64,000 nucleotides of DNA from Hyaloraphidium curvatum SAG 235-1 (lineage: Eukaryota; Fungi; Monoblepharomycota). The position numbers and the translations under genes were made by a program. The DNA lies in the NCBI GenBank assembly GCA_025558095.1, contig JAIVFI010000005.1, positions 873,393 to 937,392 of the forward strand, in the 5' to 3' direction. The notes under the pieces are model-generated. The model saw nothing but the letters and a program-made list of their open reading frames with translations. It had not been told where the DNA came from and did not search any database. Position 1 is the stretch's first letter, and each line of letters begins with the position of its first letter. Shown piece after piece: positions 1 through 64,000 of this stretch.

Positions 1-867
1 CAGCTCCACGTTGCGCGGCACTCGCGCGAGGTCAGCCGCAGGGATCGGAATCGTCCGGGGGAGGGGGGCAACACTCCTAACCACGCAGATTTTGCCGCCA
101 TGAGGCTGCATTGCTGCGGCGAGGTCCAGGAACGAGAGCGAGCAGCCCGACGGGCCTGAGTGAGCATCCAATGCGCTGTCCAGAGTGTCCCCGCCGAGGG
201 CGGCGCGGAGGCGGGCGGGGAGATTGGGCAGGCGGTAGTCCACGACGACGTCGCAGCCTGCCTCGAGGGCGACGTCTGCGCCGCTCCCGGCGACGCCAAT
301 CACCCGCAGTCCGGCGACCTTGGCTAGCTGCACCGCATACGAGCCGACGCTGGAGGAGGCGCCCCACACGACGATGGTCCTGCCCTTGGCACCCGGGTTG
401 GGGCCGCCGTGCTCGGTAGGCTCCGGGAGGCCCAGCCGGATAAAAAGGCCCAGGCACGCGGTCATGAACGCCAGCGGCACGGCGGCAGCGTCCTCAAACG
501 AAACAGAAGATGCTATCCGGAAAGCGGTGTGCGCAGGGCAGACGGAATAGAGCTGATAGGCTCCGAACCGGTCGTGGCTTGCCATTCGAGTAAACCCGGC
601 CACCCGGTCTCCCGGTTGGAAGCCCGCTCCCGACTCCCCACCGGCCGCATCACCCACGGCCTCCACGATGCCCGCAACATCGTTTCCCTCGATGTGCCCG
701 CCATCCCACGCGCCCGTCCGCGCCAGCTTGAAGTCCTTCGGATTGCTCGCCACCACGACGTTCCGCACGAGCAGCTCGCCCTTCCGGGGGGCCGGAGGGT
801 ACGGCCGCTGCGGGTTCGGGGAAAGGACGGCGCCCGACGCGTACACGCGCACGCACGGGCTGTCCAT
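1..867 (-). CDS. Medium-chain dehydrogenase/reductase, zinc-free quinone/enoyl-reductase type (ToxD/LovC-like); runs off the left edge, missed by the ORF track
   Basis: Manual translation from ATG at 867: MDSPCVRVY...ELLVRNVVVASNPKDFK...EGNDVAGIVEAVG...FQPGDRVAG...GAYQLY...SFEDAAAVPLAFMTACLGL...VVWGASSSVGSYAVQLAK...VVDYR. Frame is open to base 1. Confidence 0.85.
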   Translation of the reverse strand, partial: MDSPCVRVYASGAVLSPNPQRPYPPAPRKGELLVRNVVVASNPKDFKLARTGAWDGGHIEGNDVAGIVEAVGDAAGGESGAGFQPGDRVAGFTRMASHDRFGAYQLYSVCPAHTAFRIASSVSFEDAAAVPLAFMTACLGLFIRLGLPEPTEHGGPNPGAKGRTIVVWGASSSVGSYAVQLAKVAGLRVIGVAGSGADVALEAGCDVVVDYRLPNLPARLRAALGGDTLDSALDAHSGPSGCSLSFLDLAAAMQPHGGKICVVRSVAPLPRTIPIPAADLARVPRNVEL

Positions 868-1138
868 CGCGGGGTAGGAACAGGCGGTGTTGCTTCGCGC
901 TATCAAACAAAGGACGCATCTCTCCCATGATCTCTCTTGCTCGTCGGTTCGACCTAGTCCATCCGTTCATATTGCTCAGTCGATCACCTCCAATCGCGAT
1001 GCATTCGATCTTGCTTCGATTAGTTGCCAAACCGGAATCGGTTGACAATCGACCCTTCTTCGCCGAACATTCCTCCGAACACCGCCGCGCGGGAGACACC
1101 GCCCCACATTGCATTCCAAACACCATCGCACCTCAACG

Positions 1139-2259
1139 ATGCCCCGCCTGCACAACGCCTCCGTCTCCAAGCCGCGCGTTGCCCTCGTCACCGGCGCCTG
1201 CTCGCCCAAGGGCATCGGACGCGCGACCGCGAGGAAGCTCGCCGAGAATGGTGCCATCGTCGTCGTGACAGACCTGCCCAAGTTTGCGGAACTGGGGAAG
1301 GAGCTCGTGGCCGAGATCAAGAAGAACGGAGGCGAGGCCGGTGCGTATACTTGCCCTCCCCTTGTTGAACGGCCTCTGATTGCGATCCGTCGCAGCCTTC
1401 ATTCCGCTCGACGTGTCCAAGGAGGAAGACTGGCGCGCCGCCATCTCCCAGACGGAATCCCTCTACGGGCCGCTCGACGTACTGTTCAATAACGCAGGCA
1501 ATATGGCCGAACAGCTGTTTGCGGGGCCGTTGCACGAGCACCCCACGGACCTGTACGAGGCGACGGTGGGCGCCTGGCCCTGATGCGACGAACTACCAGC
1601 GCTCATGAATGAGCTCCAGATGGACGTCAACGCCAAGGGCGTCTACTTCGGGATCAAGCATGCTGCGGGAAGCATGGCCAAGCGTGACCCGGCGATCAAG
1701 GAGTGGGCGAGCATCATCAACACCGCGAGCGTCAATTCGTACGTGGGGAACATGGGAACCTTTGCCTGTGGGAGACCCGGCGTCGGCGGATTGGCAGGTG
1801 ACCTCATCGCGGGGCTGCACGGCAGATTGCATGTCGAAGCATGCAGTGGCAGGGGCTACCAAGTGGGCGGCCAACAATCTCACCCCGCAGAGAATCAGGG
1901 TGAACGCGTGGGTTACCCGTTCCACGCCAACATCCCCGCACTCACTTCAGCGTGGTCCTCCCCCGGGTGCACCAGCCTTTGCCCCGGTATCATCGCTACC
2001 AACCTCGCGGACGACCTCATGGCCAACTCCCCGCTCTCTTGGGAGTCCGTGGGCGATTGGGCGCCGATGAAGCGGCCCGCGACGGCGGAAGAGATGGCGG
2101 TGGGGTTTCTGTTCCCCCAGGATTACGGAAGAGCATGCTGATCGCCCGTGGCAGCCGCTCGTCGTGTTCCTCGCCTCGGACGAGAGCTCGTACTGCACCG
2201 GAGGGCTGTACCTTGCGGATGGCGGTATCATTGCTGTCGGCGGCAAAGGCGGGTTCTAG
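1139..2259 (+). CDS. Classical short-chain dehydrogenase/reductase (about 5 introns)
   Basis: VALVTGACSPKGIG Rossmann motif, NNAG, IINTAS, YCMSK (Tyr codon split by an intron), IRVNA/LCPG, FLASDESSYCTG...ADGG; stop TAG at 2257-2259. Confidence 0.9.
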
Positions 2260-2715
2260 GAGCTTTTGTATGGGCAGTGGGACCAGGGACGCCTAACGGC
2301 GGGAGTTTCAGAGTGTCGCGATGAGTTTGGCAACTGCTGTACCCAGCGACTGTCATCCGTTGCCCCAGGAAGCCCTCATGATTTCCCCTGTCCGTCCGAC
2401 ATATCCAAGCGGCCGACCATTGCATCCGCACAGAGTAGAGAAGTGTAGAGCCTCAAAGACGTCCGACGAGGTACAAGTGCCACTTCATAACTGCTGTGCA
2501 ACAAGATGTTCTCGGCCCAGACAAGATCTACTTCCCTCCTCTGCTGGCAAACACTCCATTTCTTCTCTTCCCCAGGCCCAACAAGCGGAGAGGCATGCTG
2601 TCCCATTCAAGAACAGCAAGGTGCCCATACGAGTCTTTGGCCAAGGCCTCTTTGTCCCCGTAGAGCTTCCGCCTTGCGAGCCACGTCGTCCACCCTCTAC
2701 CCAAACCCTTCCCGT

Positions 2716-3210
2716 TCAGGCTCTCTTTACCACCGTCGTTCCCAGCACGTAGTCCTCCACCGTCCTCCCCGTCCAGGCGGCCAGCCCACCATCGAGCACC
2801 GAAAGCATCGGCACCGTCGCCCTTGCGGCGCCCCTCAGGAACCGCCGCCCGAACGGGGCCGACTTGCCCGTGCCGTCGACCACACGCAGCCCGGCGAGCG
2901 ATTTCCCAAACTGCAGGAGGGACAGGACGAAGCAGGCGACCAACGTGGCCAGCAGGGCGACGTCGGCGTCCGTTTCGCCCATTCTGAGGAACCCTTCGAA
3001 GCCGTCGGCCGCCCTCTTTGCAAATGCCGTGTTGCCGAAGAATCCGGCAATGTCCTTGGATAGCTTGCCGCCGGCGGCGGGGGCGGTGGGGCGGGAGAGC
3101 AGCGCGGCGAGCAGCGCGCACAGCGGGGGGTGCAGGAGGCCGAGGAGGAACGCGTCGAGGACGTACGCGGCCAGGCGGGGGAGCGCGGGGGCAGGCGAGG
3201 GGCGGGACAT
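2716..3210 (-). CDS. RDD-family membrane protein (intronless)
   Basis: PRLAAYVLDAF...GKSLAGLRVVD...RRFLR...RTVEDYVLGTTVV matches the R-D-D signature; ATG at 3210. Confidence 0.7.
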   Translation of the reverse strand: MSRPSPAPALPRLAAYVLDAFLLGLLHPPLCALLAALLSRPTAPAAGGKLSKDIAGFFGNTAFAKRAADGFEGFLRMGETDADVALLATLVACFVLSLLQFGKSLAGLRVVDGTGKSAPFGRRFLRGAARATVPMLSVLDGGLAAWTGRTVEDYVLGTTVVKRA

Positions 3211-3382
3211 TGTTTGCAGGGTGGAAGGAGGGGGAATGCGGGAGGACGACGGTGGGGAGTTGGAGGTGTTGTTTGGCAGTTCGGCCGTCGGCAAGGCGGA
3301 GCTGCACGAGCACCCGAACTCAACATGGCAACCAGAAGTCAATTTTACGCTGATCAAGATGTGCTGACAGAGATTCATGAGA

Positions 3383-4803
3383 TTAAACAGCTCCCGCGTC
3401 CACCATCCGTCCGGCAACCCTGGAGGAGCGGAACGGGCCCGGCCCGCCACTCGGCATCCGCACCGGGACCGGCCGCGGCCCCGGCGGGCTCCTCGTGCCA
3501 CTTGCAGGCGCCGGGCCCAGGACCGCGGCAAGTAAAGCGGCCTCATGCGCCTCGAGAGCGGTCTGCAAGGTATCCCGCCGCGGCGGAACGACGCGCTGCG
3601 CTTGCCGCACTTCCGCCGTCAACGTTGCCGCCCCGTAGCCTGAAGCAATGTCCCCCCGAGACCGCGGTCGCAGGAGCGGATCCGTCTCCCAGTCCTCCTC
3701 CACCTCACCGCCGGTCTCGACGGCGCCGCTGACCTCCGCCGGCCCCGTCCCCGAGCCAGCATAAAGCACGTAGCGCTGCACCAGGAAAGCGGCGTCGAAC
3801 GCGAGCGACAGCACCCCCGTTCCCAGCTTTGCCGGGTTGCCCGCGATCCCCGCCCGCACCCAGTCCCCTCCCCCGATCGCGGCGTCGGCAAACAGCTGCA
3901 CCAGGCTGAGAACCGCACCCGCGGCGTCCAGCCACACCTGGCCCACGGCAAAGCCACGCGTTGACCGGAGGGAGGCGTTAAGGAGGAGCTGAGGGATGCT
4001 CTGGATGCACGAGACGGCGAGCTTGACGGCGGAGAAGAAGTACATAAGGTCGATCCAATCCGGGTACACCGGCGCGGGGACGGGGCCGTTGCCGCCGGAG
4101 GGTGGCTGCGAGAGGTGCTGCGTCCCGATCCAAAAGGTGAGGAGCAGCGCTGCGGACGAGGCGAGCCCGATGAACAGCTTCGTCCAGCCCTTGAGCACGA
4201 GCGGGTCGTGATCGTAGACCCAGCACTGCGCCATCGTGAAAAGAGCTGGAAGGGAGGGCTCTCAGCAAGCGCCGCCGGTACGGCAGACCGGCTTGACCCA
4301 CAGATGGCGAGCGAGTGGCAGATGTGTAGCAGGTCCGCCGTCACGACGAGGTTCTTGAGCCCCCCGTTCCGCCGCGAATACTCGTCCTGCACGCCGCGGT
4401 CGAAGAAGAAGACAAAGGTGTAGATGGCGAGGGCGACGAAGCCGAAGACGTAGAGGACGATGTAGTCGAACGAGTAGCCGCGGACCGACTTGCGGCGCCA
4501 GTTCCGCAGGGGCTGCGGGTAAAGCGAGACGGCCCTGTGCCGAGGCAGAGACGGAAGTTAGCCGGCCAAGGAGGTGTACGGGGGCAGGGGCAACGGCGAG
4601 GAGAGGGGAAGGGCGGAGCAGTCCGGGAGACAGGGAACAGGGACACGGACCCACGGAGGTCGGCGAAGGTCAGAGCCCGCCAGCGAGGGCAGTAGAGGTC
4701 CTTCTCACCATGCAAGCACGTATCCCCACCCGCAGACCTGCGAAACGAGGGCCAGGGTGCCCCCGACCGGGGCAGCGTCCGGTGTCCCTGGCAAGGGGGC
4801 CAT
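3383..4803 (-). CDS. ERS1: Cystinosin/ERS1-like PQ-loop transporter (spliced)
   Basis: GWGYVLAW / FYPQPLRNWRRKSVRGYSFD (PQ loop 1); KLAVSCIQSIPQLLLN...STRGF (PQ loop 2); GNPAKLG...FDAAFLVQRYVLY. Confidence 0.85.
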
Positions 4804-5344
4804 GGCGGTCCAACCCCGGCGGCGCCCGCTCGGACGCCGCTCGGCAACGGAAGCCGAGCGTACGAAACAACGAGCTACAGCAACGTCGCTCAGCGGAGGC
4901 CTTTTCCGCGGGGTGGGACCGCAGCGGGGCAATCGTGACGAAGGGCCCTGAAAACACATCGCCGCCCGCACCGCACCGGCCGGCCCCGGTTCTGGGCCCT
5001 CGAGGACCTGCGCGCCCGGATCGGCCCGCCTCTGCCCTATTCCCGATCCGAGACACTCAGCGGTTTCCGGTGCACTTCGCGCGGTCTGCATGCCGCGCCG
5101 AGCGGTGAGGGCGAGGCCCGCGCGACGATCGGCCGACAGGTCGGGAAGCCACACCGCGCCGCCCGCAATAGCAGCCTTGGCGCACTGGCGGCTTCCTGCG
5201 GGGCACTCTTCAGCATAGTTCCCATTGTGTGCACTCAGTATCGCCCTCATTCTGTATCGCGGTCCCCGCCACGTTCGCTCTCTTTCGTGACTCCGAATCA
5301 GCGCGTCTCGCCGTCATCCTCCCAATTTCCCCATCCAAAGCGGT

Positions 5345-6017
5345 TCACGCGAACGGCTCCGTGATGTGGGCCACGTCGTTGAGCGTCGCACACGTGTCGT
5401 CGTCGTACAGCAGCAGCGAGTTGCAGTTGGGCCCGAAAGCGATCGAGTTGCTGGGGTCGATGTCGATGCAGCTCCCGGGCGTGCTGGGGCCGGGGGCGAT
5501 GGTCGCGTTGAGCACCCACGGGTCCTGCGGGCACGCGCCCCCGCCCACGCCGTACTGGAGGTTGCCGGCCGTGCCGTGGAAGGAGATGCAGCCGAAGCTG
5601 CCAACGCCGTAGTACTTGCCCATCAGGCCGGGGCGCTCGAGGCAGTTGTCCGCGGCGGCGTCGTAGCGGCGGTACAGAGCGCGCCCGTCGCGGGCGGGGG
5701 CGATGCAGGCGAGGGGCAGGTCGGGTGTGGCATCGGGGTGGCCGAATTCGCTGTGGGCAGGAAAGACGCGGGCGGGTGAGCGGAGGAGCAGCGCGGCCGG
5801 TGCTGCAACCACGGACCAGAACGTGCCGTCGAGGCATTCGGCACAACTGCGGACGAACAGGTGCACATCGGGGCTGCCGACAGGACCACCCTGGACGGCA
5901 CTGGGATCGGAGCGGTCAGCAACCGAATCGCGGGCCCGCCGGGGAAAGAGGGGCTCACAACTCGGCCCCGCAGAGGACGCCGGCCAAAAGCAGCACGAAT
6001 GCGGTGGTGCGCGGCAT
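5345..6017 (-). CDS. Secreted Cys-rich protein, family copy A (3 exons)
   Basis: Signal peptide MPRTTAFVLLLAGVLCGA. Spliced: LFVRSCAECLDGTFC^EFGHPDATPDLPLACIAPARDGRALYRRYDAAADNC, then a unique Cys-rich tail. Confidence 0.7.
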
Positions 6018-6236
6018 GGCGATGTTGCGGAGCGGTCGTGAATGCGGATCGATGCGTGTCGAAAGATGTGATAGGGTCCGATTGTCTGCTGATGCGCCGT
6101 TGCGGGCCGAGGCCTCGGCGGGGCGGAAGCGGCACTCGGAGCGGCCCAGCCATCCCGACGGCCCGCTGTTCTGCCGCGACGGTATCGCCGCCCGCCGACC
6201 TTGGTCCCGATCGATCGCGCTGGCGAGGAAAATTCT

Positions 6237-7092
6237 TCACATCCATCTATCCACCAGCACCGACCGCCGCAAGGACGATTCGCTCAAACGCTTGAGCTCG
6301 GCCACGGCAGAGAGCCCCAGGGATCGCACGCTGCGTTGCCGTCGATCAGGAACAGGGCGCGGTGGAACAGCTCCGCCGACGCCCGCGGCACGCGTCGGCC
6401 CAGGGGCGCGGGCTCTCGGCCGCGCAGAGCTGCACACCCGGGCGTAGCCGTTCAGACGCCGCATGCGATCCAGGAACCGGAATTCGTCTTGGAGGGCGCG
6501 GATGGGGCCGTCGCGGGACAGCTCCCAGAAGGTACAGGAGGCCCGGGCCAGGTCGGGGAGGGCGCCGTCGGCGAGCCGACGCCTCACGGGCCGCGAAAGG
6601 GCGGCGAGCACCGCGGCGATCATTCCCGCAACATGCACCTGGGGACCGTACATCCGGTTGTATCGCGCGGTGGCGTCCAGCGCGGCCCGGTCCGGGGTTT
6701 CCTTTGTCCATGGGTAGCCGGCCGCCGCGTCCAGGGAACCTGCTACCGCCCGGAGCACCGTCGAGCGGGGCCCGACGAGGTCATTCAGACACGTCCGCAT
6801 CAGCGGCCAGAACGCGCGGAATATCGCGAGCGCCCCGCGGGCGGCGTCCTGTTCGGGGGCGGGCCCGTCGGCGACCGCGCCGGCCGCCGAGGTCCAGAAG
6901 GAGGCCGGCGCATCCTGGGGGCGCCTGAACGCCCGCAAGACGCCGAAAACGGCCTCCAACAAGAGCAGCAGCGGCTTCTATGCCTCGACCGCGGCGTCCT
7001 CTCCGATGTCGCATACCTGCCGAAACGCGTCCAGCGCGGTCCGCGCCTCCGCCAGCAGCTTCGACGCGCGCTCCACGACGGCGTCGATCATA
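6237..7092 (-). pseudogene. Possible degraded helical protein gene of unknown function
   Basis: ORFs 6978-7325 and 6237-6962 share a frame, separated by one TAG at 6978-6980. Protein-like composition, no family recognised. Confidence 0.3.
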
Positions 7093-7444
7093 CTCGGCGT
7101 CCAAATGTGCTCCGCTGCCGTTTCCACCCCGCTAATCGCGTCGGGACCGCGACGCGATATTGTCGGAAGGCCCCGTCTGCCCGGGAGGCAGGCCGCCCTC
7201 CACTCCGCACCCTGCGAAACCAGGCAGGGCCGCTCCAAAATCAGGATTTGAGCGTATCGTGCATTTCTCATATGGGAAACGGGCACCGCAGCGCGATTCG
7301 TGCCGTGTGCGCGCAACGTTCCCAAGTTTCACAAACGAGGCAATCATCAGTCAGTCAGCCGCTCCCCTCGGCCCCCACGGAGCGCCACCGGCGGATAACA
7401 ACGGCACGCGGCCGCGGCCGGCTTTGTACAGCTAATTGGCAGCC

Positions 7445-9124
7445 ATGGACCGCCCCCCTCCGCCGCCGAGACGGCAAGCCGCTCCGCCCCCACCCCCCGG
7501 CCGTGGGATTCCGCTCCCAGGTCTGGCCGTCGAGGCTGCTCCGCGCCCCCCGCCACCTCCCCCGAGCCGGAGGGGACCACCACCGTCCCCCCCGGCACGT
7601 GCCGCCATCGTTCCCCCCCCGTCTCCCCCCACCGGTCCTGCTCCGCCGTCCTCCTTTCTCGAGATGTTTGGTGGCAAGGCAGCTAAGCGTTTGCAAGCTC
7701 TCCAGCCGCACGCCGAATCCGAAGACGACCGCCGCCGCCGCGCCGAGAAGGAGGAGATGGCGCAGCGCCGCCTCGCGGCCGAGCAGTCGAAAGCGGAGGC
7801 CGAGGCCCGCGCCGCGCAGGCCGAGATCCGCCGGAAAGCCGAGCTGGAGCACCTCGCCGAGCTCGTGCGGCTCGAGGAAGAGAGGCAGGCGCTGGACAAG
7901 GCGGCCCGCGCCGTGGAGGAAAGGCTGCAGGCGGACGAGAGGGCGCACAAGGCCAAGGAGGAGGAGCTGCTCCGCAGGCTGGGGAGGCTGACGGCCAAGG
8001 AGGAGGTGGTGGAGCGTACGGTGCGACCTGCGTCGGAGGCGTCCAGCGGGGACGTGACGGCGGGCGAATCGGCGGGCTCGCAGTCCGGGGAGGCAGCGGC
8101 CAAGGGCACCGCCCACCCAAGCTTGCGCTCTTCGTACGAGATCGCCCCCTCTGACATCGAGCAAGGCAAGTTCCTGGGCGCCGGCGCGTTCGGCCAGGTC
8201 TACGAGGGGACCTACCAGAAGCACACCCGGGTCGCGCTGAAGATGATTGGGGCTGGCGCGAGCCCGCGGCAGCTCGAGAAGCGCAGGGCCGACTTTGAGG
8301 CGGAAATGTTGATACTGGGGGCAGCTTCCATACCACGCCAATGGTGGGTGCTGACCCATTGATGACTTCGCTCCCGCCTCCGTCAGTCCTCCCGCTCATC
8401 GGCTGGTGCAGCTCCCCCCTCTGCATGGTCACCACCTTCATGCCGCGCGGCACGGCCGTCCAGCACTTGGGCAAGCTTTCGTGGAACCCACTCACGATCG
8501 TGAAGCTCCTCTTCGAGGTAGCCTTGGGTATGAACCACCTCCACTCCCGCCCCACGCCCATCCTCCACTCGGACCTCAAGGGCGCCAACGTGCTCGTGGA
8601 CGAGAACGGGACGGCCAGGGTGGCCGATTTCGGGCTGACGAAGATCCGGCAGGGGGCCACGGCGGGGACGTTCTTCTTCGGAGGGACGCCAGCGTACATT
8701 GCCCCTGAAGGTGGGCCTCTCGGCGCGCCGGAAGAGCGGGACTGACGCTGCTGCTTCTGACTAACCAGTCCGGCGCCACACCCGCAGCCGGGCATCCGAC
8801 GTCTACTCGTTCGGCATGATGACGTGGGAGCTCTTTTCCATGGGCGAGATGCCTTTCGAAGACGACCTCCTCGAGATCCCGGCGCAGGCGGTTGCCCAGA
8901 TGGTGGGTCGCCCGCGACCTGCTCGCAGCGCAATCTCATCCGAGCCCGGCTAGTTCGGAGAAAGAATCAAGAGCGAACCCGATTACCGCCCGACGCGGCC
9001 GGACGGATGCCCCGACGGCGCGTGGGATGTCATGACGCAGTGCTGGGCGTTCGATCAGGCGGCGAGGCCGGCGTTTGGGGCCGTGGCGGACGGGCTCAAG
9101 GGCGTGCAGATGGGCACGCCGTGA
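7445..9124 (+). CDS. TKL-group protein kinase with Pro-rich and coiled-coil N-terminus (spliced)
   Basis: GAGAFGQVYEG, VALK, HSDLKGANVLV, DFGL, GTPAYIAPE, DVYSFGM, CWAFDQAARPAF; stop TGA at 9122-9124. Confidence 0.9.
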
Positions 9125-9898
9125 TGGGGAGCTGGACCGGATATTGCTTACTATCCCATCAGGCGTTTCGACTTGCTGCTCTCCCTGCATTTGCATTTAG
9201 CGGAAGGCAGTTGATAGATTCCAAGAATCCCCGAAAGTTTCACCGCCGAAACGGGCCCCATCCCCGACCACACGCCCCCCGCGGGGTGTCGGCCATCGCC
9301 TCGACGCCGCCATCGCCGCGGCGCCCTGCAGCGTGCTCACCGCTCGTAATACGTCCGCAGAGCACCGTCGCGCGTCCGGTGCGTTTGGCGGGGTCGGCGG
9401 AGTAGATATAGCCCGCGAAGAGGACTCCACACCTTGCTGAGGCCCGGCAACAGCGGTCCAGAGCTTTGTGAGTGCACAGCTTCATAGTTGCTGGTACGGT
9501 GCCAGCCCGGGCTGCTCCAAAGCGATGGATGGCATCCGGCGACGGCGGTGAGGCCGGCTGACCATCGTCCCATTCGCGGGGGAGCGACGCGACTGCCCTG
9601 GTAATTGCGTTGCCTGGCGAGTATATTGACGGGCATGACCTAACAGCTGGTCTGCTTACTTAGCAGATCGCCCGAGTTTTCGCGGAAACCGATACGGCCG
9701 CTCGCCGCCGCTTGCCAACGAGCCGGTTCCGCCCGCGGTGATCTCGGCAGCCGCGCGTCCGACCAACTCATTTGAACGCGCACGTTGCGGCCCCGGTTCC
9801 CCAGCGGCGCCGTTCCCTCCCGCGGCCGCACGGCATAGCCCCATTCAGCATCGCGCGACTTCGCGCCTTCAAGGCCTCCGCCGCGCTCCCTCTGCACG

Positions 9899-10691
9899 AT
9901 GCGCCGCGTCTTTGTCGTTGTGGTTCTATTCTTCGCGCTGGCCACCTGGGCCGCGGCGGACGACGACGCGTCGCCGCCGTCCGACCCGCTCGACGCCAAG
10001 GTGGGCATGCTGGCCGCGCCGGCGGTCCTCCGGGCCTAAACGCCCCCGTTCCGCAGTCCAAGAGGACGCACAAAGTGGCCGGGCAGGCACTCATCGCCGC
10101 CACGGACCGCACCGGCATGAGTGTGGGTCCCTCGTGGATCAACACCGACTGGGACAAGCGGCCCGGGTACGTGTGCAAGCTGAGGAAAAAGAGGCTGGCC
10201 TACGTCCGCACCTCCGACGTTTTCGACGTAGGTGGCCGTCTGCATTGGTGCCGGAGGCCGCCGCCGATCCCCGCCCGCCCGTCCCCAAGGCCATGAAGTG
10301 GAAGAGGAACCGGGGCGAAGACGACGCGACCAAGCAGCTCAAGCTGCCCAGCATGTTCGGAAGCGACCCCACCGAGTTTTCCCAGCAGCGCGTGCTGGTC
10401 GGCTACGCCCTCGGGCAGTTCCCCGTGTGGGTTTACTTCTCGTACGAAGGTGGCACCCTGGGAGTCGGCAAGGTCCGCGTGTTCGAGCACCTCTTCGTGG
10501 ACGCGGGCGACCAGACCGCGTGCCAGTACGAGGAGATCAACAACGGCGCCGGCGGGGCCGGGGTCACACAGAGGAGGAGGAGGCTGCGGTGCTTCCCGGG
10601 CTGCCTGCCCACCAAGGACAAGTGGGACCGTTTCGTGGCCGGCAGCGGGGTGCAGAAGTCCCTGGTGGAGCCCACGCTGCCCAACCTCTGA
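9899..10691 (+). CDS. Secreted protein of unknown function (about 2 introns)
   Basis: Signal peptide MRRVFVVVVLFFALATWAAA; GT..AG introns join three frames into a ~225 aa protein with several Cys/Trp. Confidence 0.55.
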
Positions 10692-11399
10692 TCGGGGCTC
10701 GGGAAGGGCGGGGAAGCGCATTGACTTGCTCGCCGGCATCGCTGTGTGTCTGCTGTGGCGGCACGGGCCGCCTAGGCTAACTATTTCCTATTTGCATGTC
10801 TCTTCGCATTTGCTGGGGACAAATGTGATCGCATAGGCGGCGGTGATGGGGCGGAGCGGGACCGGGACCGGGACCTGGTCTGGCTAGGGCTCGCACCAGA
10901 CCCCGAGGGGATTCAAAAGAGCAGCGCGAAATTGCAGTTGGAAACGGGGTTCGACCGTACCTTTAAAGTCATTGTCTCATCGTCGTTCGGGAAGCGTGCC
11001 GTTCGGAAACCGGGCTCCGCGTGTTCCCTACGGAGCGCGACTCTGTGACCGGCCATACCCTTCTGTGAACCTTCCGCTCGCGGACGCATCGAAACAAAGT
11101 CTATTCCCGGGCGACTAACCAAATCAAAGGCCTATCAGTCCGGCGTGGCACTGCTGGGAGGCGGAACCCAAGCGAGCCGGAAGGCCCGGCCAAGCCCGGG
11201 CCATCACACATGCCCTCTATATCCCCGCCTGCGGGGCACGGAGAGCGAGCAGAAGGAGTACGAGGGTTTGCAACCTTCATCCGATGCGATACAGGTGCAG
11301 ATCTATGAGTTTAATTGGTCCAGCCGCGCAAAATGAGACGCAGTCCGGATCGAACTTTCGAGAAGCAGCCGACGAAAACGCTCAGCCCTTGCTGAGCGC

Positions 11400-11796
11400 C
11401 GCTGCCCAACTTCACCTCCGCAGCCGACGGCACCCGGCGGCACGAGTCCTTCGCGGCCCTCGAGATGCCCCCCGGCGACGCATCGGGGATCTACACCGCC
11501 GAGCTGCGCGGCGCACCCGAAGGCCGCGCCGCCGCACAGGGAGGGCCGACCTCGCGACCGTCTTTGCCGCCGTCCGATCCCTCGGGAAGCTCGCGCCGCA
11601 CGTCGCGATGCGGCTGGACCTTGCGCCGGGTTTGCACTCGGTCGACCCGGCGTGGCTCGCGGTGAGGGTGGACAGGGTGGAGGCGGGGGAGCGGAGGGCG
11701 AAGTTCGCGGTGCTGGTGGAGGACGGAGAGGGGAGGGTCCTGGCTAGGGGAGAGACGCAGCACGCGCTGCTCAAAGGGGACGTGCCGAAGCTGTAA
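11400..11796 (+). pseudogene. HotDog-fold (PaaI-like) thioesterase remnant, frameshifted near 11545, ending in PTS1-like PKL
   Basis: GRAAAQGG/ADLATVFAAV resembles the HGG..LATL motif; C-terminal strands RRAKFAVLVEDGEGRVLARGETQH; no clean start found. Confidence 0.45.
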
Positions 11797-11895
11797 TCTG
11801 CAGCCCGAATGTGACCAGTTTGCGATCGGGCAACGTGTTCTTCACCACGAAGGGCACTCGGTCGCGTTTGGATGCATGCGCGTGCACGACCCGTG

Positions 11896-12691
11896 CTACA
11901 CTTTGGCGGCGGAAAGGAGCTGCTCCTCCGCGAAATCCCAGTTGGCCAGCTTCCACCAGGCGTCGATGTAGGCCGCGCGGGCGTTGCGGTAGTCGATGTA
12001 CTGGGGGCAAGGGGCAATCAGCGGCGCCCGGCATCCCGTGACCGCGCCCGACCCACGTATGCATGCTCCCACACGTCGCAGGTCAGGATGGGGTGCAGGT
12101 TGGGATCCTCGAGTGCGCTTCCGGCGTCGTGAGTCTGGACGACCCTGAGCTTGCCCGACGCGCGGTCCAGCACTAGCCAGGCCCACCCGGAACCGAAGTG
12201 GCCCGCGGCGGCGGCGGAAAACTCCTTCTTGAAGGCGTCGAAGGAGCCGAACGAGTCGTCGATCCGCGCCGTGACGGCCCCGGTGGGTAGGCCGTACGAA
12301 CCATCCTTGGGCGGGGCGAGGGACTGCCGCCGGGGAGTCAGCCGCCGCCCCGAGCTCCGTCGGTTGGAGGGATCCGGGCCCACCTTCCAGTAAAAGTCGT
12401 GGTTCCAAGTTTGCGCTGCGCTGTTGAAGACGCCCGGCGCCACCTCGGCGCGGGCCCTGACGATGTCCTCGATCGACTTGGATTCCAGCGGCGTGCCCGC
12501 GGTGAGCTCGTTCAGCTTGGCCACGTACGCTGCGGTCGCCAGCCGGCCATCGGAATGGGTCCCGTGACCGCGGGCCGCGCGGCGTACCCACCGGCGTGGT
12601 GTTTCCCGTGGTGGAATGCCAGCGTCTCCTTGGAGATGAGCGGCTCGAGCGCATCGGAGGCATACGGCAGCGGGGCCAGCGAGAACGGCAT
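11896..12691 (-). CDS. sodB: Iron-type superoxide dismutase (3 introns)
   Basis: [39 protein letters not shown] (Fe-type A-Q-x-W), [26 protein letters not shown]. Confidence 0.92.
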
Positions 12692-13161
12692 GGCGGGGTC
12701 GGGCTACGGTGGAGCAGGAAAAGCGGCACGCGCATCGCGCGATCGCCCCCAACACTAGGGGTCCAAACGCCACGCGCCATCGGCAATCCACACCTGCCCG
12801 TCTCTTCGCTCCGGAAAGGCCGCGGCGCCCCGCGCCCGCATCGCCAAGACCTGGAAGGATAGCGGGGCCGTGGCTGGAAGCGGGTCCAGCAGGCCGCGGA
12901 GGTGGGGCGAAAATCGCTCGTCCGCGCCACGGGACCCGGTCCGACCGAACCCGGCCCACGATAGGACCAGGCTCCGGGCTCGAGTCACTTCAACGACCAT
13001 CTCCCGCCGGAAACAATTGCGGAAACACCTGCGCTGCCGACGTACCGCGCCAACCGCTGGGGCTGTCGGGGAAGGCCGCGCGGAACATCGCCACGTACTC
13101 GGCATCGGAGGCGAACCTGGCGACGACCTCGTCCCGAACCCCGTCCGTCACCCCGAGCTCG

Positions 13162-13925
13162 ATGCGTTCACGGATCACCTACGCCGCCACTCACGAGATG
13201 CCTGACGGGAGCGGTGCTCGATGGGCCACGGTCGCCTCTTGCAACGTGGTATGCCGCGATGCGGCATCCTGTGGCCGCATCGCGTTCCAGCTCGCGGGCA
13301 ACGGTCCCTGCGCGCGCACGGTGCTCGACCTGCGCAACCTGCCTCCCGGCCTGCACGGCATCAGGGTCAGGTGGGCCGCCGCACTTTCCAGACAGAACCG
13401 TACTGCAATGCTGAGGGCATGGTTTCTGCATCGCAGCGAGTACGGCGACATGTCGGATCCTCCGCGGTCGCTCGGGCCGCGGTTCCTCTGGCGGCCAGCG
13501 GGTTCGCGGACCGAGGACTCGGAAGCGGGCGGTCGGGCGGCACCCTCGGACGTCGAAAGCGCGGATTCTCACCTTGTAGCGGCCGCAGATGACCTCGCCG
13601 TGATCTACGTGGGAGCGGATGGCACCGCTTCCGGGAGCTTCGTGGTCGGCGAGCTGTCACCGTGCTCGCTCGTTGGGTAAGCGGGTCATCTCGGCGCAGA
13701 CGAACGTTTCCGCCCGCTAATGACCGTGGGAAAAGTCGATCCGTCGCCTTGTACAGAATCCTGGACTCGGGGCTCGCCGACCGCGATCCGCGGCAAGAGT
13801 GGGACGACGAGTCCCCGCTGGGCTTTGCTTGGGGCGTCATTGGTGGGCTCGATCGTCGCCACAGCTGCGTGGATGCTCATCTGACGTCATTTGGTCAGGG
13901 TTTTCCGGCGACTGAGCCCTGGCGG
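13162..13925 (+). CDS. Cu/Zn-SOD-fold protein lacking most metal ligands (CCS domain II-like); both ends uncertain
   Basis: Spliced LRNLPPGLHGIRVSEYGDMSDPPRSLGPRF...DDLAVIYVGADGTASG...LSPCSLVGRSVAL...FAWGVIG follows the Sod_Cu consensus. Confidence 0.65.
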
Positions 13926-14157
13926 ACAGGCTGCCTGTATCGGGGCCGAGCGTCCATGCAATTTTCACCTCTGCCCTGCCACCCCGAACTGCGGCTCCAC
14001 CGCGTGACTCCCGCCCTCCAACCACGCCTTCAGCTCCGGATCTGCGGCCGTGGACTGCCAGTCACTCTTCGACGCCGTGAGGGGCGTCCACGTGCAAGCC
14101 CAATAGATCATTTCCGCAGACACCCGCAACTCCGAAACGCAACACCTGCACCTGCAA

Positions 14158-15165
14158 TCACAGCCTGCCCTTCTCTCCCTCCCCCTCCCCACTCTCCCCG
14201 CCCCCGTTGGCCCCCATCACCTTCCCCCAGTCGCGCACCTGCCTCTGCTTGTCCTCCTCCGCGAAGTTCTCGCCCTTCTTCTTGCGGCGGAGGTTCATCT
14301 TGAGCACCGCCTCCCACCGCGAGGCGTCGGCGGGCTCGGAACCGAACGTGGAGTACGCCGCGAACACTGCCCGTGCGTCAGCGTGGAGCCCGGAGCGCCG
14401 CAGCGCCGCGGCCGACCCACCCGGCCTCCCGTTGTCCGGCATCGTGTCCCCCCTGCACCCCGCGACCTCGACGGCGAGGTGCACGAGGATGTGCGCGGTC
14501 AGGCCGAATGTGGGCGGCTGGCCCGGGAGCGCGAAGCGGTGCCGCGCGGCCGAGTTGGGGGTCTTTTCGGTGGAGTGATGCGACGCCGAGAGGAAGTGCG
14601 AGAGGGGGACGTAGAACACTGGCGCGGGGTGACGGGCGGCTGTTAGGGGGAGAAGACGCGTGGGCAGCCCGGGAAGGGTACCCCTGTCGACCTCGTGGTG
14701 GTTGAGCTTCAGGTCCAGGTCCGGGATAGGCGGCACCAGCGCCACCACGGGCGTCACCAGCAGCCCGTTCCTGCTCACGTGCCCGGCCATCCAACCCCCC
14801 GGCACCAGCAGCTCGCACCGCCCCGGCTCCAGCCCGACCTCCTCGTGCGTCTCCCTCAATGCGGTGTCCGCCGGCCCGGCGTCCTTTTCCGGGTCGGCGC
14901 GGCCGCCGGGCAGCGCGACCTCGGAGGGGAAGGTGTTGAGGCGGCTGCTGCGCACGGTGAAGAGCACGTGCAGCTCGGGGTCGGGGTCGGCGTAGGAGCG
15001 CGGGACGGTGAGGGCGACGAGCACGGCGGCGCGCGAGTCGCCGACGCGGGCGGGGAAGAACGACTGGTCGACGTTGGGCTTGTAGGACTGCAGCCGTCGC
15101 ACGGCGTCGAGCGCGAACGACGGCCGCAAAAGGGAGGAGAAGGTGCCGGCGGGGGCCGTCGCCAT
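14158..15165 (-). CDS. PCD1: Nudix CoA diphosphatase (PCD1/NUDT7-8 family), probably one in-frame intron
   Basis: AAVLVAL...LFTVRSSRLNTFPSEVALPGG (CoA motif) plus Nudix box GRADPEKDAGPADTALRETHEEVGL; FGLTAHIL. Confidence 0.85.
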   Translation of the reverse strand: MATAPAGTFSSLLRPSFALDAVRRLQSYKPNVDQSFFPARVGDSRAAVLVALTVPRSYADPDPELHVLFTVRSSRLNTFPSEVALPGGRADPEKDAGPADTALRETHEEVGLEPGRCELLVPGGWMAGHVSRNGLLVTPVVALVPPIPDLDLKLNHHEVDRGTLPGLPTRLLPLTAARHPAPVFYVPLSHFLSASHHSTEKTPNSAARHRFALPGQPPTFGLTAHILVHLAVEVAGCRGDTMPDNGRPGGSAAALRRSGLHADARAVFAAYSTFGSEPADASRWEAVLKMNLRRKKKGENFAEEDKQRQVRDWGKVMGANGGGESGEGEGEKGRL

Positions 15166-15361
15166 CTCGAAAACTGGCAGGGTGGTGGAGGAGGAAAGGG
15201 AGACACTTGGCCCAGGAGGGAGGCACGCGATCGCGGTCCGCCCGAGTCCCTGCCGGCTCAGTGCCGATCCGGAGACGGATCTCCGGGAGATGCCTCGGCA
15301 GCTAGCGTCGGCCGTCTAAACAGAACGACGCGTTAGCGGGGGATTAAGATAAACACACGAT

Positions 15362-15392
15362 CGGGCCGACACGCGTCCCGGAGTGGCAAACG
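15362..15392 (+). repeat. 31-bp perfect direct repeat, left copy
   Basis: cgggccgacacgcgtcccggagtggcaaacg, identical at 17649-17679. Confidence 0.9.
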
Positions 15393-15906
15393 GGAATTCT
15401 TTGATTCCAGGCACCCACTTGAAAGGTTCCGAAAACCATCTCGTCCCATCCATCCCGAGATGTCAAGCTTCTGATTGGCGGGGATCGAAGGCTGCATCCC
15501 CAACCACCTCGCCGACGTTCGCTGAGGCAGTTGGACACCTGCCGGGACGGGACCTCCTCCCGCGAAACACTGAGCCCCGAAACCTGGTGTTGGGAAAAGA
15601 ACTCCGGGTCAGTGATGGCGCCCGGCGACGGAGTCGAAATCGCATCGGCCGGCTCGGAACCCATCGTTCGATCCGTTCGGGCTGGTGCACCTCCGGCCAC
15701 CCCGCCTGAAGAGCATCGGAACCCCCGTTCCGCGCCTCCGTCACTCCGCCCGACTCACTTCGAAGCTGCCAACGGTGCGTACACGCCTTCCGCGTCCGTC
15801 CCCGGCGGCGGATGTTGCGGCGACGGCGCCCGCCGGCGGGGCCCCCGGCACCCGTTTCAGGGATCCGGCACCCGCTGACTGTCCGCCGCCCCAGCGCCCG
15901 ATCCCA

Positions 15907-17511
15907 ATGGCCACGGAGCGAGACGATCGCATCCCGGTCACCGTGCTCACAGGTGGGCACGCCGCGACGGTCCCGGCGGCGCGCTGACGGCCGTCTTCCT
16001 GCCAGGGTTCCTCGGGAGCGGCAAGACCACGCTGCTGAACCACATCCTCACCGCCGAGCACGGCAAGAAGGTTGGCCGCCGCGGTCTCGAGCCGGTTACG
16101 TGCCCTGAAGCCCTCCGCCCCCCCTCCGGAGATCGCGGTGATCGAGAACGAGTTCGGGGAAGTGGGGGTGGACGATGCCCTCGTGCGGAACCGCAACAGG
16201 TTCTACGGCGAGGTGGGCCCGCTCGGATCCGCTCCTGCCGCCGCCTCTGATGATCGCGACGGCCCCCCTTGCAGGAAGACATCTTCGAGATGAAGTTCGG
16301 CAACCTCCAACGCACCCGGCCTGGACTGCCCTGACCCCGACCCGCCGCCCACAGTAACGGCTGCATATGCTGCACCGTCCGCAGCGACCTCATCGACATC
16401 ATCGGCCGGCTGCTCGCCCGCCGCGTCAGGCTCGACGGCATCGTCATCGAGACCACGGGCATGGCCGACCCCGCGCCCGTCGCGCAGACCTTCTTCGTCG
16501 AGGACCGCATCGCCGCGGCCTGCCGCCTCGACGCCATCGTCACGGTCGTGGACGCCAAGCACGCGCTGCCGCACCTGGACGAGGTCAAGCCCGAGGGCGT
16601 GGAGAACGAGGCCGTGGAGCAGGTGGGACGGCGGCGCCCCCAGCGCCCCGGGAGCGAGCTCACCGCACGCGCGCGCAGGTGGCCTTCGCGGACAGGATCC
16701 TGCTCAACAAGGTCGACCTCGCCACGCGGACCGAGGTCGACGCCGTCGCGGCCCGCATCCGCGCCATCAACCGGTTCGCCGAGATCATCGAGACCACGCA
16801 CTCCTCCGTCGACATGGACCGCATCCTCCGCATCGGGGCTTTCGACCTCCGCCGCGCGGTGGAGCTGGACCCCGAGTTCCTCGAAAACACCGACCACCAG
16901 CACGACCAGTCCGTCACGTCCGTGGGATTCAGGTGCGTCCCGCGTCATCGTGCGCCCGAGCGGTCGCATGCCGCGGACGCCGACCGCCGCCGCCGTGCAG
17001 GTTCGAGGGCAACGTCAGCAAGGCCAGGCTGGAGGAGTTCATCGGCGACCTGATGCGCACCAAGGGCACGGATCTGTACAGGTACAAGGGCGTTCTCTCC
17101 GTCCAGGGCATGGACCAGCGCTTCGTCTTCCAGGGTGGGGCTTCCGCGCTCCGCTCCCTCGTGACATCCCCGCTACGGCCTCCAACCCGCCCGCCTGCAG
17201 GCGTGCACATGCTCTTTGGCGGCACCTTCGCCGACCCGTGGGGTCCCGACGAGAAGCGCGAGAACCGTTTCGTCTTCATAGGCAGGAACCTCGACCGGGA
17301 GCGCCTCTCGCGCGGGTTCGAGGCGTGCCGCGTCCCGGCGGACCTGCGCTTTCCCCTCGGCGCCAGGGTCAGGTGCATCGTCAGGGCCGGGTGGAGGAAG
17401 GGCACGGTGATCGGGCTGTGGGACGGCGGCAACGCCTACAGGGTGAAGCTGGACGCCGGGCACGACGTGTGGGCGCCCGAGGACGACGATTCGTACGTGC
17501 GCGCGGCTTGA
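15907..17511 (+). CDS. COG0523/CobW-family G3E GTPase (Zn metallochaperone, ZNG1-like) with C-terminal SH3-like extension; about 7 introns
   Basis: IPVTVLTGFLGSGKTT, IAVIENEFGE, NGCICCT, IETTGMADP, ILLNKVD, LYRYKG, FQGVH, FVFIGRNLD. Confidence 0.92.
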
Positions 17512-17648
17512 GCCCCGCGGACCGCCAAGGGGGGCCAGAGGAGCGTGCCGCGTGGCACTTGCATGCAGCGCATACATCGTTAACGCGACTGGCGAATACA
17601 ATAGGGGGCGAGCTAGCGAACGCCGCGCGGGTAAACGGGGACGGTCGC

Positions 17649-17679
17649 CGGGCCGACACGCGTCCCGGAGTGGCAAACG
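17649..17679 (+). repeat. 31-bp perfect direct repeat, right copy
   Basis: Identical to 15362-15392. Confidence 0.9.
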
Positions 17680-17734
17680 CGGCAACATCTCCCCAACCAG
17701 CACCTTCCTTGAAGTCTTAACCAGCCTGATAGCG

Positions 17735-18526
17735 ATGAGCGCTCCCCTCGTTCTGGTCGAGCGCGACGGCCCCGTCGCCGTGGTCACGATGAACCGCCCC
17801 TCCGCCATGAACGCGCTGTCCCGCGCGCTGCAGGCCGACCTCGCCAGGGCGTTCCGCGAGCTCGAGGCCGACGCCTCCGTGCGCGCCGTGGTGCTCACCG
17901 GCGCCGGCGACCGCGCCTTCACCGCCGGGCTGGACCTGCGCGAGGTCGGCCGGGTCGGCCTGTCGGGGGGCCCGGGCACCGAGGGCGCCCGCCGCGAGAC
18001 CGACCCCGTGGTCGCCATGCACGCCATGTCCAAGCCCATCATCGGCGCAATCAACGGCGTCGCCGTCACGGGCGGCTTCGAGGTCGCGCTGGCATGCGAC
18101 GTGCTCGTGGCGTCGACAAACGCCCGCTTCGCAGACACACACGTGCGCGTGGGCGTCACCCCCGGCTGGCTGCTCTCGCAGCGGCTGTCGCGGCTGATCG
18201 GCATCTCGCGGGCCAAGGAGCTCAGCTTCACGGGGAACTACATCGACGCGCAGACCGCCCTCGCCTGGGGCCTCGTGAACCGCGTGGTGCCCCCCGCGGA
18301 GCTGCTCCCCCTGGCGAAGAAGCTCGCGGCGGACATGGCGTCGACGGACCCGGACATGCTGCGGAGGTACAAGAGGCTGATCGACGACGGGTTCGACCTG
18401 CCGTTCGGCGAGGCGAGGAAGCTCGAGGCCGCGAGGGCCGCGGAGGACAACAAGAAGGTCACCGCCGAATCGGTCGAGTCCAGGCGCGTGGGGATCAAGG
18501 AGAGGGGGAGGTCGCAGAAGCTGTGA
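17735..18526 (+). CDS. Enoyl-CoA hydratase/isomerase (crotonase), intronless, bacterial-like, C-terminal QKL
   Basis: MNRPSAMNALS, AFTAGLDL, KPIIGAINGVAVTGGFE, FADTHVRVG, ALAWGLVNRVV. Confidence 0.9.
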   Translation: MSAPLVLVERDGPVAVVTMNRPSAMNALSRALQADLARAFRELEADASVRAVVLTGAGDRAFTAGLDLREVGRVGLSGGPGTEGARRETDPVVAMHAMSKPIIGAINGVAVTGGFEVALACDVLVASTNARFADTHVRVGVTPGWLLSQRLSRLIGISRAKELSFTGNYIDAQTALAWGLVNRVVPPAELLPLAKKLAADMASTDPDMLRRYKRLIDDGFDLPFGEARKLEAARAAEDNKKVTAESVESRRVGIKERGRSQKL

Positions 18527-18785
18527 GGTTCGTCGTGGGATGGGAGGGGGAGGGGGTCGGGAATCCGGTTGGAGCGAAATGGGCGGGAATGGCAGTCGAT
18601 TGGAGCACGGATTCGAATCGCCCAAGTACAGAGTTCCCATCGTCCATGCCCGCCACGGACCGCTCCCAGGGATCAGCAACCCCTCTCGTCCAGCCGTCCG
18701 CTCGCGTCGCGCTTGCGCCTGCAGTTCGGCGCCTCCAACGACCGTCAGCCCCCCTCTCCCCCACAGCGACGGGGCAGACACTCAC

Positions 18786-19116
18786 CGGGTCGTACCGCTT
18801 GTACAGCCCCTTCCGCCCGGCGTAGCCCACGCAGGCGACGTGGTCGGGGGGCGCGTCGGGGTGCGAGAACTCGCTGCGAGGGGGTCAGCGCCGGCCCGGT
18901 CCCGGGCGCGGGGAAAAGGCGGGTACCAGAACGCGCCGTCGAGGCACTCGGAGCAGGCGCGCGCGAAGAGCACCGTCTCGGGTGGGGGGTTGGGAGGGAG
19001 GGGGCTGTGCCGGGAGGTCAGCGCGGGCCGCGGGAGAGGGGCGGGCGCGCGCACGTTGCGGTGGCGAGCACGGTGAGCGAGAGGAGGGCGAGGAGGAGGC
19101 GGGGGAGGAGCACCAT
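18786..19116 (-). CDS. Secreted Cys-rich protein, family copy B (3' end unresolved)
   Basis: Signal MVLLPRLLLALLSLTVLATA; LFARACSECLDGAFC^EFSHPDAPPDHVACVGYAGRKGLYKRYDP; same intron positions as copy A. Confidence 0.7.
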
Positions 19117-20226
19117 CGCGGCGACCGGTTGGGGATGGGGATACGGCCGGCGGAAGTCCCCTGATTGGTCCCTCAAAAGGACAAGCCGCCCGGACCGGCC
19201 ACCGAGAAATCGCCGCTTATCCGGTGCGCGACATAGCTCCAAGGGAAGCAACGATGCCCGCGCGCACCCGCCGTCCGTTTTGAAAGGTCCGCAGCCCGGT
19301 TCCCGCGCGGTCGGCTGGACAGCCGGCCGCGGAAGCGGACGGAACGAGCCGGCCATCTTGTCCGCCTTTGCGTAGCGCGGGAGAAGCATAAAGATCTCGT
19401 GCCGCTGCGATGCACGCCCTTGCTGGGCGGGGGCCGTGCTGGAGGTGCACCAAACGCGGGCATCGAGGGCTTCTCAGGACGCCCTAGCTGGCCTGCGTCG
19501 TCCCAGCACCTCCAGCTCCGCCGGTTCAGAGCTCACATTGTCCCCCATCTGCAAACGCAGATCCGATGGCCAAAATTACCCGAAGCTGGGTTCCCTCACA
19601 TAGGAGATGCGCGCCGCGGATTGCTAGTCCGCGGCAGCCTCTCCCCCTCCCCCCTCCTTCCACGCGGCAGTGCTGGAGGGAACCAAAACGATGCGATGAC
19701 CGTGGTGGCGTCTCGAGCCAACATCTGCCGATGCCGGTTCCGAGCTCCGCGCCCCGTCGGCGTCGGCAGAGGATCTCCGCACCGCAAGGAAGGTACGCGC
19801 ACAGTCGCACGCGGGCGCCGCTGAAATCCGAGAGGCTAGCCAGCCAGCGCCGTGCAGCGCAGGTCGGCTCGGGCAAATCGGCGGCGCCCCAGTCGTCTCC
19901 GGCCCTTAGGTACGGTGCCGAGAATCCCCCCAGAGTCCGTCCGGCCTTCGTCGGCCACTGACGCCGGGGAACTCGTTCCAGGCCGCCGGCACCCCTGGCG
20001 CCGCAACGACCCGTGAAGGGCGTGCTGGAGGAGCTCGACGGGCAGATTCAAGAGACCTACTCTCGGTGAGATACGCACGATGTCTCTCGGGGTTTCGGGA
20101 CCAAAGCTCCTTCGATGGGCGGACTCAAGAAGAAGAAGCTTGGAGACGCGGACAGCCCGTCGAGGCGCGGGCGCCCGCCGCCAACCCGTTTCTGACGCAC
20201 TGCCTCCCAACCCCTCGGAAATCGCC

Positions 20227-21747
20227 ATGGCCGCGGCGGAGTTCCCCATACCGCCGGCCGCCTTCCTCGCGTGCTTTCCCGCGCCGCCGCCCGCGCGCGC
20301 GCCGCGGTCGCTGCCCGAAGCCATGGCCGCGCGGTCGGCCGACCCGCCAGACATTGCCGCGCTGCGTGCCGCGCGTCCGCTGGACGAGGCGTCCGTCCGC
20401 CGGGCGCTGCGGGACCTACCACTGCTGGCCGCATTTGTCGCCATCTCGACGCGGCTCGGTCGGCTTCTGCGCCACGCCTGGGCACGCGTCCTGCTGCTCA
20501 ACGTGCCCGAGATATTCCTGTTCCTGCTCGTGTTTCCCTTCGGCAACGGCGCCTTTGCAACCCGAGCGCTGGCCGCCGGTACCGTCGCGATCGTACTGCA
20601 GGCGGCCTGGTGGACGTGGACCGTCCACAGCGAGCGCTCGAACTGGTTCAGCGGCGGAGTCGGCCCAAAGGCCGAGCGAGATGACCCGGAGAAGGCCCCC
20701 GAGCTGCCGAGCCCGTCTGAGGAGCGGGATGAGGCCGGCGCACTGGCCGGTGTGGTGCGCTACCTCCAGCTCGTCGGCGACTGCAGTGCACAGGGAGGTT
20801 TCGCCTGCTCCGCGTTTCTTGAGCACGATTCCACGAACGAGGACCTGTGCCCTTGCACGAAATGCACAAAAGTGGCCGTGAGGGTGGGAACTGTTCTCAC
20901 GGCCGTGGCCGGCATTTCCTTGTTCGTCTTCGGTATTTGTGTTTGGATCGTTCTCAGGACCTGGACACCGGTCGTTTCCCTCGGCCAGTACGTCTGGCGC
21001 ACGCCGTGGTCCGCGACCTTGGCTGCGGTCGCGCTGGCTGCTATGGTCATCTACGCGCCCGCCTCGTGCTTTGTGCCGTTGAATATCTTGAACGGCGGCT
21101 GGCTGGACCTGGAACTTCGCCTTCGCTTGCGCGCCGTGACTACATCGCTAGCAGAACTGCACGACAAGCTCGCCCGCGCCGCCTCGGAACCCGATTTCCG
21201 CCCCCCCGAGATCTCAGCCTCCCCCTACGTTGCCCTTCACGGGCGCCTGCTGAGCGAATGGGCCGACAACGTGCTCTTCTCCGCCTTTTTCGGCCGCGCC
21301 TTCCGTAACTTTGTCCTCTCCGACCTCCTCGCCGCCCTCCTCAACGCCGCCGTCGCAACGTGCATCCCCGCTTCGTACGTGGCCAGCATCGCCCTCGTCC
21401 TCTACATGGCCTCGTGGTACATGTTTGCCACCGCGGCAGTGAACAGGCAGTGCGATGCGGTCGCGGTGGCCTACCGCCGCGCGGCGCTGGACCTCGACCT
21501 GCTCGCCGACTCTTTCCCCGACGCCCCCGGCGTCGCGCGCCGCTCCATTGCCGCCCACAAAGCGGTGCTCGAGCGGTTCTCGCAGCTCGACGGGGCGCGC
21601 GCGAGGTTCCTCGGGCTGCCGGTGACGGTGGAGGTAATCAGGGCGCTGGCCACCACCGTGGCCACCCTGGCGGTGGCGCTGTGGTCCGTTCTGAGGTCCG
21701 TGGGGGTGTCGATTACTATCGAGAACCTGTGCCCAGTGGGGAGCTGA
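20227..21747 (+). CDS. Multi-pass membrane protein, gustatory-receptor-like/7TMIC-type; paralogue of 60837-62321
   Basis: About 7 hydrophobic segments; LCPCTKC loop; C-terminal ARFLGLPVTVEVIRALATTVATLAVALWSVLR...IENLCP; intronless. Family call is inferred. Confidence 0.6.
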   Translation: MAAAEFPIPPAAFLACFPAPPPARAPRSLPEAMAARSADPPDIAALRAARPLDEASVRRALRDLPLLAAFVAISTRLGRLLRHAWARVLLLNVPEIFLFLLVFPFGNGAFATRALAAGTVAIVLQAAWWTWTVHSERSNWFSGGVGPKAERDDPEKAPELPSPSEERDEAGALAGVVRYLQLVGDCSAQGGFACSAFLEHDSTNEDLCPCTKCTKVAVRVGTVLTAVAGISLFVFGICVWIVLRTWTPVVSLGQYVWRTPWSATLAAVALAAMVIYAPASCFVPLNILNGGWLDLELRLRLRAVTTSLAELHDKLARAASEPDFRPPEISASPYVALHGRLLSEWADNVLFSAFFGRAFRNFVLSDLLAALLNAAVATCIPASYVASIALVLYMASWYMFATAAVNRQCDAVAVAYRRAALDLDLLADSFPDAPGVARRSIAAHKAVLERFSQLDGARARFLGLPVTVEVIRALATTVATLAVALWSVLRSVGVSITIENLCPVGS

Positions 21748-21998
21748 GTTGCGAAGTCAGGCCCGAGCCGTCGTCGCCACGGGACGGTCCGCGACGGGGA
21801 AGCCTGGTTCCAGAACACGTAGTTATCAGTCTTTCCTTTCGATACACAGAGATTGCTACACTGCGAGTCTCATTCCCCGAAGTGGTAACAGATCGGCTGA
21901 AGACAGAGTCCCCAAAGGCATCACTGACAACCATCAACCCAACCTGCTTAGCGCCAACGCAAAACTGCCCTCCCTCCCCCGGACCTTGCAGTACATGT

Positions 21999-22337
21999 TC
22001 AACAGCCGAGCGCCGGGCACGCATTGCCCTTGTACCCCATCGAGTAGCCCGACTGGGTCTGCCTCCCGGGTGCCGAGCTCCACCTGAAGCAGAAGTTGGC
22101 GCTGGAGCGCGCATAGGCGACGCAGGACGCCAGCGCATCGCACAGGTCTCGGCAGGCCGCGTCCGTGAAGACGTTCTGGACGAGGCCGCCGACGGCCACG
22201 GTGTTCCGCACGGGAAGGAGTTTGACGGGCAAGACACAAAGTCGGAGGCGTAGCGGCGGTAAATGGCCTCGTTGTCGTTGGCGATGTGCTCGATGCAGGC
22301 GACCATGCCGTCGGGGGCACCCGGGTGCGCGAACTCG
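21999..22337 (-). pseudogene. Secreted Cys-rich family copy C; upstream exons absent, frameshifted; PAN/apple-like tail
   Basis: Acceptor cgcag|cGAGTTC then EFAHPGAPDGMVACIEHIANDNEAIYRRYASDFVSC; frame switch to ...DAACRDLCDALASCVAY...NFCF. Confidence 0.6.
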
Positions 22338-22796
22338 CTGCGGGGCGCGGGTATGGGCGATCCAGAGCGAATGTCGCAATCCCCCTCGGCCACAGCCCAA
22401 CCCCGTCCGCGTCCCGCCGTGCAGACGCGCCCCGCTTCAGCGGTTCTAGCTCCTTTTTCTATCTTGGAGATCCCTCCCATCACGCAAACTTGTTTTGCGA
22501 AACGTGTCTTCAGTTTCGGTACGCCACAGCCGGCGGTGACCCGTCGACGAACGTCTCTGGGGCCTCATCGACCGATCCTCCGACAGCAGATGATCGGGTC
22601 AATTGACCCTATCCGAGGCCGGAGGAGGCAGAAAGCACCGAACCGGGCCAAAAATCCGGGCCGGGCGCGGGTTTTGCTCATGAACAAACGTTTGGCGAGT
22701 GCGCGCTTACGACGCTCCTTGCCCCCACCCCGCTATTTATGCGCCTGACCCTCCGCCACCCAGCACACGCGCCCAAATACACCGAACTCCCACGCC

Positions 22797-23671
22797 ATGC
22801 ACACCCTACCCAAATCCGTATTCGTTCTCGGCGGCACCGGCCTCATCGGCGTCCTCACGTTGAAGTCGCTCCTCTCCCGGGGCCACTCCGTGACCGCCTA
22901 CGTGCGCACGCCGTCCAAGGTGCCCGTCGACCTGCTCTCCAAGTACCCCGACACCTTGCACGTCGTCCAGGGCTCCATCGACAGCAAGGAGCAGCTGGTG
23001 GCCGCGCTCACCGCGCGCCTGCACGACGCCGTGGTCTCCTCTATCGGGCCGGTCGACCTGCGCGGCCACGTCGCGGGGACCCTCGCCGCGAGCTACCGGA
23101 CCATCGCGGCGGCAATGAAGGAGGCCGGCGTGACGAGGATCTACGCGCTCTCGACCTTCTCGTACACCACCGAGTCGGACAAATTCTCGTTCGGGCGGAG
23201 TGGGTTCTCGTCCTTGCCTCCGCGCATCAGCAGCAGGCTGACAGTCCCTGGGACCTCCAGATTTTACCGTCGGCGTGGTCACCCTACTCATCCCAGCCTC
23301 CAAATCCGAGTTCGTGCAGATCGCCAAGGTCTTCAACGAGGAGGGCGTCTACGGCGGGATTGACTGGACCGTGTTCCGCGTGGGGATGCTCAAGGACGGC
23401 GGGTCTCCGCAGGCAGTCCGCAGCATGGTCATTTCTCATGCAGAGCTCCCTCCAGGCGAACCGGGCAAGGTCAGCGCTGGCACCATCGGGGCTTCCGAAA
23501 GCAGCGGCGGGATCACGAGGGTGGGCTTCTCCGCGCGTTCGAACGGCCGGGATCGCTCTGACGTCCCTTCCCTCTGCAATCCAGAGCGGCATCGCGCAGT
23601 GGCTGACCGAGCAGGTGGAGAAGAACTCGAGGGAGTGGGTGGGGAAGCTGCCGTACATCAGCAACATATAG
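22797..23671 (+). CDS. NAD(P)H-binding atypical SDR (flavin reductase/BLVRB-like), spliced
   Basis: VFVLGGTGLIG, VTAYVRTPSK, DAVVSSIGP, AMKEAGVTRI, IDWTVFRVGML, WVGKLPYISN. Confidence 0.8.
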
Positions 23672-25347
23672 CCGACGCGCCGGCGCTCGATCTACATCGT
23701 GTACATCGTCGTTGTTTGTAGCATTCTAGCAAATCATAAACCGTCCTGAAATGTTTGCCTTGCCTGGCAGCTGAATGCATCGGCGTCCGAAGCCCAATGC
23801 GAGACGCACCAGCCTGATGAAAGGAGTCGTTGCAGTCGCTGCTCGGAGTCGCAGTCTGGCAATGCGGTGGCGTGCCGCGACGCCGAAGCCGCCACGACGC
23901 CGAAGCCGCCACGACGCAGACATGCAAAGCGAGCCTGGTGCGCGCGGTGACCAGTCCGTGACGAGGCCCCAGCGTCTCCGTCCGATAGCAAGGCGGTCCG
24001 AGCTTCCTGACGCCGATGCATCGCAACATGCGAAGGCCGAAAGGGGCCCCAGCTCGAGCTTCTTCCGATATCCATGGCAGCGGCAGTGCTGGCGAAACCT
24101 ATCCCGATCCTGTACGGAGACGTCACACGACGTCCCCGTCGGGCCGGTTCTTGCCCAGCTTCAGTTCCAGCGCCGGCGGCCACCCCGCTCGAGTACCGGC
24201 GTCTTCCGACGCCGGCGCGAGTCCGTCCCGCCGCCGGCTCTGTCACCGTGCAAGTTCCCGCTACGCCGGGTGCCGCTGCCCGTGGCGCCGGGGAACCACC
24301 GAGCGACCAGACTGTCACACGCGAGCGCCAGCAGTGGGTCGTACGAAGGTCCCCGGCTCCGCCGTACATGCCTTGCAGATGATTCCGCCCCAGGCGTGGG
24401 TGCCACGGCCGGAGAAGAGGTCCCCCGAGGCGTTGGGGACGGCGTGAGTCCCAGACGGTGGCGTCGGACGGCCAGAACGGCGAACCAGCGCCCTCTTGGC
24501 ACCGGCGCGTCCGATCCGCCGTCCGGCGTCTCCTCGGAGGGCATGTCGACGGCGGCAGCTCATCGCAGAATGCACGCCCCGGTCGAGGTGGACACATCGA
24601 TGCCGACCCGCCGCCGTCCACACGCCCTCGCAGCTGATTGCGTCCCCGGTGATCGGCGTCCCGATCCATGTCCGAAGCGGCGCGGAGCCGGTGCTGGAAG
24701 GCCTAGGAGGGCGCTTTCTGCCATGAAGGAGGAGTCGACTACGCGACACCTCTACCGTTCCGTCCTAGGTACTCCAGCTCTGCCGATCCGGTCCTTGCGA
24801 GCGTGCGCATCGGGTCGTGTCCCGCGCCGGCGGTAGGGTAGTAGAGCACGACGGGCATCTCCGGCGCCCGCCGCCGACTCGGTCCGTACACCGCCGGCAC
24901 GGCAAATCGCGTCCGATCGACGTCCAGGGGCGAACTACAGATGGGCGCAGTGAATCCGACCACTCCTGGTGCTGTCAGCACCATTCAGCGCCGGCGGGCG
25001 GCGTCGATCCGCTGCGCCCCGCGTCCTTCCATCCAGGTCCGACTGCCGTCGTGTTACCCTGCAATCCAGCCCGGGAAGGATGCGGAGCCTCGACGGCCAT
25101 CGTCCACGGCGCTCGCAGACGCCGCAAAGAATCGCCCGGCGCCGGAGGGCTCCAAGAAAATGTGCTCCCAAGGAGGTGGCGTGCGACGCCTCCTCGCCCC
25201 GTCGGTACCCCTCCAGCTCCCCATACTCCTGCACTCGTTTCCCATGTTCGAGCTTGGCGGCGGGCTGGCTTAAACGGCTAGCCCCGGCGGCAGCCAGCCG
25301 TCGCCGGCGGAGGTCCGGTCGCGCCCACCGCCTGCGCCTCCTCGTCC

Positions 25348-25398
25348 GGTCCGACAGTCAACTCGACCAACATTGGTCCGACAGTCAACTCGACCAAC
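25348..25398. repeat. Tandem duplication, 27-bp period (24-bp core x2)
   Basis: ggtccgacagtcaactcgaccaac at 25348-25371 and 25375-25398. Confidence 0.85.
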
Positions 25399-25702
25399 GG
25401 GCGCCGGAAGATCATGAAGGGACGGCAGACATCCCCAGACGTCTCCACTCCCGCCCGAGGCCCCCGGCGCCCGTCCACCACCAGTGCCCGTCGCGGAGGC
25501 CGGCCGACGGCGGGACCGCAGTCACGTTGCGCCCGCCCATCTGGGGGCGGGCTTGGCGCGGCGGGCCGAGGAGGAGTAAGGTGTGTTTGGGTGATGACGC
25601 GGCGGTCCGCGAAGCCCCGCCCTGCTCCCATCATTCGCAAACACCGAACAGCCCGCCGGGAAACGCTCCGGGACGTCTGATCCGGGAAAATGATCTCCGC
25701 GC

Positions 25703-26935
25703 TCAGGATGCGGTTCCATTTGCCCCCGTCGCCCCTGCTCGTCCCGTCTCGCTTTCCACCCCGTCGGCTTCCGCCCCGAACGCTAGCTTCCCCCCCTCCT
25801 CCGCCCAGATTCCCTCCGCCTCCCTCACCGCCTCCTCCAACGCCTTGCCGCGGTCCATGATGAACGCGTGGTAGTGCGCCTTCAACCTCCTCGAGCTCGG
25901 CTCGACGGGCACGCCTAGCTCTTCCGCGAACCGCGTCTGCGCGGCCCGCGCGAACCCCGCGGCGCGCTCGGCGTCCGTCCCCTCCCCCTCTCCCGGGGGT
26001 TCCATCGGTTCCAGCCAAACGACGCGGCAGCCAACGCTCCACTGCGTCGCGAGGCGGAACCACCACTCCCCCGGGCTCTTGGTCTCCCAGGACGGCGAGT
26101 AGCGCTTCCACGGGTAGCGCAGGAGGACGGGCTGCACGGGGCAGAGGGGAAGGAAAGCACCGCGGCGGAAGGGGAGGATTGCGGTACCGTCTGTCGGGGA
26201 ATTGGGTCAGAAAAACGGAAAGCAAGGACGGGGAGGGGAAAGTACTGGTGGTGGTGCCCTCGGGGAACGTGACAAGGGGCGGGCCGGTCCCGTGGGCGCG
26301 GGAGGAGATGACGGGGAGGGCGTCGGGGGAGGACGGGCCGACAGGGATGCAGCGCTGTCCGGGCCGACGCGTGGTGAGGACGCGCAAGAGAGGGCGAACG
26401 GGAGCCAGCGGGAACCCACCATGGCCCTCGCAACGGTGCCGATTAGGGGTACCTTTGCGATGCCCTCCCTCGCGACAAACGAGGGCAGAGCGTCGCACGC
26501 GTACATGAGCACGAGGACGTCCAGGATGGAGGTGTGGTTCGCCACCACGATCCCCGGCCGCCCCGTCCTCCCGGGCGGACGCCGGTCGTCGATGCGGATC
26601 CACCATACGCCCATGGAGAGGAGCGCGAGGCGGGCGTGCCATGCCAGGAGGGAGAGGAGGGCGCGGCGCCATAGGGCCGGCGGTCCCGGGGCGGGGTCGT
26701 CCGAGGGGAGGCCCAGGGACGCCAGCGACGCCGTCGTCCAAGCCGAGAACACCGCGAAAAGGAGCAGCAATATCCGCGGGGGGAGGAGGATCACGCACGC
26801 CGCCGCGGCCTTCGATTTGTCCCACAGCGGCAGGGAGCGGAAGGGCGCGTCGGGGCGGACGAAGGGCGCCGAGAGGAGCGCCGAGGCGGCGGAGAGGTCG
26901 TGGATCGAGACGTGGTGCGGGGCGCCGCGGAACAT
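25703..26935 (-). CDS. Lysophospholipid acyltransferase (PlsC/LPCAT-like), spliced
   Basis: VVANHTSILD (HxxxxD), PSFVAR, FPEGTTT, FRRGAF, PVQPVLLRYP; N-terminal hydrophobic segment. Confidence 0.85.
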
Positions 26936-28033
26936 GGCGGGGAGGGGAGGGGAGGGAGGGCGGAGAGGGAGGACCTGTCGCGTTGTTTACGCGTCGGCGA
27001 CACGCCGCGTCGGGCGGCCGATGGGCAGATCGACGGAGGCGGCCGGGGTCGCTCGCTTACGGAATCAGGTCTAGAAAGTAGGAAAACGCATCTGGATGTC
27101 TCCCTTTGGCTGCCTGGACGCCGTCTCTATCAGGTTCGGACTCACCTCGCCCAATGGGACTCGCGTGGGTTGGTGACGAGGGAGACAGAGACAGACTTAC
27201 GATTCTCCAGGGCTGCTTTTGATGGCAATCGAAATGGTGGAAGTAATAAATGGTTCTGCAAAAGTAGGGCTCGGGCTCATTGATGGTTCGGCGTCGAGCT
27301 TTCCGCGAGGGCTTCCGCGGCCCGCCCAGTCATTGTCAGGACGGGGCGCGGGGGACCCGTAAAGACCTGTGTTGACGACGTTGAGGAGTCACTACACAGC
27401 ACTGCGCCTAGTCTTCCCTCGCCGGGGACCACCGTCCCCCTTGCCCCGACGCCGGCGCGTTACAGTCATCACCCTCCCCCGCGCGGTCCTCTCCGCCCGC
27501 CGACCTCCAACGGTCCTGTGGCACGACACGGCACGACAATGATCCACCAGTGCACCGCCCGACGGCGTCCGAGAGCGGGACGAGCCGGTCCCCATGAGAG
27601 CAGATTCGTTCGAAGCACGGCGCCCTCGGCAAACTGCCCCCGGGCGCGACGGCAAGCAAACGACGGACGAGGACGCGGACGGTGGCATTGCCGTTCGGCA
27701 AGACCCGCCCCCGCGAGGGCGGGTCGCCCTTCGGCCACCTGATGCCGCCGTCCGCCCATGGGCTCGAGGACGGGGCGGAGCCGGGCGGGCATGGCACCGC
27801 AGTGCCCCGGTGCTGCATGGCACTGGCGTAGGCGGGAAAACGCTCACCCGGCACCGCGGCGGCTGACCTCGTGCAAGGCATTCCCCGGGGCCTACCGGGT
27901 ATGGCGTAGGATAAACCGCCGTTGGCGAGTCATCAACGCCGCGGAAGGCTTAGACACTGGCCTGTTGAGCGTTGGGACCGTACGAGCGCGCGCGCCGGCC
28001 CGGGGAAGGATGCTTTGGATTCCACCGCGCGCC

Positions 28034-29395
28034 TCACCGCCCCTTCCCGCATTCGTTCGGCAGCCCCACCTCCCCCCCCCTCAGCATCGCCTCCGCCACT
28101 TCCACGTTCCTCCGCATCAGACACTCCCTGTTTTCCAACAGCCTCGAGAGCATCCCCCCGTACTCCCCCTCCTTCCCCACCATCGCCTTGTGCGCCGCTA
28201 GAACGGTCCCGTCCTCGGGGTTAAAGTGCGCCCGCGGATCGAGGAACGAATACAGCGCGAGCACCTCCGCGGGCACGGCGAGGGGCGTGAGAGAGACGAG
28301 CGAATTGAACAGCACCGACGAGGCGGTGTGCACCGTGTACCCGGCCCCCGTTTTGAACGCCGGGAGGAGCGCGCGGGCGAGTGGGAAGTGCTTGAAGAAC
28401 TCGCCGTATGGCACCCTCCTCCCCCCTCCCGGCAGGTCGACCAACCCGTTTTGGAGGAGCGCTGGGGGGATGGTCGCGTTGGCGTGCGGCGGGCCGAAGG
28501 AGCCCAGCAGGCGCACGGGGAGGGCCGGGGAGCCAGCCGGCGGGGGGGAGGTTTCCAGTTCGCGGAAGACGGAGGCGTAGTCCCGCCGCGTGGTGTCGAG
28601 CTGTCCACCGATCCCGAGCCCGCGGCGGGAGGTGGAGTTCCACCCCTCCGGGAACAGGGGGTACAGGCTCGAGAGGTAGTCCACCTTCCCAGGGCCGAAC
28701 GACCGCATGACGTCCGCGGTGTGAGGGGCGGTGCCAAGGACGTAGGAGGGTCTGAGCCAGGCGAGCTGCCGCGCGGCCAGGGGCTTGGAGAAGTGGTCCG
28801 CGATGTGGACCATCACGGCGATGATGGGCCGTTGCCCGCCGTCCGGGCAGGAAAGCCAATGAGCGGCCGCGGTCTCGTTGATCGGGGGATGGTACTGGTC
28901 GAACGGTGCCGTCACGATCAGAACGAATTTGTAGGAGCACGCGGCTGGCCAAAAGTCAGCGGCGGGTTTGGCCGGGAGGGGATGCCACGAGCGCATGACC
29001 TCGGAGATGCCCTGGTCCCACCCTGGGAGCGTGTAAAGGTCCACATAGGGACGCGGAGCGATCGAGGACAAGATGAACGTGTGGGCGGCGTAGACCTCGT
29101 GGTGCCACGACACGTCGTTGAAGATGGCGACGCGGGGCCGGCGAGTGGGGGCGCCATCGTAGGCCGCCGCGCCCTCAGTCCCCTCAAGGGCCTCCTTAGA
29201 ATATGACGAGCCGTGCGGAGGGCCCAGCGGGGTCCAATCGCCACCGGAGCCCACGAGCGTTCGCCAGATCCCGGCGACGAGGGCGGCGGCGAGGGCTAGG
29301 CGGAGGACGCGTCCGGCGGCGTTGTGCCACCGCCCTGCGGCGCCCTGGAGAGGCGGCGGCGGGCGTTCGCGGCCGTCGTTCGACGGCCGCCCCAT
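28034..29395 (-). CDS. Putative type II membrane glycosyltransferase (GT-B-like), intronless; alternative ATG at 29524
   Basis: Short cytosolic N-terminus, TM VLRLALAAALVAGIW, stem, then VAIFNDVSWHHEV, MVHIAD, IGGQLDTTRRDY, VRLLGS, PYGEFF...LLPAF...TASSVLFNSL...PL. Function inferred from topology and motif style. Confidence 0.55.
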   Translation of the reverse strand: MGRPSNDGRERPPPPLQGAAGRWHNAAGRVLRLALAAALVAGIWRTLVGSGGDWTPLGPPHGSSYSKEALEGTEGAAAYDGAPTRRPRVAIFNDVSWHHEVYAAHTFILSSIAPRPYVDLYTLPGWDQGISEVMRSWHPLPAKPAADFWPAACSYKFVLIVTAPFDQYHPPINETAAAHWLSCPDGGQRPIIAVMVHIADHFSKPLAARQLAWLRPSYVLGTAPHTADVMRSFGPGKVDYLSSLYPLFPEGWNSTSRRGLGIGGQLDTTRRDYASVFRELETSPPPAGSPALPVRLLGSFGPPHANATIPPALLQNGLVDLPGGGRRVPYGEFFKHFPLARALLPAFKTGAGYTVHTASSVLFNSLVSLTPLAVPAEVLALYSFLDPRAHFNPEDGTVLAAHKAMVGKEGEYGGMLSRLLENRECLMRRNVEVAEAMLRGGEVGLPNECGKGR

Positions 29396-29653
29396 GCAAT
29401 GGTACAGGATGGTTTGTGTACGGAAGGTGCGGTGGTCGCGACCCGGCTTCGGGCCGAACCGATTCAGCCACGCAGCGTCCCGTCGCCGCAGGACGATGTC
29501 TTCCCTCTCTTCTATGGCCAACATCGAAAATGGCCTGCTAATGATGTCGTCGCTTTCCCTCTCTTTTCTCTCCTCACTCGCCCCGCTTTCTGATATCTCG
29601 CCCTGGCGCCACCCGCGACGAGTCAGCCCTGTCCGCTTGCTCTACCCCGCGGC

Positions 29654-32017
29654 CTAATCTCCAAGCTTGGCACGGTTCGCCCGGTACCACTCCACCGTCT
29701 CGCGGATGCTCTCCGCCAGCGGCGCGAATCTAAAGTCGGGGCACGCGGCCTCGAACACGCTGGTATCCGCCGTCCTCCTGAGCGGCCCATCCACCGCGTC
29801 GGTGTCGAAGGCCAGCCCCCCCTTGAACCCGGCCGCATCTGCAACCATGCCCGCAATCTCCCTGATCGAGTGCTCCGGCCCCGCAACAATCAGCGGCTCC
29901 CCTCCGCGGTGATGCTCCAGCGCCCACATCAGCGCCCGCGCGAGGTCGCGCGCGTGCATGAGCTGCCGCAGGGGCCGGCCGGTGCCCATCACCTTGAGCG
30001 GCGCGTCTCCTCCCACTTCTCCCGCCGCGATGGATTTGGCGATGAGCGCATTGACCAGTGGCGCCGTGGCGGCCCCGAAATCCCCGTGCGCGCCGAAGAA
30101 GTTGCCCGGCAGCACGGTGGAGAAATCCTCCCCGTGTTCCTTGTTGTACCAACGCGTGAGCGCAGCGAGCGCGCGCTTGGCCAGCGCGTACGACTCCCCG
30201 GCGGGGTGCAGGGTGCCTTCCTCCGCCTGCGACGCGGTGACGGGGTAGGTCGCATCCTTGGGGAACATGACCGTGGAGAGCACCGACACCACCCGAACGG
30301 GTCCGCACAGGTCGCGCATGTCGTGCGCCGAGCTGAGCACGTTGTTGTTGGCGGCGACGTTGCCGAGCCAGAACTCCACGGGGCGGGCGGTCATCTCGTT
30401 GAGCGACTGCAAGCTGGCGGCGAGGTGCAGCACCTGGGTCGGCTGCACGCGGCGGAAGAGGGCTGAAGTGGCGAGGGGGTCGGTGAGATCGGCGTTTGCG
30501 CGGCGGGCAAAGAACCATTCTGTCGAGGAGGCATCGTCGGATGGGGGGCGATCGCAGCCGACAGCGCTGAGGCCGCAGCCGTTGGTGATTGGTGCACCCT
30601 GAGCCGTCCTTTGCCCGTTGGAGAGCCGAAGCACCTCGGCCTCCACCGCGCGCCCGAGCATGCCCGCCGATCCGGTAACCAGCACCACATGATGGGGCCG
30701 GAACTCAAAGCCCAACAGCGCATCCACCAGGAACGCGACGTCGGCGTCGCTGACGGGCGAATGGTGCACCCCAACAAAGAATCCGCGCGTGTGCAGCACC
30801 TCCGCTCCCGGGAAGTCCGACGGCCGCAGCCCCGGCATCGCGGCGGCTACCATCGGCTGGCGGGCAAAGTTGCCACTCACGATCGGGCGGTTTTCCACGC
30901 CTGCCGCCGTGAGGTGCGCAAGGAAGGCCCGCAGCTGGTGGGCGTACTTGCGGCGGAGTACGAGGCCGACCCCGAACCACGCGGGATCGGTGCCCTCCGC
31001 GGCCCGCATCAGCGACATCCTGTCCGCGAACCGCGCATCGGCTTTCAAAGCGGCCTCGATCCTGGAGAGGTTGTCCTTGCGGCACGCGTTGAACTCCTCC
31101 AGCTTCCCCAGCTGCACCCTGAGCATGGCCCCTTGCACCTCCAGCGGCCTCACGTTGAACCCGGCCCCCACGAACAGGAACCGCGGGTCGATGTCCGGGT
31201 GCGCTGCTTCCGTTTTCGAGCGATCAGCGTCGTGCCGCGTCCAGCCGTGCGCTCGAAGGCGGCGGAGGCGGTCCGCATCGGCGGGGGTGCGGCAGACGAC
31301 CATGCCGCCCTCGCCCGAGGTGATGTGGTGCGAGAAGTAGAAGGAGAAGGCGCCGAACTCGCCAAAGGTGCCGAGCATCCGAGGGGGAGACTTGCCGATC
31401 GTGGAGCGGGAGCCGAGAGCCTCGCAGGCGTCCTCGATCAGAAGCAGGTTGCGGGCGCGGGCGAGGTCCAGCATGAGGGCCATCTCGGCCGAGTTGCCGA
31501 GCACGTGCACGGCCATCAGCCCCCGCACCCCTGGGTTCGCTTCGCACGCGGCCGCCAGCGCCGGCAGCGATATGTTGAACGTCCCCGGATCGACGTCGAC
31601 AAACACCGGCTTGAGCCCCAGCTGCAGCATTGGAGCCACCGATGTCGACCAGCACACCGCCGGCACGAGCACCGCGTCGCCCCTCTCCAACTTTTGCTCC
31701 CTCGAGGGGTCCATCAGCGCGCACAGCATCAGCAAGTTCGCCGAGGAACCCGAGTTGACCATGACCGCGTGCGGGGCGCCGACGGCCGCGGCGAACTCGC
31801 GCTCCGCGGCCTCGACGTTGACGCCCATGGTCAGCCGGCCGCTGAGCAGCACTTCGGTCATGGCGAGCAGCTCCTCTGCGCCGAAGGCGTTGGCGGCGAG
31901 TGGGAAGCGGGGTGCGGAGGAGGTGGCGGAGGTGCGCTCGGCGCCGCAACGGGAGGCCCACTCCGCGGCGACGGCCGCACGCCAGGGCGCCGCGTCGTCT
32001 GCCGGTACGTCGGGCAT
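29654..32017 (-). CDS. colD: Fusion of ColD-type GDP-4-keto-6-deoxymannose 3-dehydratase (PLP) and an FX/GDP-fucose-synthase-like SDR reductase; 787 aa, intronless
   Basis: N-half: FPLAANAF, NSGSSANLL, VHVLGN, IEDACE, SFYFSHHITSGEGG (His at the PLP-Lys site), LRAHGWTR, GFNVRPLE, ENRPIVSGNF. C-half: VLVTGSAGMLG, ADLTD, QPTQVLHLAA, LSTVMFP, YALAKR, PGNFFG, GTGRPLRQ, PDFRF. ATG 32017 in accATG context. Confidence 0.9.
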   Translation of the reverse strand: MPDVPADDAAPWRAAVAAEWASRCGAERTSATSSAPRFPLAANAFGAEELLAMTEVLLSGRLTMGVNVEAAEREFAAAVGAPHAVMVNSGSSANLLMLCALMDPSREQKLERGDAVLVPAVCWSTSVAPMLQLGLKPVFVDVDPGTFNISLPALAAACEANPGVRGLMAVHVLGNSAEMALMLDLARARNLLLIEDACEALGSRSTIGKSPPRMLGTFGEFGAFSFYFSHHITSGEGGMVVCRTPADADRLRRLRAHGWTRHDADRSKTEAAHPDIDPRFLFVGAGFNVRPLEVQGAMLRVQLGKLEEFNACRKDNLSRIEAALKADARFADRMSLMRAAEGTDPAWFGVGLVLRRKYAHQLRAFLAHLTAAGVENRPIVSGNFARQPMVAAAMPGLRPSDFPGAEVLHTRGFFVGVHHSPVSDADVAFLVDALLGFEFRPHHVVLVTGSAGMLGRAVEAEVLRLSNGQRTAQGAPITNGCGLSAVGCDRPPSDDASSTEWFFARRANADLTDPLATSALFRRVQPTQVLHLAASLQSLNEMTARPVEFWLGNVAANNNVLSSAHDMRDLCGPVRVVSVLSTVMFPKDATYPVTASQAEEGTLHPAGESYALAKRALAALTRWYNKEHGEDFSTVLPGNFFGAHGDFGAATAPLVNALIAKSIAAGEVGGDAPLKVMGTGRPLRQLMHARDLARALMWALEHHRGGEPLIVAGPEHSIREIAGMVADAAGFKGGLAFDTDAVDGPLRRTADTSVFEAACPDFRFAPLAESIRETVEWYRANRAKLGD

Positions 32018-32668
32018 GGTCGAGAGGGCGATTAGGCGCGCGCGGAAGTCTTCGTCTTGAAATCTGCTATCCCCGTAAGCTCGGTCCGAGGGGTGGTCCA
32101 GGCCGGGGTCCACCGCGGTGCAACCGCATCCGTTCCTCCACAACCGCCCGCATGCCCCTTTGGTCCCGGACGATGCAACGCACGGAGGATGCAATGGAAG
32201 ACCGCCCGCTGGGCAGCCGTCCCGCCACGTCCATGCAATACCTATCCACGGATAGGCCGTCCATGTGATCCCTCAAGGTGGTCCCTCAACGCTGCCGAGA
32301 GCCTGGGCAATCCGGAACCGACGTCCTGTCCTACCGGCCAGCAGGTGCCACACTGCCGGGCCAATCCTGCGAAAACGCGGGGTAGGCCAATCGGATCGCC
32401 AGTATGGATCACCGAGTCGAAGTCTCCGTGTCCAGCATCTCGATGTGGGGCTTTTGGGGACGGGGCGGAGCCGGGAGTATCGGGTCGGACGAAAACCGGG
32501 ACGGCGATCCTGTTTTCGCGAGCCTTAGCCTTCGGCGTCCCCCGCGATCGGGAAGCAAGAGACAGAACGAAAGGATCAGATCGGGGACCCAACCGTGCCG
32601 TGGTGGTGCGCGAGAACACCGAGCAGCAGCAGCAGCATTACACAATCCAAAGAGTTCCAAAATCCGCC

Positions 32669-34449
32669 TCATTTGCCCCGCACCTCGGCCGCGTACTTCC
32701 TCTCCAACCCCGCCCTCAACCTCCTAGCCGCGGCCTCGAACAGCCGATCCGCGGCTTCCAGATCCTCGTTCCCCTCCTTGGTCGCCTTCCCCCCCACCGT
32801 CCCCTCGTCTCCCTCCTCCCGCGGCGGCGCCGCGCCCACCTTCTCCCGGGTCCACGCCCACCCCTTCCCCGCCAGGCCGGCCCAGTCCGCCGCGGATCCC
32901 AGCAGGTGCAGCACGAGCGCCGCCGCGCACGCCCCCCCGAAGCACACGAACAGCCCGCCGAGGAATCCCCACGTCAGCGGCTGGGTGGTGTACGATGCCG
33001 AGGCCACGGGGCGCGCGGAGCAGTCCACCGTGCGGACGGTGGCGAGCGCGGCGTTCCATGCCTGCTGGATTACGAAGGTCTCGGTCAGGCCGACGAAGAT
33101 CTCCGAGAGCACGGCGCCGAAGGCCGCCGTGCACCGGTCGTCCAAGTCCAGCCGGTAGGGCAGCTGCACCGTCAGGTCGCGGATGTTGGGCCCGACGACG
33201 GTCAGGTTGCAGAGCTGGTTCGAGGCCTGCCATCCGACGATCTGCCAGTCGTTGTACGACAGGACGGCTGCGTCGCACCGCTGCGCCTGGAGGTACTCGA
33301 GCACCTGGGCGTTGGAGTTGGCGTCCGTGACGATGGGCTGGATCTGCGGGTAGAGGTTCATGACGAGGTCGCGGGCGGAGGAGGTGGCGCGGAAGCAGAC
33401 GCGCGCGCGCTGCACGTTGGCGTCGGTGATGGAGGTGATTTGGAGGCCCTGGCGAGGCGAGCCGATCCAGCGGTACGAGGGGGGGCGTCAGTGTCCAATC
33501 AGAACCACTTTCGGGGAGGAGCCCACCCTCGAGTTCTGCAAGATCATCAAAGACGTCAGGTTGGCGACGTAGAAGGCGCAGATGCAGAAGGTGAAGAAGA
33601 GGTAGAGCAGGTACAGTGCCCTCCCGGAGCGCTTATCCGGCAGGTAGGCCTCCCCGTGCCGGAAGGTGCGGGCCGAGTTGTACAGCGCGATCTCGGCGGG
33701 CGGGTCCGCCAGGGAGTCGGACTTGGGCACCCCGCGCCGGATCTCGAACCGCGATATCAGCAGCTGCGCGATCCAGTGGCACACCACCGCCACCCCGACG
33801 GCCACCCAGAGCGACCAGTCCAGTGGGTACAGGAAGATCCAGAAGGTCGACGCCGGCGGCGCCGAGTTGGTCTGCTCGTTGACGATGAGCACCAGGGAGG
33901 CCTCGAGCAGGGCGGGGGTGAAGGACATGCCGAGCGCGCGGCGCGACGAGGTGTCGAAGACCACGCGGGCGACGGTGTCGTAGTTGCGCGTGACGTTGTT
34001 GAGCCAGACGTCGTCGGACGTGTTGGCGGTCTGGCTGGGGATGAGCACGTAGTTCCCTGCCACCCGGAAGGGGGCGATTAGTCGGCAATCAGGAACGGGC
34101 CCGATGCGGTGTTCCCACAATCGAAGGCACCCTGGACGGCGGCCTGGTTCAGCACGTCGTACAGGAAGCCGGAGCGCGGCTTGCCCTCGGGGGTCAGCGA
34201 GAGGTATGCCGGGTTGGCGGCCGTGAAGACGGCGACGGTCGGCCGCATGCCCTCGAGCGCGCGGCGGGCGGCCACCGAGCCGTTCCGCACGGCGGCGGCG
34301 CGGTCGCAGAAGTCCGTTCGCTGGCCGGCGGAGGGGGGCAGCAGCGCCAGCAGGAGGGCGGCGAGGGTGGCGAAGAAGAGGGGCGGCCGGCCCCACCGGG
34401 CGGCGCGGCCTCCGGGCGGCCCCATCGGCAGCCGCGTCGGCCGCCGCAT
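32669..34449 (-). CDS. Ionotropic glutamate receptor-like channel (S1-M1-P-M3-S2-M4), about 2 introns
   Basis: Signal peptide; SGFLYDVL; RRALGMSFT; FLYPLDWSLW (pre-M1/M1); FYVANLTSLM (SYTANLAAF-like M3); S2 DAAVLS...CNLTVVG; M4 LTWGFLGGLFV. Confidence 0.8.
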
Positions 34450-34581
34450 CGGAGGGAATTGGGGCGCCGAGTCGGCTGCGGGGACGGCTCCGAGTGAGGA
34501 ATCGGGATTGTGGCTTGGAAAGTTCCAGTGTGGCTGAGCGGAGCGTCCCCCGCCGACCGCGCACGGGCTTCGCTGGAAACG

Positions 34582-37470
34582 ATGCGGGGCCTCCACCAGC
34601 CGGGCAGCCGGCCGGCACCCGCCCTCCTCCTTTCCCTCTGTTTGTTTGTTGGGGGCGCGGCGGCGGCGCGCGCGGTGCTGCCGGGCACGAGCGACGCCGC
34701 GGTGGCCGACGTGCCCTCGCAGTGGTCGCTCGTCTACCCGGTGTCGCAGGTGGCCCGCGGCGCGCAGCTGCAGTTCCCCCTGACCGCCGTCGCGGACGGC
34801 GAGCAGCCCGGCCGCGACGTCGCCGTGGGCCGCGCCGCGTGGGGCGTCGCCCGCGTGCCGCCGTCGGGGCCGCTCGCCAACGTCGGGCTGAAGCCGGTGC
34901 CGCTGTTTGCCGCCGGCGTGGCCATCGTGCACCGGCTGCCCATCAGCGGCCTGCTGAACCTGTCGCAGGACGCGCTGGTGGCCATGTTCGATGGCAGCCT
35001 GGGGGGGTGGGCGGACGAGCGGATCGCCAGGCACAACCCGGGGCTGTCTGCGATTGCCGCCTCCGCCGGACCACCCGTGCTGGTGGCTCCCGGGGAGCCC
35101 GTTTCGGGCCTGACCTTCGCCCTGACCTCGGCGCTGGCCAAAATGTCGCCGGCCTGGGCTTCCTCCCTCGGCGTATTTTCCGATGCCTCCAAATTCCCAA
35201 TACCCTCGGCGAACCGCTCCATCGGCCCCGAAGCCACGGTGCCGCAGCGCGTGTTCGCCACCGACTGGTCCTACGGCCTCGTCGACTACGCCACCGCCCG
35301 CGCCTTCGGCCTCCCGTTCGCCGCCGTGCAGAACGCCGCGGGCACCTTCGTCCCCCCCTCGGTCGACTCGATCCGCGCCGCCGCCTCCGCTGCCTACGCC
35401 TCCTCTCCTCCCGCCGACTCCCCCATCGCGGACGCGGGCAACGCCCCCGGCCCGTCGAGCTACCCCCTCGCCGGCACCGCCTCTCTGCTCCTCCGGGAGG
35501 GCAACCCCCCGGACTGCCGGCAGGCCTACGAGGCCGTGCGCTTCGCTTACTGGACCCTGCGCGACCCGGACGCGCTCGCGATCCTCCGCAACCGGGGTTT
35601 CGCGGATTTCCCGGCGCTGGCGGCGGCGGGGGAACGGGCGCTCGGCACGGTCCGGTGCACCAACGGGATCGCGATACTGCCGCAGGTCCAGGCCGACATC
35701 GCCTACGAGCAGAGCTCCGTGCGCGACAGGGTGTTCTTGATCTGCGTGTGCGTGGCCGCGGGGACGGTGCTCCTCGTGGCGCTGGGGTCGTGGCTGTGGT
35801 TCCGCCATCAAGACGGGGTGAGGAGGGAGGAGATCAAGGACAGCAAGCGGACGCTGGTCAGACTGCCGGCCGAGGTGGTCGAGCGCTCGCAGAGGGAGCT
35901 GAACGACAAGGTCAACGTGCCGGTGCTCGAGGCCGCCGAGAAGCCGGCGGTCGGGCCGACCGGCGCGGCGATCCCCGTGCCCGCGGACCCCGTCTGGCAG
36001 GCCCGCATCATCCGCACCCTCGGCGGCAAGGTCCGCGCCGTCTTCGGCCCGGCCCCGTACGACTCGCTGGTCTGGAAGCCGGGGATGCTGCACGCGCTCC
36101 GCCCCGCGAGCATCGGCGACACTCTCACGCGCGCCGGCCGCGCGCGGAGGATGTCGTCCGCGGCCGCGGGGGCGCCGAGGGACGAGAAGGGGAGGGTGGT
36201 GCAGGTCGCCGCGCCCTTGGCCGTCCGGCCCTTCTGGCAGGCTTCGTACCTCTCCCACGTGCTGGTCACGCTCCTGCGCACGCTGATGGACGCCGCGGGG
36301 CTGGCATTGAACTGGGTAGCGCTGTACTCGTTGCCCGAAGGGGTGACCCTCGCCACGGCCTACGGCGCGCTGTGCGTGATCGGCTCGGTGCTCTTTGTCG
36401 CGCACGCGGCCACGCTCTGGGCGGCGGCGATGGCGAGCCGGAGGGAGGACGTGGACATTTCCAGAGCCACGCTGCGGGGCAAGGAGAGGGTGATGCGGCA
36501 CACCCTCGCGTTTTTGAAGGCGGAGCTGAGGAGGGTGAAGCTGGCGTGCGTGCGTGAGGGCGTCAGCCGGACGTCCATGGTGGGTCGCCGCCCCTTCCGG
36601 AGGACCCGGTCGACTCGCTGACCCGGCCCGGTCCAGCTCCTCCGCGAGATACCCTTTATCGCCGTCACCGCCGTCCTCATGATCGACTCGGCCTTTGTCG
36701 ACCCGTTCGTGCTGCTGGGCCTGTGCGGAAACTGCGTCTCGCTGGGGTTCAAGGCGAGGTCGCTCCCCATGTCGCTGGAGGACTTCCGCGCGCTGGGGGA
36801 TCTGAGGGACCTGTACGGGATACTGGCACGGGCCGAGGGGGGGGCGGGGGACGGCGTGGTGCCCCCGGATGGCGATGGCGAGGCGGAGGAGGGCAAGAAG
36901 GGTGGGGGCGAAGGGGCTGCGGGGGTTGGGGAGCGGGAGGACGGGGACTCGGATGCCGGCGGGGAGGCGGGGGAGCTGGAGGTGGACGACGGGACTCTCC
37001 GATCGACCGCCCAGGGCTCGGGGTATCCGGCGCACGAAGCGGAGCTGCTGCCTTCGGTGGCCGATGCCGCGCTTCCTCCGCCTTCTTCAGACGGGGAGCT
37101 GGATCGTTTGGACGATGCCGAGCCCCGGGACGCCGTGTCGGCTGAAGCGGTTCCGCACGAGACGCATGGTTCCGCGGCGCCTGCCGATCGCCACGTCACC
37201 TACGCCGGGCTCGACGCCTCTGACACCATCCCACCTCCTGACAGCCCCGAGGACCCCAGCACCGCCGTCAACTCCCCCAAGCCCGCCGCTCCCGACCTGA
37301 CCGCGGACGCGGATACCCTTCTCGCCGATCTCGACGGCCCTCCGGCCCTGGGACCCGCAAGCAAGCTAGCGCAGCTGGACGATCGGCGGAAGGACGCCCG
37401 CGCGTACGGCGTGGAGCTGTACGCGAGGATGCTGGGAAGAAGGGAGGCCGCATCTCGCGGCGGAACGTGA
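34582..37470 (+). CDS. Receptor-like protein: signal peptide, PstS-like (PBP type 2) ectodomain, multi-TM C-terminus; 1 intron near 36580-36635
   Basis: PLFAAGVAIVH..LNLSQDALVAMFDG..WADERIARHNP, SGLTFALTSAL, VQNAAGTFVPPS, NAPGPSSYPLAG follow PstS; TM VFLICVCVAAGTVLLVALGSWLWF plus further TMs. Confidence 0.7.
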
Positions 37471-39066
37471 TGCAAACTGGGACTGCAACGGACTTGCATG
37501 CTGATATTGATCATGATGTATTCTCTTCGCTTTTCAGCGTTAGAGCCGAACTGTCTTTTGTTTGGGTCCGTGCCGGTTTGCGAGGTTAATGAAGTTCGGA
37601 CTGCCCCGTCACCGCTGCCCCCTGAGCCCGTACCGCTCCAAGCGCCTGCCTTGGGTCTGAGACCCCTGCGCGACGTTACACCGTGAAGGGCGGTAGACGA
37701 AGTCCTCCCGCGGGGGGAACCGGCCTTCGGCGCGGCCGACAAGGCTGGTTCCAGTTGAAGCAAGCGTAGGTTGCCGTCGGCCGTCCGCCCAGACTTTTGT
37801 CCCTTCCCGGGACGTTCGCGAATGGCAGCGGACGGTGGATGGAGGGACGGTAGCGCGCTCCCGGGGCGAGATTGTCGTCTCCGAGGTCATCGTCCCTGGA
37901 ACTGGGGCGGGGGCGAGCGGCGCCGGGGCGCTCTGCGGGTCCGCCGGCGTCCAGGGATCCCGGCAACCCAGGGAAAGCAGGTACCGTCACCGCTAACCCA
38001 CTTCTATTCCAACAAGATCGGGTTGGCCCGAGGACGAGGCTCTGGACGACGGGGACCAAGCCGGTGGCTCAACGGACCTTCGCCGCCGTTGGCAGTGCCC
38101 ATCCGGAAAGGCCGGAGTTACCGCCGCCGGCACTGAGCCGCAGCGCTAGCATGACCTCGAACTGCGGGCCTGGAGAGACGCGGACCGGCTCGACGGGGCC
38201 TCCTTGGGAAGCCTCCGTGAGCCAACGCACGGTGTCCTTCCAGCGCTAGCTCCTTTCGCACTCGGAGGAGGAGCTGGCTCGGACATACGCCACAATTCGG
38301 AGCTGCCGACCAGAGAACAGCAGGATCAGAGCTCATGGGACGGGGTCCGCGTGGAGCAAGCAGATCGGAGCTGGTGGGACGGGCGCCGCCGCCGGGGGCG
38401 TCGCGGGAAGCCCCGCACAAGCTTCGTGGCAGCCCTCCCTCCAGCGCGCGGGAAGTCCACTTTCGGGGAGCCCGGGGACACCTACAGACAGACCGGAGCC
38501 CCTTGGTTCCTGCTCGTTGTCAGCGTTGTCCTGGCGCGGAGCTGTGCATTCTGGCCTGCCCGATAATCCAGGACCGTGGACGGGGCGACGACACGGTTAG
38601 GTTAAGGCCCGGCAACGGGAAGCAGCCAGCGCCGAGCTCGTCATCCTAGTCGTCGCGACAACCGAGTATCCGTCCGTTATTCGGAAGATCCAGCATGACG
38701 ACGAGGTGCGGGGAGGCCGAAGGACTGGGCGCCTCAGATAAAACCATCCGGCGCAGGATGGTGCCAATTGGTTGAGCAGTTTGGGGTGTCTACTTGGTCG
38801 TCGCTCTGGAAATGGTGGGAAAAGGCAGCCTTGAATTGGATCGGCCGCCAACTGGCGCCTCGTATTGCTCAATGTACATCCGATGCTCCAATCAAGGGCT
38901 AACCGAAGACCCTGCTCCGGACCCCGAATAAGTACACCTCCGAACTTGAGGGGCCAGTAATTGGATCTGTCTGCGGAAGGGGGAAGGAGGTGAGCTTCCG
39001 TCGAGGCCACTGCTGCGCTCTGGCAAGGAACCTTTAGCCCGCGGGAAGCCGCGGCTGCAACGGGGC

Positions 39067-39593
39067 CTAGGCCGGAATGACGGGGCAGGCCCCGCCACCA
39101 ACAACGAGGACCGTGTTGTCCGGATTCGGGGGGGCGACCGGGCACGCGAGGGCGCAGGTGCAGGTGTTCGGGGCGACGGTGAGCAGGGTGGCGTACGGCA
39201 TGATTGGCAGCTGCGATGCGCACTGCGCGGCGCAGCTGTCGGGCGTAAAGTTGATCCCCGGTTGGGCGACGCCGGGACACATGCGGGTGGCGCAGGTTGT
39301 ATAGACCGGGCCGTAGCGGCGGTACAGGTGCTTGCTGCTGCCGTAGCGCACGCACGCGACGTGGCCGGCGGGGGCGCCTGGGAACGCGAACTCGCTACGG
39401 TAGGAGCGCTCAGCGCAGGGTACGACGGGAGCGGGGGGCTCGGATCCCACCAGAAGTAGGCCTGCTCGCACTCGGAGCACGAGCGACGGAACACCGGGGC
39501 TACCGCTGGCGCGGGCGACGCCGCGGCACCGGCGACGAGGAGGAGCACTGCGGCGACCGCGATAGGCAGCAGGGGGCGCACCGGGCGAGGCAT
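39067..39593 (-). CDS. Secreted Cys-rich protein, family copy D (WSC-like tail)
   Basis: Signal MPRPVRPLLPIAVAAVLLLVAGAAA; VFRRSCSECEQAYFC^EFAFPGAPAGHVACVRYGSSKHLYRRYGPVYTTC...FTPDSCAAQC...YA...NTCTC. Confidence 0.75.
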
Positions 39594-40535
39594 TATTGTC
39601 ACCGGGAGGAGGAGCGATGGGTAGGGGAATGGGGATAGGGGTTGTGGGGACTTTCAAGGATCGTCTCCTGGGTTGAGGGACGTTGAGGGACGTGCCCTCG
39701 ATCCATCTCCGCGGATTGCTTACACTCTGCGGCCACCTGAAACTCATGGGCGAGTGCATTGGACCGCGTGCGGCGGCGCCGGCGGCGCGGCGCGCGTCTC
39801 GCCGTCGTTCTTCGGCCCGGTCCTCGAAGTCTGTGACGTAATCATAGGGGACGGTCGGATTTGCCCGTCTGACCCGTAGTCGGGAGACCCGTGCACGTCC
39901 GCATCTCGACTCGCGCAAACCACTTCACCAGATTAGGTGACGTGACGGACCGGCCGAAGTTCCGCCCGTCGGGTTCCCGCAATGAGTTCTCAAGGGCCGG
40001 AGCTCACAGGCGATTTCGTTGCCATCCTGCGAATGCGTGCAGCTCCCGGCAGCAAAGGGCTTGAACGGACGACACCGCGGCGCGGCAAGTTATATGGGGA
40101 ACACGGGCGGTGAGCGGACTCCTCACTTGGTTGTCTGACAGGCCGACACAACTTTGACTTTGTCGGTGCGGTACGAGCACAATCACTGCAGTGAAGGGCA
40201 AGGTAGGGACTCGGAAGTCAAGTCGCGGCTCGTAGTCTTTAATTGGTGGCATCCGTGGCGGTTCGAATAGGCCGCGATAATCGGCCACGTCATCCCGCCC
40301 GGGTGGACACGGCAACCTGAAACAAGAAGAGTTCCCACCCGTCTCATTTCCTCCGGGGCTATTAACATTGAACGACAGTTCGGACTTTGGGAAAGGAGAG
40401 GCAGATGTGGCCCCGCGGTTGGCTGATCGAATCTCCCGACGAGGGATGAGTCTGCAGCCTTCTGCAGAGGAGAAACACTCGCGACATCCCGCAAGTCCCT
40501 TCCCTGTCTCCCCTTCGGCCCTCGACCGCGCCAGA

Positions 40536-42290
40536 ATGGCCTCCCACGGCGGCGCTCACCCGTCCTCCCTCATCGCAGACTACGTCGTGGTCGGCGCGGG
40601 CGCGATGGGTCTTGCTTTCGCCGACGCGCTGCTCTCCGAGTCGCCGACCGCAACCGTCGTGCTCGTCGAGCGGAACGACCGCCCGGGCGGCCACTGGCAG
40701 GTGCAAAGTCGATCAGCTGCTTCGAAAAGCTCTTTTGACGCGTCGGTGGCCCGACAGTCCGCGTATCCCTTCGTCCGGCTGCACCAACCCGCCCAGGTGA
40801 TCCCCGCAAAGAGCGCGTCGCGCCGCCCCCCGCTGACCGCCCGAAACAGATATACGGCGTCAACTCCATAGAGCTCGCCCGCGGCACCGTCGACTCCTCC
40901 GGCCCCAACGCCGGCCTCGAGTCGCTCAGCACGGGCCACGAGCTTCGCGGGTACTGGGAGCGCGTGGTCGACGAGGGGCTGCTGCAGACGGGGCGGTGCA
41001 CGGCGTTATTTTCGCACGATTACGACTTTGCGACGTGCAGGGCGAGGAGCTTGGTGACGGGGGAGAGCGTTGAGATCAAGGCGGCCAAGGTGGTGGACGC
41101 GTCCTACTAGTGAGCAGGCTCTCGACGCGTTTCGCCGCGTTTGAGCCTGAGCGTTCGCGTCGCCAGCACAACGGTGACCTCGGCCATGAAGCCCCCCTCC
41201 TTCACCGTCGCCCCCGACGTCACCTGCATCCCCCCCAACGAGCTCCCGCGCGAAGCCTCCGTCTCTCCCCCGCACTTCTGCGTCATCGGCGGCGGCAAGA
41301 CCGCCATCGACTCGGTGTGCTGGCTACGCTCGCGCGGCGTGGCCCCGGCCAAGATCACTTGGACGTTCCCGCGCGACTCGTGGTTCATCTGCCGGGAGGC
41401 GCTGCAGGTGCAGCAGAACATCGCGGAGACGATGAAGAGGCAAGGTCTGGCGGGGCCGGCGATCGCGGCGTGTGCGAGTGCGGCCGAGTGCCTGGAGAAG
41501 ATGGACGAGATCGGGGTGCTCGCCAGGCTGGCTCCGGACATCGTGCCGTCCATGTACCACTGGTGTGTGGTGCCGCTCCCCCAACTGCCACGCTCACACA
41601 TTGACTCACTTCGAAACAGCGCCTGTGTCAGTTCCGGCGAGCTCACCCTCCTCCGCTCCGTCACCGACGTCGTCCGCGGGACGAAGGTCGCCGCACTCAC
41701 CCCGACCTCGATCAGGTTCGAGGACGGCCGGGAGAAAGAGCTTCCTGCCGGCACGGTGTTCGTGGACTGCACTGCGCAGACGCTTGCCCCGCGGCCCAAG
41801 GTGCCGGTGTTTCAAGGTGGTAAGATCGTGCTGCAGCCCGTATCGGGATGCCAGGTGAGATTCTTCGCGGCCTTCGTGTGATACTGATAATCCATCGTCG
41901 TCGCACGAACAGCAAGTCTTCTCGGCCGCCCTGATCGGCTACCTCGAGGCTCGTGGGGGCACGGACGAGACCAAGAACGCCCTCTGCGGGCCGGTGCCGC
42001 ACCCCGAGGTCCCTCTGGACTTCCTCCGCATCCGGCGGGAAGGCAACGCCAACCTCGTCGCATGTACGTCGGCACCCTCCCCCTCCCTGCCCCGCATCTG
42101 ATCTCGTGTTCCAGGGATGCGCGACCCCGCCCTCGTCGTGTGGCTCGGCAAGTCCCGCCTCTTCCTGCTGCGGTACATGTTCCCCTTCCCCGCGGACGAG
42201 GTCGCCGCGGCGGCCTTCGGGCCCGCGGTGGCCGCGGCACTGGAGGCTGAGCTGCCCAAGCTGGACGAGCTGATGGCGGGGGGCCTGTGA
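40536..42290 (+). CDS. FAD/NAD(P)-dependent oxidoreductase, bacterial-type family, about 6 introns
   Basis: DYVVVGAGAMGLAFAD, VERNDRPGGHW, YPFVRLHQP, YGVNS, VVDASY, VIGGGKTAID, PRDSW, FVDCTA; stop TGA at 42288-42290. Confidence 0.8.
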
Positions 42291-42663
42291 TGCGTGACGG
42301 AGGTTGTTCTCGGGGGATATTGACTGTCATGTCGAGTATGCCGTATTCGCATTGCGCGAAGCTCTATGGATTGCGCGAACCACTTCTTCGAGGCACTTTC
42401 CCGGACTTGCCTTACGGAACCGCGCGCTCGCCAGTCCTCGGCGGAAGGGGCTCCGGGCCGATATTGGGGCGCGGAGGATCGCGTCACCCGCGGCAATCGC
42501 TTCCACGCCTCAATTGTTAGGGGATCCAGCGTTGCCGAAAACCGACCCCTCAGATGACCCAACGCCATGTTTCATGACGCCGGCCAAATGTGCGCAGAAG
42601 GGCCCTGAAAGGGTCCTCCACCCCGCCCGCCCACGATCATCTCCCCCACCGCCCGCCCGCACC

Positions 42664-43003
42664 ATGTCCGATTTGGCGCAACAGTTCGAGCAGGCCGTGG
42701 AGGCCATGAAGTCGCGCACGACGGCCCGGGTCGAGGTGGTTGCCGCCGCCGCCCGAGCTCGACCACGCGCGTGCTCACAACCGACCCGCGGCGCCGGCCC
42801 AGGCGGTGAACAACGACGACCTGCAGGAGCTATATGGGCTATACAAGCAGGCCACCGTCGGGGACATTAACAGCGCGCGGCCGACGGGCTTTCACGACTA
42901 CACCGGCAAGGCCAAGTGGGACGCCTGGAACAAGAACAAGGGCATGTCCAAGGAGGATGCTCAGCGGGCATATGTGGACTACACCGCCAGGTTCAGGTAC
43001 TAG
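42664..43003 (+). CDS. ACB1: Acyl-CoA-binding protein (1 intron)
   Basis: FEQAVE / [18 protein letters not shown]...[24 protein letters not shown]. Confidence 0.92.
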
Positions 43004-43554
43004 GGCCGGCTACGGCGGGTCTTTGTTGGCCGTGCTGGTGGGTGTCCGCAAGATGGGGCCGGGGCGGGGAAGGAGGGGACGAGTCCTCACGTCGGCGATG
43101 CAGGTCGACGGAGCTTTCTCTTCCTTGAGACTTTCTTGTGAAGGTGGCCACGGCTACCTTAAAGATGGCAGAATGACGCAACTTCTAGTCGGTGACGTCG
43201 CTTGACTTGATCCGGGTCAGCATTGACTTCAGGGACTCGTAGTTTGATTCCTTTCATCCTCGATGAAGGGCCCAATGAAGCTGACGGGGCTGCTCCTTGT
43301 CCGCCGCGGACGTGGGGCGCGTTGGGACGACACACGGGCACGGAGCTCGATGGATACCACGCGGTAGCTTCGGCCGCGGGCAGCCCTTGGGCGTCATTTC
43401 AGCAGCTCGAAATCTGCACGCCCCACGATTCCGTCTTTCTTGCATCGCGCGAGAGGCGAAATGATTGCCGGGGGATTGCCTGGGCTTGCCGCGCTACGCC
43501 GCGCGCTCTTTCCTGTTTCCGCGATCCAACCAACTCCCTCCTCCGTCCGCCGTG

Positions 43555-44367
43555 ATGCCGCCTCCGAACCCGCGCGACCTGCTGATCTTCTCAACCGCGG
43601 CGCAACTCGCCTCCCTCGGCCGCGCCGCCGAGGCCCGCTCGGCGCTGGACTCGCTCGACGCGTCGCTGGCCGCGGACCCGGACCCGCCGCTGGAACTCCG
43701 CGCGGCGGTCAGGGCGATGCGCGCCGAGGTGCTTCTGGCGATGGGCGAGTTTGGGCTGGCGATGGGCGTGCTCGATGGGCTGCTGGCGGAGGACGGGCAC
43801 GGCGTCGGCGCTGTTGGGAGGGAGCGGCTGCGGTTCCAGAGGGGCTGCGCGGCGTACGCGCTTTCGAAGCTGGGCGACGTCGACGATTCCGTGCTCGAAA
43901 CCGCGGTGGAGGACTTCGACGCGGTGCTGGGGCCCAGGCAGGACCGCCAGGTGGAGGGGCTGGCGGCGGCGCTGGCCGGATTGTCGGCCGCCGCCGGGTT
44001 CTCCGCCCCGGTGATGGGAATGGGCGGTCCAATGGGCGCAATGGGACTCGGTGCAGGGATGGGCATGGGAATGGGAATGGACCCCATGTCCGCCGCCATG
44101 GGCTTTCCCGGCGGAGGCGACCCCTTCTCCACCTCGGACCCCTTTGCCCCGCCCTCGTCCCCGGTGTCGGACAGGGAGAGGGTGATGGCAGCCGGTCTGC
44201 GCGGGCTGCTGACGCTCAGGCTGGGGAGGCCCGGTGCGGAGGCGGATCTGAGGACGTTCGCGGGGATGAAGGGGGTGTTTGAGGGCGTAGAGGGGGGCAT
44301 GGGGGGGACCGCGGGGAGGGTGGGGAAGGAGGTGGACGAGGCGCTGGCGCTGATCGGAGGGATGTGA
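43555..44367 (+). CDS. Helical TPR-like protein with Gly/Met-rich insert, intronless
   Basis: LASLGRAAEA, RAEVLLAMGEFGLA, RGCAAYAL, RGLLTLRLG..AEADL repeats; GMGGPMGAMGLGAGMGMGMGM tract. Confidence 0.5.
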   Translation: MPPPNPRDLLIFSTAAQLASLGRAAEARSALDSLDASLAADPDPPLELRAAVRAMRAEVLLAMGEFGLAMGVLDGLLAEDGHGVGAVGRERLRFQRGCAAYALSKLGDVDDSVLETAVEDFDAVLGPRQDRQVEGLAAALAGLSAAAGFSAPVMGMGGPMGAMGLGAGMGMGMGMDPMSAAMGFPGGGDPFSTSDPFAPPSSPVSDRERVMAAGLRGLLTLRLGRPGAEADLRTFAGMKGVFEGVEGGMGGTAGRVGKEVDEALALIGGM

Positions 44368-44538
44368 TGCGTCGATACACCAGCGCTGCTACAATGGAAA
44401 CCTTTGTCTGCTCGGATGCGGACGTCGCGCACGGTCCCATCGATTTTCGTCGCGGCGCCCCTCAAACACGGACGTGACCGACGACGAAAGATCCGATTGA
44501 CCGCCGAAGACCCTCTTCGCGGACTCACATGCGCGCCC

Positions 44539-45137
44539 TCACGTGTCGCAAACGGTGGGCGCCAGGACCGCGGTCTGGGTTTCAAAGATGATGTCCCAGG
44601 AGGTGCAGGTGTCGCGGGTCGTGCACTGCCCGCTACCGAAGAACACGACGGTGCAGCTGCCGGTGCAGAGCGCCTTGCACGCGTCGAGATCCGCTGCCGC
44701 GGCCACGGCGGAGTTGGCGCCGTCCACGCAGACGACTTTGAGCTGGCACGTCTCCCACACGGGTCCTGCGGGGCGCGGCTGGCCAGTAAGCGGGGGAGGG
44801 GCGCGATTGTTGGTATGGCCCACCGTAGCGCCTGTAAAGCCCGGCGCGGTCGCCCCTGCGATGCAGGACACAGGCAACGGAGCCCTCGGGGGCGCCGGGG
44901 TAGCCGTACTCGCTGCGGCGGCGCGGTCAGCGCGGTGAGGGCTGTATGTGATCGCGGCAGTCACCAGAACGACGAGGCGCAGCAATCTCAGCACGAGCGG
45001 CGGAAGAGGACTTGGGGATCGGCGCGGGGGGTGGGGCTGGGGCGGTTCAGCGGCGGCGGAGCGGCGGCGGAGGAGCGGACGCGCCTGGCGACAGCGCTCG
45101 CGGCTAGGGCGACCCTAGGACGTTTACGTGCCTGCAC
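44539..45137 (-). pseudogene. Secreted Cys-rich family copy E; in-frame TGA at 44988-44990, no ATG found; PAN/apple-like tail
   Basis: VLFRRSC*DCCASSFC^EYGYPGAPEGSVACVLHRRGDRAGLYRRYG^PVWETC...DLDACKALCTGSCTVVFF..QC. Confidence 0.65.
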
Positions 45138-46250
45138 TGCTGGTGCTGTTGGTCGAAGAGACGGACCACGAGCACGCGCGCTGGGAGACTAGAAGTGCGT
45201 CCGCGCCAACCGGACTGCAACGCGGTGGCAGCATCGCCGGCTATTGCTCCACAAGCTGGCGAGAAGAACGAAAAGATCGACGACTTTCCGGCAATCAGGG
45301 ACCATCCCAACGGTCCGGCCGCGCGAGGCGCGCCGGCAGCCAAACACCGAGTTGCGTGCTCCTGCTCATAGCCCCATCCGATCTCGTAACCACGGCCGGG
45401 TCCATCGTTGCCCAGAGACCGATGTCAGTGCCCGCCGCACTGATCCGAACGGCGGCGCTGCCCGAGAGGCGGTGCTGCGGGGCTGATCGTGGCCGGCACC
45501 GGTCCGCTTTGTCACTTTGCGATGCGCGAGATCGTTAATGGGCAGTGCCCGCTGGCCGTGGGCTTGCGGATGCTGTCCTCCTGGAGGACCGAGGCGTCCC
45601 TGTTTTCGCTCCCGGTACCCGCGTCCGGGGCAGCGTAGTAGTCTCCTCCGTTGCCGTGCCGTCCGTTCATCGAGTCGCTAAACAGCGCTGGGGACCCAAC
45701 CTTCGGACAACAAAGGTCGCCGCAGGGCGCCAACGCGTCCATCGTCCAATCCCCGCCCGGTCGGCGTCCACTCCGTGCAGACATGGCGCGCACTCCCTGA
45801 AGCGTCCTTCGCGGGCTCTGTTCCAGAAGTGCCGGGGATCAACCCGCTCTTGAAGTTGTGCTGGCGTCGTCCGGCGCGTCCTTTGGGCAAAACGCCGGCA
45901 GAACTCCCAATACATCGTCCGATTAGTGGTTTTGGGAGTCCAAGAAGCCGTCTTGCCCGCGGCACCCCATGGCGGCGCTGCGGCCCAGCACGAGCGTCCC
46001 CGGCCCAGCCTGAGGCCCCGTCCAATCCGGAAGCTCAAATCGCCATCCATCGACCACGGATCGCCTCCGGCTGGATATGCTACGCTGGCGAACACCACAA
46101 TCCAGATGCGGCGCCAGACGGGTGCTGCGTCGTCCGTGCGTGTCACCAGCACAGCTTCAGACCCGGCTCGCTCCATCGGAATCCGTTTCCGATAGCCCAA
46201 CAGCCCCCCCCCCCCCCCGCACCCCCCCCCCCGCAGCGCGCGCCTCCCGC

Positions 46251-46975
46251 TCACAGCCTGAACCCGAACACCGCGATCCCCCTGTAGAACCTGTTTGTAC
46301 CCGCCGCCGCCGCCCACACGATCCACTCCGGCGTCCCCGACCCCCCGTCGGGATCGACCGCCGTGACGATGCTCCCGTTGCTCGCCACGGCGTACAGCAC
46401 CACCCCGCCCGCGGTCTCCCGCGCCGCGAGCGACCGGCACCCGGGGAACCCCGTCCGGATCCACCACGCCAGCGGCCACAGCCCCGTGCCGGCGTACCCG
46501 GCCGGCACGGTGAACTTGAGCAGGCCGCCCATGGGCTGCGCCAGGTCGTTGCACAGGTAGATCGACGCCGTCCCCGTGCGGTTGACCCGCGAAGCCGTGC
46601 GGGCTCGTGGTGTTTGCCAGCCACGAGAAGCCGGCCGTCTGGCCGCGGGGCACGGGGCCGAGGGAGCCGACGCCGAAGAGGCCCGTGATCGAGTTGGAGA
46701 ATTACATCCGGTCCCCGAAGATGCCGAGGTACCGGTACGACGACGGGTTGGTCGTCAGCATCGTGCCGTCCCCCAAGCCGCCCCGGCGGGTGTACACGAG
46801 GCCGTTGGGCGGGCCGCCGCCGATCCAAACGTCCTGGCCCGAGGCGACGGCGGTGCGGACGTCCGTGCCGCTGAAGGCCGTCGTGGTGGTGCTGGTGTCG
46901 ACGTTGCCGGAGGAGTCGATGAGGGCGACGACGCGCCGGGAGAAGGTGGTGTTGGTGGTCCTCGGCGCCCGCGGC
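46251..46975 (-). pseudogene. Beta-propeller-like domain resembling bacterial secreted proteins; in-frame TAA at 46702-46704 and a frameshift near 46588
   Basis: RRVVALIDSSGNVDTST..AFSGTDVRTA..VWIGG..GLVY..RYLGIFGDRM*FS..PHGF / IYLCND..GGLLK..VVLYAV..NRFYRGIAV. Recognised by eye. Confidence 0.5.
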
Positions 46976-47374
46976 CACCGGCGGCGACCCGTCCGGCTTG
47001 CGGAGCAGCACCTAACCTAACCTCGAACTCGGCGCCGTCCACCGACAGCAGCCGCGCGCCCTGCCCCGCAGCCGCAGCGCGCCCGCCCACACGCCGCCGA
47101 CCATCCCGGCGGGGTTGCCGACACCCAGTCGCGCGCACTGCCGCCAGCCTCAACCGTGCGGGACGGGGCCGGTGGTCGTCGTCACCGACGTGGTGGTATT
47201 CCCTCGCGGACCCTTCGCCAATCCCCTTGAAATGCGATGTCCGATCTGCCGTCGGCGGCCACCACCAGACAAATCCATTTCTTGTTCTAGCCGGGCCTTT
47301 CGCCCCCTCTCCCCACAAAGAACCCATGCCAAAGACTCATGTCCCCTCCCCGCCACCCTGGTCCGCGCATCCAT

Positions 47375-49734
47375 CTAGACGACCCACGGCTTGAGCCACC
47401 TTTCCAGCACCAGCAGCTCCCCTTCCTGCGCCGGCAAGCCCCCCAGCCCGCCGTCCTCCCCGTCCCCGGCCGCGATGGCGTTCATGGCCACCCCGGCCTC
47501 CGCCATCTTGCGCCTGAACGCGCCGGCCACCGCGGAAGCTATCAAGGATCGCCGAGTGAGCTCCCACCCATCCGCCGGACAACGGCACCGCGACACCCAC
47601 CCAGAGGCTTGAATCGCGCCCCCAGCGCGTCCAAGCACCCAGACACCACCCGCACGTCCTCGGCCCACCCCTCCGCCACCCCCTGCCCCCTGGGCAGCAC
47701 CACCAACGCCGACAGCCCCAGCAGCCCGATGTTCAGCAGGCCGGGGAACACCGCGTAGGGCGTCCACGGCAGCCCGGGCTCGGCGAGCAGCAGCGCGCGC
47801 GCGATCCGCAGGCACACGACGGCGGCCTCGAGCACGTCCCTGTAGGCCTGCGTGGCGGCGAACTCGGGCCGGCTGAACTCCAGGTGCCCGCTGAGCCAGT
47901 TCTCCATCGGCATGCAGCGCGCGACGAACAGGTGGGCGAGGAGCGCGTGCGCGTGCGGTTCGCGGGGGAGGTACGCCTGCCAGCCCGCCAGCACCGGCTC
48001 GGGCTCGCCGCGGGCCAGGGGGGCCAGGTCGGCTGGCAGCCCCGCGAAGCACGACCGCGCGATGCCGTCGAGCGCCGCGGCGCCGGACCGGTAGGCCGCC
48101 TGCGCCGGGGTGTCGGAAGCGGGCGGCTGGCTGGCCAGCGCGACGAGGTCCAGGTCCGAGGCGGCGGCGAGGGTGCGCAGCCGGGAGCGGAGGTGCCGCA
48201 TGAACCAGCCGACGAAGGGGAGAACGGTGATGCTTGCGCGGCGGGAGCACACGGCCGCGACGGCGCGGCGGGCCTGCTCGCCCATGGGCGTCCAGTCCGC
48301 GGTGGCAGAAAGGTCCAGGAAGGCGCGGCCGTCGGAAGCCTGCTGGATGCGCCACAGAGAAAAGCCATCGGCGGGGTTGGCGTGGTCGAAGAAGAACTCG
48401 GACGCAGGAAGGGGGAGGGGGTGCGAAAAGTAAGGGTATAGGGCGTTACGGCCGACGTAGTAGCTGTACTCGCTGCAAGGCGAAAGCCGGAGAGCCGAAA
48501 TCGGGCGGCAGGCAGCGAGCGTCAGCAGGATCCATCGGTTCCGCGGCGCGAGACACCCACGCGTCCAGGCCGGCGAACGACATCCAGCACCGCAGCGCCA
48601 TCTCGGTCCGCAGCCACTCGTCCGCCGTCGCCGGGTCCGACTGGCTCCTCACCAGCGACGTCCCCGCCCCGGGCGCGCCCGGCGCCGCGCACACCCTCAG
48701 AAGCACCTGCAGCCCCGGCCGGAACATGTGCGCCACCGTCGGCACGTTCCCCGCCGGCATCAGGTACGAAAACAGGAGGATGATGGTGAGGATGGCCTCG
48801 AGGTCCGACATGGCGCGGGACCCGGGTGGCCGGTCAAAGTACCCTGCCCTGAGCGCGTCCCTCGCGCGCTCGCAGAACAGCCTGCCGTGCCGCGCGTCGT
48901 CGGGCGACGGGCCCCACGCCGATACGAACCGGGAGCCGTTCGCCGCGAGCGCGAAGAAAAGGGCGAGCGGCTTGCCCGGGCCAAAGACGGACCCGGTGGT
49001 ACCCAGCAGGGCCTGCTCGACGGCGCCGCGGTGCACCATCGGGCCCTGGGGGTGCACGTGGGTCCAGTACGCGTCGACAGCAAGGCGGAGGGCGTCCTCG
49101 ATCGAGGAGGCGTTGGCGCCGGGAGCGGCGAGGGGGCGGGGCACGGCGGCAAGGGCGGTGCCGGCGGTGGCGGGGGGCGAGGCAAAAGGGGGTCCCGAGG
49201 CGGAAAACAGGGGGTTTGGCGACGAGAAAAATCCCCCGCCGGGAGAGTAAGCCGCTCCAGCCCAGGCAAAGTCGTCCGATGGTGGCCGCAGGGCGGGGCG
49301 GGCGACCACGGCGGCCGGCAGTGGGTCCGGCTTGGCCGCCGGGGACGCCTTCCCCCCGCTGGGAGCCCTGCTGCCCTCATCCTCCTCGTTCTCCTCCTCC
49401 GAGGGCTCCTCACTGTCCTCGCTATCGTCTTCATCGCGCCGCCGCCTTTGTTGCTCGCGCTTCCGCCGCGGCACGCCCGAGGCCTCTGGCACGCACGCGC
49501 CTCCCAGCCGCAAGCACCGCAGGCACGCGTCGTCGTCCGACAGGTACTCGCACTTCTTTTTGAGGCGAGAGCATGTGAGACTATCAAGAAACGCGAGTCA
49601 CAAAGGCGATTTTATCGGAGAGTGAGAGGAGGAGGAGATGGCGTTAGAGGGGCCCGGGAGAACAGGTTACCCGCCCACCAGCTCCGCTTCGCCCGCCTCG
49701 TCCGCTTCGGCGGCGGCACACCCTCTTCCTCCAT
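47375..49734 (-). CDS. Zn(II)2Cys6 transcription factor with fungal TF middle domain (spliced)
   Basis: KRTRRAKRS(C) / CSRLKKKCEYLSDDDACLRCLRLGGAC zinc cluster; YWTHVHPQGPMVHR; EMALRCWM..LD. Confidence 0.85.
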
Positions 49735-50289
49735 GCCGCTGCCGTCCCGCCCCCGCCGTCGGGCACGCGTGCGGCGAGCGGACGCCGGGATGCTGTCGGG
49801 GGGAAAGCCCTTGCCACTTTCGAGCCGGCCAGCCGATCGCGGTTCTAGAGCCGGCGGCAAAGCAGGACGCACGCACCCCGCGGACCGCGGCCATGCATTT
49901 GGGGGACGGGCAGCGCAAGGTCACCCATCCGAGCTGCAGGGGCCGGCCCGCCTCGGCCGCCGCCGTTGCGCCCCGGCGGGAACCTAAACAGCGGCGGCCG
50001 CCTCATGCCGCCCCAGGCCACCGTGCCGCCGTGGAGGAGGTCGGAAAATTGCGACCCGCCCCGGAATCCGCTTCCCCGGTCGCCGCCGCACGGATGGGCC
50101 TACCGCCGCGGGACCGGGCACCGCATGTCGGGCCCGACAGGATGGCTGGAGGCTGCATAGCCGGTTTCGGAGGGCGGGCCGAGGGCGGCCCAGATCCCGC
50201 ACCGCCGCGCCCGGACCTTGGCTCATTTCGGCGTCCGCATCTCCGCAACTCTATCCTGCGCACCGAAACACCGCCCTTCCGCCTACCAG

Positions 50290-52056
50290 CTACACGGGAG
50301 GCTCCATCCGCCCGCCGATTGCGGCCTCGATCGCCCGCGCGGCGGCGAGCAGCTCCCCGTCCTTCCTGCGGCGCCCGACGAGCTGCACCCCGAACGGCAG
50401 GTTCTGGAGCGGAGGGGGATAGGAGCCGACGGGCAGCGCGACGACGGGTGATTGGGTGAGTGTGATCAGGTCTGCGAGGAGGGAACGCGTTCGGCAGAGT
50501 CAGATTCCCGGCATGTGCTGCCGGCCCCGCAGAGGTCCTGGTGGCAAGTTTTCGCAACCCACACGTGATCGAGATCCACTCGAAGTAGCTCGACATCTTC
50601 TTCCCGTCCACCTCCTCGGGCGCCCACATCTCCGAGTGCGGAAAAGGCGGCGCGGTCGCCGTCGGCACAACGACGATGTCGTACTCCCCGGCGACCTTCT
50701 CCTGCCACCGCGCAAAGAACAGCGCCGCGTGCGCGTGCGCGGCCATCCGGTCGTGGTACGCGTAGCCCTCGGCCGAGGCGATGTTGGCGGCGACGGGGTA
50801 CGAGAGCTTCTCCCTGTTGGCGGGGTTGCGCGCGTCGAACCGCGAGAGGAAGTGCTCCGCGCGCAGCACGGAGAAGACGTCGTGCATGGTCTTGACGTGC
50901 GGGGAGGTTTGGTTGAGGGTGGGGAGGGCGTAGACGGACGCGAGGAGCGCCGAAACGTCGCCCGAGCCGGGGGCAAAGAGGGGCAGCAGCCTGGCGACGG
51001 CGCCGGCAAAGGCCTCCCGCACGAGCGGGTCGACGGCGCACATCCCGCCCAGGTCGGGCGAGAAGCCGACCTTGAGCTTCTTGAGGTCCACGGCGGGGAG
51101 CTTGGAAGGGTGCATCTCTGCTCCCCTGATCCCGGGCCAGCTGAGCGGGTCCCGCGCGTCCTCGGCCGCGATCACCGAAGTGAAGAGCGCGAGGTCCTCG
51201 GCGGTGCGCGCCATCGGGCCTTCCACGCCCAGGGGGGAGAAGAGCAGCGATTTCTTGTGCAGGTCGGGGACCAGCCCGGGGGTGGGGCGGAGGCCTAGGA
51301 CGGAGCAGAAGGAGGCGGGGGTGCGGAGCGAGCCGCCCTGCAGGTGGGGGTGTGGGAGGTCAGATCAATCATGTCACCAGATGAAGGCAGCCCACCATGT
51401 CGGAGCCGAGGGCCAGCGGGCACATGAACGCCGAAACGGCGGCGGCGGAGCCGCCCGAGGAGCCGGCCGTGGTGAGCTTGGTATCGAACCTTCCGAGGGG
51501 TCAGGCGGTGTCAAGGCGGCGGACGGCAGACACCCACGGGTTGCCGGTGGCGCCAAAGACGAGGTTGCGCGTATTGGCACCCGCTGAACGTGGAACGGTC
51601 AGTCCCGTCTGGAAGGAGGAACGCCCTCCGGGCGAACCCACCGCCAAACTCGGGGGTGTTCGTCTTGCCCACGATGATCGCCCCCGCCTCCCTCATCCTC
51701 GCCACGGGATCGCAGTCCTTCTCGGCCGGCGCGGCATCGGCGTACATTAGGCTGCCGTACGTCGTCTTGAGCCCCTTGGCGTCGTTGAGGTCCTTGACGC
51801 CGCACGGCAGCCCGAACAGCGGCGGCAGCGTGTCCGCCGTGCCCCTTTTAATGGCATCGGCCAGCTCGGCGTCCTTCGCGGCGGCCTCGGCGCGCAGAGA
51901 TCCCTCGTCGGCGAGCGCGACGAACGCGTTGACCGCCGGGTTGGCGGCGCGGATGCGGGCGAGGCACGAGTCGAGCAGCGCGGACGGGGTGAGCGCGCCC
52001 GCGCGGAAGGCGGCGAGCGCCTCGCTGGCAGAAAGGAGGTGCGGGGCGCGGGGCAT
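50290..52056 (-). CDS. Amidase-signature family amidase (spliced)
   Basis: GLPCGVKDLND (Lys), GKTNTPEFG, TAGSSGGSAAAV, GSDM/GGSLRTPASFC (Ser-cisSer), GPMAR, LPFGVQLVG; stop at 50290-50292. Confidence 0.9.
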
Positions 52057-52132
52057 GGCGGCGGGAGAACGGGGTGGGGGGCAGAACTGGTGGGGGGCAC
52101 GGCCGATCGGTTCGACAACTAATTCAAGTACA

Positions 52133-53402
52133 TCAAAGGGTGGCATTCTGCGGCTGCGGGATCTCGAACATGACCTGCGGATGATCGATTAGCTGGATTC
52201 TCGCTCGCAAGCGGGCAGCCCACCTTGGTGCACGTCCCCCCTGCCGCGCTCTTCTTGAATGCCGCATCGACGTCCTCCAGCCCCACAAGGTCCGTGATCA
52301 TGGGCCGTACATCGACCTTCCCCGTATTGATCATCTCGAACGCCGCCCTGAAGTCCGTACCGAGCCCGCCGTAGCAGTACGACCCCCTGAAGTCGAGCTC
52401 CCGGTCCATCAGCGCGCCCACGAGGAACGCCGACAGCCGCGGCGGGGGCATGCCGATCAGCACGACGGTGCCACTGATCTTGGCTGCGCGTAGCGCTGTC
52501 TCGATGGAGCCCTCGAAGCCGGCGGCGTCGAGGACCACGTCGGGAGCAGCGGGGGCCTTGGAGAGCGCGAGGGAGGAGGCGGCGCGGGGCTCGAGGTCGG
52601 CGGTGAGGATGGCGGCGTCGACGCCCGTGAGCTGCGATGGGGAAGGGAGAATGAGCTACGGGTAGCGGCGGCGTGAGTCGCGGGGAGACCGACCGCCTTG
52701 GCCCGTTCCAGCCGTTCGGGGTTGATATCCGTGACGCCGACCCACGACGCGCCGAGCGCCTTGGAGGCCAATATGCAGTTGAGCCCGATGGGACCGGCGC
52801 CGAGCACCAGCACGCGCGAGCCGGGGCCCACGTTGCCCCTCACGGCGCCTGCAGGGACGCGGTGCGTCAGCGCCGAGGTCCGCTTTCGCGGGAAGCAGGC
52901 GGCCCACCATGGTACGACACCGCGAACGGCTCCGCGTACGCTGCCTCCGCCAGCGACACCCCCTCGTCCAGCTTGTGGCAGCACTCCTGCGGCGTGACGA
53001 AGAACCTGCTGACCATGCCCGCGACGAACGCCGGCCGCGTCACGGGCTCCAGCGCCACCCTGTCCCCGGGCTTCACGCGGGTGACCTTGGAGCCGACCGC
53101 GTGGACGATCCCGGCACCCTTGGAACGGCCCCGGCGTCAGCGGAACCGGCCGACCCGCCGGCGTTCCCCTTCCCGACCTCGTGGCCCATCGTTATCGGGT
53201 AGTTCCGCCTCATCTCCGCCTTCCACATGTGCACATCGCTCCCGCATATCCCCACGTGCGTCATCCTCACGACCACCTCGTGCGGCAGCGGCGCGGGGGC
53301 GTCGGGCGCCGCGCGCACGCCGAGCTTGTACGGCGCGTCGAGGAACAGGGACCAGTTGGCGGTGGGGCGGGACCACGAGGCGCGGATGGCGTCGGGGATC
53401 AT
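52133..53402 (-). CDS. Zn-dependent sorbitol/xylitol-dehydrogenase-like MDR lacking the structural-Zn lobe (spliced)
   Basis: GICGSDVH, GHE/GAG, KPGDRVALEP, AEP, GAGPIG, VTDINPERL, GTVVLIG, RGSYCY. Confidence 0.85.
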
Positions 53403-53570
53403 TGCGGCGCGTGGGGGGTTGGGATTGGGCGGGAGGACGGACGGTGGGAGGGAGGAGACGGCGAGGGGGAGACACTGAAGACGTGGCAACGACGGTGGCA
53501 AGTGCTCGGCGCAAGTGGCCGCAACCCCTGCGCCAGGGACCCTATTCCCGACCATTTGAGAAGCTTATCA

Positions 53571-53633
53571 GGACGTGGAATCGACAATACTCGCTGGGAA
53601 TATGCTCCAACGGATTGGATCATTGCGCCTCAG
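53571..53633 (+). repeat. 63-bp direct repeat, left copy
   Basis: Matches 55430-55492 with 3 mismatches. Confidence 0.9.
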
Positions 53634-54027
53634 TTGCGGAAGTTCCGTGAGGCTGCCTTGTCCGCGGCCATCTTCCAGAGCCTGCCCTCCTCCTACTTCC
53701 TCCCGTTGTTGCTATTGACGTAGGTTGTGGGGTGATCAGCGGCAGAGGGATGTGTAGGCCCGGGAAAGGGTGAGTGCCGCAATGGGAACCGGCGGTCGCG
53801 GGGCTTGCCGTCCGTCTCGTGCGACCCTTCCGCCCCACGTCGTTGCCCAAGTGCTCGCGAAGTCCCACGGAACGTCCTCTGCTAAACTTGAAGAAGTGGA
53901 AGCTGTGAAGCGGGAAGGCGGGAAGCGGCGGGCCCTAGCAAGGGATCGGATCCCCGCCGCACGTCGCATCCCCCCATCGCCGGAATCGCGTCTTGTCCAG
54001 GCTGCGCGACTTCTGACCTTTGCCGAC

Positions 54028-55251
54028 ATGAAGGTAGAACGTTCCTCCGAATCCCCTCCAGCGGCGCCGCCGCCCACGGTGCCCGAGCTCCCCCCCGAAG
54101 TCCTCGCCCCAGTCGTGCGTCTGCTCCGCGAACCCCGCCCCTCGGACCTCCTCGCGTTCATGCTCACATGCCGGGCGTGCTACGACTTCGGATTGCCGTT
54201 CCTGCTCGAGGACGTGTCTTTTGGGGCAAACTGGACGTCGTTTCCGGCGTTCGCGGAGGGCTACCTTGCCTCGGCCGAAACACGCCGCAGGCTGCGAGAG
54301 GTGAAGAAGATCCGGCTGAATCCCATCCTGGACGGCGCCGGTGAGGTTCTCCGGGAGTGCCTTTCGCTCGAGTCGCTCGCGGTCATCATCGAGCTGGGGG
54401 AGGACCAGCACGCCGGCTTCTCCGAAACCGAACTGGACGCCGTCCCGCCATTCTTCGACCTTCTGCCGAGCTTGTGCGCGCTGCAGCATCTCACGATCGG
54501 GACCCTCGATGCGTCCGGCGCGGGGGCCTTGGACATGCTCGCCGGGAAGCGCCTGCCGCCGTCCCTGGCCACGGTCGCGCTGTTCATCGTCGACGACGGA
54601 GACGAGGGGTCGGGATCCACGGCGCTCATGAGGCTCCTCGACACGGCGCCCGCGCTGGAAAGCTGGGGAATGTACCTCGGATTCGCGGACGGCGTCGTCG
54701 ATCTCTCGCCGTTCCCGGGTCTCGCGGGCAAGCTCCGCTGGTGGCGTTCCGAGCCGGCGCTGTTTTCGACGGGCGACCCGGCGGCGCTAGCCGCCTTTCC
54801 GAGGACGCTGCGGCGACTCGAGCTCGATGACACGGCCGGGGATCTGACCGAGGAGGAATCCATCGGCATCGTCCGGGACGCCTGGAACCTGGTGTGCGAG
54901 ATGAACGACCTCGAGCTCCTGCGCTTGGTCAGCTTCCCCTCTTCCCTCTTCCTCCGCGGCTGCCCCCGGCGCCTCAAGGTCCTGCAGCTCGAGGACCCGG
55001 TGCCGCCCACTCCGCAGGACGCCGACGCCGTGCGCGAAGCCCTGCGCACCGCCGGCGCGCGCCGCATCCAGGTCGGATTCACGGACGATGACGAGGAGAC
55101 GGTGGTCGAGCTCGTGGAGTTCTGGCGCACGGTCCCCGGGGCGGTCGTCGCCGCGGGGTTGGATGCGATCGAGGAGGTGTTTCCGTGCTGGGCTGAGGAG
55201 CCCCTGGACGAGGCGTTCGCGCACGGGTGCGATTGTTCCAATTGCTCGTAA
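54028..55251 (+). CDS. F-box protein with LRR/RNI-like repeats, intronless
   Basis: LPPEVLAPVVRLL...DLLAFMLTCRACY...LPFL; LESLAV, LQHLTI, LRRLEL, LELLRL, LKVLQL repeats. Confidence 0.75.
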   Translation: MKVERSSESPPAAPPPTVPELPPEVLAPVVRLLREPRPSDLLAFMLTCRACYDFGLPFLLEDVSFGANWTSFPAFAEGYLASAETRRRLREVKKIRLNPILDGAGEVLRECLSLESLAVIIELGEDQHAGFSETELDAVPPFFDLLPSLCALQHLTIGTLDASGAGALDMLAGKRLPPSLATVALFIVDDGDEGSGSTALMRLLDTAPALESWGMYLGFADGVVDLSPFPGLAGKLRWWRSEPALFSTGDPAALAAFPRTLRRLELDDTAGDLTEEESIGIVRDAWNLVCEMNDLELLRLVSFPSSLFLRGCPRRLKVLQLEDPVPPTPQDADAVREALRTAGARRIQVGFTDDDEETVVELVEFWRTVPGAVVAAGLDAIEEVFPCWAEEPLDEAFAHGCDCSNCS

Positions 55252-55429
55252 GACGTCGTCATCTGTACATTCGCCGTTTTCCTGCAGTCGGTTCCAAGAG
55301 ATCCAATCCTACTCCGTGACTTCCACTCGTCCGCCGAGCTGGTCTCCATGAACGATGTCCACCCCGTCCACGTCCGGCCACGGTGGAACGGGTGCCCGGC
55401 TCAGCAGAACGAACCGCGTATCGAGACCG

Positions 55430-55492
55430 GGACGTGGAATCGACAATGCTTGCTGGGAATATGCTCCAACGGATTGGATCACTGCGCCTCAG
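55430..55492 (+). repeat. 63-bp direct repeat, right copy
   Basis: Matches 53571-53633 with 3 mismatches. Confidence 0.9.
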
Positions 55493-55814
55493 CTATTCCT
55501 AACTAGGTGGATCATCGCATGGATAAAATTGCGTCCAACAGTGCGTGAGAACCTTTCGCGGAATACATTGCTCGCTCGAAAGTAGACAGATGGCGGTCGG
55601 TCCGCTCGCCTCGGGGAGTCGAGAGCCTCCGTTGCGGACCGCGCGCACCGACCGTTCGACGTGCCACACGGGCTCTATCCACAAGCGATTGGCGCCACCG
55701 GCGCAGCTGTACATCCCCCGAAGAATGGCAAAGCAATGGCAAGCGCCTTCCCGGCGCATCAAGATCCCTCCGTTCCCTTCCCGCACCCCAAGACCTCCCC
55801 GTTCCCGGGCGCGA

Positions 55815-57989
55815 TTAAGACCTCCGCTCGACGACGATCCAACCCCCCTCGACCGCGTACCCGCGGAAGCCCTTGAGCGGCGCGCCGTCGGCCGGGAGCA
55901 CCGCGTGCGCGTGCGGGTGCCCGTGCGCGTGCGCATGGTGCCCGACGCCGTGCGCGTGCAGATGCGGGTGCGGCGCCGACCCCCTCCTCCCCCCCGTCCC
56001 GTGCGCATGCGGGGCCTCCCCGAACCCCTCCTGCCTTAGCATCCGCCACACGCCCTCCCCGGTCCTGAGCTCCGCCCTTTCCAGCCGCGCACACAGGGAG
56101 ACCAGCAGCCCCACGAACTCGGGCACGCGCAGCGGGACCAGGCCGCCCATGTCGAGCCTGAGCCGGCGGAGGGAGGGGGAGCGCGTTTGGAGGAGGGAGA
56201 GCAGCGCGGCGAACTGGTGTGCGTGTGTGAGTCAGCGCGGTGTGCGGCGCGGCGGCGGAGGGGGAACGAACCTCGGTCTCGTCCCCGTAGCTCCACGCGC
56301 TCGCCGTGTGCATCCCCTCCCCCTCTTCCGCCGCCTCGTCCTCGCCGATCTCGCTCCGCCGGCGGCGCCAACCCCTCCTCCGCATCTCCACGTCGCGCTC
56401 GCCGTCCCCTTTGGGATCCTCCGCTCCGAGCCGGACGGAGAAAGACTCCAGGCGGTCGCCAAAGGCCGCCAGCACGACGCCGAGGTTCGCAGTGCTCCAC
56501 CACGTGCCCATCTCGGCCATCTCGACCGCGAGCTCGCGGGTGCCGCCCTGCGCCAGCCTCGCGCAGGCGGAGTGCAGCAGCTCCCGCCGGTACGCCGCCG
56601 GATCGCCCTGCGCGGCGCGCGGGTCGGAGGCGAGCCACCGCTGCCGCGGGCTGCCGGGGAGGCGCAGGCACGCGAGCAGCCTCCTCCCCGCGGTGCGCGC
56701 CGCGCTCCGTCTCGCCAACGCGTCCATCTCCGCGTCGTCCGCCGTCGGATCCGCCACAAAGTCTTCCGGGGGAGGGACGTCCACCGCCGCGCGCCCGTCG
56801 CCGAGGAGCAAGCGGCGCGCGGGGGGCAGCGAGAGCAGCATGCCGCCCATCCACGGGCTCCTGACCCCCCGCGCGTCGATCTCGTCGCACCCGCTCGCGC
56901 CCCGCAGCGCGCCGATGTCCGAGGCGCGGTACGCCGGTGCGTAGGGGAGAAGGAGGCGGCCGACGGGGCCGGCGAGGCGGATCAGGGGCGCGAGGAGTGA
57001 CCACATCGCCGCCGGGCCGGGGAAGGTGCCCGGGAGCATGGGGGCGGAGAGGTCGAGGGTGCCGATCCGCGGCCCAGGCTTGGTCTGTGCGCGGGGGCGG
57101 GCGGTAGGGGGGCGGGAAGGGGGGTCCGCGTGGGGTGCGGGCACCCGGCGAGGGAAGATGGGGGCGGGAGGGGGCAGCGCGGGGACGGGGCGGGGGTTGC
57201 GGTGCAGGAACAGGAGGAAAGCGTGGCAGTGTTCCGCGGTGGGGAGGCGCACGTGGGAGTAGAGGTGGGGCTGGGAGGCGAGGGGGCGTCAGCACTCGAT
57301 ACGGCGGTGATCAGCGGTGATCAGCGGTGGCGGGGGCACTCCCGTGCCGAGAGCACCCCTGTCACCGCGATCCCAGCACGGCAACGCACCTTTGCGTACG
57401 ACCACCACACCCTGCCGACCCTGCCTGCAGCCAGCACGTCCCTCGGCCTCCTCAGCCTGCGCACGATCTTCTCGACCAGCTCGGGCGGCAGGTAGCCCTT
57501 CTTGTAGTTCGGCGGTGGGCAGGCGGGTGCGTGTGCGACGAGGGCGCCGACCACCGCGCGGCCGTACTGCTTGGGCAGGCCGGGCAGGCCGGGCGGCAGC
57601 ACCTCGATGGCGTCGTCGGCGGGCGCGGCGGGCGGGGCGGGCAGGGCGACCTCGAATGCCTGGCGCTTGGGGGCGCCGACGGATGGACCGGGGCGGGCGG
57701 GGGCATCGCGCAGGCGCAGAAGGAGGTCGGCGTCGTCGGCGTCCGAGGTGCAGTCGTCCTCATCGGGGTCGGCGAGCGGCGAGCCGGGCGGCGGCGGGGC
57801 GACGGCGACGGCCGCCCGCGGCCCCCACTTGTCCGCCTGGGCGTGGTGCGCGTGCTTAGAGTGGTCGTCGTGGTCGTCGTGCAGGGCGAGCAGCAGCTCC
57901 TTGAAGTTGGGCAGGTGCGGCAGCGTCGACTTGCGGCGGGCGGGCACCGCGGCGTCGCGGGCCTCGGCGGGGAGAGATATGGCCGTCAT
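55815..57989 (-). CDS. F-box protein with His-rich termini (about 2 introns)
   Basis: YLPPELVEKIVRRL...VLAAGRVGRVWW / PHLYSHVRL; IGTLDLS, LESFSV, LRRLRL; HDDHDDHSKHAHH and HPHLHAHGVGHHAHAHGHPHAH. Confidence 0.65.
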
Positions 57990-59280
57990 GATCGGGAAAT
58001 CGACCTCACCGGCGGTGCGGAGGCGCCGGCGACGGCACCCGGCCTCGTGGCAAAGAGGTCCCTTCGGCCGGCTGCCCTTCTCGCGGCGGCCGAAATCCGC
58101 TGCTGCCCTCTCGCAAGGCCTTGCGGCGGGGCCCGAATCGACCGCGGGCGGCGTCCCAAGGCGCAGGGCCCGGAATCAGGAGGGGGGCCGGGGGTCGGGA
58201 GGAGCAGGAGTTGGGGCGTGACGGCGGCGGGGGCTGGGGCCGACGGGCCGCTTGAAGAGAGCACCCGGAGTCTCCCACGCCGCAAGCCACCCCGCCGAGA
58301 CTGCACGGCCCTGCACATCCTCCGCCGCGGATCAGAACGCTTGCATATATTCCCTACCAGTCCCCGGGCGCCGATCCGCGCCGTTCACCACCCCCACCGC
58401 ACCACGCCCGTTCTGCTGCCCGCCACCGATAGCAAGCTTCGCAAGGGCACCCGCGCACATCGCGTGCTCGGCTTACCTCCCCACCGCACAAAAGGGCGGA
58501 TCATCTTGCCAAGGGACTATTCTGGGTGGGAGCGGGCGATTTCATGCATTGCCCTGTTGGGTTGGGATGCGTCTCCGGCGGCGGGTGGGCACGGCGGCAA
58601 CCGCGGTCCCCGCCCTTCCCCTGCGGCGGCCGCGGGCCGGCCGACGGGTGGATCCCGTCCTCTCGAGGCCGCGGAAGGTGTTCGGGTGGGGTGGGGAGGG
58701 GAGGGAAGGCAGGGGAAGGCGGGGGAGGGAGGCGGAGAGGCGGAGGTCCCTTCGAGCCTAAACTGCGGTGGCAAGAGCGGTCAGGCTGCCGCAGAGGCAC
58801 GCAGAGGCCAGCGCATGCGCTGCATGGCCTACAGTACGTTCTGTTCGTCCCCGTGAGCAAGTCTTGGGCCAGCGTCGGCCCCGCGTGAGACCGTGGAGGA
58901 TCCGCTCCCCTCGCCGTGATCGCACCAGCAAGACCGCTAGGCCCCCGTTGGCGCCGGACTGGCCGACAGCCGTGCGCCCGCGTTGCCAGACGCGGACGGC
59001 CGGTGTCCTCGACCCGGTGCCGGTCGCTGGCTAGCGAAAAACGATGTAGGGACCGTACACCGGATGCAATGGCATGACCAAAACGCAGCAGAGACGAGAG
59101 GTCCGGAGCGCCGCAATGGGGGGGCCAGAAATAGGGGTCGCTGCCGTCTGGAGGTGTGCATACCATGTCCTCGCGCCACCTCGGACGGGACGCCGAGCCC
59201 TCGCAGGCAGACGTGCGCCTGGCTCCGTGGTTGCCGTAACTGATCACCAGCGAGCCCCCGAACGCCTTCCCGCGGACTGA

Positions 59281-60740
59281 TCAACCCCGTCCGTCCTTCC
59301 TGGCGCCGTCCTCAGAGCCCTTCCCGCCGCCATTCCCCTTCCCGGACCCCGAACCGCCCGTCCCGCGGCCCTCGGCCCGCCGAGCCTTCTTGGCCGCCTT
59401 GAGCAGCGCCGCCATCTCCGCCACCCCCGCCTTCTCCGGCACCGCGTACCCGTTCCTCGCCAAGCACACCCTCGCGTTCTCCCGTATCGTCCCTAGCTGC
59501 GCGTCGGAAAGGGTGCACGCGGGGTGCAGCACCGCGAGCACCACCACCATCCCCGGATCCGGCGGCCGCACCCCCACAAGCGCGAGGTCCCGCAACCCCG
59601 GCGGCATCGCATCGGCGCGCAGCGGCTCGCCGTCCAGCAGCGCGCACGACGGCGCGACCACCGCGCCCGCCTCGGCCCGGCGCCCGAGGGCGTGCGCGAG
59701 CGCGGTCCAGATCCTCGATGCAGGGGAGGCGCGGGCGGCGGCGGCGATCGCGCCGGCGGGCTTTATCCCGTCGTACCCCGCGGGCTCCGAGTGCGCGTCC
59801 GCGCAGAGGAGGTGCCCGCAGGTGGCCTCGTCCGGCTCGCAGTCGGCCTCTTCCATGCATCTCGCGGAGGACCCCGCGGACGGCGGGCCACTGCCCCGCG
59901 CGGCCGTGGAACGCGACGAGCTGGTCGAACAGCGCGTGGTCCGGCAGGGTGCCCGAGCGCCGCAGCGCCGCGACGATGCCCGCGCCGAGGGCCGCGTCGC
60001 CGCGCGCGTTGGCGTGCTCCAAGAGGGCGGCAAAGTGCGAGCTGTTGGCGACCCTCGTGGAGCACCCTGAGGAAGGCCGAGTAGTTGCCGCGCCGCGCGG
60101 CATTCCCCAGCAGCGCCGCCAGGTGGTACTCGTTGATCTTTTCGACGCCGCACTCGGAACGCAGGCAATCCATCATTGAGCGGCAGCTGGCGTAGGAGCT
60201 GCGGGGGCGGTCAGCGGCCATTGCGGGACGGGGGCGCAATAGGTCCACCTCAGCCCGTCCCGGCTCGCCCGGATCAGGTGCCCGACGAGGCTGTCCGGTG
60301 TGGCGATCCCGGCGTCGAAACCGTCCACCAGCAACCCGCCGCAGCCTGCCGGCGGCCTCGTCCAAGAGCCCGCGGACGCGCTCTTCGTTCGGGGCGCTCC
60401 GCAACCACGCGTTCTTCGCCAGTTCCTTTTGCTGCCTCTGCGCGTGCGCAACCGCGTGCGCCGCGATGCGGGCCATCGTGTCAGCGTCGAGGCCGTCGGC
60501 GGACCCGAGCGCCTCGTAGGCGCCCCACACACGCCCGGCAGCGTCTCCCTGCGCGTACTTCCTCGCGTCCGCCTGCGCCAGCACGTCCAGCAGCCGCGCC
60601 CGGGCGTCGGCACGCGGCGGTGCGTCATCGCTAAAGCAGCGCGTCCGCGGCAGGGCGCCGCGCCGCGTCTCGGCCGGCCGGGTTCCGCGCCCGAGAAAAC
60701 CGACATCGCCGCAGTCCAGGGTGGGCGCAGACGGTCGCAC
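59281..60740 (-). pseudogene. Pentatricopeptide-repeat gene with about 3 apparent frameshifts and no ATG
   Basis: PPR-like segments in different frames: NEYHLAALLGNAARRGN; NSSHFAALLEHANARGD; PDHALFDQLVAFHGRAGQWPAVRGVLREM; EPDEATCGHLL. Confidence 0.6.
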
Positions 60741-60836
60741 GGAGGACCCGAATGGAGATGCGGGCGGATCGCGTTGTTTCGGGATTGTTTACCGACGCGC
60801 CCGAGCTGGCCTGCCCTCGCCCGGGCAGTCCTCCCG

Positions 60837-62321
60837 ATGGATACAGATACTGCCCTAGAAATGGGGGCGGTGGATAAGGATAACGGCGCCAATCTTCTGA
60901 GGTTAGGCCTGGGCACGCCTGAGCTCCTCGCGCTGCTCCCCGCGCCGACCTCGCCGCGGCCCGGCCCGGCGCCCCCGCTGCGCGAACTTGTGCCGACCGA
61001 GGCCGACCCCGTCGAGGCCGCGCGCGCGGCAGACCCGATGACGCGGCCGCGCCTTCTGCGGGGGCTGCCGCCGCTGTTGCGGGCGATTTGTTCGCTGCAG
61101 CGCCTGCCGGACCCGAACCGGATGCCGGTCACGCGCACCCTGACGTACTTTGCGCCGGAGGTGGCGCTGGCCGGCGCCACGTGGGCACCGGCAATAGCAT
61201 CGGGCGCGTTCGACACCCGGGGGGCCGCGGTGGGCCTCGCGGCGCAGCTGGCTCTGATCGTGGGGTACCACGCCGCGTTCCTATTCGAGGGGACATCCGC
61301 GTGGGATAAGCCGGCCACCGAGGACGGCAGCACGTTCGCCGCACTGGTCCGCTGGAAAGAACTGTGCGCAGAGGGGGGCTCGGCCCTAGTGAGGCACGAC
61401 GAGGACGACCGCTGGTGCCCGTGCGACCGCGCGTCGTGCGCAGGCGCGCTGCCAGCCCGCAGCTCCGCGTTGCAGGTCGTGCGCCCTGCCCTCCTCGTCG
61501 CCCTCGCGCTGCTTGCCTACCCCGTGTTCTTCTGGTGGACCCCCATCGTGTTCCTCGCGGACCGGACGTGGGCCGTGCCGTGGATCGCTTTCCTAATGGT
61601 CGCGGTCCTTGTCGCAAACTTGGTCTACGTCCTCGTCATCGGGCCGAGCGTCTCCGTCGACCCGTACCTCCTAGGCCTCGACACCAGGCTCGAGCAGCGC
61701 GCCATCAAGCTTGCCCTTGCCGACCTCGTCAAGGCTTGCGTGCTCCCGATCGCGGGCGACGTACCGGCCCGCGAGGACCCGGCCAGCGACGCGCCCCCCG
61801 CGGACTGCTACATCTCCATGCACGGCATGCTCGCGCCGAAATGGCGCACCCGCGTCGCCGCCAACGAATCCTGGCTCCTCCTGGAGCTGCTGACCGGCGC
61901 CGCCGACGTGCTCGCCCTCGCCTTCCTCCTCCTGGCCTCGGGCTGCGCCACCGCCTGGGCCGTCGCCAGCCTCGCCTGGCACCTCCTCGACCTCTTCTAC
62001 GTCCTCTCGACCGCCGCGGCCGCCAACGCCGGCGTCACCCGCTGCACGGACCTGTACTCCCTCGCCGCATCCGACGTCCGCCTCGCCCACGCCCGCGCGG
62101 GGGTGCGCGCACCCGGGTGGGTGCTCTCGCACCTGGACGCCCTGGACGGGTTCTCCCGTGCCGGCGGGACGGACCACGCCCGCGTGTTCGGGGTGCCTGT
62201 GACGTACGGTGCAGTGAGGGGGGCCGCGGCGACGCTGGCGACGGTGGCGCTGGGGCTGTTTGGGATTCTCAGGGGGGCGGGGGCGAGGGCGACGCTGCAG
62301 AGCTGGTGCCCCGCGCCGTGA
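60837..62321 (+). CDS. Multi-pass membrane protein, gustatory-receptor-like/7TMIC-type; paralogue of 20227-21747; last gene before the telomere
   Basis: WCPCDRASC loop, WTPIV, C-terminal ARVFGVPVTYGAVRGAAATLATVALGLFGILR...LQSWCP; intronless. Confidence 0.6.
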   Translation: MDTDTALEMGAVDKDNGANLLRLGLGTPELLALLPAPTSPRPGPAPPLRELVPTEADPVEAARAADPMTRPRLLRGLPPLLRAICSLQRLPDPNRMPVTRTLTYFAPEVALAGATWAPAIASGAFDTRGAAVGLAAQLALIVGYHAAFLFEGTSAWDKPATEDGSTFAALVRWKELCAEGGSALVRHDEDDRWCPCDRASCAGALPARSSALQVVRPALLVALALLAYPVFFWWTPIVFLADRTWAVPWIAFLMVAVLVANLVYVLVIGPSVSVDPYLLGLDTRLEQRAIKLALADLVKACVLPIAGDVPAREDPASDAPPADCYISMHGMLAPKWRTRVAANESWLLLELLTGAADVLALAFLLLASGCATAWAVASLAWHLLDLFYVLSTAAAANAGVTRCTDLYSLAASDVRLAHARAGVRAPGWVLSHLDALDGFSRAGGTDHARVFGVPVTYGAVRGAAATLATVALGLFGILRGAGARATLQSWCPAP

Positions 62322-62356
62322 GCCGCGAACTGGCGCCGTCGGTGGAGGTTCCGGGA

Positions 62357-62606
62357 CCCGCCCGCTCCGTCCGCCCGGATGCAAACTCCTCTCCGTGCTC
62401 CGACCTCCGTCGCAGGCATGCCAACCGGCAAGATAGCTTTTTTCTTGCCTAGCATTTTGTACGTCACTCGCACTTCTCAGCGATGGCATGACGGCGCCTT
62501 CGCGAGGTCAGCCCCGCCCGCCCTGTCCACCCGGATGCGAATTCCTCTGCCGTGCTCCGACCTCCGTCGCCGGCATGCCAACCGGCAAAATGGCTTTTAC
62601 CTTGCC
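62357..62606. repeat. Two ~93-bp imperfect direct repeats (62357-62449 and 62513-62606)
   Basis: Shared core ccgtgctccgacctccgtcgc(a/c)ggcatgccaaccggcaa with similar flanks; ~157-bp period. Confidence 0.85.
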
Positions 62607-62688
62607 CCGCATGTTCTGCCCCTATACTGTTTCCCGGACGATTTACGCCGTTCGGAGGCCTCTCAATCGCTCTCAAAATGCCTTGAGA

Positions 62689-62914
62689 TGTCAGGAGAGG
62701 CCGTGGGAGGCCGGTCCTGGCCTGCGGGATCGGGAGAACGGGGAGACGGGGTACGGGGGCTTGTAACTCTATCCGAACGTTCGGGTTGTACAGGCAAAGA
62801 TCTATCGGTTTATATAGTCCGGTCCGCACAAGCGGGAGGCGTAGGTGCGTGTGGCGTAGCCAGGAAGAGTCCGGGAAAGCCTCAGAACCTTCCAGGGTGG
62901 CGTAGTCCCTGACA
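62689..62914 (-). repeat. 3' LTR, 226 bp
   Basis: TG...CA ends with a 7-bp inverted repeat; begins immediately after the PPT and pol stop codon; TATATAAA on the minus strand at 62809-62816. Confidence 0.85.
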
Positions 62915-63835
62915 TTATCTCCCCCTTCGCGGCGCTCGTCCGCGAGCGCGCCGCATGGTCTGAGGTCCGGGCTTGTCGGGGTACTTGGCATGGAAGTCGC
63001 GCACGGCGTCGGGCGCGTTGGAAACGTTCTCAGCAGGTTCCCACGAGCGCTCCGAGACGTCGTAGCCAAGCCAGTCGACGAGGTAGAAGAGCTTGTTGTA
63101 GTGCAACTTGGAATCGAGGATCTCCTTGACCTCGAACTCGAGCTCGTTGTCAACCGCGACAGGAGGCAGCGGAGGCTGCTTGCGATCGGGCGACGGATCC
63201 GCGTGGTAGGGCTCGAGGATCGAGACGTGAAAGACGGGGTGAATCTTGAGCTGTTTCGGCAGGTTGAGCTTGAAGACGACGGGGCTAAGCGCGGCCTCAA
63301 TCGGGAACGGGCCAAGGCGCTTGAAGTCGAGCTTGTCCGAGGGCCGCGTCGTCTTGACGTTGCGGCGGAGGAGCCACACCTTGTCGCCGACCTTGAAGTC
63401 CGGCGCAGGGAGGCGGTGCTGGTTCGCGTACTTGACTTGGAGTTCTTGGGCGTGCTCAAGCTCGATCTGCGCTTCCGCAGAGATCTCGGCGAGATGACGG
63501 GTAAAGTCCTCGGCGGCGGGTGCCTTGGTGGGCTCTCGACGCGGGAGGAAGTCGAAACGGGGGTGGAAGCCGTAGTTGAGGAAGTAGGGCGAGGATCCGG
63601 AGGCGACCGAGCGCGAATTGTTGATCGCGACCTCGCAGAACGGCAGGAGGTCGGCCCAGTCGTCTTGGTGATACGAGATGAAGTTCCTAAGGTAGGCTTC
63701 GATTGTCTGGTTCTTGTTCTCCGGCATGCCGTCGGTCTGCGGGTGAAAAGCCGTCGACATGTTGAGACGGGTTCCGAGGGTCTTATGGAGCTCTTGCCAG
63801 AAGTGGGTGACGAACTTGGGGTCACGGTCCGACAC
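62915..63835 (-). CDS. pol: Pol C-terminus: integrase core from the second Asp, GPF/Y module, chromodomain; 5' part replaced by telomere
   Basis: VSDRDPKF, STAFHPQTDG..E, KLDFKRLGPF, IHPVFHVS, FEVKEILDS...YLVDWLGY...SWEP; no internal stops. Confidence 0.92.
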   Translation of the reverse strand: MSDRDPKFVTHFWQELHKTLGTRLNMSTAFHPQTDGMPENKNQTIEAYLRNFISYHQDDWADLLPFCEVAINNSRSVASGSSPYFLNYGFHPRFDFLPRREPTKAPAAEDFTRHLAEISAEAQIELEHAQELQVKYANQHRLPAPDFKVGDKVWLLRRNVKTTRPSDKLDFKRLGPFPIEAALSPVVFKLNLPKQLKIHPVFHVSILEPYHADPSPDRKQPPLPPVAVDNELEFEVKEILDSKLHYNKLFYLVDWLGYDVSERSWEPAENVSNAPDAVRDFHAKYPDKPGPQTMRRARGRAPRRGR

Positions 63836-63836
63836 G

Positions 63837-64000
63837 TTAGGGTTAGGTTAGGGTTTAGGTTAGGTTAGGTTAGGTTAGGTTAGGTTAGGTTAGGTTAGGT
63901 TAGGTTAGGTTAGGTTAGGTTAGGTTAGGTTAGGTTAGGTTAGGTTAGGTTAGGTTAGGTTAGGTTAGGTTAGGTTAGGTTAGGTTAGGTTAGGTTAGGT
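63837..64000 (+). repeat. Telomeric array: TTAGGG-TTAGG-TTAGGG-TTTAGG then (TTAGG)28 to the window end
   Basis: G-rich strand runs 5'->3' toward the sequence end, as expected for a telomere. Confidence 0.95.

Follow-up and report, generated by a model that had tools for sequence, protein, structure and literature searches.

3,6-Dideoxyhexoses are regarded as sugars of bacterial O-antigens. In the GDP-L-colitose pathway of E. coli O55 and Y. pseudotuberculosis IVA, which has a GDP-mannose/GMD context, a PLP 3-dehydratase with His and without Fe-S (ColD/WbdK) is followed by an NADPH reductase of the GDP-fucose synthase (GFS) family (ColC/WbdJ). ColD is told from aminotransferases and from E1 by the His that replaces Lys and by the absent Fe-S cluster (PMC8987622). 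The CDP-tyvelose pathway of Salmonella and Yersinia (DdhABCD/E1-E3, Prt, Tyv) leads to 3,6-dideoxy-D-arabino-hexose. It starts from CDP-glucose, deoxygenates with an Fe-S/E3 radical mechanism and ends with a C2 epimerase. The capsule genes of C. jejuni offer a third comparison. There the C4-reductases DdahC, MlghC, HS:3 and HS:53 have the GFS fold with an altered dyad and only reduce, and HS:5/HS:11 have a PLP C3-dehydratase. In vitro, C. jejuni reductases turn 3,6-dideoxy-4-keto GDP-sugars into D-arabino or D-lyxo products (PMC10440746). Reductase-only GFS homologues are already known from Campylobacter, with other substitutions and heptose substrates. Among eukaryotes, Trichinella is known to have tyvelose in its glycans (PMC9100689). 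The searchable literature, with most subscription papers outside it, yielded no description of a eukaryotic 3,6-dideoxyhexose biosynthetic route, a eukaryotic ColD, a ColD-FX fusion or GDP-tyvelose.

The gene considered here lies in a window of 64,000 nucleotides from the fungus Hyaloraphidium curvatum SAG 235-1 (contig JAIVFI010000005.1, positions 873,393 to 937,392). It resembles the ColD plus ColC pair, but it is a single polypeptide, and it occurs in eukaryotes and giant-virus-like contigs. It is a real, conserved and apparently undescribed variant of the colitose pathway. The frame runs uninterrupted from ATG to TAG through 787 codons (Table 1), and its third-position GC (0.89/0.85) is comparable to that of host genes. 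There is one copy in the genome that was searched (31.9 Mb, 55 contigs). We read the SSU rRNA of this genome as fungal-type, and its other genes carry short spliceosomal introns. Pfam assigns DegT to aa 46-433 and Epimerase to aa 445-707. The AlphaFold model of the fusion (pLDDT 83.5, pTM 0.83) matches human GFS with a TM of 0.90 (by target) and ColD with 0.85. The original prediction had located H230/H231 (31325-31330), V583 (30269-30271) and P653 (30059-30061) exactly.

Table 1. Features of the fusion gene and its neighbour (window coordinates; aa, residues of the 787-aa protein).
Feature	Position	Strand	Evidence
Predicted fused ColD-type 3-dehydratase and dyad-less FX-type 4-reductase, 787 aa, intronless	29654..32017	-	Pfam, structure-database alignments, AlphaFold model
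PLP/PMP-dependent DegT-family domain, ColD type (aa 46-433)	30719..31882	-	PF01041 E 3e-69; 2gms E 3.5e-64
His230, equivalent to ColD catalytic His188; Lys in aminotransferases	31328..31330	-	Alignment to 2gms, 3b8x, 2r0t; invariant in 34 fusions
E375-N-R377 motif; E-C-R in ColD, G-T-R in E1	30887..30895	-	Alignment; invariant in family
Loop insert, 36 aa, low confidence (aa 463-498)	30524..30631	-	Coding in close relatives; pLDDT dip in model
Extended-SDR domain, paralogue of FX/GDP-fucose synthase (aa 441-787)	29657..30697	-	4e5y E 3.7e-56; trees
S581-T582-V583: triad Ser retained, epimerase Cys116 replaced by Val	30269..30277	-	Alignment
Y610xxxK614 reductase motif, retained	30176..30190	-	Alignment
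P653 at epimerase His186 site	30059..30061	-	Alignment; Pro in 92/94 clade members
Adjacent co-oriented 453-aa gene; N-terminal hydrophobic anchor; GT-B glycosyltransferase-like	28034..29395	-	ESM-feature neighbours; weak model, GT-B matches TM 0.46-0.49

The N-terminal half is a predicted ColD-type 3-dehydratase, as had been proposed, and neither a perosamine synthase nor an E1. The solved structures closest to it are four E. coli ColD entries (2gms at the E-value in Table 1), followed by E1 (5.5e-51) and perosamine synthase (5e-29). The Schiff-base lysine of perosamine synthase and other DegT aminotransferases is absent. A His stands there instead, and it aligns with the residue that is mutated in two ColD structures, H188N and H188K. 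The [2Fe-2S] cysteine cluster of E1/DdhC/RfbH is also absent, with a ColD-like RAHGWTR stretch in its place, and the model for that group (NF011936) scores 248.6 bits, below its cut-off of 423. Both the RAHGWxR and the ExRPIVxGNF motifs are present, the latter ColD-like and unlike E1. The E375-N-R377 motif presumably has a role in GDP binding.

The C-terminal half is like human FX/TSTA3 (4e5y, 4b8z) in fold, in its Ser-Tyr-Lys triad and in its GDP contacts. Human FX is the top structure match, far ahead of E. coli GFS (4e-28). The extended SDR fold is accompanied by the GxxGxxG Rossmann glycines, and S581, Y610 and K614 align with the human triad. The GDP contacts Arg215, Lys282 and Lys194 of the human enzyme (PMC12362431) correspond to R684, R748 and K661. 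The epimerase dyad, on the other hand, is gone: V583 aligns with C116 and P653 with H186. Likeness to eukaryotic FX, retention of the reductase Ser and YxxxK and loss of the epimerase pair had all been read correctly from the sequence. The rest of the sugar pocket has been rebuilt too, since the VGG..N loop, Asn79, Asn140, Phe77, Trp208 and several neighbours are not retained. On residues, the C-terminal half fails the test of the dyad that defines GFS/ColC, and therefore it should not be filed as a colitose or fucose synthase. Database labels of its fusion relatives (CDP-hexulose dehydrase, GDP-fucose synthase) are likewise unsupported by the residue tests. A place in the RMD/6-deoxy-talose reductase branch is ruled out, as the known RMD structure matches only faintly (2pk3, E 5e-4 vs FX 4e-56) and the tree nests this half in FX-type enzymes. 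Two further differences from human FX are the attached ColD half and the 36-aa insert. The insert could be suspected of being an intron. This is ruled out because the closest relatives encode it, and the branch-point pattern of an intron was not found.

A full-length search with the fusion gave 56 clusters, mostly fusions, almost all with the same Val and Pro motifs. The named carriers are Adineta vaga (UJR20075.1, on a 16.9-Mb sequence), A. ricciae, Rotaria socialis, Yihiella yeosuensis, Chromera velia (Cvel_30606) and Phalansterium solitarium. Polarella glacialis has a partial N-terminal half and Guillardia theta a standalone ColD. Trichinella is absent among the named matches. ColD is fused or adjacent to a dyad-less reductase in bdelloid rotifers, a dinoflagellate, Chromera, an amoebozoan and giant-virus-like contigs, and transcriptome-derived ORFs of other species read the fusion as one expressed frame. 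One sub-group sits on AT-rich contigs that also carry RNase III and Erv1/Alr genes; these contigs, of which one is in IMG/VR, look like giant viruses. The fusion belongs to a family that is conserved among eukaryotes and giant-virus-like contigs, and this contradicts the suggestion of a gene peculiar to fungi or of a recently formed chimera.

In a tree of 246 sequences, for which only the main FX exon of the host FX was used, the dyad-less proteins form a single clade of 100 with a support of 0.999. The clade stays single when the dyad and pocket columns are dropped (SH-aLRT 99), and it is nested in FX-type enzymes, apart from bacterial Fcl. The reductase of the fusion thus differs from bacterial ColC in descent as well as in the missing Cys/His pair. 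Setting aside six degenerate members leaves 94 intact ones. None of these has the Cys (0/94) or the His (0/94), and Pro is found at the His site in 92/94; in the FX clade Cys is present in 101/106 and His in 100/106. The triad is kept (Ser 93/94, Tyr 93/94, Lys 92/94), as are the GDP anchors (Arg215 in 93/94, Lys282 as Arg in 87/94). Replacements found throughout the clade affect the VGG..N loop, Asn140, the D-N that precedes the His loop and further residues of the pocket, and these changes may adapt the clade to a 3-deoxy substrate. A separate lineage of ColD-FX fusions has an intact dyad (P0195, P0339).

The idea that the gene joins a bacterial-type and a eukaryote-type domain holds in a deep sense, since ColD is elsewhere a bacterial family and the reductase belongs to the FX type. 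It does not hold for recent times, since both halves are much closer to eukaryotic or unassigned relatives than to bacterial ones. Identity is 52% to the best bacterial ColD and reaches 72% with eukaryotic or unassigned relatives. Phage matches are at most 31% identical, and no dyad-less reductase turned up when 185,579 prokaryote genomes were scanned with a sequence pattern, within the limits of that pattern. A recent transfer from bacteria is therefore unsupported. The separate domain trees called for in the original prediction placed the reductase inside the FX-type enzymes, but the ColD backbone was too weak to give a donor or a date for that half.

Loss of the dyad alone is no proof of reductase activity, because no activity at all could be detected in human C116A or H186A, which are thus not reductase-only enzymes (PMC12362431). 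Simply losing the dyad therefore does not make a reductase for the 3-hydroxy substrate. These mutants could be taken to mean that the C-terminal half is inactive or serves only as a structural part and that the ColD half works alone, and some rotifer-branch paralogues have indeed lost YxxxK (P0131, P0139, P0141, P0148). We argue that this is very improbable. The triad, the Rossmann glycines and the GDP anchors are kept here and in 92-93 of the 94 members across distant eukaryotes, and it is this conservation across the clade that argues for reductase activity. The dyad-less domain is also retained as a gene of its own (P0090-P0100).

The surroundings of the module are worth considering. Among 30 metagenome loci with a dyad-less reductase, which are partly redundant and so are not independent events, 26 carry ColD fused to the reductase or next to it (the other four end at a contig edge) and 15 have a TPT-family nucleotide-sugar transporter adjoining the module. 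In split versions ColD is head-to-head with the dyad-less reductase, and the pair lies beside GMD (L151/L152 for instance), transporters and GT10 or, in L026, beside an intact FX. A close standalone ColD adjoins GMD. The Fcl-type genes next to bacterial ColD keep Cys/His wherever the motifs are readable. In H. curvatum the original prediction looked to a gmd gene elsewhere, and there are two, both with the T-S-E and YxxxK catalytic motifs. A separate FX of the normal, dyad-bearing type is intact; this FX and GMD are spliced and were read exon by exon. A genome search did not find a close orthologue of the module's transporter.

If C5 were epimerised by some other means, the C-terminal half would only reduce and the product would be L-colitose. 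The epimerising agent could be other residues such as E608 and D646 (each about 75% conserved in the clade), the normal FX acting on released intermediate, or an undetected epimerase. In C. jejuni, dyad-less reductases are paired with separate epimerases (PMC7949155, PMC10440746), and the intact FX of L026 fits as well. However, no RmlC-type epimerase was found in the genome search and no RmlC/cupin epimerase beside the module in the loci examined, and the alignment has no ionisable residue in place of the dyad. A dedicated dyad-less copy would also be redundant if normal FX makes colitose, as ColC homology suggests, and the dyad-intact ColD-FX fusions are a lineage of their own. We give colitose a slim chance.

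There is also a small chance that the product is not a 3,6-dideoxyhexose. The reductase could act mainly on the un-deoxygenated intermediate, as a GDP-D-rhamnose or 6-deoxy-D-talose synthase, or the pair could act on another nucleotide sugar such as GDP-heptose. DdahC and MlghC reduce non-epimerised GDP-4-keto-6-deoxymannose (PMC7949155), the C. jejuni ColD homologue uses heptose (PMC10440746), and one sub-lineage kept the reductase while its ColD half degenerated (P0033, P0045, P0047, L146-149). Coupling to an intact ColD is near-obligate, though, the GMD and FX neighbours are hexose-pathway genes, and the RMD match is as faint as stated above. The C. jejuni system differs from the fusion in other ways as well: its substrates are heptoses, its cupin epimerases are separate, its dyad changes are T/H and Y/R, and its enzymes are unfused and distant (E 1e-15 to 1e-29).

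The route we prefer is dehydration followed by reduction without C5 epimerisation, and a GDP-3,6-dideoxy-D-hexose is the quite probable outcome. GMD would first make GDP-4-keto-6-deoxy-D-mannose. Judging by its ColD residues, the N-terminal domain would then strip the C3-OH with PMP, His230 and glutamate recycling to give GDP-4-keto-3,6-dideoxy-D-mannose. The C-terminal domain, as an FX duplicate without the Cys/His pair, would use NADPH to reduce C4 and leave C5 untouched, so a D-sugar is predicted. Fusion or clustering would shield the 4-keto intermediate from the normal FX, which is expected to convert it to L-colitose. We recomputed the stereochemistry starting from GDP-D-mannose and agree with the earlier bookkeeping: in a 3,6-dideoxy sugar without C5 epimerisation a restored manno C4 gives D-arabino (tyvelose) and the opposite C4 gives D-lyxo, while C5 epimerisation gives colitose. 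FX reduction restores the manno C4. An FX-like hydride face would make the product GDP-tyvelose (GDP-3,6-dideoxy-D-arabino-hexose), the same predicted sugar moiety as in the CDP-tyvelose pathway, with none of the CDP-glucose start, radical deoxygenation or final C2 epimerase needed.

Whether the face is FX-like decides between tyvelose and the D-lyxo epimer. Human C116S reduces the C5-D intermediate with manno C4, to GDP-D-altrose (PMC12362431), and therefore tyvelose is favoured. Against this, the pocket departs from FX at many positions besides the dyad, so the reduction face may have changed. The C4 face can switch within the GFS fold, because the non-epimerising C. jejuni reductases give opposite epimers from a 3,6-dideoxy-4-keto heptose, D-arabino with HS:53 and D-lyxo with HS:3 (PMC10440746). 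The same two steps would in that case yield GDP-3,6-dideoxy-D-lyxo-hexose. We consider this unlikely since the clade is derived from FX, whose hydride face persists even on a C5-D substrate, and since the triad and GDP anchors are unchanged. We know of no report of 3,6-dideoxy-D-lyxo-hexose from nature, nor of any 3,6-dideoxyhexose in a eukaryote that carries the fusion gene. The tyvelose proposed originally is upheld by the domain identities, the dyad loss and the GMD genes, but the C4 face is not fixed by them, the pocket is remodelled and the Campylobacter reductases use either face. We lean somewhat towards the fusion being a cytosolic bifunctional synthase of GDP-tyvelose.

The product would probably be taken up by the Golgi for attachment to surface glycans, as the neighbouring genes suggest. 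In the window, the 453-aa gene next to the fusion has a hydrophobic stretch at aa 30-48 and by its weak fold match looks like a membrane-anchored GT-B enzyme. It is a candidate user of the dideoxy sugar. There are five copies of it in the genome. A 496-aa version starting from ATG 29524 was rejected since its 5' part is within a dispersed 212-bp repeat, and ATG 29395 was taken. A conserved pairing of this gene with the fusion was rejected as well, since no homologue was found beside the fusion in the other loci tested.

ColD, the dyad-less FX paralogue and the nucleotide-sugar transporter probably constitute an old module of eukaryotes and giant viruses that makes a GDP-3,6-dideoxy-D-hexose, whether tyvelose or D-lyxo. 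If this is true it would, to our knowledge, be the first defined eukaryotic 3,6-dideoxyhexose pathway. It would also be a natural example in which an epimerase-reductase has become a simple reductase, with altered product stereochemistry, for which the dyad-intact fusion lineage is a control. A recombinant fusion together with GMD could supply a rare GDP-sugar enzymatically. A family conserved in a fungus, animals, alveolates, an amoebozoan and giant-virus-like contigs predicts an overlooked glycan sugar, and a 3,6-dideoxy-D-hexose would be expected on the glycans of the fungus, bdelloid rotifers, alveolates, amoebae and viruses.

Several fusions of a ColD-type half to an FX-type reductase half are degenerate on one side, and they come in opposite kinds. 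P0131, P0139, P0141 and P0148, all on the rotifer branch, have an intact ColD half, but the YxxxK motif is gone from the reductase half. P0033, P0045, P0047 and the loci L146-L149 have an intact reductase half, but the His motif is gone from the ColD half. It is possible that such proteins complement each other within mixed dimers. P0234 and P0359 (locus L109) belong to the clade without the Cys/His epimerase dyad and have an additional extension at the C-terminus. P0234 has a weak GT2-like Pfam match (E 5e-4), which suggests a triple fusion, where one protein would both make the sugar and transfer it.

The H. curvatum genome has at least 8 sugar-modifying genes of the DegT family (L003-L010). 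Three of these are acetyltransferase fusions (L006, L007 and L010), and a fourth, L009, is another enzyme of the His type that lacks the Fe-S cysteines. The divergent GMD-like gene (see table) could be a reductase, or could supply rare-sugar pathways.

Features in the window and elsewhere in the H. curvatum genome
Feature	Location	Remark
GT-B-like protein family without Pfam match, 5 members	window 28034-29395; C14:745159, C14:41984, C14:51130, C6:830408	
212-bp stretch separating the fusion from its GT-B-like neighbour	window 29407-29618	82% identical copy on contig C26
Ligand-gated-ion-channel-like gene and head-to-head long ORF	window 32669-37035	channel-like gene: PF00060, E 6e-7
Second GMD-like gene, divergent (L013/L014)	C24:228139-229243	fewer introns than the C18 copy

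The ESM neighbours of the GT-B-like family include clusters from fungi and Nucleocytoviricota, and 3 of the 5 copies are close to the contig ends of C14, at most ~52 kb from them. On C26, the copy of the 212-bp stretch lies between two ORFs, one SDR-like and the other membrane-anchored. By eye, the long ORF of the head-to-head pair resembles a phosphate-binding-fold receptor; a channel-like gene together with a receptor-like ORF is unusual in fungi.

A distinct lineage of ColD and FX-type fusions retains the dyad: P0195 (748 aa) and P0339 (706 aa). The gene next to P0195 encodes 1503 aa, including GT11 and galactosyltransferase domains. The fusions of this lineage are predicted to be colitose synthases and provide a natural control for the dyad-less fusions.
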